DNA from: Alphaproteobacteria bacterium
GTDB lineage: Bacteria > Pseudomonadota > Alphaproteobacteria > Micavibrionales > Micavibrionaceae
Reading direction: 5' to 3'
Length of the DNA stretch: 64,000 nt
Assembly (NCBI GenBank): GCA_023150415.1
Contig: JAKLKY010000004.1
Location: forward strand, 5,647-69,646
The notes below the pieces were generated by a model. The model was given only the letters and a program-made list of their open reading frames with translations. It made no database searches and was not told the DNA's origin. Shown here one piece after another: positions 1 through 64,000 of this stretch (position 1 is the stretch's first letter; each line of letters begins with the position of its first letter). Made by a program: the position numbers and the translations under genes.

Positions 1-1
1 C

Positions 2-397
2 GATGCCTATTTAGGATCGTTACCTGCCTGGCTCTCATTACTATCAAATAAGCTGCACAATGATGGTATTTTTCCGTCGGTTCCGGACCAAGTCATCGTG
101 AATGAATATTTGCCCGGCCAAGGCATTTCCGCTCACATCGATTGCGTACCGTGCTTTGCAGATACAATCGCTTCATTGAGTTTAGGCTCGCCCTGCATCA
201 TGGAATTCTCCAATCCTCGAACCGGCGAGAAACGATCCATCGTCTTAGAAGACCGCAGCCTGATCGTCCTCTCCGGCCCCGCCCGCTACGAATGGCAACA
301 CGCCATTCCCAGCAGAAAATCCGACATCATCAACGGCATCAAAACCGAACGCGCCCGCCGCGTCTCCCTGACTTTCCGCAACATCATCCTGAATTGA
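2..397 (+). CDS. 2OG-Fe(II) oxygenase, AlkB-like (N-terminus lies outside window)
   Basis: Frame stays open from the window edge into listed ORF 98-397. Motifs AHID (H-x-D), WQHAIP (distal His) and RVSLTFR match the AlkB-type dioxygenase signature. Confidence 0.7.
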   Translation, partial: DAYLGSLPAWLSLLSNKLHNDGIFPSVPDQVIVNEYLPGQGISAHIDCVPCFADTIASLSLGSPCIMEFSNPRTGEKRSIVLEDRSLIVLSGPARYEWQHAIPSRKSDIINGIKTERARRVSLTFRNIILN

Positions 398-812
398 GAT
401 CGCAGCGTGATAACAGCCGTTGTGAAAATGATTATGGCAATAATTGGTTGTTGTTAAATCTCACATTTCTTTCAATCTTTAGAGCCATTTTCCTTTAAAA
501 ATGCTTTTAAAAAGCAGCTAAATCAGTGTTCATATTGATACTTCCGCTTTTTTCTCTTAATTTCACAATACACCCATTTGAGAGAGATTCGCCATGCAGG
601 CAGACATCATGACCATACGTGAGGTTGCAGAATAGCCCCCTTCCGTACTTTTTAAGGCATAGAGCATATTTGAACTCGATATACCTTGTACTATACCTTA
701 AAAAATAATGGAAGAAGGCACACCGCGCCGAACCTTACAGGAAGAAAATCCGGCAAAGTTCTTTGTTTTTCAGTGTGTTATTGGCTTTATTGATCCGTAT
801 CGGACTTGAGAT

Positions 813-857
813 TGGTTGCGGGGGCCAGATTTGAACTGACGACCTTCAGGTTATGAG
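813..857 (-). repeat. attL: orphan 3' half of tRNA-fMet (anticodon loop to CCA); no D arm or 5' acceptor strand follows
   Basis: TGGTTGCGGGGGCCAGATTTGAACTGACGACCTTCAGGTTATGAG matches 60540-60584 at 39/45 nt. Sequence beyond 857 cannot pair as an anticodon stem or acceptor. Confidence 0.7.
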
Positions 858-983
858 TGCTGTGCGGCTCCCTTTCTCGCCCCTATGAAACATTACGCAC
901 ATCCACGCTAATGCGCTGATATTGCTTGATAATATCCTCTTTCCAAGCATCATGGACTTATACGCGCCTTGGCAGCTTTTCGC

Positions 984-1028
984 AGGAATTTGCTTCCGGA
1001 ATGCTTCCAAAGATGCAGGGCTGCATCG
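984..1028. repeat. Arm-type repeat, left copy (partner at 60442-60496)
   Basis: AGGAATTTGCTTCCGGAATGCTTCCAAA..GATGCAGGG..CTGCATCG recurs in the same orientation near the other island end. It contains a tandem TGCTTCC. Confidence 0.5.
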
Positions 1029-1077
1029 GCCAGCATCACCAGCGCATCGCCCATGATCAACGAAGGAGGATCCACAA

Positions 1078-2283
1078 ATGCCCATCAAACTCACCAAAAC
1101 CATCATCGATGAAACCAGACCGCAGGACAAAGAGCTGCTGATCTTCGACAGCCTGGTCTCCGGCTTTGGCCTGCGGGTCAGCCCGGGCGGGCGGAAAAGC
1201 TTCATCCTGCAATACCGGTTCCGCCGCCGCACCCGGCGTCTCACGCTTGGCGCTTATGGCACCATGACGCTGGATCAGGCACGCAGCCGCGCTGTTAAAT
1301 CCCTCGCGCTGGTGCAGGACGGCACCGATCCCGCCTACGAAAAACAGGCCGATAAAACCGCGCCGGATATGAACGATCTGTGCGACCGTTTCTGGGAGGA
1401 ACATGTACAGGTGCGCCTCAAACCCCGCACTGCCGCCGGTTATAAACGCGTGCTGGATAAATTCATCCGCCCGGCGCTGGGCGAGGTTTTGGTGCGGGAC
1501 ATCAAACGCGCCGACATCGCCGATTTGCATCACCGCATGCGCCGCACGCCCTATGATGCCAACCGCATGCTGGAGGTTATTTCCAAAATGTTCAATCTGG
1601 CCGAGATGTGGGGCTGGCGCGATGAGCACTCCAACCCGCGCCGTCACATCGCCAAATATCCCGAGCGCAAGCGAGAGCGGTATTTGACCCGGGAAGAGCT
1701 GCAGCGTCTGCTCTCCACCCTTGATTATGCCGAAGGGATTCTGGATGGCCGGATATTGGAGGGGCGCGAGGATCAAACCCCGCTGATCGTCCACCGCTCC
1801 GCTATCAACGCCTTTCGCCTGCTGGCCTTTACCGGCTGCCGCCTGATGGAGATCCAGACGCTGAAATGGAAATATATCGACCGCGAGCATCGCATCCTAC
1901 GCCTGCCCGATACCAAAACCGGAGCGCGCGCTGTGCCGGTCAGCCAGCATGTGATTGATCTTCTCACCGCCATCTGGAACCATGCCGACACGCCGCAGGA
2001 AAATGAGTTTGTGATTTACGGCACGCTGCCACTTGCGCATCTCACCGATCTGCAATCACCCTGGCGGCGCATCCGCAAGGCAGCGGGGTTGGAGGATGTG
2101 CGCATCCACGATCTGCGCCACAGCTTCGCCTCCTACGCCGTCTCTGCCGGGCATTCCCTGCCGATGATCGGCAAACTCCTCGGCCACACCCAGGTGCAGA
2201 CCACCGCCCGCTACGCGCATTTGATGACGGATCCGATGCATAAGGCAGCGGATGATATTGTCGGGAATATGCTGGGCGGGTAA
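1078..2283 (+). CDS. int: Tyrosine integrase, P4-like (DUF4102 arm-binding N-domain)
   Basis: N-terminus KELLIFDSLVSGFGLRVSPGGRKSFILQYR. Catalytic HDLRHSFAS and LGHTQVQTTARYAH (R-H-R-Y). RBS GAAGGAGGA lies upstream. The gene starts 220 bp from attL. Confidence 0.92.
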   Translation: MPIKLTKTIIDETRPQDKELLIFDSLVSGFGLRVSPGGRKSFILQYRFRRRTRRLTLGAYGTMTLDQARSRAVKSLALVQDGTDPAYEKQADKTAPDMNDLCDRFWEEHVQVRLKPRTAAGYKRVLDKFIRPALGEVLVRDIKRADIADLHHRMRRTPYDANRMLEVISKMFNLAEMWGWRDEHSNPRRHIAKYPERKRERYLTREELQRLLSTLDYAEGILDGRILEGREDQTPLIVHRSAINAFRLLAFTGCRLMEIQTLKWKYIDREHRILRLPDTKTGARAVPVSQHVIDLLTAIWNHADTPQENEFVIYGTLPLAHLTDLQSPWRRIRKAAGLEDVRIHDLRHSFASYAVSAGHSLPMIGKLLGHTQVQTTARYAHLMTDPMHKAADDIVGNMLGG

Positions 2284-2294
2284 AAAATAAAGAT

Positions 2295-3056
2295 TTATTT
2301 TTGTGCAGACTTCTTTTTCCAAACATCTTCTATGGATAAATATTCCTCTCCTGCAAGCGAAAGGGCGAATATTTTTGCTTCACTCACAGCAGATTCACCT
2401 TCAAACCAACTGCTTTGAATGAAAATCATATCAAAGCAAAGTAAATCTCTTGTTGGAAATAATGCTTTTATGTAAGGAATGAGAAGTTCTTGATTTAAAA
2501 ATGAGGTCGGAGAATTATCGTAGATTACAAGCCAGTTTTGATCAAATTTAGAAAAACTGTCTTCTTGAAGCTTCACTTGCTTCTTTTCAATCGCGTCTTT
2601 TATGAATAGTGACCACTCCCTTTCCGCTCCATCTCCTGCCCAGCCGCAACTTATTAACTTTTCAGCATTAAGAAGCTCTTTTTTCCGGTCATTTGACAAG
2701 GTCTTACCATGACGAAAAATGGCTGACTCTATAAAGTGTCCTGGTCTTTTATGTTCTACAAGAGCCTGATATGAGGAATAATCCTTTGACGTTGCTTCCG
2801 TCACCTCGACACCGATTTCTCGCCCATTACAAGTAAGCAAAAAATCAGGCCGCTCACGTTTTACCAGGGAAAGCGGATATGACAGATGTTCCGTATGTAC
2901 CAGGGTTGATAGTAACCGACATATAGAATATCGCTCAGTATGTTCTGTTGTCCGGCCTTTTGTTCTACCCGGCACAGAAATATCGACGCATGCTAAGGAC
3001 TTTAATAAATCATCTGCGCCGTTAGCAGATAAATAATTGTCGTTACCGTCCTTCAT
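2295..3056 (-). CDS. Hypothetical protein, AT-rich orphan; weak PD-(D/E)xK-like motif
   Basis: ORF 2295-3344 trimmed to ATG 3056, which has AAAGGAG 8 nt upstream. The longer form runs into the 3165-3734 gene. ERPDFLL...IGVEVTEA loosely resembles a nuclease core. Composition is unlike the neighbouring int. Confidence 0.5.
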   Translation of the reverse strand: MKDGNDNYLSANGADDLLKSLACVDISVPGRTKGRTTEHTERYSICRLLSTLVHTEHLSYPLSLVKRERPDFLLTCNGREIGVEVTEATSKDYSSYQALVEHKRPGHFIESAIFRHGKTLSNDRKKELLNAEKLISCGWAGDGAEREWSLFIKDAIEKKQVKLQEDSFSKFDQNWLVIYDNSPTSFLNQELLIPYIKALFPTRDLLCFDMIFIQSSWFEGESAVSEAKIFALSLAGEEYLSIEDVWKKKSAQK

Positions 3057-3164
3057 TCTCAATTCTCCTTTCAGCATAACATAATACAATGATTTCAAAG
3101 TGGTGCACATGAAAAGCAGATCAAGATCCCTAACAACTTGACTGTGTTTAGAACAGAAGCGTTC

Positions 3165-3734
3165 ATGTTTACCATGAGCGCTATAAACCTTTCCGCTGAT
3201 ATAACCGAAAGGTTGCTGGCCAAAGGCTATGCCGAGACACCCAGCGACAATAAACAGTGGCGCATTTTCTTTCAGCCCGCGAGCATGGACACGCGCTGGT
3301 TCGTGCATGAGGGCGGAAAAGTCCGGCGCGGCAAAAGCGTCCATAATTCTACCGCAATCACGCAGGAAGCCCGCCGTATGCTGGGGCGTTACTGGCTGGA
3401 AAAACGCGGCAGTAAGGCTGCGCCGGAAATGTCAGCGCCAGCCGCCGCCCGACACCGCACCACAAAGCCAGCCCCAGCGCCACAGCCACAAACCGCTAAA
3501 GACAAAATTCTCACCCTCATGCAAAGCCCGGGTGGCGCGACCACAGCGGAAATGATCAAAGCCTCTGGTTGGCAGGCGCATTCTGTGAGAGCGTTTTTGT
3601 CACGGTTACGCCAAAAACATGTCATCCTTACTCGCTCTTCCGGGAAGTTAAAATATTATCGCATAATAACATCGAAAAAGAAGGATAATCGTAGCAATCT
3701 CGAAGACATTAATCATAGAGTTGGCTATAATTAA
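3165..3734 (+). CDS. DUF3489-like protein
   Basis: C-terminal KILTLMQSPGGATTAEMIKASGWQAHSVRAFLSRL...YYRI matches the DUF3489 pattern common in alphaproteobacterial mobile elements. Start taken at ATG 3165. Confidence 0.6.
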   Translation: MFTMSAINLSADITERLLAKGYAETPSDNKQWRIFFQPASMDTRWFVHEGGKVRRGKSVHNSTAITQEARRMLGRYWLEKRGSKAAPEMSAPAAARHRTTKPAPAPQPQTAKDKILTLMQSPGGATTAEMIKASGWQAHSVRAFLSRLRQKHVILTRSSGKLKYYRIITSKKKDNRSNLEDINHRVGYN

Positions 3735-3770
3735 TAGAAAAATTCTTACACGAAACTATATCAAGTCATC

Positions 3771-4847
3771 ATGCGTTATAAACGACAAATAACCCTGCCT
3801 GAAATCGGCATTGACGGACAAGAGAAGATTGCCCGCGCCCATGTTCTATGCGTCGGTGCAGGCGGGCTGGGTTCTCCGGCGTTGTTATATTTGGCGGCGG
3901 CAGGAATAGGCCATATTGGAATCATCGATTTTGACCACGTCGATGAAAGCAACCTGCAGCGGCAGATTTTATTTACAATAGACGGCATTGGTCAGCCTAA
4001 AGCGGTTCAAGCTAAGGAACGGTTACAAGCCCTCAATCCTGAAATAGAGATCACAGTCTACGAAGATGAATTAAACGCTGAAAACGCACCGGATTTATTT
4101 CAGGCTTACGATATCATTCTTGACGGCACCGATAATTTCGAAACAAAATTTTTGATTAACGATGCTGCGGTGAAATACAAAAAACCATGGGTTTACGGGG
4201 CAATTCAGGGGTTCGATGGTCAAGCCAGCGTGTTTGATGCACAAACAGGCCCTTGTTACCGATGTCTTTATCCGGAAAAACCCAAGGCACGTATCGCCAA
4301 CTGCGCAGAAGCCGGAGTCATTGGCGCTGTCGCTGGTCTTATTGGCGTGACGCAGGCGTTGCAGGTTATTCAACTTGTAACAAGGCATGAAAGTTTTGAG
4401 CCTTTGTTCGGCAAGCTCTGGACGCTGGATACCAAAACGATGCAAACGCGCATTCTGAACATTCCTAAAAATCCTGACTGCCCGGCCTGCAGTAAAAAAC
4501 GGGATGATGTTATCCTTGCCTACAGCTCCCCTGTTTGCGGATTTGTGCCGGAATTAACGCCGCAGCAAGCGCGCGGCAGAAGCAATTCCTGCCTGATCGA
4601 TGTGCGTGAAAAGGAAGAATGGGATCAGGGGCATATTGATGGGGCGCAGCTCTGGCCGCTTTCAAAAATAATGGCGGGTGATCTGCCTGATTTGCCGCAA
4701 GAGACGGAAATTATCCTGCATTGTCAAAAAGGCATGCGCAGCCTGCAAGCCGCACAAATTCTTAAGGTGCAAGGATATTTAGAGGTTTACAGTGTGTCCG
4801 GAGGGTATGAAGCGTGGGTTAACTGCTTTGAGGACGCGTCAGAATAA
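3771..4847 (+). CDS. moeB: Molybdopterin-synthase adenylyltransferase MoeB/MoeZ with C-terminal rhodanese domain
   Basis: ThiF/MoeB fold GAGGLGSP...DFDHVDESNLQRQ, CYRCLYP...CPAC zinc site, and a rhodanese tail with HCQKGMRS. Confidence 0.85.
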   Translation: MRYKRQITLPEIGIDGQEKIARAHVLCVGAGGLGSPALLYLAAAGIGHIGIIDFDHVDESNLQRQILFTIDGIGQPKAVQAKERLQALNPEIEITVYEDELNAENAPDLFQAYDIILDGTDNFETKFLINDAAVKYKKPWVYGAIQGFDGQASVFDAQTGPCYRCLYPEKPKARIANCAEAGVIGAVAGLIGVTQALQVIQLVTRHESFEPLFGKLWTLDTKTMQTRILNIPKNPDCPACSKKRDDVILAYSSPVCGFVPELTPQQARGRSNSCLIDVREKEEWDQGHIDGAQLWPLSKIMAGDLPDLPQETEIILHCQKGMRSLQAAQILKVQGYLEVYSVSGGYEAWVNCFEDASE

Positions 4848-5175
4848 ATAGAGAAACAATGCTGAGTACTGTCATCTGAATTAAAATTACTACTAACGGC
4901 ACTTCTAAAATGACGCTCAACAAGAAGGTTATTAATATTGTCACTATAGCGTAAGTCTTATTCCGTTTACTGATACTCCCGTTCTCTCTCCAGTCTATTA
5001 TAGCCGGACCAAAAGAAGGGTGGCACAAAAGCCACGCGTGCAGTTTTTCAGAAGACCTTGCAAAACTAAATGCGCTTAACAGTAAAAAAGGTGTTGTTGG
5101 CAATAAGGGCAATACAATTCCTATGATCCCCAAGGCCAAGAAGATAAAACCTAAAATTTTCAATATCGTCTGCAT
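4819..5175 (-). CDS. YbaN/DUF454 family inner-membrane protein
   Basis: LGIIGIVLPLLPTTPFLLLSAFSFARSS is the DUF454 signature. Three predicted TM segments. Confidence 0.7.
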   Translation of the reverse strand: MQTILKILGFIFLALGIIGIVLPLLPTTPFLLLSAFSFARSSEKLHAWLLCHPSFGPAIIDWRENGSISKRNKTYAIVTILITFLLSVILEVPLVVILIQMTVLSIVSLFILTRPQSS

Positions 5176-5183
5176 ATAACTCT

Positions 5184-6500
5184 TTAAGCAATTTTCTTCA
5201 GCTCCGTCATAAACACACCCATTTTATCGAGCAGCAGATGTACGCGCTTCACGGCCTGCCCCGAAAGTTCACCTGTTGCCTGCATGACATCATTAGCCGC
5301 TTGTCCGACCTGCGCCATACTTTGATTGATCTCACGGACATTTCCTGCAACGCCGTGCGTTCCAGCGGAAGCATGCTCTGCACTGTTTGCAATTTCCTTG
5401 GAGGCCGCACTTTGCTCCTCAATCGCGGCAGCAACAGCTGTAGCAGCTTCGTTGACCTCCGATATAACAGAACCAATTGAAGTAAATGTTTTGACAACAT
5501 TACTAACGGATCCCCGTATACTGGTCACGAGGCCTGCAATCTCTTCGGTGGCCTTGCTGGTTTGCCCTGCCAGTTCCTTAACTTCGCTGGCCACAACAGC
5601 AAAGCCTTTTCCGGCTTCGCCCGCGCGCGCAGCTTCAATCGTGGCATTGAGCGCCAGAAGATTTGTTTGTCCTGCAATATCTTCGATCATACTGACCACT
5701 TCACCAATTTTATCGGCCATTTGTGAAAGTTCAGCAATGGTTTGTGTGGCGGCAGCAGATTCTTCAACGGCCATTCTGGAGATAGAGGAGGTTTTGTTCA
5801 TCTGCTGGGTAATCTCGGCAATGCAACTCGACATTTCTTCTGCAGCGGCGGATATCGTCTGCACACTCATCGAGGCGCTGTCAGAACTACGCATGGCAGC
5901 ATCAGCACCGTGAGAAGTTATAGAAACAGAATTTTGCATCGTTCCCGCGCTGCTCTCCAGCGTCTTTGCCGTCGCATTAATCTGCTGAACGACTTCGGTC
6001 AAGGACGTATCAAGATCGTTTGCTACATTCACAAACCCGTTCATTTTGTCTTCGACATTGTGCGCGGCACGGTTGATAATCCGCGCACCGTTCAGAAGAT
6101 TACCATGCATTCCGGCTTCCAGAATACGGCGAAAATACTGATTGCGACTCACATGTTCCATGGCGGCGGTAGCCTCGCGGATGAAGGAATCCACAGTATC
6201 GACCATCTCATTCAGCTTCCATTGAAATTCGCCAAATTCCCCTTTTTCCGTGATGTTGGTCAGGCGTGATTCAAAATCACCCTTGGCAAGTGCGCTGACG
6301 GTTTCGGTCATTCGTTCGATTTCAAATTCAGATTTTTTGATTTTAAGGAGAGCCATCACTTGACAAGCTGCAACCAAACCAACGCCTGCAAGCCCCATCC
6401 AAGATCCGCTAAAAAACAAAAAGCCGCCGGTTAGCACGCATGCAACCAGCGCAGTGCCATTAAGCAGCCTTGCGCTGGAGAGCGAAGATAAGTTCATCAT
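5184..6500 (-). CDS. Methyl-accepting chemotaxis protein (TM + signalling domain, no ligand domain of its own)
   Basis: Highly conserved MCP hairpin [34 protein letters not shown], with an N-terminal TM region. Confidence 0.85.
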
Positions 6501-7041
6501 AATTCATACCTTTCTGCTTGACGGCATCGAGCAACATCTCAAAGCCCTTGTTCATGCCCTCCTTGGCGTTTTTATGCCGGTTTTCTTCCTCAAGCACGGC
6601 CTTGTAGAGCGGAATAATGGTAGAATTCAGGACATCGCGGTCGGGCACGCGGCGGTTGGAATGATAGCCGACAATCTGGCCATTTTTATCAAAGGATGGC
6701 GTGACATGCGCCAGTACCCAATAATGGTCTCCGTTTTTACTCATATTGTTGACATAGGCAAAAATCTCACGGCCTGCGCCAATCGTATCCCAGAGAAGCT
6801 TAAACACACTGCGCGGCATTTCCGGGTTGCGGATAAGACTATGTGGCTCACCCAAAAGCTCCGGTTCCTGATAACCCGAAATATTGATAAAAACGCGATT
6901 GACATATGTAAGCCGACCCTTAAGATCCGTCTTGCTGACGATCACTTCATCTTCACGGAAAAACCGCTCAACGCCGGTTGGCACCATTTTCGTTCTTACA
7001 TTTTCAGTCATAACTTTCTCATACAAGCTCCTGTCGTTCAT
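6460..7041 (-). CDS. Stand-alone Aer-like PAS domain protein
   Basis: [53 protein letters not shown]...[12 protein letters not shown] matches the Aer-type FAD-PAS sensor. Confidence 0.8.
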
Positions 7042-7067
7042 TATGAACGAAGAAAAAAGAATTGAGG

Positions 7068-7081
7068 TTGATTCAGATCAA
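7068..7081. promoter_or_regulatory. FNR/Anr/Dnr-type box TTGATTCAGATCAA
   Basis: Perfect TTGAT-N4-ATCAA, centred 33.5 bp upstream of the PAS gene ATG (7041). Confidence 0.7.
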
Positions 7082-7104
7082 GGCGAAAAAAGGAGATTGT
7101 TGGC

Positions 7105-7863
7105 CTAAAGCATACTAATAAATTTCATAATGAGCCGGACTGACACATAAAGGATCAGCAGTGCAGTCATCTTCTTGACCATGGACATGTTAATTTGCAC
7201 TGCGCCCAGCCAGGATCCGATCTGTCCGCCGATTAAAACCGCGGGCAGCAAAATCCAGTAAGGGGAAAGAGCCGAGAATGAATCAATATCCTCAATTTTC
7301 AGGCTCTGACCGATAAGGCCTGCCAATGAATTGACCAGAATAAAAAACGCGCATGCTCCGGCGATCTGCTTGGCATTTCCCCAGCGCATAAAATGGAGAA
7401 CGGGCGCCAGAAAAATGCCGCCGCCTATCCCCGTTATTCCGGCCATAAAGCCCAGCAATGTGCCAAAAATAGCGGGCATAAAACTATGCTGTGGTACTTT
7501 CAAGTTTGGAAATGACGGGTCTTCTTTTTCCGGCCATAAAAGCCTGATTCCTGAGAGCAAGAGAGCAAACCCTAAGACTCCGGTGAAAATAACCTCTGGC
7601 ACCGGGATTAACCCACCAACAAAGGAGGCCGGAACTGAAAAAATAATCCACGGCGCAATGCGGGGAAGCCGGATATGCCTCTCTCTTGAGAAATGCCATA
7701 CCCCCCCGGAAACCACCACGATATTACAAATGAGGGAAATAACGGGGATCAGCTGATAATCCGTATCCCCAAGCACTAAAAGCGCGTTATAGGTCGATCC
7801 GCCGCCAAATCCGATACAGGCGTAAAGCAGGGCAGTCATAAAAAACAGAAAAGCCAGAACCAT
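7105..7863 (-). CDS. TauE/SafE (TSUP, DUF81) family anion exporter
   Basis: Polytopic membrane protein with N-terminal ACIGFGGGSTYNALLVL and an internal GITGIGGGIFLAPVL repeat typical of TSUP. Confidence 0.75.
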   Translation of the reverse strand: MVLAFLFFMTALLYACIGFGGGSTYNALLVLGDTDYQLIPVISLICNIVVVSGGVWHFSRERHIRLPRIAPWIIFSVPASFVGGLIPVPEVIFTGVLGFALLLSGIRLLWPEKEDPSFPNLKVPQHSFMPAIFGTLLGFMAGITGIGGGIFLAPVLHFMRWGNAKQIAGACAFFILVNSLAGLIGQSLKIEDIDSFSALSPYWILLPAVLIGGQIGSWLGAVQINMSMVKKMTALLILYVSVRLIMKFISML

Positions 7864-7866
7864 ATA

Positions 7867-8220
7867 TTATGCTTTCTGGCGTGGCCTGCTATCCGCCCTG
7901 AGGTCAACTTGAAGAAAGATATCAAGACCGTTCACACGCGCACAAAGTCCTTCTTTGCTGCGTCCCATATCAATGAGATTTTGTATCTGATCCTTACTTG
8001 TACAGAGCATCAGACAGGATTCATCCTTATCTAAAATGAGTTTGAGCGGGGCTTCTTTAAAATTTTCAAAATACTCTGCCGGATCGGGATCAATGACCAT
8101 CGCAAAATCATTCCCGCCAATGGACACAGCTTTTTCTATCGGCTGACCTGTACTCAGAATATTTAATTCATCTTCTGTGATTTTGAATGTCACGGATTTT
8201 TCGGTGATTTTTACATTCAT
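7867..8220 (-). CDS. Hypothetical protein, translationally coupled to mobA
   Basis: ATG 8220 overlaps the mobA stop as ATGA. No recognisable motif. Confidence 0.5.
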   Translation of the reverse strand: MNVKITEKSVTFKITEDELNILSTGQPIEKAVSIGGNDFAMVIDPDPAEYFENFKEAPLKLILDKDESCLMLCTSKDQIQNLIDMGRSKEGLCARVNGLDIFLQVDLRADSRPRQKA

Positions 8221-8744
8221 GAATTTACAACCTCCGCCCAATCCTGCGGCGTATTGGCATTTTTCATGGAAGAGGAAAAATGCTCCGGCAACGCTACAGG
8301 ATAGATGCCGTAATCATCTAATAAACCTTGAACTGATGTTTTCTCGCTCTGCTGATAAGGCGGAGTCATGAAGGCTGGCAAAGGCCAGTCAATAAAATAC
8401 CCTCCCTCTTTTTGTTGCAAAAGCAGGTGCAGCATATCCGGTTTTAACAAGGGCATATCAACGGGAATAAACAACAATCCCGCATAACTAGAAAGGCGCT
8501 TGATAACTAACTTTATCGCTTCAGCCGGCCCTGTAAATGGCTCCTGATCAGAAAGGCAGTCGTAACCATCAACATCGCCGCTGATAAATATTTCCTTGAT
8601 CCCGGTTGTTTTAAGTATCTCCATCATATGTTCGATGAGCGGCTTCCCTTGGTAATCCAGCAAAGCCTTATTCTGCCCCATGCGGCTTGAGCGCCCTCCT
8701 GCCAAAACGACTCCGGCGATAGCGTTAAAATCAACCATGCGCAT
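8217..8744 (-). CDS. mobA: Molybdenum cofactor guanylyltransferase
   Basis: VVLAGGRSSRMGQNKALLDYQGKPLIEHM is the MobA nucleotide-binding signature. Confidence 0.8.
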   Translation of the reverse strand: MRMVDFNAIAGVVLAGGRSSRMGQNKALLDYQGKPLIEHMMEILKTTGIKEIFISGDVDGYDCLSDQEPFTGPAEAIKLVIKRLSSYAGLLFIPVDMPLLKPDMLHLLLQQKEGGYFIDWPLPAFMTPPYQQSEKTSVQGLLDDYGIYPVALPEHFSSSMKNANTPQDWAEVVNS

Positions 8745-9216
8745 CCTCCTGACAATGGCCGCAACAGGTCATGGAGTGCTCCGCTTCCTCTGACAGGGAA
8801 TGTCCCGGCAACCAGTCGCTCATACCATCCACATAATGCTCTTTTTTCCAGATGGGAGCGCGTTTTTTAATTTCTTCGATGACGTAACGGCACGCTTCAA
8901 AACTCTCGGCGCGGTGCGGGGAACTCACAGCAATGATAATGCTGATCCCGCTGACATCCAGAGTGCCCTGATAGTGCGCAACATAATAGCGTGTATCAGG
9001 CCATAGCCCTTGTGCTTCCTCACAAATTTCATGAAAGGCTTTTTCTGCCAGGGCTTCATGCACATCGTATGTGATGCCTGTTACGCTTTTACCCTCATGC
9101 ATATTGCGCACTGTGCCGATAAACGTATCAATGGCCCCATGCGCCGGATCGATAACACTTTGCATTGCCGTTTCTAGGCTTAAAGGATCAGCGCTGACAA
9201 AAACTTGAATACTCAT
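8731..9216 (-). CDS. moaE: Molybdopterin synthase catalytic subunit MoaE with Cys-rich C-terminal tail
   Basis: GAIDTFIGTVRN...IIAVSSPHRAESFEACRYVIEEIKKRAPIWKKE, plus the extra tail SMTCCGHCQEDAHG. Confidence 0.85.
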   Translation of the reverse strand: MSIQVFVSADPLSLETAMQSVIDPAHGAIDTFIGTVRNMHEGKSVTGITYDVHEALAEKAFHEICEEAQGLWPDTRYYVAHYQGTLDVSGISIIIAVSSPHRAESFEACRYVIEEIKKRAPIWKKEHYVDGMSDWLPGHSLSEEAEHSMTCCGHCQEDAHG

Positions 9217-9219
9217 TCC

Positions 9220-9468
9220 TTAGCCCCCACAGACCGGCGGTAAAATGGAAAGAGGCGTTTCTTCCTGCAGGATATAAGCATTTGGCAAAATTGCATTGTC
9301 ATTGGCAAGAACGGATTCTTCCACCAGTGTTTTATGCTGCTCGCCCAATTGCTGCACCAAGGCTGCCTTAATTTGCTGCACAGAAGATCCGGCATCAACA
9401 GTAACGCAGAGCGTATCGCCAAATTGTCTGAAAACACCAAAACATTTGATAGAGTAATTTATCATCAC
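9220..9468 (-). CDS. moaD: Molybdopterin synthase sulfur carrier MoaD
   Basis: 82-aa ubiquitin-like protein ending in GG (LPPVCGG), immediately upstream of moaE. Confidence 0.8.
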   Translation of the reverse strand: MMINYSIKCFGVFRQFGDTLCVTVDAGSSVQQIKAALVQQLGEQHKTLVEESVLANDNAILPNAYILQEETPLSILPPVCGG

Positions 9469-10511
9469 TACGCTTTCTCATACCCTTGTTTTTTAATCTT
9501 GTTCAGCGCATCACCGATAAAAGGAGCGATAATATCCCAGCATTCCTTGACAGCATTGGGAGAGCCCGGAAAAGCGATGACAAGTGTTGAGCCAACCATG
9601 CCCGCCGTCATACGGGACAGCCATGCGGTATCCGTGAAATGAAGGCTTTCAGTGCGCAGCACATCGCCTAGCCCCTCAAGCATCCGGTCGCTTATTTTTT
9701 GCAAAACGTCAGGAGTCACATCGCGCGGCCCGGGCCCCGTACCGCCAGAAGCAATCAGGATATCCGGCTTATGCTGCGCAGAAATATCTTTAATCGCTGC
9801 AGCGATTTTATCCGCTTCGTCAGGTATGACCTCACAGCATTTGATATCGGCTCCCGCCGCGCTCAAAAGTTCCTTTAAAACGGGACCGGATTTGTCTTCA
9901 TACTCGCCTTTTGATGCGCGGTCGCTCATAACCAGAATGGCGGCGGATTTACCGACGAGATTTTTTTCATCGGGCAATTGCTTGGCCAGCCAGTCAGGTA
10001 TACCATTGGGGTTGATCCAAACACCGCTTTTTCCGCCGGTTTTCACAAGCAGGTGCACAGCCTCAATTGAAAGGTTAGAATCGGTACCTTTGGTTAAATC
10101 CCAGATTGTCAGAAGCGCAGCATTTGCACCCGCCAAGGCTTCCATCTCGACACCTGTTTTCGCAAAAGCAACGGCCTGTGCATAGACTGTAATGCTGTGA
10201 TCCTCCTCATTCATGGCACAATGGATGGTGACCTGATCCAGCGGCAATGTGTGGCACATAGGGATAAGATCCGGTGTTTTTTTTGCGCCTGTGATGCCTG
10301 CCGCTTCAGCGAGTGCCAAAACATTGCCTTTAGGCAACTTGCCATTTTTGATCGCTTCAAAGGCTTCCGCGTTCATATGAATAGTGCCGCAAGCTACAGC
10401 GCGCCTGCGCGTTGGTCTTTTGCGTCCGACATCAATCATTTTGAAATTGGGCTGCGCCGCCGTGGGAAAGGCAATAACTTCTTCTGGTTTTGACATGGTT
10501 TTATCCTCCAA
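9468..10511 (-). CDS. moaC: Bifunctional MoaC (cPMP synthase) / MogA-MoaB domain protein
   Basis: N-half has KTPDLIPMCHTLPLDQV...TGVEMEALAGANAALLTIWDLTK. C-half has ILVMSDRASKGEYEDKSGP...ASGGTGPGPRDVTPD. Confidence 0.85.
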   Translation of the reverse strand: MEDKTMSKPEEVIAFPTAAQPNFKMIDVGRKRPTRRRAVACGTIHMNAEAFEAIKNGKLPKGNVLALAEAAGITGAKKTPDLIPMCHTLPLDQVTIHCAMNEEDHSITVYAQAVAFAKTGVEMEALAGANAALLTIWDLTKGTDSNLSIEAVHLLVKTGGKSGVWINPNGIPDWLAKQLPDEKNLVGKSAAILVMSDRASKGEYEDKSGPVLKELLSAAGADIKCCEVIPDEADKIAAAIKDISAQHKPDILIASGGTGPGPRDVTPDVLQKISDRMLEGLGDVLRTESLHFTDTAWLSRMTAGMVGSTLVIAFPGSPNAVKECWDIIAPFIGDALNKIKKQGYEKA

Positions 10512-11490
10512 TACTTGCTAAATGGTCGCGAACACCACTGTTATTATCATGCAAGAAATGCGCTGATTTCTTAAAATTCATCAAGGCCATTATTTTTTCT
10601 TGTAGCTCTTCTTGCTGCTCGTCTGATTGTAGAAGATGCCGTAGGGGATACCCGCGTTCACCGAAAAGACAAAGGTGGAGCGCACCCTTGGCAGACATGC
10701 GCAGACGATTACAGCTTTTACAAAAGTCTTTTGAATAAGGGGCGATTAAACCAATTGTGCCTTTACTGCCTTTATGTGCAAATTCCTGGGCTGGTCCTGC
10801 GCCTTCTTCACGAGGTTTTAAATGCCATCCACGTGCCAGCAATTTTTCCGTGACAGCGGTACCGGGCAAATGATGCTCGCTGAAATAATCCTGATTATCT
10901 CCCGTGCGCATAAGCTCAATAAAGCGCAAGGAAACAGGTTTATCCTGAACAAAAGCGATAAAATCATCAAGCTCGTTATCATTATATCCTTTGAGCAGGA
11001 CAGTGTTAATTTTAACCGATTCAAACCCGGCGTTGTGACAGGCCTCCAGCCCGTCCAATATCTCTTCTAAACGGTCATGTTTTGTGATGGCTTTAAACTT
11101 CTCTGCATTCAGAGAGTCTATGCTGATATTAATCGCTCGAAGACCAGCGTCATAATAGCTCTGCGCCCGTTCGGGCAGCTTATAACCATTGGTCGTAAAG
11201 GCTAATTTTTTAATACCTTGTATTGAAGTAACGCGCTGCGCGATTTGGATAAAATCAGGGCGCACGGTCGGCTCCCCTCCTGTAAGGCGAATTTTCCAAA
11301 CACCAAGCGCGGCGAATGCCTTTACCAGCCTTACAATTTCCTCTTGATTCAGAAAGCTCTCACATCCCGTTTTTTTATATCCATCGGGCAAGCAATAGGA
11401 ACAGCTGAAATTACACACATCCGTTACGGACAGGCGCAAATAAGGAAACCGGCGACCAAAATTATCCGCAAGGTGCGGTTGGTTTATCAT
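10501..11490 (-). CDS. moaA: GTP 3',8-cyclase MoaA (radical SAM)
   Basis: CNFSCSYCLP radical-SAM motif and a C-terminal CKSCNRLRMSAKG cluster. Start set at ATG 11490, preceded by GGAAAGGAG. The ORF-track start 11514 would contain that RBS. Confidence 0.9.
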   Translation of the reverse strand: MINQPHLADNFGRRFPYLRLSVTDVCNFSCSYCLPDGYKKTGCESFLNQEEIVRLVKAFAALGVWKIRLTGGEPTVRPDFIQIAQRVTSIQGIKKLAFTTNGYKLPERAQSYYDAGLRAINISIDSLNAEKFKAITKHDRLEEILDGLEACHNAGFESVKINTVLLKGYNDNELDDFIAFVQDKPVSLRFIELMRTGDNQDYFSEHHLPGTAVTEKLLARGWHLKPREEGAGPAQEFAHKGSKGTIGLIAPYSKDFCKSCNRLRMSAKGALHLCLFGERGYPLRHLLQSDEQQEELQEKIMALMNFKKSAHFLHDNNSGVRDHLASIGG

Positions 11491-11625
11491 ATCAATAGAC
11501 TCCTTTCCAAACACGGGAGATCATGGCGTTTCCACACATAACCCCGGCCAATACGCCATATCCATTTAATAAGGACTTAGGACATAAAGGCTTCAGAGCG
11601 GCCATGCGCAAATGAACATGGCGAA
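11491..11625 (-). ncRNA. Candidate Moco riboswitch in the moaA leader
   Basis: Minus-strand leader contains GCTCTGAAGCC, the helix ATGGCG...GGAAAC...CGCCAT, then CTCCCGTG...GGAAAGGAG overlapping the RBS. These resemble the CUCCGAGCC / CCCG / AAAGGAG blocks of the Moco motif as I recall them. Not folded or scored. Confidence 0.35.
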
Positions 11626-11666
11626 TCTTCATATTTTCATTATGATGGAATTTAAAATGAAGAGAC

Positions 11667-11680
11667 TTGATCTGAATCAA
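11667..11680. promoter_or_regulatory. FNR-type box TTGATCTGAATCAA
   Basis: Perfect palindrome in the moaA / nnrU divergent gap. It lies ~180 bp upstream of moaA ATG and only 12 bp from nnrU ATG. Confidence 0.7.
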
Positions 11681-11691
11681 GAGGGATAAAA

Positions 11692-12381
11692 ATGCTGGAA
11701 TTCTGGGTATCGCTTGTTATTTTTATGGCTTCGCATTCTGTTATAGCCCGATCGGGGCTTCGCGGCCTCATAGTTCAAAAATGGGGAGAGAAAACCTATT
11801 TGACCCTTTATTCTTTGCTCAGCCTGATATTGCTCGCATGGCTGGTCATTGCGGCGCAGAACGCGCCTCGTATCCAGCTATGGCCCTGGCTTTATGAACT
11901 TTATTGGATACCTAACATTTTTATGCCCTTGGCATGCATCTTGCTGGTTTCGGGTTTCATTGTACCCAACCCCTTATCCATAGCGGCAAAAAACAAAGGA
12001 TTTGACCCAGAAAGGCCGGGATTTATTGTCACTCTGACCCGTCATCCGATTTTGTGGGGCTTTTTTCTCTGGTCTGTTTCTCATGTTGTCCCAAACGGTG
12101 AATATCCGCTGATTGTCATGTTTGGAATATTTGCTGGATTTTCGTTAATAGGACTGAAGATAGTTGATCGGAAGTGCAAAAAGGAATTGGGAATGGAGCA
12201 ATGGGACATACTGGCAAAAAACACACATGCTGTTCTTTTTGCTTCCCGCTCTTTATGGTCAGGACAATTCCAATTCACAAGATATGACATTACGGGAATT
12301 ATTTCAGGTTTATTTGTGTACTTTTTACTTTATAGTCTTCACGAGACTTTATTTGGAATAGGCCCAATGCCTCCCATGTAG
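11692..12381 (+). CDS. nnrU: NnrU family membrane protein
   Basis: Polytopic membrane protein with N-terminal LVIFMASHSVIARSGLRG, like NnrU. Sits in an NO-response neighbourhood. Confidence 0.6.
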   Translation: MLEFWVSLVIFMASHSVIARSGLRGLIVQKWGEKTYLTLYSLLSLILLAWLVIAAQNAPRIQLWPWLYELYWIPNIFMPLACILLVSGFIVPNPLSIAAKNKGFDPERPGFIVTLTRHPILWGFFLWSVSHVVPNGEYPLIVMFGIFAGFSLIGLKIVDRKCKKELGMEQWDILAKNTHAVLFASRSLWSGQFQFTRYDITGIISGLFVYFLLYSLHETLFGIGPMPPM

Positions 12382-12403
12382 TATTTAAAATGAGTGCAGA
12401 GCC

Positions 12404-13105
12404 ATGAACATTGTAGAAACCATCAAAAAAAGCACCCTGTTTCACAGTGTCGATATGCAGACAATCGAAGCATTGACTAAAGAATGTCATAAAAAAACAT
12501 TTGCCAAAGGGCGTGATATCTTCGCCATGGGTGACAAGGCTGATGCCTTTTTTATTATTCTTGAAGGTTGGGTCAAGCTCTATCGTATCTCCAAGGATGG
12601 TGAAGAAGCGATCATCCATGTCTTTGGCCCCGGCGAGTCTTTTGCTGAAGCGGCTGTTTTTAACGACACAAAAACCTATCCTGTGAATGCCCATGCATTG
12701 GATGAAGTCATTCTTGTCGAAATACCCCGCAGTTTTTTTATCCAGAAAATCGAGGAAGACAGCCAATTCGCTTTGCGTATGCTCGGCGCCATCGCCGCAC
12801 GACAGCATTACCTCGTCCAGCAAATAGAGCAGGTAACAACCCGCACTGCTCCACAGCGGATCGGCGCGTTTTTAATACGTTTTTGCAAGAAAAACAAGCA
12901 GGCCGAAGGCGAATGGGTTGTCCATTTACCTTACGATAAATCAGTGATTTCAACCCGCATGAACATCAAGCCCGAAACTTTTTCCCGCGCCCTGGCAAAA
13001 CTGGAACCTTTTGGCGTTCATGTAGAAAATAAGAAAATTCTGATTACAGACATGGAAGCTCTGGCTGAATTTTGTGACATCTCACCAAACGAAATACCTT
13101 GTTAG
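12404..13105 (+). CDS. Crp/Fnr family regulator, Dnr/NnrR-like (no N-terminal Cys cluster)
   Basis: cNMP-type beta-barrel plus HTH with the ETFSR recognition motif (equivalent to FNR E-xx-SR that reads TTGAT). No Cys-x2-Cys-x5-Cys at the N-terminus. Confidence 0.75.
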   Translation: MNIVETIKKSTLFHSVDMQTIEALTKECHKKTFAKGRDIFAMGDKADAFFIILEGWVKLYRISKDGEEAIIHVFGPGESFAEAAVFNDTKTYPVNAHALDEVILVEIPRSFFIQKIEEDSQFALRMLGAIAARQHYLVQQIEQVTTRTAPQRIGAFLIRFCKKNKQAEGEWVVHLPYDKSVISTRMNIKPETFSRALAKLEPFGVHVENKKILITDMEALAEFCDISPNEIPC

Positions 13106-14277
13106 GCTTCTCGCCCATCCGGTCGAGGGGCAAAGAGCATGGGGCTGTAAACCCATAAATAAGCTGCGAAACATAAAGACCATAAAGCAGCTGAGCCAAT
13201 AATCCATTCATTCATATGATCCGGCATCAATATCGGCCCGAACACGCGGGCAATGGCCGTGACCTGAATGGCAAAAAATGAAAGCGTGGTGAGTGCGACC
13301 ACTTTAAGCTCTCGTCCCGTATGCCCTAATGTAACGCGGCAAATCATACCCAATATCATGGAGCCTATCGAACCTGCGGTCAGAGCATGAATAACGGCTG
13401 TGACGCTCAAAAGACCAAACCCTGTTAAGGCAAGCAATCCAAGACCAACAACCAGCCAGCCATAACCGGCGTGAAGTATCCAGACGAGCGGATCATCAAA
13501 GGCTTTGAGCGTATGATAATGGCGCATTCTTAACCCGTGTATGAGGCAGGAAATACCTGCCGCAATACCGAGGATTGGAGTGTCTTTCGCAAAAATCAGA
13601 CACAGAGCGACAGCCACTAAAGAGGCAAGCGCCGCCATATCCATTTTCATTTGTGGCGTCTGATAAGCCTCTATGCCTTTCCTGCGCAAGGCGGCAACGG
13701 TAAAGGCCGGTATAATACGCCCGCCGATCAGGGAAACCATGATTAAAATCATCATCAATGCAACATGCAGCGCGGCCATATTGATGGTAAGAAGGAACCA
13801 GAGATCACAGGCAAAAAGGACGCTCAAAAGCGTCAGAAAAATGAAATTGCGCTTGTTCCAGCTGCGGATAAGCGGAATGGCAAGCGATAAGGCCAGCGCA
13901 GGTATAAAAGCACTTTCGACCACTATAATCGCCCATGCCGGCAGGCCGAAATCAAAATGCATGACAATTCGCCCCAGCAGCCACAGCAGGCAAAGCCCCG
14001 CCAAATGCATCTGCCGCGCCGGCGCGCCGCCCGTCCAGTTGGCAACGGCTGTTAAAAGAAAGCCCGCGACAATCGCCATGGAAAATCCGTAAATCATCTC
14101 ATGGGCGTGCCAGGAAACAGCGTCCAGCATAAAATAGGGAGGCACAACATATCCCGCATAAAACCCGCCCCACAGAGCCAAACTTATGACGCTATACAAA
14201 GCCCCAAAGAAAAAGAAAGGCCGGAACCCGCGCCCGAAGAATGGCCGTGAAAATATGGAGTCAAACAGCTTTAGCAT
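13102..14277 (-). CDS. nnrS: NnrS family haem-copper membrane protein
   Basis: FFFFGALYSVISLALWGGFY...SWHAHEMIYGFSMAIVAGFLLTAVANWTGG is the NnrS signature. Confidence 0.8.
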   Translation of the reverse strand: MLKLFDSIFSRPFFGRGFRPFFFFGALYSVISLALWGGFYAGYVVPPYFMLDAVSWHAHEMIYGFSMAIVAGFLLTAVANWTGGAPARQMHLAGLCLLWLLGRIVMHFDFGLPAWAIIVVESAFIPALALSLAIPLIRSWNKRNFIFLTLLSVLFACDLWFLLTINMAALHVALMMILIMVSLIGGRIIPAFTVAALRRKGIEAYQTPQMKMDMAALASLVAVALCLIFAKDTPILGIAAGISCLIHGLRMRHYHTLKAFDDPLVWILHAGYGWLVVGLGLLALTGFGLLSVTAVIHALTAGSIGSMILGMICRVTLGHTGRELKVVALTTLSFFAIQVTAIARVFGPILMPDHMNEWIIGSAALWSLCFAAYLWVYSPMLFAPRPDGREA

Positions 14278-15595
14278 GGCGGTTACTTTCTTTTTTAAAA
14301 TAAGGATCGAAGAGCGAAGCTACAACACGCACAAATGTTTTGCCGCTTTGCGTAACTTGCAGCTGTGAACCGGTTATTTCAATCAAGCCGTCTTGCTCCA
14401 GCAACGCAAGCTCGGATCGCGGCACAGGAATATTCTTATAATCTTCAAAATTGACAGTAAAATTACACATCAATTCCTCGATAAGTTTTCTTCTATCCTG
14501 ATCATCCTGCGTCAACGTCAGTACCCTTGCCAGCGGCACCTCTCCATTATCGACAGTTTTCCTGTATAAAGGCGCATCCGTGGTATTCTGGGTATAAGCC
14601 TCTTCAAACTGGCTGATTGACGACAAACCAAAACCCAATATGGTGCGGGCAGGATCATCCGTATAGCCTTGAAAATTACGGCGCATATTCCTGTTTTTCA
14701 AAGCACCAGCCAGCGGATCATCAGGGCGCGCAAAATGATCAATACCGATGGCTTCATATCCGGCTTCCTTTAAACGGGTTTCGGTGAGCTTGGCCATCTC
14801 GTAACGCAAAGATGTTTCTGGCATTTCATATTTCTCAAGCAGTTTCTGATGTTTTTTCATCCATGGCACATGGGCATAAGGGAAGACGGCAACGCGCGAC
14901 GGCTGAAGTTCCAAGACTTTATCCAGCGTTTCATTGACGGTTTCCAATGTTTGTTCGGGCAGGCCGATAATCAAATCAAAATTAATGTGGTGAATGTTGT
15001 TACGGCGCAGCGCCTCAATTTGCTTTTTGACCATATCAAAGGGCTGAATGCGGTTTATGGCCTTTTGTACGCCCGCGTCAAAATCCTGAATACCAAGGCT
15101 GATCCGTGACAGGCCAAGCGCGGCATACTCTGAAATTTTTTCTTCGCTCAAAAGCCGTGGGTCACACTCCATATCAATCTGCGCAGATGACAGATCAAAA
15201 TAACGCCCCAGAGTATTCAATATGCGTTTTATATCCTGCGTTTTTGCGTAATTGGGGGAGCCACCGCCGAAATGAATGCGTGAAACGGGCTGGCCGCCTT
15301 TAAAATTTCTACTCGCCAATTCTATTTCTTTGATCAGCGTATCGATATAGGACGCAATCGGGCTGTAGCTATGGACGATTTTGGTATGGCAGCCGCAATA
15401 ATGGCAAAGGCTATGGCAAAAGGGAATATGAACGTAAAGGGAAACAGGCTCGCACCGTATGAGCTTGTTCAGGCAATCAAAATAAGTGGTGGCATCCTGA
15501 GCAGGTTTAAACTGCACCGCCGTTGGGAAACTCGTGTAGCGCGGCACAGGAATATCATATTTGGCAAGCAAGGCCTTCATATCATTTTTATTCAT
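14261..15595 (-). CDS. hemN: Oxygen-independent coproporphyrinogen III oxidase HemN (radical SAM)
   Basis: YVHIPFCHSLCHYCGCH radical-SAM motif, GGGSPN, length and C-terminal domain typical of HemN. Confidence 0.9.
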   Translation of the reverse strand: MNKNDMKALLAKYDIPVPRYTSFPTAVQFKPAQDATTYFDCLNKLIRCEPVSLYVHIPFCHSLCHYCGCHTKIVHSYSPIASYIDTLIKEIELASRNFKGGQPVSRIHFGGGSPNYAKTQDIKRILNTLGRYFDLSSAQIDMECDPRLLSEEKISEYAALGLSRISLGIQDFDAGVQKAINRIQPFDMVKKQIEALRRNNIHHINFDLIIGLPEQTLETVNETLDKVLELQPSRVAVFPYAHVPWMKKHQKLLEKYEMPETSLRYEMAKLTETRLKEAGYEAIGIDHFARPDDPLAGALKNRNMRRNFQGYTDDPARTILGFGLSSISQFEEAYTQNTTDAPLYRKTVDNGEVPLARVLTLTQDDQDRRKLIEELMCNFTVNFEDYKNIPVPRSELALLEQDGLIEITGSQLQVTQSGKTFVRVVASLFDPYFKKESNRHAKAV

Positions 15596-15628
15596 GCGCC
15601 CATCCTACGAATATACGTTCAGGCGACC

Positions 15629-15642
15629 TTGATCTGAATCAA
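15629..15642. promoter_or_regulatory. FNR-type box TTGATCTGAATCAA
   Basis: Perfect palindrome in the 53-bp gap between ppiC stop and hemN start, centred ~41 bp from hemN ATG. Confidence 0.7.
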
Positions 15643-15648
15643 ATGATG

Positions 15649-16437
15649 CTACTGCACCAGTGGCGATTTTACGCCTTCGAAGCGGAAACCGCTGATTTTC
15701 GACCGTCCTGCCAGAAGCTGCACATATTGTTGAAAAGCCTTGTTCCAGCTTTTTTGTTCCAGATCATTTTTGATCCAATCGGCAACACTTTCATAGGGCA
15801 GTTGCGCACCTTCCGCGTATTCATGAACCTGGATAATGTGATAGCCGACTTCACTTGCCACAGGCTCCTCGCTGATATCACCCTCCCGCATCTGAAACAA
15901 AGCTGTTTCAAAGGCGGGCATGGTTTGCCCCTTGCTGATCTGCCCCAGCATTCCACCGTCCTTGGCGGAAGAGCATCCCGATTCCGCCCGTGCGATGCCG
16001 GCAAACAATTCCGGTGACTTCTTTATCTTTGCCAGCGCGGTATCCGCCTTGAGTTTGGCTGCTTTGCGTGCTTCCTCATCTTCCGGCGGAGCCAAATACA
16101 GGATATGAGACACTTCAAAAAGCGGTGAAGTAAAGAATTTGCTTTTGTTATTCTCGTAATACCGTCTGCACGTGTCTTCGTCAGCCTTTGGCGCGGTGAT
16201 TTCCTGCTCCAGCAAAGCTTCAATGATGTCGTCGGGCTTCTTAACTGCTTCATTCCGCTGACATAGCCCAAGTTCCGCCGCGCGCTGGATCAGGATTTCA
16301 CGTATCACAAGCGCCTTCATGGCTTCATATTTGGCGCTGAAAAGACTTTCTGCCGGGTGATACTGTACTTCCGCATTAATCTCATCTGGTGAGATTTTAA
16401 TGCCGTTGACTTCTATGCCGGGGGCGAGTGTTTGCAT
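15649..16437 (-). CDS. PpiC/parvulin-type peptidyl-prolyl isomerase (nar-cluster associated)
   Basis: Parvulin domain GGMLGQISKGQTMPAFETALFQMREGDISEEPVASEVGYHIIQV, directly downstream of narI. Confidence 0.75.
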   Translation of the reverse strand: MQTLAPGIEVNGIKISPDEINAEVQYHPAESLFSAKYEAMKALVIREILIQRAAELGLCQRNEAVKKPDDIIEALLEQEITAPKADEDTCRRYYENNKSKFFTSPLFEVSHILYLAPPEDEEARKAAKLKADTALAKIKKSPELFAGIARAESGCSSAKDGGMLGQISKGQTMPAFETALFQMREGDISEEPVASEVGYHIIQVHEYAEGAQLPYESVADWIKNDLEQKSWNKAFQQYVQLLAGRSKISGFRFEGVKSPLVQ

Positions 16438-17114
16438 TATGTTGCTCTCTTGCGAACGATTTGATAGGGACGGAAAACGTAACCAACCGGAGCGCTCAAT
16501 GCGTGAACCAGCCTTGTGAACGGGAAAATGACCAGTAGGAATAACCCAAGCGTGATATGCGCCTTGAAGACCAGGGCAACATCAGCAATATATTCATACG
16601 CGCCGCCACGGAATGTCACAATATGCTGTGCCCATTCCATGAACTTCACCATTTCATGGCCATCCAGATGGTGCATGGAAACCGGAATAGTCAACATACC
16701 CAATGTTAATTGAGCAAGCAGCAAGACCAGAACCATAATATCCGCAAACGAACTGTTAATCCGGATACGCGGATCAAACAAACGGCGATGCAGCAGCATT
16801 AAAAGACCGATAAAGCAGAAAACACCGGCAATCCCCCCTGCGGTAATCGCAAGAATCTGTTTTGCACCATGTGAAATGCCCAGCGCATCAAACACAGCAA
16901 TCGGTGTCAGTAATCCGACCGCGTGCCCGGCTAAAATAACCAATATGCCGAGGTGAAAGAGGATACTGCCGATAATCAGCTGCTTGCGGCGCAACAGTTG
17001 TGAGGATTTACTGCGCCAAGAATAAGGATCACGGTCAAAGCGCAGAATACTGCCCAATAAGAAAACGATGATCGCAATATACGGAAAAATTTGAAACAGG
17101 AAGTAATCTATCAT
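16437..17114 (-). CDS. narI: Respiratory nitrate reductase gamma subunit
   Basis: FQIFPYIAIIVFLLGSILRFDRDPYSWRSKSSQLL with 5 TM segments, following narJ. Confidence 0.9.
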   Translation of the reverse strand: MIDYFLFQIFPYIAIIVFLLGSILRFDRDPYSWRSKSSQLLRRKQLIIGSILFHLGILVILAGHAVGLLTPIAVFDALGISHGAKQILAITAGGIAGVFCFIGLLMLLHRRLFDPRIRINSSFADIMVLVLLLAQLTLGMLTIPVSMHHLDGHEMVKFMEWAQHIVTFRGGAYEYIADVALVFKAHITLGLFLLVIFPFTRLVHALSAPVGYVFRPYQIVRKRAT

Positions 17115-17818
17115 TTTTTAACCCTTTCCTCTTCCTTATAACCATTGATACGCGCCAGCATATCTTCGGCTTTCGGGCAGCCGCTATTCTGGCCGGTTGT
17201 TTGTTCTGTATTCTCAAAGGCGAACTGCTCTTCCCATTCCGCGTCAAGTTTTTCAAGGTCGTATGCTGCCCCCGATGCCTTCTGGAGCGCGATCTCTACC
17301 GCCTTCGGATCAGGCTTGCGCGCGGCTGTTTCTACCAGTGTTTCAAAGACAGTGGCATACTGTGATTCTCGGTTTTTCAAGCGTTCTGCAATAGCGGAAA
17401 GAATATTAACCACACTGCCTAAATTTTCTTTGGTATCTTCCGGCGGCAGGGTTGATACATATTCCAGAAATAGTGGCAAATAGTCAGGGGTTTCATCAGT
17501 ATTAATCAACAAACCAGCTTCTTCATAGACTTTGGTCAAATCAACCAAAGCCTGCCCACGTTCGCGTGAATCGCCGTGAATATGTTCAAATAAATGCAGC
17601 GACAAGGATGGCGTGCGATCAAACAAAGCAACATAGGTTTCCTGTAAATCAAGAAGATCGGTCACACGCATCTCTTCAAGAAACAACTCCAGAGAACGGA
17701 GTTCTTTTTCAGAAACCCATTTTTCATCTTTTAGGAAATTATAGCACTCATCCAGAACCTCTTTATGAGACTCGGAAGGATAGGTGAGTAGAAATCCCAG
17801 TATTTTAAGCGTTCTCAT
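17111..17818 (-). CDS. narJ: Nitrate reductase assembly chaperone NarJ
   Basis: LLTYPSESH...ALFDRTPSLSLHLFEHIHGDSRERGQALVDL. Start set at ATG 17818 (ORF-track upstream extension ignored). Confidence 0.85.
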   Translation of the reverse strand: MRTLKILGFLLTYPSESHKEVLDECYNFLKDEKWVSEKELRSLELFLEEMRVTDLLDLQETYVALFDRTPSLSLHLFEHIHGDSRERGQALVDLTKVYEEAGLLINTDETPDYLPLFLEYVSTLPPEDTKENLGSVVNILSAIAERLKNRESQYATVFETLVETAARKPDPKAVEIALQKASGAAYDLEKLDAEWEEQFAFENTEQTTGQNSGCPKAEDMLARINGYKEEERVKK

Positions 17819-17976
17819 GAGCCTTTTCCTTGTTGTCCTCCGCAAGAGCCGCAACATCCGCCATTAGCATGCGGGTCAGGCTTTTGTGTGTCCTGTTGCT
17901 TTTTACCTTCAGGGACATTCTCTTTTTTCGCGCTCTGCTTTTTGTCTTCAGAGTTTTGTTTTTTAAAAATATTCAT
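17815..17976 (-). CDS. Small ORF (53 aa), Lys-rich with a GGCCGSCGG motif, between narH and narJ
   Basis: Hand translation gives MNIFKKQNSEDKKQSAKKENVPEGKKQQDTQKPDPHANGGCCGSCGGQQGKGS. AAAGGA lies 8 nt upstream and the stop overlaps narJ ATG as ATGA. Below the ORF-track size cutoff. Confidence 0.4.
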   Translation of the reverse strand: MNIFKKQNSEDKKQSAKKENVPEGKKQQDTQKPDPHANGGCCGSCGGQQGKGS

Positions 17977-17999
17977 GATCTTCGTCCTTTCTTAATTGA

Positions 18000-19628
18000 T
18001 CAACCACAACCGCCGCCGCAAGAACCGCCGCCACATCCGGTATGCTTTTTCCCAATCTCTTCATACTTGTCCCGTTCGAAAATCGTATTCACACGATTGC
18101 TTTTTGTGCTGCCGGACTGGCCACGTGACTGTTTAGGGTTTTCAAACAGATCAATCGCGCTGTTGCTGTGGTCAGAACAGCCATTACCGAAGCTGAAACC
18201 GCAACCACCGCTTTCGCCAAAGGCATCAAGGGTTTCTTCACGATGGCTTGTCGGGATCACGTAACGATCTTCGTAATTGGCAATCGCCATGATTTTATAC
18301 ATGTCTTCGACCAATTCCGGCGTCAGACCGACTTCTTCCAAAATGCCGGAGTTATCCTTGCCCTCAATCATCTTGCCGCGCATGTAATGGCGCATCGCCA
18401 TCATACGTTTAAGGCCAAGACGCACAGGCTCTACTTTACCGGCAGTCAGCATATTGGCCAGATATTTAACCGGAATACGCATATCATCCAGATCCGGCAT
18501 AATACCGTCTTTGGTGGCTATTTTCCCCTGCGCTGCCGCTGATTGAACAGGAGAAAGGGGCGGAATATACCAGACCATCGGCAAGGTGCGATATTCCGGG
18601 TGAAGCGGGAACGCCACTTTCCAGTCCATTACCATTTTATAAATAGGAGAGTTTTGTGCACCCTCAATCCAGTTCTCAGGAATACCTTGTTTACGCGCTT
18701 CCGCGATGATTTCCGGATCGTGTGGGTTCAGAAAAATGCCAAGCTGCGCCTCATATAAATCTTCTTCATTAGGAACGCTCGCCGCCTCTTCAATACGGTC
18801 AGCGTCATAAAGAATGACCCCAAGATAACGAATACGCCCGACACAGGTTTCGGAACAGACAGTTGGCTCACCATTTTCAAGACGTGGGTAACATAGCGTG
18901 CATTTCTCGGCCTTGCCGGATTTCCAGTTGTAATAAATTTTCTTGTAAGGACAGCCCGACACGCACATCCGCCACCCACGGCATTTGTCCTGATCTATTA
19001 GAACAACGCCATCTTCTTCACGTTTATAGATGGAGCCAGAAGGACAAGAAGCAACGCAAGTTGGATTAATGCAATGCTCACACAAGCGAGGCAAATACAT
19101 CATAAAGGTGTTTTCAAACTCGCCATACATTTCTTCTTCAATGTCTTTGAAATTATAATCTTTGCGGCGATGTTCGAATTCAGTCCCCAGAATTTCTTCC
19201 CAGTTTGGGCCCCATTCGATTTTTTCCATGCGCTGCCCTGTGACCAGCGAGCGCGGACGCGCTGTTGGCATAGTTTTCATCTCGGGTGCTTTTTGCAAAT
19301 GATCGTAATCAAATGTGAAAGGTTCGTAATAATCATCAATTTCCGGCATGCTCGGGTTACCGAAAATATTGGCGAGAATGCGCCAGCGGCTGCCCTGTTT
19401 GGGATGAATTTTGCCGTTGGCATGGCGTTTCCAGCCACCTTTCCATTTTTCCTGGTTTTCCCAATCTTTGGGGTATCCAACGCCCGGCTTGGTTTCAACA
19501 TTATTAAACCATGCATATTCAACCCCTTCGCGGGATGTCCAGACATTCTTGCAAGTGACGGAGCAGGTATGACAGCCGATACATTTATCGAGATTGAGCA
19601 CCATACCAATTTGTGCGCGTATTTTCAT
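18000..19628 (-). CDS. narH: Respiratory nitrate reductase beta subunit with a Cys/Gly-rich C-terminal extension
   Basis: Ferredoxin-type Cys clusters (CIGCHTCSVTCK, CEHCINPTCVASCPSG, CRGWRMCVSGCPY). Extra ~45-aa tail ends HTGCGGGSCGGGCG. Confidence 0.95.
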   Translation of the reverse strand: MKIRAQIGMVLNLDKCIGCHTCSVTCKNVWTSREGVEYAWFNNVETKPGVGYPKDWENQEKWKGGWKRHANGKIHPKQGSRWRILANIFGNPSMPEIDDYYEPFTFDYDHLQKAPEMKTMPTARPRSLVTGQRMEKIEWGPNWEEILGTEFEHRRKDYNFKDIEEEMYGEFENTFMMYLPRLCEHCINPTCVASCPSGSIYKREEDGVVLIDQDKCRGWRMCVSGCPYKKIYYNWKSGKAEKCTLCYPRLENGEPTVCSETCVGRIRYLGVILYDADRIEEAASVPNEEDLYEAQLGIFLNPHDPEIIAEARKQGIPENWIEGAQNSPIYKMVMDWKVAFPLHPEYRTLPMVWYIPPLSPVQSAAAQGKIATKDGIMPDLDDMRIPVKYLANMLTAGKVEPVRLGLKRMMAMRHYMRGKMIEGKDNSGILEEVGLTPELVEDMYKIMAIANYEDRYVIPTSHREETLDAFGESGGCGFSFGNGCSDHSNSAIDLFENPKQSRGQSGSTKSNRVNTIFERDKYEEIGKKHTGCGGGSCGGGCG

Positions 19629-22600
19629 TATTCTGCTGCCTCCACTTGAGCCGGTTCATCCATCCAGTCCACCTTGTCCATTTTACGGACAATAACGAAT
19701 TCATCGCGGTTGGAGCCAACGGTTCCGTAATAATTAAATCCGTAAGAAAGCTGGGCATACGCGCCGATCATATGTGTTGGTTTGATCGTTGCCCGCGTGA
19801 CGGAGTTGTGAATACCGCCGCGTGCATTGGTAATTTTACTGCCCGGCGTATGCACCAGTTTTTCCTGCGCGTGATACATGAGCATCATGCCTTCATTGAC
19901 ACGCTGGGATACAACCGCCCGTGCAACGATTGCGCCGTTCGTATTGAAGACTTCCAGCCAGTCATTGTCTTTAATGCCGATTTTATTGGCATCGACCTCA
20001 CTGACCCAGACAATCGGCCCGCCGCGAGAAAGCGTCAGCATGTGCAGATTATCTGTATAGGTGGAGTGAATCCCCCATTTCTGGTGCGGCGTAATGAAGT
20101 TAAGCAGGATCGTTGGCGATTCCTCCCCATGCTTGTCCAGCATATTCTGGACAGTGCGTGTATTGATTGGCGGACGATAGGAAACCAGCGCCTCGCCAAA
20201 ATCAACCATCCATGGATGATCCTGATAAAGCTGCTGACGGCCTGTCAGCGTACGCCATGGAATAAATTCATGCACGTTTGTATAGTTAGCGGTGTAGGAT
20301 ACATGCTCTGATTCAAGACCGCTCCATGTGGGGGAGCTGATAATCTTGCGCGGCTGCGCCTGAATATCGCGGAAGCGAATTTTCTCCTCTTGCTTGGGCA
20401 AGGCCAGATGCGTGTGATCGCGTCCTGTAATTTTACTCAAGGCACTCCAGGCCTTAACCGCTACTTCACCGTTGGTTTCTGGCGCCAGCGATAAAACCAT
20501 CTCACATGCGTCGATATCCGTATCAATTTTGGCGCGCCCCTCTTTGTTCTCGCCGTTGAGCTTTTTCAGAAAATCCACTTCATGATCAGTGTTCCAGCCA
20601 ATCCCTTTGCCGCCATTGCCCAGTTTTTCCAGCAAAGGACCAAGCGATGTAAAGCGATCAAATGTGGCCGGATAATCGCGCTCGACGACTTTCATGCTGG
20701 GCGCAGTTTTACCCGGGATCAAGTCACATTCACCTTTGCGCCATTCTTTCACATCAGGCTGGGCAAGTTCGCCCGGCGTATCGTGCTGGATCGGGTTAAG
20801 AACAATTTCCTTCTCAACGCCCAGATGCCCTTCGCAAAGTTCAGAAAATTTCTTGGCAAAGCCTTTATAAATTTCCCAGTCTGATTTGCTTTGCCAGACC
20901 GGATCAATCGCCTTGGATAGTGGGTGGATGAATGGATGCATATCAGACGTATTGAGATCGTTTTTCTCATACCAACTCGCCGTTGGCAGAACAATATCCG
21001 AATAGACACAGGTCGTGGACATACGGAAATCAAGCGTGACCACCAGATCCAGCTTACCTTCCGGCGCTTCGCCATGCCAGACAACTTCGCTGCATTTTCC
21101 GGGACCTTCATCACCCAGATCCTTGCCTTGAACGCCGTGTTGTGTGCCAAGGAAATGTTTGAGGAAATATTCATGACCCTTACCGGAAGAGCCCAGAATA
21201 TTGGAGCGCCAGACAAACATGTTGCGTGGCCAGTTTTTCGGATTATCCGGATCTTCGCAGGACATGCGCAGATCACCGGATTTCAAACGATCCACGACGT
21301 AGTCAACAGGATCAACCTTTTTGTTCTCAGCCTGTTTTACCAGATCAATCGGGTTTTCTTCGAGTTGCGGCGCGGACGGTAGCCAGCCCATCCGCTCGGC
21401 GCGGATATTGCAATCAATCAGCGAACCTTTCCATTTTTCTTTATCCGCAAGGGGGGAAAGAACTTCGTCAACGTCCAGTGTTTCATAACGCCATTGATCC
21501 GTATGAGCATAGAAGAACGATGTTGAGTTTTGCTGGCGCGGCGGGCGTACCCAATCAAGGGCAAAAGCAAGCGGTGTCCAGCCTGTCTGCGGACGCAGTT
21601 TTTCCTGCCCGACATAATGTGACCATCCGCCGCCGGATTGACCGATACAACCACAGAAAGCCAGCATATTGATGGCCGCGCGGTAATTCATATCCATGTG
21701 ATACCAGTGGTTCATCGCTGCCCCGATGATGATCATCGACTTACCCTTGGTGATATGGGCGTTGTTGGCGAATTCTCTTGCAACCTGAATGACTTTTTCT
21801 ACCGGAACGCCAGTGATGCTTTCCTGCCATTTGGGAGTATAGGGGATATTATCTTCATAGCCGGAAGCCACATTATCACCGCCAAGGCCTTCACGGGAGA
21901 TACCATAATTGGCGCAAAGCAGGTCAAACACGCAGGCTACAGCCACTTTCTCGCCGTTCAGATCCAGATATTTGACCGGAATGTTGCGATCCAGAACATC
22001 TTCACCGGCGGAGGGTTCGAAATATCCGGTTTCATGGGTCTGACCGCCAAAATACGGGAAACCGACTTTGAGCACATCATCATGATCACCAAGCAAAGTT
22101 TTGCGTGGGCGAATATTCTCTCCTGTTTTGGAATCGGTCGGAACAATGTTCCATTTTCCTTCCTCACCCCAGCGGAAGCCAATAGAGCCTGTCGGAACGG
22201 TAATGTTACCGGTTTCTTCATCGAAACAGACAGTTTTCCATTCAGGATTATTATCTTCATCGAGATTGCCCTTGAAATCAGAGGCTCTCACCATGCGCCC
22301 GGGAACAAAACGGTCGCCCTGTTTGTCAAGTTTCACCAGAAACGGCATATCGGTATAGGAACGGCAATAATCATCGAAATATTCCGAAGGGTTATCGATA
22401 TGAAACTCTTTCAGGATCACATGCCCCATAGCCATGCCAAGGGCGGCGTCTGTTCCCTGACGCGGATTAAGCCAGATATCACCGAATTTCGAGGCTTCTG
22501 AATAATCCGGTGTGATCGTGACAATTTGCGTCCCCTTGTAACGCGCCTCAGTCATGAAGTGGGCGTCGGGTGTACGGGTTTGCGGGACATTTGATCCCCA

Positions 22601-23359
22601 CATGATAATAAAGCCGGAATTATACCAATCCGCACTTTCCGGTACGTCGGTTTGCTCCCCCCATGTCTGCGGACTTGCAGGAGGCAGGTCGCAATACCAG
22701 TCATAAAAGCTCATGCATACGCCGCCAATCAGGGACAAGTATCGTGCGCCGGCAGCGTAGGAAATCATCGACATGGCAGGGATGGGGGAAAAGCCGATCA
22801 CCCGATCAGGACCATGTTCTTTAATTGTATAAATATTGGCCGCAGCGACAATTTCGTTTGCTTCATCCCATCCGGCACGGACAAAGCCGCCCTGGCCGCG
22901 CACCTTTTGATAGGACTGGCGTAAAACTGGATCGGCCTGAATGGTTTTCCATGCCTCAACCGGATCCCCACCAACTTGCTTCTTTGTACGGCGCCATAGC
23001 TCTAACAGCCTTTTACGCACCATCGGATATTTCAAACGGTTGGCGGAATAAATATACCAGCTATAGCTTGCCCCTCTGGAACAGCCGCGCGGCTCATGAT
23101 TGGGAAGGTCAGGGCGTGTGCGCGGATAATCCGTTTGCTGCGTTTCCCATGTGATAAGGCCGTTCTTCACATAGATTTTCCAGGAGCAGGAACCGGTGCA
23201 GTTTACACCATGCGTCGAGCGAACAATCTTGTCATGCGACCAGCGATCCCGATACGCCTTTTCCCAGGCTCTGTTTTCTTCCGTCGTCACGCCATGACCG
23301 TTTGAGAATTTCTCTCGGTTCTGGGCGAAATAACTGATGCGGTCGATAAAATAGCTCAT
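19628..23359 (-). CDS. narG: Respiratory nitrate reductase alpha subunit
   Basis: 1243 aa with N-terminal HGVNCTGSCSWKIYVK (FS0 cluster motif) and a molybdopterin oxidoreductase body. Confidence 0.97.
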   Translation of the reverse strand: MSYFIDRISYFAQNREKFSNGHGVTTEENRAWEKAYRDRWSHDKIVRSTHGVNCTGSCSWKIYVKNGLITWETQQTDYPRTRPDLPNHEPRGCSRGASYSWYIYSANRLKYPMVRKRLLELWRRTKKQVGGDPVEAWKTIQADPVLRQSYQKVRGQGGFVRAGWDEANEIVAAANIYTIKEHGPDRVIGFSPIPAMSMISYAAGARYLSLIGGVCMSFYDWYCDLPPASPQTWGEQTDVPESADWYNSGFIIMWGSNVPQTRTPDAHFMTEARYKGTQIVTITPDYSEASKFGDIWLNPRQGTDAALGMAMGHVILKEFHIDNPSEYFDDYCRSYTDMPFLVKLDKQGDRFVPGRMVRASDFKGNLDEDNNPEWKTVCFDEETGNITVPTGSIGFRWGEEGKWNIVPTDSKTGENIRPRKTLLGDHDDVLKVGFPYFGGQTHETGYFEPSAGEDVLDRNIPVKYLDLNGEKVAVACVFDLLCANYGISREGLGGDNVASGYEDNIPYTPKWQESITGVPVEKVIQVAREFANNAHITKGKSMIIIGAAMNHWYHMDMNYRAAINMLAFCGCIGQSGGGWSHYVGQEKLRPQTGWTPLAFALDWVRPPRQQNSTSFFYAHTDQWRYETLDVDEVLSPLADKEKWKGSLIDCNIRAERMGWLPSAPQLEENPIDLVKQAENKKVDPVDYVVDRLKSGDLRMSCEDPDNPKNWPRNMFVWRSNILGSSGKGHEYFLKHFLGTQHGVQGKDLGDEGPGKCSEVVWHGEAPEGKLDLVVTLDFRMSTTCVYSDIVLPTASWYEKNDLNTSDMHPFIHPLSKAIDPVWQSKSDWEIYKGFAKKFSELCEGHLGVEKEIVLNPIQHDTPGELAQPDVKEWRKGECDLIPGKTAPSMKVVERDYPATFDRFTSLGPLLEKLGNGGKGIGWNTDHEVDFLKKLNGENKEGRAKIDTDIDACEMVLSLAPETNGEVAVKAWSALSKITGRDHTHLALPKQEEKIRFRDIQAQPRKIISSPTWSGLESEHVSYTANYTNVHEFIPWRTLTGRQQLYQDHPWMVDFGEALVSYRPPINTRTVQNMLDKHGEESPTILLNFITPHQKWGIHSTYTDNLHMLTLSRGGPIVWVSEVDANKIGIKDNDWLEVFNTNGAIVARAVVSQRVNEGMMLMYHAQEKLVHTPGSKITNARGGIHNSVTRATIKPTHMIGAYAQLSYGFNYYGTVGSNRDEFVIVRKMDKVDWMDEPAQVEAAE

Positions 23360-23423
23360 CGCTATGACTCCTTAAGATTCTTTATCTTTCTTTTTAGTTT
23401 TAACGGTTTTGCAACAGCGTCCC

Positions 23424-23437
23424 TTGATTCAGATCAA
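23424..23437. promoter_or_regulatory. FNR-type box TTGATTCAGATCAA
   Basis: Perfect palindrome between narK stop (23451) and narG ATG (23359), centred 71.5 bp from narG ATG. Confidence 0.7.
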
Positions 23438-23450
23438 GAGGCCTATTTAT

Positions 23451-26090
23451 TCAGCATTTTATTTCCGCATTTTTTCTGATGTAGAAATACCAGGTTAAAT
23501 ACAGGCACAAAGCATAGAACCCTGCGAAAACAAGCAAGGCCGCATCCGGCGCTCCCGTCAAAGAAATGGACGTGCCGTAGCTTTTGGGAATAAAGAACGC
23601 GCCGAATGCACCGATAGCGGAGCTAAAGCCGATAACGGCTGCGGATTCTCTTTCTGCCGTCTTGCGGATGTCTTCTTCTGGCTGACCTTTCAGGGCTTTT
23701 TTCCTGTCCTGCCAGAAAATGGATGGGATCATCTGGAAGGTAGAGGCGTTCCCTACGCCTGTCGTAATGAACAGGGCAAGGAACATGCCGAAAAATCCGT
23801 AGAATGCCATGGGATGATCCTTGATGGTCAGGAAGTAATACACCCCGAGCGCACCAACAATCATGGCAACAAAGACCCAAAGCGTAACGCGACCGCCGCC
23901 GAATTTATCGGAAATCCATCCACTCCCCGCACGGGACAGCGCGCCAAGCAGCGGGCCAATAAAAGCAAGCTGAAGAGAGTTCACCTCCGGAAATTGTGAC
24001 TTCGCCAGCAAGGGGAACCCTGCAGAAAATCCAATAAAGGAGCCGAATGTTCCAATATAAAGAACGCACATAATCCAGTTGTGTTTCCGCTGGAAGATAG
24101 CCATCTGGCTGGAAAACGACGCTTTGGCATCCGCAATATCATTCATGAAGAACCATGACAGGATTGCGGAAGCGGCAATAAATGGAATCCATATATAAGC
24201 GGCATTTTGAATCCAAAGGCTTGTGCCATCTGCCAATTGCGGAGCACCGCCGACGGCGCCGAACAGGCCAACCGTAATCACCAGCGGTACAAGGAACTGA
24301 ACGGCACTAACCCCCAGATTACCAAGGCCAGCGTTCAAAGCCAGAGCATTGCCTTTTTCTTTTTTAGGGAAGAAATAGGCAATATTCGCCATACTGGAAG
24401 CGAAGTTCCCGCCTCCAAAACCACAGAGCAAAGCCAAAATCAGAAAAACCGAATAAGGAGTAGAAGGATCCTGCACCGCTATACCGATGCCAAATGCCGG
24501 TATAAGAAGTGAAGCTGTGCTTAAGGATGTCCAGCGACGGCCACCGAAAACAGGCACCATAAAAGCATAGAAAATTCGTAAAGTTGCACCTGATAGTCCG
24601 GGCAGAGCCGTAAGCCAGAATAGCTGTTCTGTCGTAAAATCAAAACCCACCTTGGAAAGGTTCACAACAACGACACTCCATACCATCCACAGCGCAAAGG
24701 CCAAGAATAAAGCCGGAACGGAAAGCCAGAGATTGCGGCGGGCAATCCTTTGTCCTTCTGAGCGCCAGAAGCTGTCCTCTTCGGGCTTCCAGACTTTCAA
24801 AACATGTTTCTTCTCCATCTCGGTGAAAAAGGCAGGTTTTGTCAGCTCTGGGTAACGTGCTCGCTCCATTAGGCGGATAGAGACGTGCATCCACAGGAAT
24901 GCAATTGTAACCAATACGAAAAGCAACATAAAACAGCTTGTCCAGACGTTGAGATAATCATTCATCAGACCAAAGCTCAAAGGAAGAAAGAAGCCGCCAA
25001 GACCGCCAATCAGGCCAACAATACCGGCAACCGATCCAACATCATTCGGGTAATAGACAGGAATATGTTTATAGATTGCGGCCTTGCCCAGAGACATAAA
25101 GAAACCAAGAACAAATACAATCACTGTGAATGGGATAAAACCCCAGCCAAAACTGAATTCTATATTTCCATCAATTCCATGAACGACATAATCGGTTTGC
25201 GGATAAGCCAACAGAAAACAGCAAATAGCACTCACAAGAAACGTCCAATACATGACCGAGCGCGCGCCATATTTATCAGACAAGTACCCGCCTACGGCGC
25301 GGAACAATGAGGCCGCTATAGAAAAAGAAGCAGCCAGCATCCCTGCCGATTTAATATCCAGATCATAAACGCCAACATAATAGCGCGGCAGCCATAGTGC
25401 CAATGCAACGAAGCCGCCAAACACAAAAAAGTAGTAAAGAGAGAAACGCCAGACTTGCAGTTTCTTGAGAGGTTTAAGAGACTCCCACATCGATTTCGGG
25501 GCGGTCTTTGCAGCCCTTTGTTGCTGAATTTGAGGCTCATCCTTGGTAAAGAACCAGAATAGCAGTGCGATGACGACCAATGATAGCGCCCAGACTTGCG
25601 CAACCATATGCCAACCGTAGGAAACCATGACAAAGGGCGCTATAAATTTGGTTACTGCCGCACCGATATTGCCCATGCCATAGACACCCAACGCAGTCCC
25701 CTGACGTTCCTTGCCGTACCATTTCGAGAGATAGGCAATGCCGACCACGAAACTTCCCCCCGCCACGCCCACACCCAATGCCGTCAGCAGTAACATTTCA
25801 TAAGTATCCGCATAAGTCAGACACCATGTGAAAAAGGCTGATGACAGCATAACCGCCATAAAAATCGGGCGCCCCCCATACTGATCGGCCCAGATACCAA
25901 AAAAGAGTCTTACCAAAGAGCCAGTCAGGATCGGCGTCCCGATCAGCAGACTGAATTGCGTGTCTGTCAGCCCCATATCCTGTTGTATCTGGACACCGAT
26001 AATTGAAAATATCGTCCACACGGCAAAACACAGGGTGAATGCCACCGTACTCAAACTAAGGGCTCTGGTTTGATCTGTCTTGGTAATCAT
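23451..26090 (-). CDS. narK: Fused tandem NarK1-NarK2 nitrate/nitrite transporter (two MFS domains)
   Basis: 879 aa with two complete 12-TM MFS halves joined by a hydrophilic linker (...ELTKPAFFTEMEKKHVLKVWKPEEDSFW...), upstream of narG. Confidence 0.9.
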   Translation of the reverse strand: MITKTDQTRALSLSTVAFTLCFAVWTIFSIIGVQIQQDMGLTDTQFSLLIGTPILTGSLVRLFFGIWADQYGGRPIFMAVMLSSAFFTWCLTYADTYEMLLLTALGVGVAGGSFVVGIAYLSKWYGKERQGTALGVYGMGNIGAAVTKFIAPFVMVSYGWHMVAQVWALSLVVIALLFWFFTKDEPQIQQQRAAKTAPKSMWESLKPLKKLQVWRFSLYYFFVFGGFVALALWLPRYYVGVYDLDIKSAGMLAASFSIAASLFRAVGGYLSDKYGARSVMYWTFLVSAICCFLLAYPQTDYVVHGIDGNIEFSFGWGFIPFTVIVFVLGFFMSLGKAAIYKHIPVYYPNDVGSVAGIVGLIGGLGGFFLPLSFGLMNDYLNVWTSCFMLLFVLVTIAFLWMHVSIRLMERARYPELTKPAFFTEMEKKHVLKVWKPEEDSFWRSEGQRIARRNLWLSVPALFLAFALWMVWSVVVVNLSKVGFDFTTEQLFWLTALPGLSGATLRIFYAFMVPVFGGRRWTSLSTASLLIPAFGIGIAVQDPSTPYSVFLILALLCGFGGGNFASSMANIAYFFPKKEKGNALALNAGLGNLGVSAVQFLVPLVITVGLFGAVGGAPQLADGTSLWIQNAAYIWIPFIAASAILSWFFMNDIADAKASFSSQMAIFQRKHNWIMCVLYIGTFGSFIGFSAGFPLLAKSQFPEVNSLQLAFIGPLLGALSRAGSGWISDKFGGGRVTLWVFVAMIVGALGVYYFLTIKDHPMAFYGFFGMFLALFITTGVGNASTFQMIPSIFWQDRKKALKGQPEEDIRKTAERESAAVIGFSSAIGAFGAFFIPKSYGTSISLTGAPDAALLVFAGFYALCLYLTWYFYIRKNAEIKC

Positions 26091-26195
26091 AGGGCTAGCT
26101 CCGCCAACATATTCAGATAATTTACATTTTCAACGAAAGAGAGTTTATTTTCTCATCCATTTTCTTTAGTATTGCATGTGCGAATTTGACCGGAC

Positions 26196-26209
26196 TTGAT
26201 TCAGATCAA
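26196..26209. promoter_or_regulatory. FNR-type box TTGATTCAGATCAA
   Basis: Perfect palindrome in the narK / fnr-like divergent gap, 112 bp from narK ATG and 43.5 bp from the regulator ATG (26246). Confidence 0.7.
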
Positions 26210-26245
26210 GATGCTGTCAACAAAGAACAATGATTGGTAATAAAG

Positions 26246-26986
26246 ATGCAGTTGCCTGCAAATTTTAATGAACAAAAAAAGCCGCAGCTTTTTGAGGGAT
26301 TATCCGAAAACAGTCTTCAGACGTTACTTCAACGTTCTGTCATGCACGATTATGACAGTGGCAAAGTTCTTGTGCAGCAGGGCGATAGTCCGGAATGTAT
26401 TTTTCTTGTGCTGGACGGATCGTTAAAAACAACCCGCATAAACGAAGATGGCGGCGAAGCCATAATACGCATGCTTGAAGCTGGCGACACATGTATGGAA
26501 GCCGTTCTTTTTATGGGGATTCCTTCGCCGATCAACGTGCAAGCCATGAGCGCCGCCAAAATTCTTAAAATTCCGGATTCAGTTGTCAAAAAACATGTTC
26601 TTGAGGATCCTGCTTTTGCCGTTAATCTTTTGCGTATTGTCTCGCGCCATTATAAAAATGCTATGCATCAGATTGAAGCTATGAATATTAAATCACCGCT
26701 GCAGCGCGTGGGGTACTATTTTCTGCTCAAGCATATTGAACAAGGGCACGAAAATCTGGACTTTAAACTTCCCTTTAAAAAACAGGTCGTAGCGAATTAT
26801 TTAGGCATGACGCCAGAAACCTTCTCCAGAACACTCAAGCAAATGAAAGATATCGGCATCAAAGTGGAAGAAGATACAATCAGAATGCGGGATTCATTTG
26901 CGCTCTGCCATTTCTGTGATTCTGATACCGCTTCTTTATGCTCAAGGCACGATCAGCCCGAATGTGAAAAATGCCCGCTGCACTAA
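26246..26986 (+). CDS. Crp/Fnr family regulator with a C-terminal Cys cluster
   Basis: cNMP-type barrel, HTH with ETFSR, and tail FALCHFCDSDTASLCSRHDQPECEKCPLH (C-x2-C-x7-C-x8-C-x2-C). ATG 26246 preferred over TTG 26234. Confidence 0.8.
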   Translation: MQLPANFNEQKKPQLFEGLSENSLQTLLQRSVMHDYDSGKVLVQQGDSPECIFLVLDGSLKTTRINEDGGEAIIRMLEAGDTCMEAVLFMGIPSPINVQAMSAAKILKIPDSVVKKHVLEDPAFAVNLLRIVSRHYKNAMHQIEAMNIKSPLQRVGYYFLLKHIEQGHENLDFKLPFKKQVVANYLGMTPETFSRTLKQMKDIGIKVEEDTIRMRDSFALCHFCDSDTASLCSRHDQPECEKCPLH

Positions 26987-26999
26987 AACTTCCTCATAT

Positions 27000-28232
27000 T
27001 CAAGTGCGGGGCAGCAACGGATAAAACTCCACCACTTCACCGGGCTTGATGATTTCCAAGGCTTCAGGAACATGCAACCAGCAGTTCATGTTCAAAAACG
27101 GATTGACCATAAAGGAAGCCTGACCGTCCAGAATATCTACACTGCGCGTTCCATCTTCCCAGCTTTCGCTTTTACCCTTTAAAATCATATGCAGCCCTGA
27201 TTTTTTAACAAACTTTGTCATAGCGCGCGCATGCAGCGGTTTTTCTGGTTCCTGCCCCATCATCGCGCGCAAAGCCGAAACAACAAAAAAGCGTAGTCCC
27301 ACTGCGCTCGCAACCGGATTTCCGGGCAGCCCGAAATAAAATGCTCCGTTGGGTAGAATTGCAAATAAATTGGGCTTCCCCGGTTTGAGCTTTACCTTGT
27401 GAAAGATGATGTCAGCACCTATTTTTTCCAGCCCCTCTTTTACAAAATCAAATTCACCGGCTGAAACCGCGCCGCTGGAAATAATGATATCGCATTTTTC
27501 GCTCATCAAATTTTTTAGCTCTTTACAAAAAACTTCCAGATCATCTCGCACCGTCTCGCAAGGCAATACATCACACCCCAATGCCTCCAGCATGGCCAGC
27601 GCATAGGGACGGTTTGAATTATAAATCTGGCCTGATTCCAGAGGAGTCGATAAGTCATCAACAATCTCCCGTCCGGTTGCCATGAAAGCTACTTTTGGTT
27701 TTTTAAAGACACGTAGCTGGGAAACACCCAATGTCGCTAAGGGCAATATATGCGCAACCCCCAACGTATCACCGGTTTTCAAGATTTCATCGCCTTTCTG
27801 GAAATCCTCCCCGGCCCGGCGAATATTCGCCATAAGCTTTGGAACAGATTTAAACGTGATTTTTTGATCCTGCACATCGACATTTTCAATAGGCACCACA
27901 GCATCCGTGCCTTTCGGAACAGGCGCGCCCGTCATAATATGAATACATTTTTCAGCCCTCAGCGCCTCTTCAGGCACAGGATCGCCCGCCGCGATAACGC
28001 CGGATTTTTCAAGAACAACCGGAGCTTCCTCACTCGCGCCCTCCAGATCGCACATGCGAACGGCAAAGCCATCCATCGCAGAATTATCAAAAGGCTGGAT
28101 ACTTAGCGGCGCCAGCACATCTTCTGCACAGACACGCCCCACAGCCTCATGCAGCGCAATTACCTCTGTATCCAGACGATATGTGCTTGCCCGTTCCCGA
28201 ATAATTCTCTGTGCAGTTTCAAAAGAAATCAT
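27000..28232 (-). CDS. moeA: Molybdopterin molybdenumtransferase MoeA
   Basis: SFETAQRII...QPFDNSAMDGFAV...IISSGAVSAGEFDFVKE...LPGNPVASAV. Start at MISFETAQ (28232) by analogy with MoeA N-termini. Confidence 0.85.
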   Translation of the reverse strand: MISFETAQRIIRERASTYRLDTEVIALHEAVGRVCAEDVLAPLSIQPFDNSAMDGFAVRMCDLEGASEEAPVVLEKSGVIAAGDPVPEEALRAEKCIHIMTGAPVPKGTDAVVPIENVDVQDQKITFKSVPKLMANIRRAGEDFQKGDEILKTGDTLGVAHILPLATLGVSQLRVFKKPKVAFMATGREIVDDLSTPLESGQIYNSNRPYALAMLEALGCDVLPCETVRDDLEVFCKELKNLMSEKCDIIISSGAVSAGEFDFVKEGLEKIGADIIFHKVKLKPGKPNLFAILPNGAFYFGLPGNPVASAVGLRFFVVSALRAMMGQEPEKPLHARAMTKFVKKSGLHMILKGKSESWEDGTRSVDILDGQASFMVNPFLNMNCWLHVPEALEIIKPGEVVEFYPLLPRT

Positions 28233-28476
28233 GAGCGTAATCTTATCAGTCCGTAGCCTGATCGCAAGCCGCACTCTCTTTTTTATTCAGCGTAAACGGT
28301 CTGTTATGCGAAGTTAAAATGCGCTTCTGCGATACTTGCTTGTTCTGGTTATCGGGGAAAAGCTTCTGTTCTATTTTCGGCGGGTTTTTTATAGGTGCGC
28401 GCTTATTATTCACAATACGTCTCCTGTCTTTGGATGCTTCAAGCATAAACTATAATCAAGATATCCAGCCTGTAAC

Positions 28477-28490
28477 TTGATCTGGATCAA
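28477..28490. promoter_or_regulatory. FNR-type box TTGATCTGGATCAA
   Basis: Perfect palindrome in the moeA / ubiT divergent gap, centred 41.5 bp from ubiT ATG 28525. Confidence 0.7.
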
Positions 28491-28524
28491 TCCCCAAAGC
28501 ATACCCAGCGCTTATTGTCTGGTT

Positions 28525-29070
28525 ATGATGACAGCGCAGGCCGATTACAGATCAGAAACTGAAAAGCAGGAGTACAGGTATTTACCAAGGCTACTGCGCC
28601 TTATACTTGCGCCTGTGCCACTTTTTGCCATCCAACCTGTTTTACACAAAATCGTTCATCACATAACACAGAAACGACCGGAGTTATTTGACCGTATCGG
28701 GCCACATAAAGACAAGCTTTTCTTGATTGATCCGGTAAATTTGCCCTTTGCCTTTGCATTAAGAGCTAATCCGGACAATCTTTCCTTTTGTGCATACCGG
28801 CGGCGCAATCTGCCTCAGGTCGAAGCCCGCATTGCAGGAACGTTCTTAACATTGCTGGATATGGTGGATGGACAGCTGGATGGGGATGCCCTGTTTTTCA
28901 CACGCGAGCTTGTGGTGGAAGGTGATACCGAGGCCGTTGTCTGCCTGCGCAATGCAATTGATGACGTAGAGGGAAGTATCGCCGAGGACACTGCGAATTT
29001 ATTCGGATTTGCCGGACGAAATGCTTTGAAGATTTTAAGAAAGGCGAGGAATCATGGTCGAAAACACTGA
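28525..29070 (+). CDS. ubiT: SCP2-domain ubiquinone-pathway accessory protein UbiT (YhbT-like)
   Basis: SCP2-like ...ARIAGTFLTLLDMVDGQLDGDALFFTRELVVEGDTEAVVCLRNAID, directly upstream of ubiU/ubiV. ORF-track start 28477 lies inside the FNR box, so ATG 28525 is used. Confidence 0.6.
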   Translation: MMTAQADYRSETEKQEYRYLPRLLRLILAPVPLFAIQPVLHKIVHHITQKRPELFDRIGPHKDKLFLIDPVNLPFAFALRANPDNLSFCAYRRRNLPQVEARIAGTFLTLLDMVDGQLDGDALFFTRELVVEGDTEAVVCLRNAIDDVEGSIAEDTANLFGFAGRNALKILRKARNHGRKH

Positions 29071-30067
29071 GCCTGTGGGGGAACTTGTCTGTCCCGCAGG
29101 AACGCCAGCATCCCTGCGCACTGCCGTGGATGCTGGCGCGGATGCTGTCTATTGCGGGTTTCAGAATGCAACCAACGCCCGCAATTTCCCGGGACTGAAC
29201 TTTACACTTCCAGAGATGGAAAAAGCTGTCGTCTATGCCCATGAACGCGGGACAAAAGTGTTGCTGGCGGCCAATACATTTCCGCCTGCCGGCAAGATAC
29301 AACTCTGGAAGGACGCTGTTGATTCAGCTGTTCGCATGGGAATTGATGCCATTATCGTGGCTGATATCGGCGTTGCCGGTTACATCAAGAAAAATCATCC
29401 TGATCAGCGCATCCACTTATCCGTTCAGGCCGGTGCGCCTTCTGTTGAAGCCATTAAATATTATTGCGAGGAATTTGGCGTCAGGCGTGTTGTCTTGCCG
29501 CGTATATTGACGATCCCTGAAATCAAATCACTGAAAAAAGAGATCCCTTGCGAAATTGAATGTTTTATTTTCGGCAATCACGGCCTTATGGCGGAAGGAC
29601 GGTGCAGCCTGACAAATTATGTTACCGGATTATCCACCAATATGGACGGGGTGTGTTCCCCCGCCGGCGATGTGAAATATGAGGAAGATGCACAGCGCAA
29701 TCTGACGACCAAACTCGGCGCCTTCACCATTGATTGCTTTTCCTGCACGCAAAACCCCGGATATCCAACCATTTGCAAAGGGCGCTACCGCGCACCGCAT
29801 AGGCCGGATGGTTATTATGCCTTTGAAGAACCGATCAGCCTTAACCTGGCGCGCTTGCTGCCGGAACTTATCAAGGCGGGCGTTCATGCTTTCAAGATTG
29901 AGGGACGCCAACGCTCCCGCGCCTATGTGCGTGAGGTCGTATCATCATGGCGCAAGGCCATAGATGATGTGATGGCGGGACAGGACGTGGAGCTGGCGCA
30001 TCTATTGTCCCTGACCGAAGGTCATAAACAAACGCAGGGCGCTTATGAAACAAAGAGATGGAGATAA
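29054..30067 (+). CDS. ubiU: U32-family O2-independent ubiquinone hydroxylase subunit UbiU (YhbU-like)
   Basis: ELVCPAGTPASLRTAVDAGADAVYCGFQNATNARNFPGLNFT... aligns closely by eye with E. coli YhbU (ELLCPAGNLPALKAAIENGADAVYIGLKDDTNARHFAGLNFT). Cys motif EGRCSLTNY...GVCSP. Confidence 0.8.
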   Translation: MVENTEPVGELVCPAGTPASLRTAVDAGADAVYCGFQNATNARNFPGLNFTLPEMEKAVVYAHERGTKVLLAANTFPPAGKIQLWKDAVDSAVRMGIDAIIVADIGVAGYIKKNHPDQRIHLSVQAGAPSVEAIKYYCEEFGVRRVVLPRILTIPEIKSLKKEIPCEIECFIFGNHGLMAEGRCSLTNYVTGLSTNMDGVCSPAGDVKYEEDAQRNLTTKLGAFTIDCFSCTQNPGYPTICKGRYRAPHRPDGYYAFEEPISLNLARLLPELIKAGVHAFKIEGRQRSRAYVREVVSSWRKAIDDVMAGQDVELAHLLSLTEGHKQTQGAYETKRWR

Positions 30068-30071
30068 GCCA

Positions 30072-30974
30072 ATGATGGCGCAATTGACAATGGGACCAAT
30101 TTTATTCCACTGGCCTGCTGAGAAAAAACGTGACTTTTATTTTCGTATTGCCGATGAAGCGCCGGTTGAAACGGTCTATCTGGGCGAGGTTATCTGCTCC
30201 AAGCGGACACCGTTTTTTGAACAGCATTATAGCGAGGTTGCCGAGCGCCTTATGGCGGGCGGGAAAAAAGTCGTATTTTGCTCTCTGGCTGAAATCATGA
30301 TCCCCCGTGAACGCAAAATGACCGAAGGATTATGCGAACTTGAAGATTTTGAGGTTGAAGCCAATGATGCCGCCGCACTCTATCATTTGCGCGGGAAGCC
30401 ACACCGGATTGGCCAGTATTTTAATGTCTATAACGAAGACGTGATGGAACATCTGGCCTCTGGTGGGGCAACCCACTTTACTCTGCCTGCGGAATTACCG
30501 GCGGAGTCTATATCCGCTCTGGGACAAAAAGCCGATGATATCGGGGTCGGTCTTGAGGTGCAGGTTTTCGGACGCGTTGGCCTTGCGCTTTCGGCACGGT
30601 GTTATCATGCGCGTGCTCATGGCCGGGTTAAAGATAATTGCCAGTTTGTCTGTGAAGAAGATCCGGACGGCATGATATTAAAAACGCTGGAAGAAAAAGA
30701 TTTTTTATGCGTCAACGGTGTACAGACATTATCTTACACTTACCTGAACCTTGTTCATGAATTGCATGAAATGGCAGATATGGGCGTAAAGTCCTTCCGC
30801 CTTTCCCCGCACACGCATGATATGAAGCAGGTTGCTTGCCTGTTTAGAAACGTGCTTGATAAAAAGATCGATGCCGGTGAAGCTGAAGCACAATTAAAAG
30901 AACTAATACCAAACGTGCCGTTTTCAAATGGCTTTTATCACAAAACTCTCGGCTATTCCTGGAAGGCGGCGTGA
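30072..30974 (+). CDS. ubiV: U32-family UbiV (YhbV-like)
   Basis: MMAQLTMGPILFHWPAEKKRDFY resembles the YhbV N-terminus (MKYSLGPVLWYWPKETLEEFY). Cys motif SARCYHARAHGRVKDNCQFVC. GGAG RBS lies before ATG 30072. Confidence 0.75.
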   Translation: MMAQLTMGPILFHWPAEKKRDFYFRIADEAPVETVYLGEVICSKRTPFFEQHYSEVAERLMAGGKKVVFCSLAEIMIPRERKMTEGLCELEDFEVEANDAAALYHLRGKPHRIGQYFNVYNEDVMEHLASGGATHFTLPAELPAESISALGQKADDIGVGLEVQVFGRVGLALSARCYHARAHGRVKDNCQFVCEEDPDGMILKTLEEKDFLCVNGVQTLSYTYLNLVHELHEMADMGVKSFRLSPHTHDMKQVACLFRNVLDKKIDAGEAEAQLKELIPNVPFSNGFYHKTLGYSWKAA

Positions 30975-32014
30975 TTATACCGTCCGGAAAACAATAAAAA
31001 ATCATCATTCTCTTCTCCAGTTTCAATGTAATGTGCAATACATCGCGCCATGATCGGGGAAAGCAAATACCCATGCCGAAACAGCCCGTTGCTGCGGATA
31101 TATCTTTTTTCTCCATCAATGATGATGCGCGGCAAATTATCCTGATAGGCGGCTCTGATACCCGACGACATATCCAGTACCTTCGATTCACCAAAACTGG
31201 GGTGCAGGCTGTAACACGCGCTCATCAGTTCCATGGCTGAACGCAACATCACCAAACCATCGTCTTCATCTGCATTTTCTATCGCTGTCGCGCCGACGGC
31301 AAAGACGTGATCCGGCCTTGGGACGATATAAAGCGGATAACGCGGATGCATTAACCGTACGGGCCGTTTCAGAGAAAATTCAAAATTCCGAATTAAAAGA
31401 ATTTCGCCCTTAATGCCGCGTAAATCCTGGTCGAATTGCGGCGCATAGCCACGGCAATCGATCACCCAGTCATAATCCAGCGCCAAATCTTCCGGCTGCA
31501 CCTCCTGCTTTATCATTTGTCCGTTTAAAGATATGAATTTTTTAAAAAGAGCTTCTAACGCCAGCAACGGCACAAGATGCGCTTCTTCCGGAATATAAAG
31601 TCCTTTGGTAAAGCGACTGCGTAAATCCGGTTCTAGCGCACGGATTTCTTTTTCATTGACCCATTGCCACGCCCCACTCACAGAGTTTAGATGTTGCACA
31701 AACCTATCTAGATAAACTTCATCTGCCAGATGCGCCACAAACAGGCTGCCTTCTTTGCTAAACACAAAATCTGCGCCGCCATCTAACATAGCCTTCCACA
31801 TTGCAATGCCTTTCACCCCCGCCTTCACAAAACTCAGCGGCAAAGTGTCGATTTCGCTGTATGGCGCCATCATGCCGCCTGCAATTGTGCTGGGATTGAC
31901 GGGCGGAAAATCCTGTTTCTCGAAAATCGTAACCTGATAGCCTTTTTCGGCATTCATACACGCCGCCAGTAATCCTGATATCCCTGCGCCTATAATAGCA
32001 ATCTTTTTACTCAT
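30953..32014 (-). CDS. FAD-dependent glycine/amine oxidase, ThiO paralogue
   Basis: KIAIIGAGISG dinucleotide fold. Blocks shared with the host thiO at 60710: HPRYPLYIVPRPDHVFAVGAT, LHPSF, YQDNLPRI and FRHGYLLSPIMA. Start at MSKK (32014), with AAGGAAAA upstream. Confidence 0.75.
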   Translation of the reverse strand: MSKKIAIIGAGISGLLAACMNAEKGYQVTIFEKQDFPPVNPSTIAGGMMAPYSEIDTLPLSFVKAGVKGIAMWKAMLDGGADFVFSKEGSLFVAHLADEVYLDRFVQHLNSVSGAWQWVNEKEIRALEPDLRSRFTKGLYIPEEAHLVPLLALEALFKKFISLNGQMIKQEVQPEDLALDYDWVIDCRGYAPQFDQDLRGIKGEILLIRNFEFSLKRPVRLMHPRYPLYIVPRPDHVFAVGATAIENADEDDGLVMLRSAMELMSACYSLHPSFGESKVLDMSSGIRAAYQDNLPRIIIDGEKRYIRSNGLFRHGYLLSPIMARCIAHYIETGEENDDFLLFSGRYNHAAFQE

Positions 32015-32031
32015 TATTTTTTCCTTATCGT

Positions 32032-32730
32032 TTATGCTTTTGTGATGCAGCCATATAAAATATGCCACGTGACATGCTCAAAATTCTGGGAATCAAAAGC
32101 TGCACAAGCCTTTTTGATTTGTGGGAGAGTAAGAGGCGCATAGTTTTCTCTACCGCAGGACGCTCCCATATTTTTTAAACTGGAAAGAAAAGCCCAACTA
32201 TCTCTGCAACTTTTTTTGATCTTTTCTTCTCTGTATATCCCCTCGGAATAGCTAAAATTGGGCATGCCGGAAGGAAGCCCCAATTGATCAAGGGTACTCC
32301 GCCATTCTTTAAAGCAATCTGGCCCGGGCAGCGAAAAATAAAATGTGCCGTCTGGCTTTAGCATGCTTTTCAGATTGTCTAACCCTTCCTCCAGATCTTC
32401 AAACCACTGACAAACCATACTGGCGGTAATCAGATCATATGTTTCTCCGGTTTGTTCTTTTTCTGCGTCCAGAATGAAAAAGCGTGTCGACATCCCCGAA
32501 AATCTACTTTTTGTCTGCTCAAGCATACGGGGACTCACATCCGTAATATGAAGCTGATGCCCAGCATATTTCCTGGCTAACTGTGCGGTCAAAAAACCTG
32601 TGCCGCACCCTGTTTCCAAAATGGCGGCATTTTTAAGACAAGGAAGATCGCAGGCCAGACTATCGGCTACATGGGCTTGCACATCACCATACTGATCATA
32701 CAGATGCGCCTGAGTATCAAAATTGCGCAT
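32032..32730 (-). CDS. SAM-dependent methyltransferase, BioC-like
   Basis: FDTQAHLYDQYGDVQ...ILETGCGTGFLT...DLITASMVCQWFEDL...LKPDGTFYFSLPG follows the BioC pattern. Start could be 32763 or 32730. Confidence 0.65.
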   Translation of the reverse strand: MRNFDTQAHLYDQYGDVQAHVADSLACDLPCLKNAAILETGCGTGFLTAQLARKYAGHQLHITDVSPRMLEQTKSRFSGMSTRFFILDAEKEQTGETYDLITASMVCQWFEDLEEGLDNLKSMLKPDGTFYFSLPGPDCFKEWRSTLDQLGLPSGMPNFSYSEGIYREEKIKKSCRDSWAFLSSLKNMGASCGRENYAPLTLPQIKKACAAFDSQNFEHVTWHILYGCITKA

Positions 32731-32734
32731 TACT

Positions 32735-33376
32735 TTATCTTTCCAACTTAAGGCCACTGACAAACTCCTTTATTGTATTGGCGCACCATTCAGGATGCGA
32801 CCACGGCATAATGTGCCCGCCGCCCATAAGCGTTTTAATCGGAAAACCCGACCACTCCTTTTTCATGATGTCCTGATCTAGTATCGGATCGGCATCGCCA
32901 CACAAACAAAGAACAGGCTTTGCATACGCACCAAGCTCTTTTGCGGCGCTGATTTTACTGATCCAGACCATGCCTTCTTGCAGTCTTTGCAAGTTCAGGT
33001 GAGCTTTATCTTTCGTGATTCCGCATTTCTTCCAGAAATCCCCCATTTGCGGAATAGGATCACGCTCCAGCCTTAATTTCATGGCCTGCAAGGAACGCTC
33101 GTCTGAAAAACTCTTGAAACGATAAAATCCATTGATAGCGATCAGCACGTCAATATCTGCGACTTTGTTCTTTAACGCCCACAAGGTTCCTAAAGAGTGC
33201 GTGATATAGACACGCTTGCTGTCGCTCGGTGCTTTGTGATTTTCGATTCTTTGATCGTGTCCAATAAAGCCAAGATTTAAAAAATGAGATTGTTTTTTTG
33301 GAAAATGCGGGCGCAATCTTTCCCAGAAATCTGGATCAGTTCCCCAGCCATGCACAAATACATAATGAACGCTCAA
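32735..33376 (-). CDS. Alpha/beta hydrolase, BioH-like
   Basis: VFVHGWGTDPDFW, nucleophile elbow THSLGT, and C-terminal GGGHIMPWSHPE (His of triad). First gene of the operon with the BioC-like and ThiO-like genes. Confidence 0.55.
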   Translation of the reverse strand: MSVHYVFVHGWGTDPDFWERLRPHFPKKQSHFLNLGFIGHDQRIENHKAPSDSKRVYITHSLGTLWALKNKVADIDVLIAINGFYRFKSFSDERSLQAMKLRLERDPIPQMGDFWKKCGITKDKAHLNLQRLQEGMVWISKISAAKELGAYAKPVLCLCGDADPILDQDIMKKEWSGFPIKTLMGGGHIMPWSHPEWCANTIKEFVSGLKLER

Positions 33377-33436
33377 GCAGTCTTCCTCTCTGTTTTCAGG
33401 AAAACTCTATTATCAGAAAAAAATATTCTGATCGAC

Positions 33437-33450
33437 TTGATCTAGATCAA
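33437..33450. promoter_or_regulatory. FNR-type box TTGATCTAGATCAA
   Basis: Perfect palindrome in the divergent gap, 67.5 bp from the BioH-like ATG (33376) and 147.5 bp from nrdD ATG. Confidence 0.7.
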
Positions 33451-33489
33451 ATTTGAAGCCCTTTATTTAGTATACCGTTTAATAAGAAC

Positions 33490-33505
33490 ACACAATATGT
33501 AGTGT
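33490..33505. promoter_or_regulatory. Candidate NrdR box ACACAATATGTAGTGT
   Basis: Matches the 16-bp NrdR palindrome consensus (acaCwAtATaTwGtgt) at all but one position, 86 bp upstream of nrdD. Part of the longer palindrome AACACACAATATGTAGTGTGTT. No second box seen. Confidence 0.5.
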
Positions 33506-33590
33506 GTTTTGAAATTCCTCCTCGTTTTCTCCTTCCGAGAAGCAAGGTTCCAAAAATTCTTATGAAACAAACATGTAAAGGAGAAAAACC

Positions 33591-35633
33591 ATGTCCGACG
33601 CCTCTGCTGCCAGATCCAAAACCACCGATTCTGTAGAGAAAAAATCAGTGATCGCTTTTCCGGCGACTCACCCCGCCAACCCTGAAACAGATCAGATCGT
33701 TACGCTTTTTGGCGGAACATCTGTGGATTGCTCCGAGGCGATCAGCGAGTATATTTCCGGATCTGACTGGAGAATCAAGGCCAATGCCAATACCGGGTAC
33801 TCCAATGCCGGCCTGATCAATAATGTCGCCGGAAAAGTGATCGCCAATTTCTGGCTGGATGAAGTTTACTCCCCCGAAGAGGGACAGGCGCACCGCAATG
33901 GCGATGTTCACATCCACGATCTGGACTGCCTGACCGGATATTGCGCGGGCTGGTCACTTCGTGCCCTGCTCAATGACGGATTTAATGGCGTTGGCGGACG
34001 TGTTTCCTCTCGCCCCCCACGTCATTTCCGTGAGGCTTTAGGGCAAATGTCCAATTTCCTTGGCATCCTGCAATCCGAATGGGCGGGCGCGCAGGCGTTC
34101 AGCTCCTTTGATACCTATCTTGCGCCATACGTCTTTTATGATCAACTGAGCTTTAAAGAAGTTAAAAAGGCGATTCGTCAGTTTGTTTATAATCTGAACG
34201 TGCCCGCACGCTGGGGACAATCACCCTTCACCAATATCACGCTGGATATTACAGTGCCCGAAGATCTGCAGAATCAGTTCCCAACATATAGCAACCTGCA
34301 TCTCTTTAAAGGGATCGAGAACGATGAATTGCTGTTAAAGGCACAGCAGCGTGACATGGGTTTGCGCAGTCTTGAAGACACCACATTTAAACATTTTGCC
34401 CCTGAAATGGAGATGATCAATATCGCTTATTACGAGGTGATGACCGAAGGCGATTCAACTGGGCAGCCTTTTACCTTCCCGATTCCAACCGTCAATATCA
34501 CCGAGGATTTTGACTGGGACAGCAAAGTGGCAGCGGCTATTTTTGAAAATACGGCAAAAGTCGGTTCCTCTTATTTCCAAAATTTCGTTGGTTCCCAATG
34601 GATGAAAAATGAAAAAGGGGAGCGCGTACGCAATCCGGAAGCCTATTCCCCCGGCGCGGTACGTTCCATGTGCTGCCGCCTGCAACTGGATTTGCGCGAG
34701 CTACTTAAGCGCGGGAACGGCCTATTTGGCTCAGCAGAGATGACCGGCTCTATCGGCGTTGTGACTCTGAACATGGCGCGCCTGGGCTACCGCTTCAAAG
34801 GCGACTTCAAGGGCTTGATGGCGGAAGTTGACCGCCTGATGGATATAGGCAAATCCACATTGGAGAAAAAACGGGTCTTCGCACAGAAAATGTATGATCG
34901 CGGGCTCTACCCCTATACATCCCGCTACCTGCCGTTTTTCCGCAATCACTTCTCCACCATCGGTGTCAACGGTATGAATGAGATGATCCGTAATTTCACC
35001 GATGACGAGCATGACATTACAGACGAGCAAGGCATTCAGATGAGTATTGATATTCTGGATCATATGCGCACAAAACTCCTTGGTTATCAGGAAGAAACTG
35101 GCAATCTCTATAATCTGGAGGCTACGCCGGCGGAAGGAACGACATACCGTTTTGCCAAGGAAGACAAGAAGCGCTTCCCCGATATCCTGCAGGCAGGCTT
35201 TGGTGAAAACATATACTACACCAATTCATCCCAAATTCCTGCCGATCACACAGAAGACCCGTTTGAAGCTCTGGAGCTGCAAAACCGTCTGCAGTGCAAA
35301 TATACGGGCGGTACGGTGTTGCATCTTTACATGAATGAGAAGCTGAGCAGCGCCGAAGCCTGTAAGGGGTTCGTCAAAAAAGTGATTGGCAATTACCAGC
35401 TTCCCTATATCACCGTGACGCCTGTTTTCTCGGTTTGTGATACGCATGGCTATCTCAACGGAGAGCAGCCAGAATGCCCGACCTGCGGTGAAAACACCAA
35501 AGTGTGGACACGTGTCATGGGCTATTTCCGTCCCGTGGACAGCTTTAACAAAGGCAAACAGGGCGAACACCGTGAACGCAAGCACTTCAAGGAAGACTGG
35601 GTTGATACCGGTAGTCTTTTCACTGGCGTGTAA
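33591..35633 (+). CDS. nrdD: Anaerobic ribonucleoside-triphosphate reductase (class III)
   Basis: C-terminal Zn site CDTHGYLNGEQPECPTCG and glycyl-radical motif TRVMGYFRPV. 680 aa. Confidence 0.93.
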   Translation: MSDASAARSKTTDSVEKKSVIAFPATHPANPETDQIVTLFGGTSVDCSEAISEYISGSDWRIKANANTGYSNAGLINNVAGKVIANFWLDEVYSPEEGQAHRNGDVHIHDLDCLTGYCAGWSLRALLNDGFNGVGGRVSSRPPRHFREALGQMSNFLGILQSEWAGAQAFSSFDTYLAPYVFYDQLSFKEVKKAIRQFVYNLNVPARWGQSPFTNITLDITVPEDLQNQFPTYSNLHLFKGIENDELLLKAQQRDMGLRSLEDTTFKHFAPEMEMINIAYYEVMTEGDSTGQPFTFPIPTVNITEDFDWDSKVAAAIFENTAKVGSSYFQNFVGSQWMKNEKGERVRNPEAYSPGAVRSMCCRLQLDLRELLKRGNGLFGSAEMTGSIGVVTLNMARLGYRFKGDFKGLMAEVDRLMDIGKSTLEKKRVFAQKMYDRGLYPYTSRYLPFFRNHFSTIGVNGMNEMIRNFTDDEHDITDEQGIQMSIDILDHMRTKLLGYQEETGNLYNLEATPAEGTTYRFAKEDKKRFPDILQAGFGENIYYTNSSQIPADHTEDPFEALELQNRLQCKYTGGTVLHLYMNEKLSSAEACKGFVKKVIGNYQLPYITVTPVFSVCDTHGYLNGEQPECPTCGENTKVWTRVMGYFRPVDSFNKGKQGEHRERKHFKEDWVDTGSLFTGV

Positions 35634-35635
35634 TC

Positions 35636-36382
35636 ATGGCTCTTGCGCTTGCCAATAAACCGGAAGCCAGGCCCCCTGTCAAAAAACAGGGGGCGCTTCC
35701 CATATACTCTGTCACCCCCTTCACGATGCTCGATTTTCCGGGACAGACGGCCTGTATTGTCTGGTTTTCCGGATGCAACATGCGCTGTCCTTACTGTCAC
35801 AATCCTCAAATCGTCAAAGGCAAGGGGCGAGGCGATGTGGGTCAGGTTTTCGATTTCCTGAAAAAACGCGCAGGACTTCTGGATGGAGTCGTTCTCTCCG
35901 GCGGTGAGGCCTCGGCCTATCCCGGGTTGCCCGATTTTATCAAACAGGTAAAAAAACTTGGTTATGCCGTCAAACTTGATACGAACGGTCTAAGACCCGA
36001 TATCATTGACGATTTCTTGCGTCAGGGATTTTTGAATTACATTGCGCTGGATTACAAAGCCCCGCCCCATAAATTCAAGAAAGTCACGGGCGTTGATAAA
36101 TACAACGAATTCACCAAAACGCTTGATCTTTTATGCGCGCAAAAAGCCGTGCCATTTGAGGTGCGCACGACTGTTCACACAAATCTGATGGATGAAGATG
36201 ATGTCAATGCCATTATCCATGATCTTGAAAATCGTGGTTACCAAGGCCGGCACGCCATACAGAATTTCACCCATAGCGATGATCGCCCGACATTGGGCTT
36301 TATGCGTGAACAAGAGCGCGTCTTGAATACGGACGCTCTCTATGCTCCTCCAAATTTCACCTTGGAATTTCGTAACTTTTAA
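35636..36382 (+). CDS. nrdG: Anaerobic RNR activating protein (radical SAM)
   Basis: FSGCNMRCPYCHNP motif, immediately after nrdD. Confidence 0.88.
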   Translation: MALALANKPEARPPVKKQGALPIYSVTPFTMLDFPGQTACIVWFSGCNMRCPYCHNPQIVKGKGRGDVGQVFDFLKKRAGLLDGVVLSGGEASAYPGLPDFIKQVKKLGYAVKLDTNGLRPDIIDDFLRQGFLNYIALDYKAPPHKFKKVTGVDKYNEFTKTLDLLCAQKAVPFEVRTTVHTNLMDEDDVNAIIHDLENRGYQGRHAIQNFTHSDDRPTLGFMREQERVLNTDALYAPPNFTLEFRNF

Positions 36383-36395
36383 AAAACCTGAGTTT

Positions 36396-36794
36396 TTAAG
36401 AAACTGTATCACCAAGCGTATGTTGGTTGAGGGTGTTTATAAATTCATTGCTGGCATCAAACAGATAATGCTTCAGATTACAGGTCTGCGTCACACGGCA
36501 GGTATTTGTTACGGCATCAAAGCATTCCACCATGAACATGTTTGGCTCCAGCTGCTTTACAATATCGCCAAGCCGCAGGTCTTGTGCCCCTTCGGCAAGC
36601 CGGATGCCGCCGCCCTTACCCTTGCTGGTTTCGATATATCCAAGCTGTGACAGGCGGTGAACAATTTTAACCAGATGGTTGCGGGAAATTTTATAATATT
36701 CGGAAATTTCCTTCACGCTGGATAGGTCATCAGGGCGCGCAGCCAGATACATCAGGCAACGCAGGCCGTAATCGGTAAATCGTGTTAACTGCAT
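36396..36794 (-). CDS. nsrR: Rrf2-family NO-sensing repressor NsrR
   Basis: MQLTRFTDYGLRCLMYLA...ISRNHLVKIVHRLSQLGYIETSKGKGGGIRLA, with three C-terminal Cys (ECFD...NTCRVTQTCNL). Divergent from hmp. Confidence 0.85.
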   Translation of the reverse strand: MQLTRFTDYGLRCLMYLAARPDDLSSVKEISEYYKISRNHLVKIVHRLSQLGYIETSKGKGGGIRLAEGAQDLRLGDIVKQLEPNMFMVECFDAVTNTCRVTQTCNLKHYLFDASNEFINTLNQHTLGDTVS

Positions 36795-36854
36795 AATGCT
36801 GTACTCATCATAAAATTTATCGTGGACAGGGTTGCATAATTAGCCGCGATCTAT

Positions 36855-36877
36855 AATATACATACCAAATACATATT
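36855..36877. promoter_or_regulatory. Candidate NsrR operator AATATACATACCAAATACATATT
   Basis: Imperfect inverted repeat. The right half AAATACATATT fits the AAATGCATNTT half-site and the left half is weaker. It overlaps a TATAAT-like -10 in the nsrR/hmp gap. Confidence 0.4.
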
Positions 36878-36894
36878 AAGAAAGGCAATTCCCC

Positions 36895-38130
36895 ATGCTG
36901 TCCCAACAAACCATCGATATCGTCAAATCCACTGCGCCTATTTTGAATGAACATGGCGAAACGCTGACCAAGCATTTTTACAAACGCATGTTCAGCCACA
37001 ACCCGGAAGTAGCACCGTTTTTTAATCCGGCCAATCAGGCGGGCGGTACGCAGCAACGCGCACTCGCGGCGGCAATTTGCGCGTATGCGGCGAATATCGA
37101 CAATCTGGAAGTGCTGGGCGGTGCGGTGGAACTGATCGCCCATAAACATGCCTCCCTGATGATCAAGCCGGAGCATTATCCAATTGTCGGTGAAAACCTG
37201 CTTGCTTCTATCCGTGAGGTGCTCGGCGAAGGTGCAACCGATGATGTGATCAACGCATGGGGTGAAGCGTATGGCTTTCTGGCCGATATCCTGATTGGGC
37301 GGGAAAAGCAGCTTTACAGTGAGAATGCGGACAAGACCGGAGGCTGGGAGGGCTTCCGTAACTTTGTGATAGATCGCAAAGAAAAGGAAAGCAGCATTAT
37401 TACGTCCTTTTACCTAAAGCCCAAAGACGGCGGCGCTTTGCCGTCCTATATGGCTGGGCAGTATATTACGGTGCGGATGCCTACAAAGGATGGTTCAACC
37501 ACCATGCGTAATTACAGCCTGTCCGACAAACCCGGTCAGGACTATTTCCGCATCAGTGTAAAACGCGAAGTTGGCGCGAAAGCTGATACGCCGAAGGGCT
37601 ATGTGTCCAACACACTTCATGATGCAATCAATGTCGGTGATACGCTTGAAATTGGGCCGCCATGCGGCGAATTCTTCCTGAACACGAATGACAAGCACGA
37701 ACGCCCGCTGGTTTTGCTGGCGGCGGGGGTTGGCATTACCCCGATCCTCAGCATTTTGCAAACCGCGTTGGAGGTCATGCCGCATCGTGAAATTATTCTG
37801 ATCCATGGCTGCCTGAACAGGGATGTGCAGCCGTTTAAGGACACGATTGATACGCTGGCGGCAAAACATGAAAACCTGACCGCTCACTACCGTTACAGTG
37901 AGCCAACGGGCGGTGAAGATAGCGCCGGTGATAATTGCTCCGGCGGATTTGTTGATGCAGTACTGATTGAAAGCCTCGTACCCTCACGCCATGCGGATTA
38001 TTATTTCTGCGGCCCGAAGCCTTTCATGGTGAATATTTATCACGAGCTTCTGGCTTGGGGCATTCCTGGTAATCAGGTGCATTTTGAATTCTTCGGTCCG
38101 CGGGAAGAGCTAAAGCGGAAAGCCGCCTGA
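36895..38130 (+). CDS. hmp: Flavohaemoglobin (NO dioxygenase)
   Basis: Globin N-domain MLSQQTIDIVKSTAPILNEHGETLTKHFYKRMF, then FAD/NAD reductase domain (RNYSLSD, LLAAGVGITP). Confidence 0.93.
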   Translation: MLSQQTIDIVKSTAPILNEHGETLTKHFYKRMFSHNPEVAPFFNPANQAGGTQQRALAAAICAYAANIDNLEVLGGAVELIAHKHASLMIKPEHYPIVGENLLASIREVLGEGATDDVINAWGEAYGFLADILIGREKQLYSENADKTGGWEGFRNFVIDRKEKESSIITSFYLKPKDGGALPSYMAGQYITVRMPTKDGSTTMRNYSLSDKPGQDYFRISVKREVGAKADTPKGYVSNTLHDAINVGDTLEIGPPCGEFFLNTNDKHERPLVLLAAGVGITPILSILQTALEVMPHREIILIHGCLNRDVQPFKDTIDTLAAKHENLTAHYRYSEPTGGEDSAGDNCSGGFVDAVLIESLVPSRHADYYFCGPKPFMVNIYHELLAWGIPGNQVHFEFFGPREELKRKAA

Positions 38131-38157
38131 TCAAAGCCTGCGGAAAGGACAAAAATT

Positions 38158-38487
38158 ATGGCATTACCACATGCAAAACCGGGAGAGAGTGTCGATCTGA
38201 ACCCTTTGGGAGAGGCACTGAAAGATGCTAGAACGCAAGCCATCATCAAGACTGATAGTTTTGAGGCCATTCGTCTTGTCCTTCAGGCAGGCACAGAAAT
38301 TCCGTCACATAAAGTCCCTGGAGAAATCACCCTGCACTGTCTTGAAGGGTGCGTATCACTTGGGCTGACAGGATCCGTCATAAATCTGCGAGCCGGTGAA
38401 TGGCTGTATTTAAATGGCGGAGAACCCCATTCCGTAAAAGCGGAAGAAGATTCTTCGCTTTTGCTCACAATTATTCTCAAGACATAA
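38158..38487 (+). CDS. Small cupin-domain protein
   Basis: 109 aa with GTEIPSHKVPGEITLHCLEG...GEWLYLNGGEPHSV, a cupin two-motif layout. Co-directional with hmp. Confidence 0.55.
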   Translation: MALPHAKPGESVDLNPLGEALKDARTQAIIKTDSFEAIRLVLQAGTEIPSHKVPGEITLHCLEGCVSLGLTGSVINLRAGEWLYLNGGEPHSVKAEEDSSLLLTIILKT

Positions 38488-38492
38488 GAAAC

Positions 38493-38506
38493 TTGATCTG
38501 GGTCAA
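38493..38506. promoter_or_regulatory. FNR-type box TTGATCTGGGTCAA (one mismatch)
   Basis: 13/14 to the palindrome, centred 40.5 bp upstream of ribB ATG 38540. Confidence 0.6.
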
Positions 38507-38539
38507 GGCCTTGAAGCGCATTTTTGTTTTTGATAACGC

Positions 38540-39166
38540 ATGAAAACAAAGCTGGCATCCGTGAAAGATATTATAGAGGATCTGCGTGAAAAACGGATGG
38601 TCATACTGGTCGATGACGAATGCCGTGAAAACGAAGGCGATCTTGTAATTCCGGCCTCCATCGCTACGCCGGAGCATATCAATTTTATGGCCACACACGG
38701 GCGTGGACTGATCTGTCTGGCGATGAGCGCCGATAATATTGATCGCCTCGGCCTGCCCTTGATGACAGAAAATAATGATTGCAGGCTCGGCACGGCCTTT
38801 ACTGTCTCCATAGACGCAAGGGACAAGACCACAACAGGCATATCTGTTCATGATCGCTCTCACACTGTTCGATTGGCCGCCGACCCCCAAAGCAGCCACA
38901 GCGATTTTCGTATCCCCGGTCATATCTTCCCCTTGCGCGCCCGCGAAGGCGGCGTTTTAGAGCGCGCAGGTCATACAGAGGCGTCTGTAGAATTAGCAAG
39001 TTTGGCGGACTTTGGTGAGGCCGCTGTTATATGCGAAATCATGAAAGAAGACGGCACAATGGCGCGGCTGCCTGATTTGGTAAGGTTCGCAGAAAAACAC
39101 AACCTTCATATTGCCAGCATCAGTGACGTTATTGATTACATCCATCAGAAAAGGAACGCCGCATGA
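38540..39166 (+). CDS. ribB: 3,4-dihydroxy-2-butanone-4-phosphate synthase
   Basis: VILVDDECRENEGDLVIPA...HGRGLICLAM...RAGHTEASVELA is the DHBP synthase signature. Confidence 0.88.
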   Translation: MKTKLASVKDIIEDLREKRMVILVDDECRENEGDLVIPASIATPEHINFMATHGRGLICLAMSADNIDRLGLPLMTENNDCRLGTAFTVSIDARDKTTTGISVHDRSHTVRLAADPQSSHSDFRIPGHIFPLRAREGGVLERAGHTEASVELASLADFGEAAVICEIMKEDGTMARLPDLVRFAEKHNLHIASISDVIDYIHQKRNAA

Positions 39167-39600
39167 GCAAGATCCTTATCATTGAGGCCTGCTTTTACCA
39201 GGACATTGCCATCCTGTTACGGGAAGGCGCCATCGACGTGCTGAATAAGCAAGGGCATGAGTACGAGATTGAAACAGTTCCAGGGGTGCTGGAAATCCCA
39301 GCGGCATTAAATTTCTTTATCTCCGGCAAGAAAAATTACGATGCCTATGTCGTTCTGGGCTGCGTTATTCGCGGCGAAACTTCCCATTACGATATTGTCT
39401 GCAACGAAAGTGCGCGGGGCGTTTATGATTTGGTTCTAAAACATAATCTGGCTTTGGGGAACAGCATACTCACCGTTGAAAACAAAGATCAGGCTATTGC
39501 ACGCGCAGACCCGCAAAAGAAAAACAAAGGGGGCGATGCCGCTAAAGCCGCCCTGCATATGTTGGGACTTCGCCAGAAAATTTTGATTGGTACCGCTTGA
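39163..39600 (+). CDS. ribH: 6,7-dimethyl-8-ribityllumazine synthase
   Basis: VPGVLEIPAAL...VVLGCVIRGETSHYDIVCNE...ALGNSILTVEN. Start overlaps the ribB stop. Confidence 0.85.
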   Translation: MSKILIIEACFYQDIAILLREGAIDVLNKQGHEYEIETVPGVLEIPAALNFFISGKKNYDAYVVLGCVIRGETSHYDIVCNESARGVYDLVLKHNLALGNSILTVENKDQAIARADPQKKNKGGDAAKAALHMLGLRQKILIGTA

Positions 39601-39610
39601 TCCAGATCAA
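39597..39610. promoter_or_regulatory. FNR-type box TTGATCCAGATCAA
   Basis: Perfect palindrome overlapping the ribH stop, centred 62.5 bp upstream of ytfE ATG (39666). That ATG has an AGAGGAG RBS. Confidence 0.7.
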
Positions 39611-39665
39611 GGCCTCATGCCTGAAATCTATGAGAATACTCATAGTCAGTAGAGGAGATAAAATT

Positions 39666-40349
39666 ATGAATGAAATAGCCATACAAAATAAAACAGTTCG
39701 TGAAATAGCCGGACAGCATACCGACAGCTATAAAATCTTTCATAAATACGGAATTGATTTTTGTTGCGGCGGGAAGCGTTTGTTATCCGATGTTTGCGAA
39801 GAAAAAGGCATCGAAATCTCTGAGATCGCTAATGATTTTGTGGCATTAGAAAAAACCCCAAGTGACCAAAAAGATTGGAAGACTGAAACACTTGAAAATC
39901 TTATCAACCATATTGTTGATACGCATCATCAATATTTACGGGATGATTTGCCGAGGCTGTTTCATTTGACACAAAAAGTGGCATCGCGCCATGGTGAAAG
40001 GGACACGCATCTCTATAAGGTCCTTGAAGTGTATGTTTCTATGGCAAACGAACTTCTCGCACACATTGAAAAAGAGGAAAGGGTTCTCTTTCCTATGATA
40101 ATCGAGATGGAAAAAGCCGGTGACATATCCTCACAAATCATGATGCCGATATTGGCTATGGAAGCTGAGCACGAAGAAGCCGGAGCAGCGCTGGAAGAAC
40201 TGAATCGCTTAACAGAAAGTTATGCCATCAAGCCTAATATGTGCGCCTCGTATCAGGCTCTTTATGTCGGATTGAAACAATTGGAAAAGGATTTAAAGCT
40301 CCATATTCACAAAGAAAACAACATTCTATTTCCCCGGGTTCAAAAATAA
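39666..40349 (+). CDS. ytfE: Iron-sulfur cluster repair di-iron protein (YtfE/RIC/DnrN)
   Basis: FHKYGIDFCCGGKRLL (ScdA_N motif) plus hemerythrin-like HH..YL, HEEAG and HIHKENNILFP. Confidence 0.85.
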   Translation: MNEIAIQNKTVREIAGQHTDSYKIFHKYGIDFCCGGKRLLSDVCEEKGIEISEIANDFVALEKTPSDQKDWKTETLENLINHIVDTHHQYLRDDLPRLFHLTQKVASRHGERDTHLYKVLEVYVSMANELLAHIEKEERVLFPMIIEMEKAGDISSQIMMPILAMEAEHEEAGAALEELNRLTESYAIKPNMCASYQALYVGLKQLEKDLKLHIHKENNILFPRVQK

Positions 40350-40361
40350 CGGCCTAGAAAA

Positions 40362-41627
40362 ATGCTCAAAACAAAACTCTTAAAGGCGCTGCTGCTCCCG
40401 ACTGTTTGTGGATTCATGATACAGGGCGCATCATCAGCATTTGCCGGAGAAGATGTTGAGAGCATTATTAAAGAAGGCGATTTTTTTGGGGAGATGCGCT
40501 ATCGCTATGAACATGCCGATCAGGATAACATAGCAAATGATGCCAAAGCCTCGACCGTTCGCACTAATCTTGGCTTCAAAACCGGTGTGTACAAAGATTT
40601 TCAAGCCTTGCTTGAAGGACAGATTGTTCAGAATATAGGCGCAAATGATTTTAACGACACAACAAACGGGAAAACGGCTTATCCGGTTGTTGCTGACCCG
40701 GATGTGGCTGAAATTAATGAGCTATGGCTTTCATGGGCAGGATTGCCGCAAACATCTATTGCAATTGGCCGCCAGAAAATGAATCTGGATAATCAGCGCT
40801 TCATCGGCACAGTTGACTGGCGGCAGAACGATCAGACCTTTGATGCCTTACAAGTGACAAATGCCAGCATCGAAAATCTGAATGTGATGTACGCCTATGT
40901 GGGAAATGTAAATCGTATCTTCGGTGACGATAATCCATTGGGCGATCTGGACTCAAATATTCACATCGCGCATGCGTCTTATGCCTTCGCGGATTGGCTA
41001 AAATTAACGGGCTACGGATACTGGCTTGATTTTGACAGTTTGGCAACCAGCTCCTCTAAAACTTTTGGCACACGGGCAACGGGTAAAATTCCTGTGAATG
41101 AACATTGGGCCTTTTCTTATGAGGCGGAAGCCGCCACGCAAGACGACCATGGCAATAATGCCACGAGCTACGATGAAGGATATTACCATATTTCACCTTC
41201 ATTCTCCGGCCATGGTTTTACGTTCACAGCAGGGTACGAAGTATTGGGTGGAGATGGTACAAATGCCTTTCAGACACCACTTGCGACCTTGCACAAATTC
41301 AATGGCTGGGCTGATGCGTTCTTGAGTACACCAAATGCCGGTCTTGAAGATGTCTATGTGAGTGGGGCTTATAAAGTATCGGGCACAAAGAGCTTCTTTG
41401 ACGATACAACATTTACTGCCATCTATCATGATTTTGATAGTAACGATTCCAGCACCGGCGATTTTGGTGATGAGCTTGATTTGTCTGTTGGAAAAAGTTT
41501 CATGCTTCCTGATGCAGGCCAACCATTTAAGAAATTGGATGTTCTGCTGAAATATGCTGATTATAATGGCGATAGCGGGGTTGCCAGCCGTGAGAAATTT
41601 TGGCTGCAGGTAGGCGTGAAGTTCTGA
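40362..41627 (+). CDS. Outer-membrane beta-barrel porin (alginate-export-like family)
   Basis: Signal peptide, alternating beta-strand pattern, C-terminal ...LQVGVKF. RYRYEHADQ...IGRQKMNLDNQRFIGTVDWRQN resembles AlgE-type porins. Confidence 0.5.
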   Translation: MLKTKLLKALLLPTVCGFMIQGASSAFAGEDVESIIKEGDFFGEMRYRYEHADQDNIANDAKASTVRTNLGFKTGVYKDFQALLEGQIVQNIGANDFNDTTNGKTAYPVVADPDVAEINELWLSWAGLPQTSIAIGRQKMNLDNQRFIGTVDWRQNDQTFDALQVTNASIENLNVMYAYVGNVNRIFGDDNPLGDLDSNIHIAHASYAFADWLKLTGYGYWLDFDSLATSSSKTFGTRATGKIPVNEHWAFSYEAEAATQDDHGNNATSYDEGYYHISPSFSGHGFTFTAGYEVLGGDGTNAFQTPLATLHKFNGWADAFLSTPNAGLEDVYVSGAYKVSGTKSFFDDTTFTAIYHDFDSNDSSTGDFGDELDLSVGKSFMLPDAGQPFKKLDVLLKYADYNGDSGVASREKFWLQVGVKF

Positions 41628-41628
41628 C

Positions 41629-41775
41629 ATGGAAATAGTTCATAAACTGAGTTCTAAGAACATACGCAAAACAGGGCATAAAGCTTTCTGGATCTGGATT
41701 GCCTATCAAACCATCAAAGGCACGCTGACAACCTCCCTGATCTGGCTTCCGCTTTTATGGGCGTGGCTTGGGTAA
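41629..41775 (+). CDS. Possible small membrane protein (48 aa)
   Basis: Hand translation gives MEIVHKLSSKNIRKTGHKAFWIWIAYQTIKGTLTTSLIWLPLLWAWLG. It starts 2 nt after the porin stop and has no clear RBS. Confidence 0.25.
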   Translation: MEIVHKLSSKNIRKTGHKAFWIWIAYQTIKGTLTTSLIWLPLLWAWLG

Positions 41776-41787
41776 TATATGTTCCTC

Positions 41788-43995
41788 TTACCAGCCAGAA
41801 GTTTTTAGGCGCAAGGCATTTAAAATCACGCTCACCGAAGATAGAGACATGGCTGCTGCCGCGATAATCGGCGAGAGCAGGATACCAAAGAATGGGTAGA
41901 GGACACCAGCCGCGATTGGTACGCCCGCTGCATTGTATACAAATGCAAAAAACAGGTTCTGGCGGATATTGTTCATCGTCGCCACGGATAACTTGCGAGC
42001 ACGGACAATGCCGGTTAGATCACCTTTTAGCAGCGTGACACCCGCACTTTCCATCGCCACATCCGTGCCAGTGCCCATGGCAATCCCAACATCGGCGGCA
42101 GCCAGCGCCGGGGCATCATTGGTGCCGTCCCCCGCCATAGCAACAACGCGGCCTTCATCGCGTAATTTTTTAACGATCTTGCCTTTATCTTCCGGCAAAA
42201 TTTCAGCCTCAACCTCTGTGATGCCCAGCGTTTTTGCCACGGCCTCGGCAGTACGACGATTATCGCCGGTAAGCATGACAATGCGAATGCCCTGAGCGTG
42301 CAGGGCTTTGATAGCGGCGGGCGTTGTTTCTTTGATCGGATCAGCAATAGCCAGAAGCCCAGCGATTTTTCCATCAACGGCTATAAAAATCACCGTTGCC
42401 CCGTCGCTGCGCAGTTCATCGGCTTGTGCAGACAAAGCTGATACATTAATGGATTTTTCTTCCATCAGCATCACATTGCCGAGCGCAATATCTTGGGCTT
42501 TTATTTTACCGATAACACCTTTACCTGTTGGAGAGTCAAAATCTTGCGTCTGTGATAAATCCAGTCCCTTGTCCTTCGCCGCCATAACAATGGCATGAGC
42601 CAGCGGGTGTTCGCTTCCCTGTTCCAGTGATGCCGCCAGCGCCAGCAATTCATCCTCGCCAAAACCTTCGGCGGCGACACTTTTTGTGACAGTCGGTTTG
42701 CCTTCTGTCAGCGTGCCAGTTTTATCAATCACCAGTGTATCGACCTTTTCCATGCGTTCCAGCGCCTCGGCGTTTTTAATCAGCACGCCCGCCTGCGCCC
42801 CTTTACCAACCCCGACCATGATAGACATAGGCGTGGCCAACCCCAAAGCGCAGGGACAAGCGATAATCAGAACACTGACGGCGGCGATCAGGCCGTAACT
42901 AAAGGCAGGCACAGGGCCAAATATGAGCCATGCAATAAAGGCTATAACGGCAACCAGAATAACCGCAGGCACAAACCATCCTGAAACAATATCGGCCAGC
43001 CTTTGAATAGGTGCGCGGCTGCGCTGCGCCTCGGCAACCATATGCACAATTTGCGAGAGCATAGTGTCTTTACCGACACGCTCGGCTTTCATGACAAAAC
43101 TGCCGGTCTGGTTCATTGTTGCGCCAATGACTTTGTCGCCCGCTTCTTTCATTACAGGCATGGACTCGCCCGTGACCATGGACTCATCAACGGCGCTTTT
43201 TCCTTCCGTCACGATACCGTCCAGCGGCACTTTCTCGCCGGGGCGAACGCGCAAGAGATCACCAACCTTGATTTGATCCAGCGGCACATCTTCATCATCG
43301 CCATTCTCACTGACCCGCCGGGCGGTTTTCGGAGCGAGATCAAGCAGTGCGCGAATTGCGCCGCCCGTTTGTTCGCGGGCTTTAAGCTCCAATACCTGAC
43401 CCAGCAACACCAGCACCGTAATCACGGCGGCGGCTTCAAAATAAACCGCAACGGCGCCATCTTGCCGGAATGTATCGGGGAAGATGCCGGGAACAAGGGT
43501 TGCCACAACGCTGTAAAGCCAGGCCACGCCTGTTCCCATGGCAATTAACGTGAACATATTCAGATTGCGGGTTTTTAAGGATGCCCAGCCGCGTTCAAAA
43601 AACGGTTTTCCGGCCCATAGGACGACAGGCGTAGCCAGCACAAGCTGTATCCAGTTAGATGCTGTGCCGCTGATATAATGGTGCAAATCCAGAAGATGCG
43701 CGCCCATCTCCAAGGCAAAAACAGGCAGAGTTAAAATCAAACCAATCCAGAAGCGTCTTTTAAAATCAGTTAATTCAGGATTTTCACCTTCCGCGCCGGT
43801 AATCGTTTCCGGCTCCAGCGCCATGCCGCAAATCGGGCAGTTGCCGGGGCCGCTTTGCCGCACTTCCGGATGCATGGGACAGATATAAATCACATCCCCG
43901 CCAGCAGGCACCGTGACAGGTTTCGCTTTGTCGCCATGCTCGTGATGACAACAAGAATGCTCTTCTGCTCCGTGTTTATCGTGTTCCTGTCCCAT
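41788..43995 (-). CDS. copA: Copper-translocating P1B-type ATPase
   Basis: CPC ([12 protein letters not shown]), [16 protein letters not shown]-terminal His/Cys stretch [10 protein letters not shown] and zinc-ribbon-like [22 protein letters not shown]. Start at ATG 43995, after AAGGAG. Confidence 0.93.
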
Positions 43996-44012
43996 ATGTA
44001 TCTCCTTGTTTT

Positions 44013-45380
44013 CTATTTTTCTTTCCACCCGCCGCCCATGGCTTTGAATAGCTCAATGCAGGCGGACAGCGTTTCGTATCGGGCGCGTTCATACTGATCT
44101 TCGGACTCCAGCATCATGCGCTGTGAATCTAAAACATCCTGAAACTCAATAACGCTCAAACTATATTGGTTTTTTGCTATATCGTACGCTTCATGCGCTT
44201 TAGCGGCTGTCTGTTTCAAAGCTTTTTCCCTTTCCAGAGTTTTTTGTACTTTCGTCAACGCATTTTCTGCCTCCTGAAAAGCCACAAGCACCGTTTGCTG
44301 ATAATTCTCTGCCAGTTCTTTTTGACGCGCCGTCACGCGATCCAGCTTGCCTTCCAGACGCCCGCCCTGAAAAATCGGCACAAATATCGATCCTGCCATT
44401 GTGAAGGCGGACCCCGACGGGTTGGCAGCAAACAACAAACTGGGGCCAATATTCATCGATGGATAAAAAGCCGCCCGCGCCGCGCCGATATCCGCATTGG
44501 CAGCCTTTAGACTTGCTTCCATGCTTTTAATATCTGGTCTGCGTTCCAGCAAATCGGAGGGCTGCACTACGGCCACGTTCGGAATATGCAGTCCCTTATA
44601 ACTTTTTGCCTCAACATTAAAACTCTGCGGCGGCTCACCCACCAAAACAGCCAGCGCATTTTGTGCCAAGGCCAGTTCCTGCTCTAAAGCCGTTACAACA
44701 GCACCAGCCTTAGACACTTGCATTTCCTGCCTTGTGATATCCAACTGTGTACGCGCCCCGGTTTGAAAGCGAGCTTCGGCTACTTCCAGCAAATCGTGCG
44801 TGGCTTCAAGATTATTCTGCGCTATACGGCGGCGCTCTTTTAAATTCAGGACATTGAAATAATTTTGCGCCACATCACCCATGATAACTAGCGCCAACGC
44901 ATCGTGGGCATATTGGGTTCCTTTAAGCCCGGATTTTGATGCATCAACTTTCGCACGGTTTGCACCGAACAAATCCAGCTCATAGGAAAGACCTGCATCG
45001 GCTGTGTAATCAGGAATGCCTTTATTTCGCATATCGGTGATATTCATCGCTTGCGTAGAACCGCTCATATAAGAGGCCGTCACATCGGCGGAAGGTAAAA
45101 GCGATGCCCCGGCAATTTTTAAATCCGCGCGCGCTTGTTCGATACGCTGCAAAGACGCTTGTAGATTATTGTTATTGACAAGGGCGCGCTCCATCAACTC
45201 GTTTAATTCCACGCTTTCAAAACTCGTCCACCAGTCAGCAGCGACTTCAGCGTTCTTTATGCTCTGCGCATCCTGCCAGGCAGGTGTTTGGGCCTCCGGT
45301 CTATGATAGTCCGGCGTCATGGAACAAGCCGAAAGTAAGATCAGCACTGATTTTAAAATCAAAAAATTCTTATGCTTCAT
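44013..45380 (-). CDS. cusC: Outer-membrane efflux factor (NodT/CusC family lipoprotein)
   Basis: Lipobox LLSAC, two OEP repeats, C-terminal ALGGGW-like KAMGGGWK. Confidence 0.85.
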
Positions 45381-48300
45381 GGCCTGTATCCTTCGGCAGT
45401 TTGAGCTTCCATTGCATATACACAGCGTAGAGCACGGGGATCAGGATTAGCGTTAAGATGAGTGTGCTGACCATGCCGCCAACCATCGGCAAGGCAATAC
45501 GCCGCATCACATCCGAACCCGGCCCATCTGTCAGGAAAATCGGGATCAGGCCGAGAATGATCGTGCTCACCGTCATCAGCTTGGGCCGCAGACGTTGCAA
45601 GGCCCCATGGCGAACATTTTCCAGCAGTTTCTCAAACGTATCCGGCCAGTGTTCCCGCATTTCATGATCAATATAGATCAGCATGACAATCGCGGTTTCT
45701 ACAGCAATCCCGGCCAGAGCGATAAACCCGACGACCACGGCTACAGAGAGATTATAGTCCGCCAGCCACAGCCACCAGACTCCGCCAATCACACCAAACG
45801 GAACGGACAGCATAATCAGGATTGTGCGGTCCCACCGGCCAAAATGGAGGTAAAGCAGCGTGATAATAATCAGCAGCGTCGCCGGAACAGCAATCTTTAA
45901 CCGCTCATTCGCCTCCTGCATCTGCTCAAATTGACCGGAGAATTTAAGAGTATAGCCTACGGGAAGCTCTAGCGTTTTAAGCGCTTCTTGCAAATCGGCG
46001 ATGTAAGAACCGATATCCCGATTCTCAATATCAACGAACACCCAGCCATTGAGCCGCGCATCTTCGGATTTGATCATAGACGGCCCTTCTGCTACGCGAA
46101 TGTCGGCGAGGGTCGCCAGCGGAATATGCGCGCCATTAGGGCTACTGACCAGAATATTATCCAGATCAGTGATATGCTCGCGGAAAGGCTGGTCATAGCG
46201 CACCATAATGGGGTAGCGTTCGCGCCCCTCTACGGCTTCATCAAGCTGCATGCCGCCAAGCGCGGTCTGGATCACCTGCTGCACGGTTTTCAGCGCTATG
46301 CCATAGCGGGCAAGTTCGCGGCGGTCAGGAATAATCTCTATATATTTCCCACCAACAACACGATCAGCAATGGCGCTGCGGGTGCCCGGAACGTTTTTAG
46401 CACGAGCTTCAACGTCTTTTGCAATCCTGTCGATTTCTTGCAAGTCAGACCCGGCAATCTTAACCCCGATGGGTGTGCGAATACCTGTCGTCAGCATATC
46501 GAGCCGTATTTTGATCGGATAACCCCAGCTATTCATCATGCCCGGCAGCCCGACACGCTCATTCAAATCAGCAATCAGCTTTTGCGGCGTCATGCCCTCG
46601 CGCCATTGATCGCGGGGTTTGAGTTTAATCCATGTTTCAATCATCGCCAGTGGCGCGGGGTCAGTGGCGGTATTTGCACGTCCGGCTTTGGCGAAGACCT
46701 GCTCAATTTCAGGGGCCTCCATCAACTGACGGTTTGTAACCTGCAATATTTCGCGGACCTTGGCAGGTGATACGCCCGGCAAGGTCATCGGCATATAGAG
46801 CAGCCCGCCTTCATAAAGCGGGGGCATGAATTCACTGCCAAGTTTGGACGCCGGAAGTGCTGTGCTCATAAGCGCGATCAGCGCCAGTACCATCGTTGTC
46901 TTGCGCCACTTTAAAGCGGCATTGAGACACGGGCGGTAAAGCGCAATAAAAAACCGGTTGATCGGGTTTTCATCCTCTCGTTTGATTTTCCCGCGTATCA
47001 GCCAGAGCATCAAAACCGGTACCACCGTCACCGACAATAGTGCCGCTGCCGCCATCGCATATGTCTTGGTAAAGGCCAGCGGCGTGAACATGCGTTCTGA
47101 TTGACCAGTCAATGCAAAGACCGGAAAGAACGACACAGTGATAATCAGCAGGGAGAAAAACAGACCCGGCCCGACCTCCTTGGCCGCCTGTATTAGCGCT
47201 TTTTGTCTGTCCGCCTTATCGGCATCCGGTTCCATATCGGAGAGTTTCCGGTGTGCATTCTCCACCATAACAATCGAGGCATCGACCATGGCACCAATCG
47301 CAATCGCAATGCCCCCCAGCGACATGATATTGGCGGTAATGCCCTGCGCATTCATCACGATAAAAGCGGCCAGAATACCAAGCGGTATTGTAATAATAGC
47401 AACCAAAGCACTGCGCGCATGGAGCAGAAAGAGGAAGGCAATCAGCGCCACCATCAAGCTTTCTTCAATCAACTTGTCTTTGAGATAATCAACGGAACCT
47501 TCAATCAACTGGCTACGGTCATAAACGGTTTTCAGCTCTACGCCTTCGGGCAAACCCTGCTTTACGCTTTCCAAACGCTCTTTAACGTTATGAATGACAT
47601 CCAGCGCATTGGCTCCGGGACGCATCACAACGATGCCGCCGACCGCTTCACCTATACCGTTGAGTTCGGTAATGCCGCGCCGGATCGCCGGACCTTCCAC
47701 CACACGGGCAACATCACCCACCGTAATCGGCGTGCCATCCACATTCTTTAAAACCGCTTGCTGCAAATCCTCCGGCTTGTTCACGTAGCCGAATGACCGG
47801 ATCAAATATTCCGTCTCCGCCATTTCCAGCGTCCTGCCCCCAGTTTCCTGATTGGAAGAACGCACAGCCTCAATCACTTTTTGCAGCGGAATGTCATAAG
47901 CACGCAGCTTGTTGGGCTCAACCAGCACCTGATATTCTTTGACAAACCCGCCGACACTCGCCACTTCCGCCACACCGTCAATCGTGGCCAGCTCAAATCG
48001 GACAAACCAGTCCTGCAAGCTGCGCAGTTCTGCTAAATCATGCTGGCCTGTTTTATCAAATAACGCATATTGAAACACCCAGCCCACGCCGGTGGCATCC
48101 GGCCCTAGCTCCGGCTCCACGCCCTCCGGCAACATGCCACGCGCCTGCGAGAGATATTCCAGCGTCCGGCTGCGTGCCCAGTACATGTCAACATTATCTT
48201 CAAAAATGATATAGACAAACGATGTGCCGAACATAGAAAACCCGCGCACGACTTTAGTTTTCGGCAGGGATAGCATTTGTGTGGAAAGCGGATAGGTGAT

Positions 48301-48531
48301 CTGATCCTCAATCACCTGCGGTGCCTGTCCGGGGAAGTCTGTGCGGATAATCACCTGCGTATCGGATAAATCGGGGATAGCGTCCAACGGTATTTTGGTT
48401 ACGGAGACAATCCCAGCCACCAATAATACCAGTGCGCCCAGCATGACGAAAAACTGGTTTGCCACCGACCAGTCTATGATTTTGGCGGCAAAACTTTTGG
48501 ACGGATCGTGTATGTGATTAGTGCTGTCCAT
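45370..48531 (-). CDS. cusA: Heavy-metal RND efflux pump CusA
   Basis: 1053 aa with 12 TM segments, HME-RND layout and N-terminus IIDWSVANQFFVMLGALVLLVAGI. Confidence 0.95.
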   Translation of the reverse strand: MDSTNHIHDPSKSFAAKIIDWSVANQFFVMLGALVLLVAGIVSVTKIPLDAIPDLSDTQVIIRTDFPGQAPQVIEDQITYPLSTQMLSLPKTKVVRGFSMFGTSFVYIIFEDNVDMYWARSRTLEYLSQARGMLPEGVEPELGPDATGVGWVFQYALFDKTGQHDLAELRSLQDWFVRFELATIDGVAEVASVGGFVKEYQVLVEPNKLRAYDIPLQKVIEAVRSSNQETGGRTLEMAETEYLIRSFGYVNKPEDLQQAVLKNVDGTPITVGDVARVVEGPAIRRGITELNGIGEAVGGIVVMRPGANALDVIHNVKERLESVKQGLPEGVELKTVYDRSQLIEGSVDYLKDKLIEESLMVALIAFLFLLHARSALVAIITIPLGILAAFIVMNAQGITANIMSLGGIAIAIGAMVDASIVMVENAHRKLSDMEPDADKADRQKALIQAAKEVGPGLFFSLLIITVSFFPVFALTGQSERMFTPLAFTKTYAMAAAALLSVTVVPVLMLWLIRGKIKREDENPINRFFIALYRPCLNAALKWRKTTMVLALIALMSTALPASKLGSEFMPPLYEGGLLYMPMTLPGVSPAKVREILQVTNRQLMEAPEIEQVFAKAGRANTATDPAPLAMIETWIKLKPRDQWREGMTPQKLIADLNERVGLPGMMNSWGYPIKIRLDMLTTGIRTPIGVKIAGSDLQEIDRIAKDVEARAKNVPGTRSAIADRVVGGKYIEIIPDRRELARYGIALKTVQQVIQTALGGMQLDEAVEGRERYPIMVRYDQPFREHITDLDNILVSSPNGAHIPLATLADIRVAEGPSMIKSEDARLNGWVFVDIENRDIGSYIADLQEALKTLELPVGYTLKFSGQFEQMQEANERLKIAVPATLLIIITLLYLHFGRWDRTILIMLSVPFGVIGGVWWLWLADYNLSVAVVVGFIALAGIAVETAIVMLIYIDHEMREHWPDTFEKLLENVRHGALQRLRPKLMTVSTIILGLIPIFLTDGPGSDVMRRIALPMVGGMVSTLILTLILIPVLYAVYMQWKLKLPKDTGHEA

Positions 48532-49906
48532 GACCCTGCGGCTCCTGTGTTTCTGTCATGCCGCCGTGATCGTGCCCCATTGCCGCCATACCGCCTTTCA
48601 GATTGCTTTCGGCATCCAGCATAAACTGGCCGGATTTAACAATTTTTTGGCCGTGAGACAGGCCGCTTGTAATCTCAGTAAGGCCGCTCGCTGTAATCCC
48701 CGTTTCCACCATAACAGGACGGAAATACCCATCTCCGGCATCTTCAATCACGTACGCGCCCATGCCGCCATACAGAACGGCTTCGGCTGGTACGGCCAAA
48801 CGTGATTGCACTTTAGCATTAAATGCAGCGTCCACATATGTATCGGGCTTTAATGCGCCGTCCGGATTATCCAGCACCAGACGCACAGTGACGGTGCGAT
48901 TTTGCGGGTCATTCACAGGGTGAATAAAATCAACCAGCGCTTCATATTTTTTGCCTGTTTCGGGGATAGTGATTTTTGCGGGGATGCCAACTTCCAGAAA
49001 CCGAACATCACGCAGCGGGACATCCGCATTGACCCACACTTTGGTAAAATCCTGTAACTTTAACACGCTGCTGCCTTCATTCACATATGCGCCTTTGCGC
49101 ACATTCAGCCATGTAACTGTCCCATCGGCAGGGGCATAAAACGGCGTTTCCTCAAAAAATTTACCGCGTTCTTTTAGCTGCTCAATCGCCTTATCCTCCA
49201 TGCCGTACAAACGCAAACGCTGCGCAGCATTTCCTACGCGGGAGCCGATTAAAAAATCAGATTGGGCATTCATCAAATCAGGACTGTAATAAGTAAACAG
49301 CAAGTCGCCTTTCTTGACAGAATCTCCAACAGCATCCGTATTCAGATCGACAATCCAGCCTTTCGTACGAACATCAATCGCATATTCCAGCCGCGTGCTA
49401 GGCTCTATCCGGCCAAAGGCGCGAATGTTCAGACCAAATTCATGGTGGGCAACGCCGGAGGTTTTCACCCCCAGCGTTTGAATATAAGAAGGGTCAATCA
49501 AAAACGCGCCTTCCGGCTTGTCTTCATGATTTTCATGGGATTGGCTACCCTCATTTTTTGGCACCAGCGTCATGCCGCAGATCGGGCAGGTATCGCCTTC
49601 CTCCCCGTTAATATGAGGATGCATAGGGCAAATATAGACAGGAGGTCCGTCTACACTATCTGATGCGGGCGGAGGGGTTTGCATTTTATGTTCTGGGTTT
49701 TGCTCCGAAGAAGAGCCTTCTTCCATAGGGACAAGATGCATGCCGCAAATCGGGCAATTATCGCCCTCTACACCGGTTTCTTCTGGATGCATGGGGCAGT
49801 AGTGGGTATGGGCTTCGGTTTGAGATGAAGCTGTAACCCCGTTTTCTGCGGCCATTACGAATGGAGCAAAAGTAAATAAAAATAGGGTGAAAAGTAAAAT
49901 ACGCAT
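48518..49906 (-). CDS. cusB: Membrane-fusion protein CusB with two N-terminal zinc-ribbon-like metal-binding modules
   Basis: HYCPMHPEETGVEGDNCPICGM and YICPMHPHINGEEGDTCPICGM, followed by an HlyD/CusB body. Confidence 0.85.
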   Translation of the reverse strand: MRILLFTLFLFTFAPFVMAAENGVTASSQTEAHTHYCPMHPEETGVEGDNCPICGMHLVPMEEGSSSEQNPEHKMQTPPPASDSVDGPPVYICPMHPHINGEEGDTCPICGMTLVPKNEGSQSHENHEDKPEGAFLIDPSYIQTLGVKTSGVAHHEFGLNIRAFGRIEPSTRLEYAIDVRTKGWIVDLNTDAVGDSVKKGDLLFTYYSPDLMNAQSDFLIGSRVGNAAQRLRLYGMEDKAIEQLKERGKFFEETPFYAPADGTVTWLNVRKGAYVNEGSSVLKLQDFTKVWVNADVPLRDVRFLEVGIPAKITIPETGKKYEALVDFIHPVNDPQNRTVTVRLVLDNPDGALKPDTYVDAAFNAKVQSRLAVPAEAVLYGGMGAYVIEDAGDGYFRPVMVETGITASGLTEITSGLSHGQKIVKSGQFMLDAESNLKGGMAAMGHDHGGMTETQEPQGHGQH

Positions 49907-49956
49907 AATAAAGCTCCTTTCTTAGGGCGTGAAAAACCATCAAGAAAAGAGCGTAT

Positions 49957-50358
49957 TTAGATTCGCAGGCGCCGCGTTGTCAGATAAAGATCGTGATTAT
50001 TGAGGTGGGACGGACTGGTATCAAAAGGCGGCCCGCGAATGAAATGACCGGATACCAAAAGGGAATCATAGTTCGGTGTTAAATCTGCCCATGCGAAATC
50101 AATATGATCAACGGATAGGTCGGGCTGCACGACATCGGCTTGAACATCGGACTGAAACAAATCAACACCCATGCAATCGAGCGCAAACATGGGACCTGAT
50201 TTCTGTCCGTCTTTTTGCGCTTCTTCACTTTGATGGCAGGGCTTTGGCTCAGCAGCCTGCGCAGATTGCATCGGGCAAAACGCCATCACACACGTCAAAA
50301 CAGGCGTGAGCATCAAAAACGTCATAAATCCAAGCAATATTTTGCGCATAATCCTCAT
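49957..50358 (-). CDS. Hypothetical secreted protein, first gene of the cus operon
   Basis: Signal-peptide-like N-terminus (ILLGFMTFLMLTPVLTCVMA). No recognised motif. Start is 50358 or 50349. Confidence 0.45.
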   Translation of the reverse strand: MRIMRKILLGFMTFLMLTPVLTCVMAFCPMQSAQAAEPKPCHQSEEAQKDGQKSGPMFALDCMGVDLFQSDVQADVVQPDLSVDHIDFAWADLTPNYDSLLVSGHFIRGPPFDTSPSHLNNHDLYLTTRRLRI

Positions 50359-50463
50359 AATATACTATTCGCGTAAAAAAGTCTTAAAGTTTCAATTGTT
50401 ACGAATAATATGATGAATGATAGAACATCCATAATGCCACCAAATATACATTTAACAGAAAAA

Positions 50464-50630
50464 GTAAACCAAAGGGTAAACTGGGGCAGTTTACCGGTCA
50501 ACTAAACTATTCAATAAAATCAAACACTTATAATGTCAAGTAAGTTGACAGTTTACCCCGTTACTTGACGCTTTTATTTAAAGAAAACAAAGGCTTGTAC
50601 TAAATCTGTCAAGTAGCTGTGTCAACTAAG
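50464..50630. repeat. Iteron-like repeat cluster (GTCAA[GC]TAA x5, CAGTTTACC/GGTAAACTG x3-4)
   Basis: Perfect inverted repeat GGTAAACTG-GGG-CAGTTTACC at 50475-50495. GTCAACTAA at 50497. GTCAAGTAAGTTGAC plus CAGTTTACC at 50535-50557. GTTACTTGAC at 50560. GTCAAGTAG at 50608. GTCAACTAAG at 50621. Confidence 0.5.
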
Positions 50631-50792
50631 TTTTTTCCCCAGACGCTAGCGAAATGCCGCACGTTCCCCGCCCCTATAGGAAATGCCCCCACAGGACCCG
50701 CGCGAATTCCTGCGAGAATGCCAGACCGCTCTGCGCAGGCTTGCGTGCATCACTGAATCACCTGCGAAACTCTGCATATTCCACTGGCTATT

Positions 50793-51098
50793 GTGGGCGA
50801 AGGAAGCATTCATATTCACATGGATGAGATACCGACCATCACGATTTACTCACGCGGCCACCCATTGGAGACCATCATCCTGGGCATGAACAAGCTGAAC
50901 ATGGGACAGGTTGACAGTGCGCTGGAGATTTATGCTGAGCAGAACGACATTGTTGTTGGAACCGTTCTTGGCGTTACGAATGATGCTGCCGTGTTTACAC
51001 CCACGGAAAACTGGACGCGTGATCTGGAGTTTGAAGAAAACACCGTTCATTTTGTAACGTGGGAAGAGATCCGCACGCTTCTCGGAATCGCACCCTGA
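50793..51098 (+). CDS. Hypothetical small protein
   Basis: ORF only. GTG start at 50793 or ATG at 50820, with no convincing RBS. Convergent with the primase gene. Confidence 0.3.
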   Translation: MGEGSIHIHMDEIPTITIYSRGHPLETIILGMNKLNMGQVDSALEIYAEQNDIVVGTVLGVTNDAAVFTPTENWTRDLEFEENTVHFVTWEEIRTLLGIAP

Positions 51099-51109
51099 CC
51101 GACCGGGAT

Positions 51110-51155
51110 GGGGTGCGTGGATCTGTATCCCACGCCCCCTCCCTTTAGGGAGGGG
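51110..51155. terminator. Two adjacent GC-rich hairpins between convergent genes
   Basis: GGGGTGCGTGG-N8-CCACGCCCC (bulged), and the perfect hairpin CCCCTCCC-TTTA-GGGAGGGG. Confidence 0.35.
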
Positions 51156-51322
51156 TGGAGAGAGTGACATCTGTTCACATGCCGTAAACCCATATGCATC
51201 AAGCCTTACAGCCAGAAAAGCAGACGGCAGATGCAGATACACCAGAATTTCTGCTCTGCGCGTAAGCTGTTGTAATAAAACAAAAGCAGATGTTACTGCC
51301 CGGCAGATCTGCTGCAGATTCA

Positions 51323-53464
51323 TCATCGCGTCTTCTCTTCATCATGATAAACCCAGCTGTGTGCATTCTCGACCTGACGCACACCACCGGATCCTTCATC
51401 CTTGTAATGCGTGGGCAAGACAGCAATGGCCGACGTCATAATCTCGCCGGTATCCTCATCAATGTCATCCTGCCCCAGCTGCATATTCTCAACCACCAGA
51501 TAGCCATACTTGCTGCGCTCCGCCGTTTGTTTTGTCAGCGGATGCGGGGTTTTGAGGCATTTGATATAGCCTTTACCCATCAGAACGCTAATCCGTTTTT
51601 TGATGGTCGTCTGACTGCCGAGTCCGTCGATGTCTTCATAGGCTTCGCTGAAGCTCTCAATCGTGTAGAGCTTTTGATCAAACTGCGCATCCTCCAGCAA
51701 CCGCTGCAAAATCTGGTCATGCTGGCGATGGCGTTCGGATTTGAGCTTGTTAGAATAATCCTGCCGGATTAGCGGCTGCGTGTCCGGATCAATCTCGACC
51801 CATTGCCCGGCGCGTTTGACAACATGCATGTTTACAATGCCGGGGCCGTTGCGCAGCTCAAAATGCAGCGAGCGGACATCCTCCGCTTCATCAGGCCGAA
51901 AAATCAACATGCCGCTGGTGTAATAACTGCGTAGGGAACTGGCGCCGCTCAAGGCCTGAAACGGGTCATCTTTGAACATGGCCTTGCTGATTTTCTTGGT
52001 GTGGTGGACGAGGATAATCCCGGCGCGCGGATTGATCATATCGCGCAGCATTTCCACGCGTTGCTGCAGAAAAAACAGCATGGCATTGTTGTCATTCTCG
52101 CCGAGATTGCCAAAGTCCGGCCCGCCGTCAAACACATTGCGGATGGGGTCGATGACGATAATATCCGGCGGTGCGTCGGGAAACCTCTCATGGATAAGGT
52201 CTTTGATAATCTCCAACCCGTCATCATTCAGCAGCATCTTTAATTGCGGCGTAATGTGAATGTTCTGCCCGGCTTTGTTTATGGCCTCCTCAGACAGTCC
52301 CATTTTCTGCAGACGCTCGCGCAGATAATCATACTGGATTTCTGCCTGCAGCACGAATATACGCAATGGCCTGGGCGGTATGAATTTCAGGAATGGCTGC
52401 CCGGCGGCCATATGGGTCAACAGCGAGAGCGTAAAATCACTCTTGCCGGATTTGGGCGCACCGCCAATCACCAGCATACCGGAGGGTGTGAGCAGACGCG
52501 GCGCGATCAGATCATCCGGCATCGGGCTTTTATCAGCGATCAGCTCGGCCAGCGAGAAGGCTTCATAGCGTTGCAGTTGGATTTTTGATTGTGGTACAGA
52601 ATTCAAAAAGCCCGGAATATGAAGCCCCTCCAGCACCGCATCGGCGGCGTCCCATTTCTCCGGCTTGTCGGCGGGCGGAATGATAACCCGCAGGCTTTTG
52701 GGCTTAATATTTTTCAAACCCGCTTTAAGATTTTCCAGATAGGCCTGTCCGGCTTCGTCTTTATCTGGCCAGATTAGGATGTCTTTGCCAGATAGAGGAG
52801 AGAAGTCAGTTTTTGCCGGATCAAAATTTGCGCCGCCCATGACGGTCGTGGCCGGAATACCTAAATCGATCAGCACCTGCGCGCACTTCTCGCCTTCGGT
52901 GATGACAACCATGTCTGCGATGGCAAGGCCGGGCAAATTATACAAAGGCCTGATCTCCGGCATGGCATGCTTTTTAGCAATATGATCATAGGGCAGAAAA
53001 GTCTTTTTGCCGTCTGCACCGTCTGTGCGTTTGACGGTGACCAGCGGTTTGCCGGATACATCCGTATATATCCATTCCCTGCGCTCCAGTGATACTGACG
53101 GCACAACCGGCGACATTCCCAGCCAGTCCGCGCATGAGCGCAACACACCCTGAAAGTACCGCTGAGTATCCAGCCCATGCACCGCCGCCCATAGGTCAAA
53201 AATATCGCCGCCGTGACCGCTTTCGAAATCCTGCCATAGCCCGGCTTTGTCACCAGACATGCTGACTTTCAGGCTCCGGCCTTTTTCACCCTGCAGACTG
53301 CCGATCTGAAATTCCCGTTTCAGCTGTCTGCCGTTCGGGAACAAATGCCGCAACACTTCCGGCAACCGCGCCAGCATCGCAGTCTTTATCTCATCCCGGG
53401 GCGGCAAGTCGGGATCATTGTAATCCAGTGTTTTAAGGGGCATGATATCAATACAGCTCCTCAT
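51323..53464 (-). CDS. Bifunctional primase (Toprim) / AAA_25 RepA-like helicase, P4-alpha-like
   Basis: GGDIFDLWAAVHGL primase N-region. Toprim VVITEGEKCAQVL...WPDKDEAGQAY. Walker A GGAPKSGKS. IIVIDPIRN...ILVHHTKK RecA-like core. Confidence 0.8.
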   Translation of the reverse strand: MRSCIDIMPLKTLDYNDPDLPPRDEIKTAMLARLPEVLRHLFPNGRQLKREFQIGSLQGEKGRSLKVSMSGDKAGLWQDFESGHGGDIFDLWAAVHGLDTQRYFQGVLRSCADWLGMSPVVPSVSLERREWIYTDVSGKPLVTVKRTDGADGKKTFLPYDHIAKKHAMPEIRPLYNLPGLAIADMVVITEGEKCAQVLIDLGIPATTVMGGANFDPAKTDFSPLSGKDILIWPDKDEAGQAYLENLKAGLKNIKPKSLRVIIPPADKPEKWDAADAVLEGLHIPGFLNSVPQSKIQLQRYEAFSLAELIADKSPMPDDLIAPRLLTPSGMLVIGGAPKSGKSDFTLSLLTHMAAGQPFLKFIPPRPLRIFVLQAEIQYDYLRERLQKMGLSEEAINKAGQNIHITPQLKMLLNDDGLEIIKDLIHERFPDAPPDIIVIDPIRNVFDGGPDFGNLGENDNNAMLFFLQQRVEMLRDMINPRAGIILVHHTKKISKAMFKDDPFQALSGASSLRSYYTSGMLIFRPDEAEDVRSLHFELRNGPGIVNMHVVKRAGQWVEIDPDTQPLIRQDYSNKLKSERHRQHDQILQRLLEDAQFDQKLYTIESFSEAYEDIDGLGSQTTIKKRISVLMGKGYIKCLKTPHPLTKQTAERSKYGYLVVENMQLGQDDIDEDTGEIMTSAIAVLPTHYKDEGSGGVRQVENAHSWVYHDEEKTR

Positions 53465-53888
53465 ATTTCCCAGGCAGAAAAGCGCGCGTTAAGTCCGGTT
53501 CATAACCGCCAAGAGAAAATATATGCCGCGCTTTCAGGGTGTTCTGCTCTATGTAGGGCCTAGCTATCGGATACTGCTTTTGTGATGTTAAAATCCAAGC
53601 TTCATCTCTTCCCGCAAAAGGAGGAATCCGAAGAGAATAAAAATCTTCAACCTTATTACAGATCCAGACTGGCCGCTTTCGCACCTGATGAAAATATGCC
53701 CCGATGCGGGCATGTGTTGTAAGCAGGAAAAACTCCGTACTGACAGGCATAACCTCCGACATGTAAAAAGGAGAAGCTACGACTTTATTATTATGGATTA
53801 CACCAAAATACCCTTCTTCTACCCTATCAGGAAGAGTCATTGGATAGTCTAGGATATCAGCTGCCGCTTCCAACTGTATTTCAAACAT
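53448..53888 (-). CDS. Hypothetical protein between alpA-like and primase genes
   Basis: Start set at ATG 53888 (MFEIQ), which overlaps the AlpA-like gene's 3' end by 8 nt. The 3' end overlaps the primase start by 17 nt, consistent with a coupled operon. Confidence 0.5.
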   Translation of the reverse strand: MFEIQLEAAADILDYPMTLPDRVEEGYFGVIHNNKVVASPFYMSEVMPVSTEFFLLTTHARIGAYFHQVRKRPVWICNKVEDFYSLRIPPFAGRDEAWILTSQKQYPIARPYIEQNTLKARHIFSLGGYEPDLTRAFLPGKYEELY

Positions 53889-54153
53889 TGCTCCCCCCAT
53901 GCTGCTCATCCATGGTGGAGGTGAAGCTGCGGCCATTCTCGAACTCTTCGATATCCGAGAGCCTGTAAACGACCCGCCCGCCGATCTTATGATAGCGCGG
54001 TCCATTGCCCAGCCAGCGCCAGCGCTCCAGCGTGCGCGGTGATATTTTCCACCGCTTGGACAACTCGTATTGATTGAGGAATTCCTCCGCCTTTCGGGGC
54101 GTTTGTATGATCGGTGATTGTGCCGCTCCGGGTTTTATAAATTGTTCGCTCAT
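53881..54153 (-). CDS. AlpA/excisionase-family helix-turn-helix protein
   Basis: LSKRWKISPRTLERWRWLGNGPRYHKIGGRVVYRLSDIEEF matches HTH_17/AlpA. AAGGAG lies 7 nt before ATG 54153. Confidence 0.75.
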   Translation of the reverse strand: MSEQFIKPGAAQSPIIQTPRKAEEFLNQYELSKRWKISPRTLERWRWLGNGPRYHKIGGRVVYRLSDIEEFENGRSFTSTMDEQHGGSNV

Positions 54154-54264
54154 CTGTTTCTCCTTTCGCATGTGTTAGAACCGATGATGGGTTCAGTGTG
54201 CGAAAATGAGAAAATGCGCGCTACGTTGTCACGGCGGGAACCGTATGGGTGTCAGGGTATCGCC

Positions 54265-55302
54265 CTAATATTTGCGCCCGCCGCCTTTGCGTGATTTCGG
54301 GGAACGAATGAAGGAGGCCATATACGAAGCATCATTGGCGCTGATGGCTTCGCCATTGATGGTCTGCTCAATGAACCAGGCCTCCAGCTCTTTTTTCAAA
54401 GGCTGGTGCTGATCAGTAATGCGGTGAACATCAATTGCCCTTTGCATCAACTGAAGATACGGCGTTGAATAGCCGGATTGGCTTAAAGCATTATCGCTTA
54501 CTGAGCGTGGCTCCAGCCCTAACTCCTCCAGCAATTGCGGCGGCGGGGCATAGCCCTTATCCTGCGCCCAGAGCAGGAATGGCTTGGGGAAGACTTCCGC
54601 CTGCGGGTGAGAAGAATCAAGGAGCGTAAAAAGTGACAGATCTGCTTCAACCTCCTTGGGGTTAACAATCTCCAGCTTTCCAGAGCGCCAGCTGCCGCGC
54701 GCGGTATCCGCCAGATAACTTGCTCGCGCCAGAGCGTCGCGCTCGAAATGATCGCAGCCCGGCTGCAGGTTCGGGCGCCGGATCAGTGCAGCCATGCTTA
54801 TTTCCGGATTGAAGCCCAACGTCAAAAGCACTGCATCCCATAAGAGCCATGAATCCTGCTTTGCCAGTCTTTTGATAACACGCAACATACTGCTGTTTTC
54901 GGAATAACGAAATGTCTGGCCAGTTTCGTCCAGATGATACTGCAGCCGTTCATGCCAGGGAATATGATGATCGAAACAGAGCTTCAAAAATGAAACAGGT
55001 GTCAAATCTGAAAGGCTTCCGCTTTGTGCCTTTCGAACCAGTACATCATGCAGCAAATCTCGATATTGATCGACCAGCATCAAATGTTTGCCAAACGCCA
55101 TCTCATACTGGCGCAGTTCTTCTTGCGCGGCCTCCGACAAAGCGCAATTATTTATGCCCGCCATCGCTGGATCCAAACCGACCAGAAGCCACGCAGCGTC
55201 TTCCAGCCCCCATGACGCCGCCTCCAACCAGACATCATAATCCGGATAAATGCTCACCAGACTATGTGTGGTTTCTTCTGTCTGTTTTAATGCCTGTTCC
55301 AT
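54265..55302 (-). CDS. Hypothetical protein with an internally repeated W-x3-DA-x-LL-x-G-x-[DN]P motif
   Basis: WGLEDAAWLLVGLDP and WLLWDAVLLTLGFNP. Basic tail KSRKGGGRKY. Start is ATG 55302 (no SD) or TTG 55380 (AAGGGG upstream). Confidence 0.5.
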   Translation of the reverse strand: MEQALKQTEETTHSLVSIYPDYDVWLEAASWGLEDAAWLLVGLDPAMAGINNCALSEAAQEELRQYEMAFGKHLMLVDQYRDLLHDVLVRKAQSGSLSDLTPVSFLKLCFDHHIPWHERLQYHLDETGQTFRYSENSSMLRVIKRLAKQDSWLLWDAVLLTLGFNPEISMAALIRRPNLQPGCDHFERDALARASYLADTARGSWRSGKLEIVNPKEVEADLSLFTLLDSSHPQAEVFPKPFLLWAQDKGYAPPPQLLEELGLEPRSVSDNALSQSGYSTPYLQLMQRAIDVHRITDQHQPLKKELEAWFIEQTINGEAISANDASYMASFIRSPKSRKGGGRKY

Positions 55303-55354
55303 TACGCATAAATATGCAACTGCTTGCTTTACCTTTGAAATTCTACGATATACT

Positions 55355-57013
55355 ATGTGTACAAAACAAGAACACTTCAAGCAAGCCCCTTTTCTAAAAA
55401 CCGGTTACGGTGGCATGCAAACAAGCAGGCAAGATATGGCAGAAAAACAAATTTTAAGCGATCACGTCAGAAAGAAGAAAAAACTCATTCCCCCTTTGTT
55501 AAACCTGCCAGGCGGTATGAGTCCTTATTCCTGGGCACAGGAGTTGATGCCGGACCTGCTCTGGCTGGCTCTCTTGCATGAAACACTGGGCATGCACCGT
55601 GGAGTCGAATGCGCGATTAAGGTCGTTTCAATCGCCAATGAACTGTGTTCGTGCGAGCCCAAACCCTTTTTCTGCCGGGCCGGATCGTTTTTAAAGCTGT
55701 CGGATAAGGAGAAACAGGACTTGGTGCAGACACTGCAGTCTGAAGGATATTTGGGCGATATCCGTAACGGGCTCATGCCCATCTTTCACTTTTTTCCAGA
55801 GTGTCCGTTATTGTTTTTGAAGCCTGAAAATGAGCCTCTTCCAAACAAAGAGGACGCAGAAAATCTTCTAAACAGCCTTCTGCCATCCCTGTATGACCGT
55901 TATTCCCGGACAGCCGCTTTTACACAGGCAACGGCATTATGCTCCGGTTTCGAACAGGGCAAAATAAAAATTGCCATGGAAAAAGCACCGATTTTTACAG
56001 ATTTCAATGAAATCGAAAATTATCCGAATACGGAAAAATCAGAACAGGTCGCAGCCTCCCTGCGGGCGGCAATGCCGATGCTTCTTATAGGTGCCGATAA
56101 GGATAATGAAACCGCCGATTGGATAGACAGCTTTTGGAAGGAATTATCCGGCTTCGGGGAATGCGAACTGGAAGAACAAATGCAGTATTACGACGAAGAA
56201 AATGCGGGTGACGATTTTGAAAAATGTATTTTCCGTTTTTGCAATGCGGCCAGAAGAGAGCTTCAGGAGCGGATCGACAAATGGCACTTTAACCTGAACA
56301 ATATTGAACTTTACGAAGTGATCGGCGCATTGCTGGCACGGCAGACAACCTTGGCTGTAGATCTCGCGGTTTCCCCCATGATATGGACGCCGCACTCTGC
56401 AGCCCTGTTTCACCGCGCCATGGCGGACGTCTACATCACAATCGCCTGGATTTTCAAAGATCCAGTGAAGAGATCGAAACAGTTCGTTGAAGACGGCATC
56501 GGCGCTGTCAAACTTGAAATAGAGCATAGAAAAAAAGATCAGGAAAAAAGAGATAATGACGATCCCCGCATCGATGCGATGATTGAGTTTCAGGAGAAAT
56601 GGGTTTCCTCTCAGCGTATCGCCGATCTGGTCGAAGTCAACCTCGGCTCATGGTCGGGTATTACGACACGTCAGATGGCTATCGAAGCAGATTGCCTTGA
56701 TTTTTACAATTACGTGTATCAACCGTTTAGCGCCGCAGTTCATTCAGCATGGCCTCATATCAGTGTAAAAAACCTGCAATATTGTTCAAACCCGGCACAC
56801 AGGCATCATAGAGTGCCTATCAGTGCCGATTATCAGCCCGATCCACACTTTCTTTATCTGGCGGCAAAATATCTGCAAAAAGCCTTTGCAAGATTTGATG
56901 AAGAAACAGGTGTAAAAACGGAAGCACCATCGGCTTTTGATTTGCTTTACGAAGATTTATATGGTGCGCCGGAAGATGCGGACGCTATTATCGAAGACGA
57001 AAAAGAAGCGTGA
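55355..57013 (+). CDS. Hypothetical large protein; C-terminal half resembles a DUF5677-type helical domain (unverified)
   Basis: ELYEVIGALLARQTTLAVDLAVSPMIWTPHSAALFHRAMADVYITIAWIFKDPVKRSKQFVEDG. Acidic C-terminus. Start uncertain (ATG 55355, 55415 or 55436). Confidence 0.55.
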   Translation: MCTKQEHFKQAPFLKTGYGGMQTSRQDMAEKQILSDHVRKKKKLIPPLLNLPGGMSPYSWAQELMPDLLWLALLHETLGMHRGVECAIKVVSIANELCSCEPKPFFCRAGSFLKLSDKEKQDLVQTLQSEGYLGDIRNGLMPIFHFFPECPLLFLKPENEPLPNKEDAENLLNSLLPSLYDRYSRTAAFTQATALCSGFEQGKIKIAMEKAPIFTDFNEIENYPNTEKSEQVAASLRAAMPMLLIGADKDNETADWIDSFWKELSGFGECELEEQMQYYDEENAGDDFEKCIFRFCNAARRELQERIDKWHFNLNNIELYEVIGALLARQTTLAVDLAVSPMIWTPHSAALFHRAMADVYITIAWIFKDPVKRSKQFVEDGIGAVKLEIEHRKKDQEKRDNDDPRIDAMIEFQEKWVSSQRIADLVEVNLGSWSGITTRQMAIEADCLDFYNYVYQPFSAAVHSAWPHISVKNLQYCSNPAHRHHRVPISADYQPDPHFLYLAAKYLQKAFARFDEETGVKTEAPSAFDLLYEDLYGAPEDADAIIEDEKEA

Positions 57014-57037
57014 TATTTCAAGAATTGGCATAGAAGG

Positions 57038-57490
57038 ATGAAACAGTTTAAAGACACACAAAGGGTCGGAGAATTTTGTATAGAAGGAAATTATCTACCA
57101 GGAGACTTAAAACTTAACGGATCGGAAACCACGTTAGAATTGCATTCAAAATCCGAGTTGCAAGGTACGCTGGAAAGGCACGGTGATATCCACGGGGTAT
57201 TGGGCGGTAATGAAAAAGTTTCTTTATTGGACTGCATAACAAGAAACTACAGCAGTAATTATAGCGGGGTTTCTGATGAACGGCGTTTTTCTGCATTTAT
57301 CTTTCCGCATTATGCTGTATTCGGACCGCTCCACATAAATCGCTCAGAACCAAAAATAACGGCATTGAATTTTGTTATTCAGGATGCGACAGAGCTCTTT
57401 TATGATTTTGGAGCTTTTGGGACAATTCTCAATAAAGACCTTGATATAAAATCAACGCTTGAACAGGTACTGTGTCATCCACACCGATAA
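57038..57490 (+). pseudogene. N-terminal-domain-only fragment resembling ApeA-type (HEPN-associated) NTD
   Basis: GEFCIEGNYLPGDLKLNGSETTLELHS...IHGVLGGNEKVSLLDCITRNYSS...FIFPHYAVFG follows the ApeA_NTD1 pattern as I recall it. It stops after 150 aa with no effector domain. Confidence 0.4.
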
Positions 57491-57857
57491 AACACAAAAG
57501 CTGACGCCGGAAGATACGCTCAAATTTCATGAACGCTATGTAGAAAACCTGATTAAATGGTTTGAGATTGATTTATCAGGGCCACGAGTTGTTTTATCGC
57601 ATCACGCACCAATACCAGGGCCGACAGGATTAAACCGTCATGGGATGAGGGAGATTGAACCAGCATACACGTCCCGAGATATGATCAAAATTATTGATCA
57701 GTATCAGCCCGATCTCTGGGTTTACGGCCACACACATCAGCCCAATGATCAGATCTTTGGCAAAACCCGGATAATTTCTAATCCGCGCGGTTATGCCTTC
57801 AGGCACGAGCTGTGCGAAGGTTTCGCCCCTTACGGCAAGCCGGTGGAGGTCAAATGA
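57459..57857 (+). pseudogene. C-terminal fragment of a calcineurin-like metallophosphoesterase
   Basis: Has VVLSHHAP and LWVYGHTHQP (late MPE motifs) but lacks the DxH / GDxxD / GNH(D/E) N-terminal motifs. Overlaps the preceding fragment in another frame. Confidence 0.6.
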
Positions 57858-57910
57858 ACGACAGCGAAAAAATAAAGCACGAGCAGTGAATGTCACTCTC
57901 TGTCCTGCCC

Positions 57911-59353
57911 TTACTTTACCTCCGTTAAGTATCCTGTCCGACCAGAACAAGGATAGCCATTTTTGTTTTTATGCTTATTAAGCTTGGAATCGTTTTTGCT
58001 GCGTGTGAATTTTTTCTGACACATAGGGCATTGAAAAACGTATTTAGGCCCGAAAGAAGAAGATCCTGCTCTTCTGACAGGCCGGGTTGCTCTTCGGATG
58101 GGTGTACCGAATGGTTTTATTTTTCTGGATTCGGCAACGGTCGGAGCCAGAACGACAGGTCCGCCCGAGGTCAGTTCAACCTCATAACGCGGCGTAAAGG
58201 CCCTGTTCGTCACGCGCGCCCCACGAATACGGTCCGTACGGTAGCTTCTATGTTCCCCATTCTCAACTTTAATGCCGTGCAAAATCACATCACCATTTTG
58301 TGTGGATCTCAGGGAATAAGGTTCAATGATAGGAGATGAATGACGGCCTTTATCATCAACATAGTCCAGTTCAACACACAATCTGTTGGCCGCCGCGAAG
58401 CGGATTATTTCAAGATGCTGTGCGCCATGCCTTACGGTCAAGCTGCGGCCAGGGCGCTCGCGGATAATCGTTTCGCCGGGCTTTAAAGGGTACGCTGTCG
58501 GAATGACCGGCTCGTGTCCATGTTCAATCCACTCAAAAATCGCGGGTAACTCGTTCCAGTAACTTTCAACCGGCGGAAGGTTCGGCAACTGGTGTCCCAG
58601 CATACTCGCCCACGAGCCTTCCAGGCTTTCTTTGTGTGATTCAAGATCGGCCAAAACCGGAACGGAAATCCCTTTAAATTCACATTTCTGCCGCAGAATA
58701 TCGAGAAGAACGCCTGCCGCCGGTTTGATGGTTGAGTTTCTGAACAGATTGACCACATCGTATAAATCGCGGGGGCGGGTTCTTTCCGCCAATGCCCTGA
58801 ATTTTTCGCCGAACACTTCTTCATAGACGTAGCAAAGCGCCTGAATACCGCCCTCCGGCTCATCCGAATAAGGGTGGTAAACGGGCTGCAGCGCAGGTGA
58901 CAACACAAGTTTTTCATCGGCTGTCAGATCAAGTTTGATTTTTGGATAGCCGCCTGAGGTCGGCGAAACAGGGCCGCGATAAGAAACTTTCCCCTGGCAT
59001 GATATTTTTCCGCGCGGATTTGTGTAGATATCAAAGGACAGGCCGTCTTTCGGAACCTCGATCCCCGTCTGTTCATATACCCATTCGGCTATGGTTTCGA
59101 ATGTGCCGCGCAGGAAATCTTTGTCAATCTGGCTTTCATCGATCAGCGTGAAATCGAGATCCTCGGAAAACCGGTATGTTTCGAAATAGCATTTTTTAAG
59201 ACAGGTTCCGCCCTTGAACACCCAGTTTTTATTTATTGCCGGATGATTATAGATACCGGCCAGCAGCCACCCCAAGACGTAATCTTTCTCGATAACGTCC
59301 GGGCGCAGGCTTACGGTGGCGGCCATGGCCAGAATTTCACGGCGGTCGATCAT
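57911..59353 (-). CDS. abiEii: AbiEii/DUF1814 nucleotidyltransferase toxin fused to a WYL-like domain and a C-terminal zinc ribbon
   Basis: IEKDYVLGWLL, FKGGTCLKK, FSEDLDF (NTase) in aa 1-300. aa ~305-392 has IIEPYSLRSTQNGDVILHGIKVENGEHRSYRTDRIRGARVTNRAFTPRY (WYL-type). aa 441-470 has CPMC...H...C. Confidence 0.85.
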   Translation of the reverse strand: MIDRREILAMAATVSLRPDVIEKDYVLGWLLAGIYNHPAINKNWVFKGGTCLKKCYFETYRFSEDLDFTLIDESQIDKDFLRGTFETIAEWVYEQTGIEVPKDGLSFDIYTNPRGKISCQGKVSYRGPVSPTSGGYPKIKLDLTADEKLVLSPALQPVYHPYSDEPEGGIQALCYVYEEVFGEKFRALAERTRPRDLYDVVNLFRNSTIKPAAGVLLDILRQKCEFKGISVPVLADLESHKESLEGSWASMLGHQLPNLPPVESYWNELPAIFEWIEHGHEPVIPTAYPLKPGETIIRERPGRSLTVRHGAQHLEIIRFAAANRLCVELDYVDDKGRHSSPIIEPYSLRSTQNGDVILHGIKVENGEHRSYRTDRIRGARVTNRAFTPRYEVELTSGGPVVLAPTVAESRKIKPFGTPIRRATRPVRRAGSSSFGPKYVFQCPMCQKKFTRSKNDSKLNKHKNKNGYPCSGRTGYLTEVK

Positions 59354-59365
59354 GGGTTCCTTCCG

Positions 59366-60154
59366 TTAAGCCCAGGTTTCGGGAATCCAGAGATTCCATT
59401 TACTGATCAAACGCGGGCTGGAAATAGCGGGATCAAGCTTGGCGTTTCCGGTTGTCATGCGGTCACGGCAGGGCTGAAGTAAAGCTTCGACGCCTGCTTG
59501 TTCTGCCAGAAAACCAAGCCTCTTGAATACGGCACCGTTTCCAAGCCGTGCGGCATAATCAATCAATTGATTTATATCCGATTCTTGATCTTTCAGGTAG
59601 GCTTTAAGGCATTCAAAAACATGCGTGATGCCGCCGCCCGTTTCCGGCGTATCGAGCATATCGACAATCGTGCGGTGCTTATCGGAGATGGACAGCTTTG
59701 TGCCGCCGCGCCATAGCGTTTTAAGGCCGAACAGATTTTCTTCTTTCGTGTGCTTCAGCGCAAAATCCGTTCCATGATAGGTCTGCGTTTTATGACGCAC
59801 TTCATGAGTTGTGAAAACGAAGATGCTGCGGAATATTTGTTCCGTGAAATCGTGGTGGCCCGCCGCCGTCCATCCGCCGATATAACAAGGTCCGAAAAGT
59901 GAAGGAGCCAGTATCCAAGGGTCTTCGATAACCTGTTGCGTTGTAAGGGCGTCCAGCGGCACAGGTGCGTAAAGACCGGGACCGACCCGCGCCAGCCAGC
60001 CTTGATGCGTCCAGCGGGCCAGCATTTTGGCAGCGTCCTGCCTTTCAAGGTCAAGTGCCTCCGCAGCGTCATCAATAGACACCAGCCTTCCTGCCGCCTG
60101 CAAAACAGTGGAAAGCCGCGCCCGGCCTTGACTTATAGAAGTTTCCTGTTCCAT
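59366..60154 (-). CDS. abiEi: AbiEi family type IV antitoxin / transcriptional regulator
   Basis: N-terminal wHTH (VSIDDAAEALDLERQDAAKMLARWTHQGWLARVGPGLY) and C-terminal AbiEi domain. ATG 60154 preferred over GTG 60181. Confidence 0.8.
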   Translation of the reverse strand: MEQETSISQGRARLSTVLQAAGRLVSIDDAAEALDLERQDAAKMLARWTHQGWLARVGPGLYAPVPLDALTTQQVIEDPWILAPSLFGPCYIGGWTAAGHHDFTEQIFRSIFVFTTHEVRHKTQTYHGTDFALKHTKEENLFGLKTLWRGGTKLSISDKHRTIVDMLDTPETGGGITHVFECLKAYLKDQESDINQLIDYAARLGNGAVFKRLGFLAEQAGVEALLQPCRDRMTTGNAKLDPAISSPRLISKWNLWIPETWA

Positions 60155-60213
60155 TGCTATACTATTGCTCCGTTTTTTCACGAAAAACGTGAATTTATAG
60201 ATTAATAATATAG
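60151..60213. repeat. 63-bp abiE promoter/operator unit, proximal copy (contains TTCACG-N5-CGTGAA)
   Basis: Near-identical to 60237-60299 at an 86-bp offset. This copy ends in the abiEi ATG. Confidence 0.6.
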
Positions 60214-60236
60214 TAAAAACCTTACGATTGCACGAA

Positions 60237-60299
60237 CAATAGCTATACTATCGATCCATTTTTTCACGAAAAATGTGAATTTATGGATCAGTAATATAG
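60237..60299. repeat. 63-bp abiE promoter/operator unit, distal copy (contains TTCACG-N5-TGTGAA)
   Basis: Same unit as 60151-60213. ATT replaces the ATG at the equivalent position. Confidence 0.6.
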
Positions 60300-60441
60300 C
60301 AGAGTTAACGCAAGTAGGGGGAGGATCGGTTTAAATTTTCGCCGATAAGGGTACTCACAGTACCGTTACAGCAACAAATTTAAACCCTGAGGCCTGACGC
60401 CGATGCACCACTTATTTTCGCTTGTTTTCGAAGGGGTTGTA

Positions 60442-60496
60442 AGGAATTTGCTTCCGGATTGCTTCCAAATCCGATGCAGGGTATCGATCTGCATCG
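60442..60496. repeat. Arm-type repeat, right copy (partner at 984-1028)
   Basis: AGGAATTTGCTTCCGGATTGCTTCCAAATCCGATGCAGGGTATCGATCTGCATCG, 43 bp inside attR. Confidence 0.5.
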
Positions 60497-60539
60497 CATC
60501 GAAACACCAATTAAGTCATTGAAATATAAAGAAAAAAAT

Positions 60540-60616
<77 letters not shown>

Positions 60617-60709
60617 ATAAACCGAGTGAGAGTGCTTATATAGTGCTTATTAACGAAAAGCAAGTCTGCAAACATTGCTCTCATTCCTGGAAACTGTGTA
60701 CAACGGAGC

Positions 60710-61798
60710 ATGGTAAAAAAAGCAGGGCATATCGCGGTCGCAGGGGCGGGGGTCATTGGCCTGTGCGTCGCGCTGGCGGCGGCGCGCGCCGGGCATCGGG
60801 TTACGATTTACGACCCTGGCGGCTTTCCGGCGCTGGGCAGCGCCAGCGCCATAGCCGGGGGGATGCTGGCCCCCTTTGCCGAGGCTGATCACATGCCCGC
60901 CCCGTGGGTGGCCGCAGGGCTGCGCAGCATTGAATTGTGGCAGGAGCTGGAGGCTTTTTGCGGCACGGATTTCGGGCTGCGCCGGGCGGGGTCTTTGCTG
61001 GTGGCACATGGGGCGGATGCGCATATTCTGGCGCGGTTTCAGACCTATTTGCGTGCGCATGGGGATTTTCTCTGGCTGCGCGCGCCGGAGATTGCGGAGC
61101 ATGCGCCGATGCTGGGCGCTGGTTTCGATGCCGGACTTTACTTGCCGCAGGAGGCGCATCTGAACCCGGCGGCGGCGCTGACGGCGCTGGTGGATGCTCT
61201 GCGCGATCAGAATGTGATGTTGGTGGAGCAGGCGGTTGAACCGGCGACGCTGGCGGATGATTATGCGGCCGTCATCGATTGCCGCGGTATGGATGCGGCG
61301 CGGGATGAGCCGGAACTGCGCGGTGTGAAAGGCGAGGTTGCGATGATCCGCAATCCGGATTTCACGTTGGATCTGCCGGTGCGGGTAATGCATCCCCGCT
61401 ATTCGCTTTATGTGGTGCCGCAACCCGAACACGTGTTTATCATCGGCGCAACGCAAATTGAAAGCGAGGCAGATACGCATGTCAGTTTACGCTCGGCGCT
61501 GGAGTTGCTGAGCGCGCTGTCATCCCTGCATCCCAGTTTTTTGAATGCGCAAATTATTGCGCTGCGCGCCGGCATTCGTCCGACTTATCCCGATAATCTG
61601 CCGCGTATCACGCACAAGGGAAAGGTGATAGCCTGTAACGGCGCGTTTCGCCATGGTTGGCTGTTGGCGCCGGTGATGGCGGAATGTGTGGTTGCGCATC
61701 TTGCGGGCGCGGCCCATAAATATATCTCACTGTTTTGGAGAAATCATGATCACGATCACCATCAACGGCCACAGCAAAACCTTTCCTGCCGCGCTTGA
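60710..61798 (+). CDS. thiO: Glycine oxidase ThiO (host copy)
   Basis: IAVAGAGVIGL FAD fold, upstream of thiS-thiG, GC-rich host-type composition. The 3' end overlaps thiS by ~50 nt. Confidence 0.88.
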   Translation: MVKKAGHIAVAGAGVIGLCVALAAARAGHRVTIYDPGGFPALGSASAIAGGMLAPFAEADHMPAPWVAAGLRSIELWQELEAFCGTDFGLRRAGSLLVAHGADAHILARFQTYLRAHGDFLWLRAPEIAEHAPMLGAGFDAGLYLPQEAHLNPAAALTALVDALRDQNVMLVEQAVEPATLADDYAAVIDCRGMDAARDEPELRGVKGEVAMIRNPDFTLDLPVRVMHPRYSLYVVPQPEHVFIIGATQIESEADTHVSLRSALELLSALSSLHPSFLNAQIIALRAGIRPTYPDNLPRITHKGKVIACNGAFRHGWLLAPVMAECVVAHLAGAAHKYISLFWRNHDHDHHQRPQQNLSCRA

Positions 61799-61949
61799 TA
61801 TCGCGGCGTTACTGGCGCAAGAAGGCTATGCCGGCATGACCGTGGCCGTGGCGCGCAACGGTACGTTTGTGCCGAAAGCAAAACAAAGCCAGACGGCTGT
61901 ACAAAATGGCGATACGATTGATATCGTCGCGCCGATGCAGGGGGGATAA
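61746..61949 (+). CDS. thiS: Thiamine sulfur-carrier protein ThiS
   Basis: 67 aa, MITITINGH...DIVAPMQGG (C-terminal GG). Start at the internal ATG of ORF 61686-61949. Confidence 0.8.
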   Translation: MITITINGHSKTFPAALDIAALLAQEGYAGMTVAVARNGTFVPKAKQSQTAVQNGDTIDIVAPMQGG

Positions 61950-61958
61950 CGCATACCC

Positions 61959-62741
61959 ATGCAGATCTTCGATCAAACACTACACGCCCGCCTCTTTCTG
62001 GGCACGGCGCAATATCCGTCGCCGGAGATTTTGCAGCGCGCGATCGAAGCGGCGCGACCGGGATTGATCACCGTGTCTTTAAGGCGGGAGAGCGCGGCCG
62101 GGCACGGGCAGAAATTCTGGGATCTTATCAAGAACACAGGCATTCCCGTTCTGCCCAACACTGCCGGATGCCACAGCGCGGCCGAGGCCGTGACCACCGC
62201 CCAGATGGCGCGCGAGATCTTTGAGACGGATTGGATCAAACTCGAAGTCATCGGCGATGATTACATGCTGCAGCCTGATCCGTTTGGTCTGATTGACGCG
62301 GCGGAGAAACTCAACGCGCTGGGCTTTACCGTTTTCCCCTACATGACGGAGGATCTTGTGCTGGCGCAGCGTCTGGTGGATGCGGGGTGCAAGATCCTGA
62401 TGCCCTGGGGGGCGCCCATCGGCTCGGGCCGCGGGTTGAATAATCCTTATGCGTTGAAATTGCTGCGCCAGAGATTCCCGCAGCAAATCATGGTTGTCGA
62501 TGCAGGATTAGGCGCGCCATCACACGCGGCAGCGGCGATGGAGCTGGGCTATGACGCCGTGCTGGTCAATACGGCGGTGGCGAAGGCGGGCGATCCGGTG
62601 GCAATGGCGCGCGGTTTTGCGCAGGCGGTCGCAGCGGGGCGCGCCGGGTATGAGGCTGGAATTATCGCGCCACAGGACAATGCTACGCCGTCAACGCCTT
62701 TGATTGATCGTCCCTTTTGGCATCAAGCCAAAGGCGGCTAA
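61959..62741 (+). CDS. thiG: Thiazole synthase ThiG
   Basis: [10 protein letters not shown]...NTAGC...IKLEVIGD...VFPY...[13 protein letters not shown]...[12 protein letters not shown] is the canonical ThiG pattern. Confidence 0.93.
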
Positions 62742-63193
62742 CGCCGCGCCTGGAAAAAATCGCGCAGGATCTGCCCGCATTCATCAGATAAAATTCCGTC
62801 CGTCACGCTGGGCCGCCAGTGGCAGGTCGGCTGTTCAAAAAATTTGACACCATTGATAATGGCACCGCCTTTGGGATCGGACGCACCGAACACAACGCGG
62901 TCGATGCGGGCGAAGCTGATGGCCGCTGCGCATTGCGTACAAGGCTCCAGCGTCACGTAGAGAACTGTGCCCGGAATACGCTGCGCGCCGCGTCGGGCGC
63001 AGATTTCGCGGATCACCAGCAATTCGGCATGGGCGCTGGGGTCATGGCGGGCGATGGTTTCATTTCCAGCGCAGGCCAAGATTTCACCGCTGGCGGCATC
63101 GACCAGCACAGCGCCAATTGGCACTTCGGCCCGGGCTGCCGCTTTCCGGGCCTCTTCCAGCGCGAGGCGCATTGCCGTAAGATCATCCACCAT
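62738..63193 (-). CDS. tadA: tRNA adenosine(34) deaminase TadA
   Basis: HAELLVI and [11 protein letters not shown] (H-A-E / P-C-x2-C zinc site). Start set at MVDDLTAM (63193). The upstream ORF extension is a GC-rich shadow frame. Confidence 0.88.
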
Positions 63194-63938
63194 GAGCACA
63201 GAAAAGCACAAAGGGGAGCGGATTGCCAAGCGGATTGCGCGGGCCGGCATTTGTTCGCGCCGTGAGGCCGAGGCGATGATCGAACAGGGACGGGTCAGCC
63301 TGAATGGCACCGTTCTCAAGAGCCCAGCCGTCAATGTGCAGGAAAGCGATGATATCCGCGTCGATGGCAAAGCTCTGCCAAAGGCAGAAGCTACGCGCCT
63401 GTTCCTGTATCACAAGCCGGCCGGGCTGGTGACAACGCGTTCGGATGAAAAAGGCCGCGCCACGGTGTTTGCCAGCCTGCCTCCGGGCCTGCCGCGTGTG
63501 GTGAGTGTGGGACGGCTCGATTTGAATACGGAGGGATTACTTTTGCTGACGAATGATGGGGGACTGGCGCGGTATTTGGAATTGCCTGCAACGGGTTGGC
63601 AGCGTCGCTACCGCGTGCGGGTGCATGGGCGTGTTGATGAACAGCGCCTGGCGGCGCTGAAGGATGGTTTAACGCTCGATGGTGTGCGCTATCGCGCTAT
63701 TATCGCCAAGTTGGAAAAGACACAGGGCAGCAATGCCTGGCTGAATGTGCAGATCCGCGAAGGCAAAAATCGTGAAATTCGTAAGGTCATGGAATCACTA
63801 GGACTTCAGGTCACACGGTTGATCCGCACAGATTTCGGTCCGTTCAGTATCGGAACTTTGAGCAGCGGTTCCGTGGCCGAGGTGCCGCCAAAAACACTGC
63901 ACGATCAGATCGCCGGGTATTTTAAAAAGGGAGGCTAG
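63192..63938 (+). CDS. Pseudouridine synthase, RsuA/RluB family
   Basis: S4 domain (RIAKRIARAGICSRREAEAMIEQGRVSLNG) plus catalytic GRLDLNTEGLLLLTNDG. Start at ATG 63192. Confidence 0.8.
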   Translation: MSTEKHKGERIAKRIARAGICSRREAEAMIEQGRVSLNGTVLKSPAVNVQESDDIRVDGKALPKAEATRLFLYHKPAGLVTTRSDEKGRATVFASLPPGLPRVVSVGRLDLNTEGLLLLTNDGGLARYLELPATGWQRRYRVRVHGRVDEQRLAALKDGLTLDGVRYRAIIAKLEKTQGSNAWLNVQIREGKNREIRKVMESLGLQVTRLIRTDFGPFSIGTLSSGSVAEVPPKTLHDQIAGYFKKGG

Positions 63939-64000
63939 ATGCGCATCGTGGCCGGAGAATTTGGCGGACGGCGCCTGAAAACGCCCGCGGGGCGGGATAT
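63939..64000 (+). CDS. rsmD: 16S rRNA (guanine966-N2)-methyltransferase RsmD, 5' end only
   Basis: MRIVAGEFGGRRLKTPAGRD matches the RsmD N-terminus. Truncated by the window edge. Confidence 0.5.
   Translation, partial: MRIVAGEFGGRRLKTPAGRD

Follow-up and report, generated by a model that had tools for sequence, protein, structure and literature searches.

AbiE toxin–antitoxin systems were formerly classed as type IV and are placed in type VII in a newer proposal. The AbiEi/AbiEii pairs of Streptococcus agalactiae and Lactococcus lactis were reportedly described by Dy et al. in 2014. AbiE is the fourth most abundant phage-defence system (PMC11375011). MenT toxins extend the acceptor stems of tRNAs and are silenced by auto-phosphorylation of a Ser or Thr in motif I (PMC7450476, PMC10435456 and PMC11375011). 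A fusion of a WYL domain to an AbiGII-like (DUF1814) nucleotidyltransferase was already listed by Makarova et al. 2014 (PMC4012209), whose passage on these proteins proposed ligand sensing. The toxin analysed here has the architecture of that fusion, which is very common and not new. Unlike the present description, the passage covers the domains only, and an invariant Cys2-His-Cys tail is not described in it.

In the AbiE and MenT literature, we found no experiments on WYL-bearing AbiEii; the bench work found concerned short toxins, and WYL is not mentioned in the S. agalactiae AbiE and MenT papers. The AbiE system of Mesorhizobium huakuii was considered as a studied member of the WYL subfamily and rejected, its cassette measuring 1.42 kb in total, as in the short type.

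The AbiE cassette and its genomic setting

The window is a 64,000-nt stretch of contig JAKLKY010000004.1 from an alphaproteobacterium of the Micavibrionaceae, and all positions refer to it. The cassette and its surroundings comprise the following features:

57911..59353, minus strand: abiEii-WYL-Zn toxin gene, 480 aa plus stop codon
59366..60181, minus strand: abiEi antitoxin/repressor gene, matched by PADLOC AbiEi PDLC02271 and Pfam AbiEi_4
60153..60299, no strand assigned: candidate AbiEi operator/promoter, two copies of a 61-nt unit at a spacing of 86 nt
60540..60616, minus strand: tRNA-Met (CAU) gene, right edge of the island

The toxin frame is open throughout, as the first-pass annotation had it with an extension of about 180 aa, and a GGAAGGA ribosome-binding site lies 5' of its ATG. 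The PADLOC AbiEii model PDLC02317 covers residues 1–401 of the 480-aa toxin (E 2.9e-195); the profile ends before the linker and the tail lies outside it. The abiEi ORF opens with GTG at 60181, and its true start is likely the ATG at 60154, for a product of 262 aa. PDLC02271 matched this ORF with an E value of 6.8e-116, profile positions 3–262 corresponding to ORF residues 13–271. The antitoxin gene comes first, and 12 nt separate its end from the abiEii ATG.

The two 61-nt copies upstream are 87% identical; the proximal one directly adjoins the abiEi ATG, and an imperfect palindrome was scored in the distal one. By analogy with the autoregulation of S. agalactiae AbiEi, as cited within PMC7725324, the duplicated palindromic unit is a candidate operator/promoter, through which AbiEi would repress the operon.

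To the left of the cassette lie an AAA_25 primase/helicase-like gene and metal-efflux cargo. The GC content is approximately 0.50 and climbs to 0.55–0.60 to the right of tRNA-Met. With the tRNA-Met gene at the island edge, this context places the cassette on an integrated element, a tRNA-Met island.

Judged from its sequence, this two-gene AbiE cassette is a toxin–antitoxin, abortive-infection system. Like the AbiE systems of S. agalactiae and L. lactis, it is an antitoxin-first two-gene operon with a wHTH AbiEi repressor and the same four DUF1814 motifs. Unlike in those systems, where the characterised toxin has approximately 300 aa and neither WYL domain nor zinc tail, the toxin here is extended; moreover, the antitoxin here is an AbiEi_4-type protein, with low sequence identity between the systems.

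Nucleotidyltransferase core and Thr50

58484..59353, minus strand: DUF1814/AbiEii nucleotidyltransferase, residues 1–290, Pfam PF08843

Pfam PF08843 matched residues 30–265 with 123.2 bits against a cut-off of 22.5 bits (E 2e-35), which bears out the nucleotidyltransferase assignment first made from KGGTCL (residues 47–52) and EDLDF (residues 64–68). All four motifs, defined in the family as GG[ST] (I), [DE]x[DE] (II), KxD (III) and K..A...R...RD..D (IV), are intact: K47-G-G-T50, E64-D-L-D67, K140-L-D142 and K184…R191…R195-D196…D199, respectively. Their residues are kept in 71–73 of 73 family sequences.

The core is predicted to have the bilobed fold of MenT and AbiEii toxins. The best structural match for residues 1–290 was Mycobacterium tuberculosis MenT3/TglT (PDB 6y5u and 6j7s), the AlphaFold core giving Foldseek E values of 3e-7 to 6e-6 and a TM score of about 0.56–0.60 on the target. 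Motifs I and II also align with those of MenT4 (6y56), Thr50 falling at MenT4 motif I. Unlike this toxin, the MenT proteins of MenT3/TglT-MenA3 and of MenT1/MenT4 have no C-terminal extension, and identity over the structural alignments is 10–13%; the antitoxin families also differ for some MenT systems. Going by these relatives and by S. agalactiae AbiEii, the N-terminal DUF1814 domain would block translation by extending tRNA 3' ends with nucleotides.

Motif-I Thr50 was Thr in 121 of 121 proteins, and among the 73 loci Thr occurred in 72 and Ser in one. It occupies the position of T65, the residue auto-phosphorylated in S. agalactiae AbiEii (Arrowsmith et al. 2026, bioRxiv 10.64898/2026.01.19.700257). 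The phospho-acceptor is T39 in MenT1 (PMC11375011) and S78 in MenT3, which was located within motif I by PMC7725324. By this analogy, we infer that Thr50 of KGGTCL is an antitoxin-induced auto-phosphorylation site, through which AbiEi would silence the toxin.

Distribution and integrity of the fusion

By its sequence, the toxin also falls into a large, already catalogued AbiEii-WYL-zinc subfamily. At least 7,900 homologues and, spread over many phyla, at least 584 species genomes with a copy were found, and copies occur on islands and plasmids; no phage-borne copy was found in 50,697 phage records. All 80 genome loci have an AbiEi homologue upstream of the toxin gene, with a gap of 6–27 nt in 78 of them.

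The first-pass annotation had allowed for a separate gene fused to abiEii by a sequencing error. Such an artefact, whether two genes joined in sequencing or assembly or an extension that is non-functional read-through, has next to no probability. Split versions do exist in some genomes, where a 'WYL domain protein' ORF comes after a truncated AbiEii ORF; against this, they are exceptional and look like decayed copies, and fused homologues number in the thousands. A single frame is the rule: the best 120 homologues measure 466–501 aa, 72 of 80 loci have an uninterrupted frame, and none of these 72 intact copies lacks the tail. A copy with 99% identity is found in another genus. In addition, the WYL domain and the tail (mean pairwise identity 0.58 and 0.52) are nearly as conserved as the catalytic core (0.64).

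A free-standing WYL-plus-tail module was also considered and rejected. The two examples examined on long contigs directly follow a truncated AbiEii ORF and are split genes. A search with residues 300–480 alone returned only 218 proteins of 100–317 aa, mostly on contigs of approximately 1 kb.

WYL domain and post-WYL motif

58199..58417, minus strand: WYL domain, residues 313–385, from Pfam PF13280, predicted fold and profile alignment to PafB
58157..58198, minus strand: post-WYL motif F-x-P-R-Y-x-V-E-L-T-x-G-G-P, residues 386–399, 14 aa

A WYL-type segment had been proposed at 58178–58441 (residues 305–392), and both the Pfam profile and the predicted fold find a WYL domain there: PF13280 matched residues 313–381, inside this segment, with 27.7 bits against a gathering score of 21.8. 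The domain contains E344-P-Y-S-L-R349, the I-L-H359 strand and H368-R-S-Y-R372-T-D-R375-I, and the AlphaFold pLDDT across it is 84–92. In Foldseek, the predicted fold can be overlaid on WYL from DriD, BrxR and CapW at approximately 2 Å over 75–81 columns, including 2.0 Å over 76 columns for the ssDNA-bound DriD C-domain; PafBC was also matched. A PDB sequence search with the WYL segment alone gave no match, and PafBC was reached only by the family profile.

The toxin thus shares the WYL barrel with PafBC, DriD, CapW and BrxR and keeps the arginines of R-x-[FY]-R-x-x-R-I. Unlike these proteins, it carries an aliphatic residue in place of the WYL aromatic (Ile, Val or Leu in the family), and its WYL domain is fused to an enzyme instead of a DNA-binding domain. 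In the profile alignment, R369, R372 and R375 correspond to PafB R208, R211 and R214, of which R211 and R214 are required for ssDNA binding (PMC11804915). Across the 73 family members, R369 is invariant, R372 is present in 60 and R375 in 56; R372, R375 and H359 are missing from roughly 12–14 members, the arginines being lost in a subclade. PafB Y196, the WYL-motif aromatic required for ssDNA binding, aligns with I357 (V, L or I in the family), and the entrance arginine R181 aligns with P341 (R in 67 and P in 6 of 73).

The toxin was also considered as a wHTH-WYL-WCX regulator of the CapW/BrxR/PafBC/DriD kind. This was rejected: its N-terminus is a nucleotidyltransferase, and the WCX position holds the post-WYL motif, the linker and the zinc tail. 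Neither a wHTH nor a WCX domain flanks the WYL domain in the Pfam scan and predicted structure of the toxin.

The post-WYL motif has the highest mean pairwise identity of all regions (0.68), with P388 and E393 kept in 73 of 73 members. It is predicted as coil.

Basic linker and zinc-binding tail

58052..58156, minus strand: variable basic Ser/Arg/Pro-rich linker, residues 400–434
57914..58051, minus strand: predicted C-terminal zinc-binding tail, residues 435–480, 46 aa

The linker is predicted to be disordered (pLDDT <35); its pairwise identity is 0.20, yet its net charge lies between +3 and +12 in all 73 members. The tail consensus is G-P-x-Y-V-F-x-C442-x2-C445-x3-F449…L458-x2-H461-x4-G466-x2-C469-x-G471-R, in which C442, C445, F449, H461, G466, C469 and G471 each occur in 73 of 73 sequences. 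The four zinc ligands C442, C445, H461 and C469 are invariant in alignments of 22, 71 and 73 sequences. Their arrangement, C442-x2-C445-x15-H461-x7-C469, agrees in spacing and position with the CPMC-x15-H-x7-C first noticed at about 57938–58042.

The name zinc ribbon, given to the tail at that time, is only a loose label: a ribbon is defined by two CxxC-type knuckles on beta-hairpins, and the tail has a single CxxC knuckle plus a His and a Cys, with weakly C2H2-like sequence. Folded alone, the tail has a mean pLDDT of 84 and an all-beta prediction. Its nearest Foldseek neighbours are zinc-ribbon modules from the MCM N-terminal domain (TM 0.54, 2.6 Å over 48 columns); these are non-significant, with a best E of 0.45. 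By sequence, it weakly resembles C2H2 fingers in the PDB (E 0.0024–0.1) and falls below the cut-off of Pfam zf-C2H2_4.

Classical C2H2 fingers follow C-x2-4-C-x3-F-x5-L-x2-H-x3-5-H, with the His ligands on an alpha-helix. A classical beta-beta-alpha finger was rejected for the tail, which has x8 instead of x5, a Cys at +8 as the last ligand and no helix in either model. We also looked for the tail in other protein contexts: a 71-sequence profile searched against 1.84 billion representatives gave no second prokaryotic context in the top 150 matches. These were made up of 116 colinear family members or fragments, 14 odd fragments and 20 proteins that BLAST did not match to the toxin, almost all of these being long and having many C2H2-like stretches. 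The poly-C2H2 proteins were matched over profile positions 11–41.

The mean net charge over the 73 members is −12.5 for the core, +3.2 for the WYL domain, +6.3 for the linker and +7.2 for the tail.

A distant sister family without AbiEi

A distant sister family has the same layout as the AbiEii-WYL-zinc toxins, including the post-WYL motif, and no AbiEi was found in the eight places inspected. Its motif I reads KGGN, with Asn at the Thr50 position in 113 of 120 sequences, so that Thr or Asn at this motif-I position goes with the presence or absence of AbiEi, respectively. In two sequences inspected, the arginines matching R372 and R375 are missing. Since the extension is retained in this AbiEi-less family, it does not exist for the sake of AbiEi.

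A distant tail-less AbiEii-WYL-like protein was found on a Streptomyces plasmid near a CBASS cyclase. The cyclase was rejected as its partner: a 2TM effector of its own lies immediately upstream of it (E 3e-77). The 320–390 nt between the cyclase and the toxin homologue also count against the pairing, as does the finding that other members of this tail-less group adjoin TIR, recombinase or PDC-S54 genes.

Possible roles of the extension

Cis regulation through the WYL domain and nucleic-acid targeting, the two functions put forward in the first-pass annotation, are both plausible and were already proposed in the passage of PMC4012209. The evidence leans to the second. Over a sensor acting in cis, we tentatively favour a reading in which the 180-aa extension is an arm that binds nucleic acid and serves the RNA substrate. 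The Sm-like WYL barrel, the FxPRYxVEL motif, the disordered basic linker and the basic Cys2-His-Cys module would keep single-stranded nucleic acid, with the RNA substrate as the most probable one, on the acidic catalytic core; the arm would set affinity or target choice and have no switch role. This is suggested by the uniformly basic extension beside an acidic core, the linker that stays basic despite sequence drift, the alignment of R369, R372 and R375 with PafB arginines including the two needed for ssDNA, and the sequence resemblance of the tail to nucleic-acid-binding C2H2 fingers. The toxin also lacks WCX and HTH, the signal-transmitting domains of WYL sensors, and a family without AbiEi retains the extension; both point the same way. 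Additionally, the Thermotoga elfii PIF1 helicase carries the one enzyme-fused WYL domain studied, which the preprint's title calls an accessory ssDNA-binding module (bioRxiv 10.1101/163188). As in the toxin, WYL is attached there to a nucleic-acid enzyme, albeit a helicase rather than a nucleotidyltransferase and, in that account, one with no zinc tail.

Several observations stand against an arm. The WYL domains well studied in defence and DNA damage (PafBC, DriD and CapW) sense ssDNA rather than grip a substrate, and BrxR belongs to the same family of regulators. MenT toxins and short AbiEii work on tRNA without such an extension. In the alignment, the position of PafB Y196 is aliphatic and that of R181 is a proline in this toxin, and the AlphaFold model of the full toxin reaches a pTM of only 0.59. 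The need of an acidic core for a basic arm is a weakly supported discriminating argument, because one of three short AbiEii is equally acidic (Rhizobium leguminosarum, −11 over the first 270 residues; the other two are near neutral).

A switch acting in cis is a rather doubtful alternative. The WYL domain, aided by the zinc tail, would bind an infection or damage signal and allosterically license the nucleotidyltransferase, adding a trigger within the toxin to the control by AbiEi. Such a signal might be a nucleotide or the ssDNA to which PafBC, DriD and CapW respond. The superposition on ssDNA-bound DriD, the matches to CapW, BrxR and PafBC and the shared PafB arginines fit a sensor, and ssDNA is what CapW, a WYL protein that represses defence systems, responds to (PMC11662680). 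S. agalactiae AbiE protected against none of 32 coliphages (bioRxiv 10.64898/2026.01.19.700257), and in the sister family, with neither AbiEi nor a phosphorylatable motif-I residue, no candidate for control is visible apart from the extension. However, the toxin has no WCX, HTH or known dimer interface, and in solved WYL sensors WCX helps to build the ssDNA tunnel and relays the signal (PMC11662680 and PMC11804915). The WYL-motif tyrosine is missing, and the polybasic extension with its disordered linker looks like bulk nucleic-acid affinity and not a specific pocket. We also prefer the arm to the sensor because a subclade does without the ssDNA-binding arginines. R372, R375 and H359 are lost in some family members whereas the zinc ligands are kept throughout, and the arginines are apparently lost in the sister family too, as seen for two of them in two sequences. 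A protein–protein module, serving oligomerisation or the docking of AbiEi or a host or phage protein with no nucleic-acid binding, appears quite improbable. A docking peptide would suit FxPRYxVEL, which is predicted as coil yet matches the active site in conservation, and the S. agalactiae AbiEi–AbiEii complex is stable, with several interfaces (bioRxiv 10.64898/2026.01.19.700257). Nevertheless, the extension, including this motif and the tail, is kept where AbiEi is absent, and both its strong positive charge and its finger-like and WYL features speak for nucleic acid.

Implications for the AbiEii family

The single gene described here adds nothing new to the catalogue of AbiEii architectures. 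The WYL-zinc extension is present in a large share of AbiEii toxins, in thousands of proteins from many phyla, and the comparative facts (invariant zinc ligands, an always-basic linker, dispensable WYL arginines and the tracking of AbiEi with Thr or Asn) make its role directly testable. A layer of control beyond the antitoxin, as suggested in the first-pass annotation, may exist, the evidence leaning to an arm and not a sensor. It is unlikely that the WYL and zinc extension is a built-in trigger sensor through which a nucleotide, or single-stranded nucleic acid from phage or from damage, would directly activate the nucleotidyltransferase. If it were, the sensor would override Thr50 phospho-silencing in the AbiEi-linked family, and the AbiEi-less KGGN proteins would be single-gene abortive-infection systems with the extension as their only control. 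Such a sensor would explain how AbiE toxins become active during infection.

The AbiE cassette and its neighbourhood

The reading frame at 57911-59353, described in the first-pass annotation as an AbiEii toxin with a C-terminal WYL-like domain and zinc ribbon, is intact and contains both of the catalytic motifs quoted there. A Pfam scan confirmed that an AbiEii domain is followed by a WYL domain in this one protein, the latter above its gathering score, and the locus is securely identified as an AbiE cassette whose toxin is of the long form.

Features of the cassette
57911..59353, minus strand: toxin gene, open for 480 codons
Toxin residues 30-265: AbiEii domain (PF08843; Pfam, E 2e-35)
Toxin residues 47-52 and 64-68: catalytic motifs KGGTCL and EDLDF, read in the toxin sequence
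Toxin residues 313-381: WYL domain (PF13280; Pfam, 27.7 bits; gathering score 21.8)
Toxin tail: zinc motif C442-P-M-C445-x15-H461-x7-C469, read in the toxin sequence
59366..60181, minus strand: abiEi, directly upstream of the toxin (PADLOC PDLC02271, E 6.8e-116; Pfam AbiEi_4)
60540-60616: tRNA-Met gene

The abiEi gene ends 12 nt from the toxin ATG. Its start is more likely the ATG at 60154 than the GTG at 60181, as the PADLOC match does not start until residue 13 of the ORF. Upstream of abiEi, two 61-nt units with a spacing of 86 nt (60153-60299) are probably the AbiEi operator pair; the distal copy holds the imperfect palindrome that was scored, and the proximal copy adjoins the ATG at 60154.

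To the left of the cassette lie an AAA_25 primase/helicase-like gene, DUF5677, gene fragments and a copper-type efflux block. Together with the tRNA-Met gene, these neighbours place the cassette on an integrated island, at the end nearest the tRNA gene. The island cargo at 41788-49906 includes a CusCBA-type efflux set and a heavy-metal P-type ATPase; HMBD metal-binding modules are found in the ATPase and also in the membrane-fusion protein. What look like the remains of other defence genes lie immediately downstream of the toxin (57038-57857): a 150-aa fragment of an ApeA N-terminal domain, matching 129 of 271 profile positions of PF18862, and a 132-aa ORF that overlaps it.

Distribution and mobility of the long-form toxin

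A protein search returned at least 7,919 significant homologues among 8,000 scored candidates. The best 120 of these are 466-501 aa long and 55-99% identical to the query at 98% coverage or more, and nearly all carry both PF08843 and PF13280. Such fusions to an "AbiGII-like nucleotidyltransferase (DUF1814)" are listed by Makarova et al. 2014 (PMC4012209), and the 396-position PADLOC AbiEii model covers both domains. The toxin is thus an ordinary member of an already catalogued AbiEii-WYL subfamily.

Scanning one genome per prokaryotic species gave at least 584 loci in Alpha-, Beta- and Gammaproteobacteria, Acidobacteriota, Gemmatimonadota, Nitrospirota, Planctomycetota, Latescibacterota, Thermodesulfobacteriota and others. 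Eighty of these loci were compared: an AbiEi homologue always lies directly upstream of the toxin, with a gap of 6-27 nt in 78. The toxin frame runs uninterrupted into the C-x2-C…H…C tail in 72 of the 80; this and the thousands of homologues exclude an artefactual gene fusion, including the sequencing error considered in the first-pass annotation. The other eight (L021, L031, L041, L060, L071, L075, L078 and L079) have internal stops or frameshifts and retain AbiEi, as do two apparent "stand-alone WYL" loci with a likewise broken toxin frame (L001 and L002). Toxin decay or metagenome-assembly errors could account for these ten. In four library proteins (P0299, P0336, P0347 and P0386), an N-terminal stretch of 54-158 toxin residues leads straight into the zinc tail; these look like internal-deletion forms, either genuine or produced by faulty assembly or gene calling.

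A few large plasmids of Rhizobium and Thiodictyon also encode the long form, under the annotation AbiEii/AbiGii family toxin, and it was absent from 50,697 phage records. The toxin is the sole AbiEii in the 1.9-Mb host assembly. Among 40 relatives, one other genus of the same family has a 99% identical copy (G016:C6:3464-4903), and the AbiEi-linked form is absent from 38 others; one has a distant version and three only weak matches. The single host copy, with only one other genus among the relatives carrying a near-identical counterpart, fits a mobile gene and suggests that the cassette or the island has recently been transferred horizontally.

Predicted structure and conservation

In an AlphaFold model built from 22 sequences, confidence was high for the WYL domain (pLDDT 84-92), for the tail (about 90) and for the nucleotidyltransferase, and residues 397-433 were predicted to be disordered. 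In Foldseek searches with this model, the N-terminal part resembled MenT3/TglT (E 3e-7), and the WYL part matched the ssDNA-bound DriD C-domain (2.0 Å over 76 columns) as well as BrxR, CapW and PafBC. With the Pfam match, this supports the WYL fold whose absence would have contradicted the first-pass reading. The zinc motif has exactly the claimed CPMC-x15-H-x7-C spacing, and "zinc ribbon" is a loose label for it. Modelled alone (71 sequences), the tail was all-beta (mean pLDDT 84) with no significant structural neighbour, the nearest being zinc-ribbon modules of the MCM N-terminal domain, and its sequence is a weak echo of C2H2 fingers; hence the neutral name Cys2-His-Cys zinc module, its fold class being uncertain.

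Mean pairwise identity and mean net charge over 73 family members
Catalytic core: 0.64; -12.5
WYL domain: 0.58; +3.2
Post-WYL motif FxPRYxVELTxxGP: 0.68
Linker: 0.20; +6.3 (never below +3 in any member)
Tail: 0.52; +7.2

All 73 members have the four zinc ligands as well as F449, G466 and G471.

The family profile was aligned to Mycobacterium smegmatis PafB and read with published mutational data (PMC11804915). R208, R211 and R214 of PafB, the latter two essential for ssDNA binding, correspond to R369, R372 and R375, all kept in the toxin. In contrast, Y196, the Tyr of the WYL motif, whose mutation abolishes binding, is replaced by the aliphatic I357, and R181 by Pro341 (Arg in 67/73 relatives). 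Moreover, the Pfam scan and predicted model contain no WCX domain, which in CapW and PafBC completes the ssDNA crevice as its opposite wall and transmits the signal (PMC11662680, PMC11804915). The toxin thus keeps the WYL fold and part of the basic groove, but not the full sensor apparatus. Across the family, R372 is found in 60/73, R375 in 56/73 and H359 in 46/73. One subclade of about 12-14 of the 73 AbiEi-linked members (for example, the loci with a WYL segment reading RAYLLNSIL or RSYLVDSIL) has Leu, Ser and Met at R372, R375 and H359 while keeping every zinc ligand, so the canonical arginine groove is not essential to the family.

A sister family without AbiEi

Two proteins, one from a Streptomyces plasmid (29% identical over residues 1-398) and one of 503 aa from relative G038 (25%), led to a distant sister family with at least 1,782 members (E ≤ 1e-10). 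Its layout matches that of the toxin: a nucleotidyltransferase, a WYL-like segment, an FEPRxEIEL motif, a basic linker and a Cys2-His-Cys tail, the last in 99/120 members; a small subgroup ends in poly-Arg. Examples are L085:1501-2739, L083:1241-2752, L089:4001-5353, L090:4001-5359, L092:4001-5368, L093:1897-3144 and L096:3001-4242. No AbiEi was found in the eight places inspected, where neighbours vary (serine recombinase with DUF2924, complete 2TM and cyclase CBASS, TIR protein, PDC-S54, methyltransferase). Just upstream of tail-less Streptomyces homologues lies a compact type I CBASS, in which a 2TM effector of 181 aa precedes a cyclase of 289 aa (L093:84-1508, L095:1251-2677, L085:29-1153); in the plasmid record, both appear annotated as one 374-aa "nucleotidyltransferase".

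Since the extension is kept in this sister family, it is apparently not there for the sake of AbiEi, a correlation drawn from few contexts and uncorrected for shared ancestry. Both sister sequences inspected lack the two key WYL arginines, suggesting that the most constant parts of the extension are the zinc tail, basic linker and post-WYL motif rather than the canonical WYL groove.

Possible function of the extension

No experiments on a WYL-bearing AbiEii turned up in full-text literature searches, and the mechanistic picture rests on short toxins, such as the MenT toxins, which extend tRNA acceptor stems (PMC11375011). The proposal that the extension acts in cis sensing or nucleic-acid targeting is partly supported and not new. 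We tentatively read it, at slightly less than even chances, as a nucleic-acid-binding arm that would hold the RNA substrate, or single-stranded nucleic acid, on the enzyme. This reading draws on the constant positive charge, the predicted disordered and basic linker, the finger-like tail, the WYL arginines retained in the toxin, the absence of signal-relay domains and a PIF1-WYL precedent (bioRxiv 10.1101/163188).

A serious but less likely rival is that the WYL-zinc extension works as a sensor or switch in cis: sensing of ssDNA is common to all well-studied WYL domains linked to defence, and the sister family shows no other visible control in place of AbiEi. That the extension docks a protein is improbable, being weakened by its apparent independence of AbiEi.

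Motif I offers a further contrast. The AbiEii of Streptococcus agalactiae acts on tRNAs with UTP and CTP and is silenced by AbiEi through induced auto-phosphorylation at T65 of motif I (bioRxiv 10.64898/2026.01.19.700257). The equivalent residue here is Thr50, which aligns to motif I of MenT4 and is Thr in 121/121 proteins and 72/73 loci, whereas motif I reads KGGN in 113/120 sister members. In these few contexts, uncorrected for shared ancestry, AbiEi presence tracks with a phosphorylatable residue, which fits the type VII model; sister members may be single-gene systems that are regulated differently. The remaining interest of the toxin lies in the function of its extension and in this contrast between Thr with AbiEi and Asn without it.
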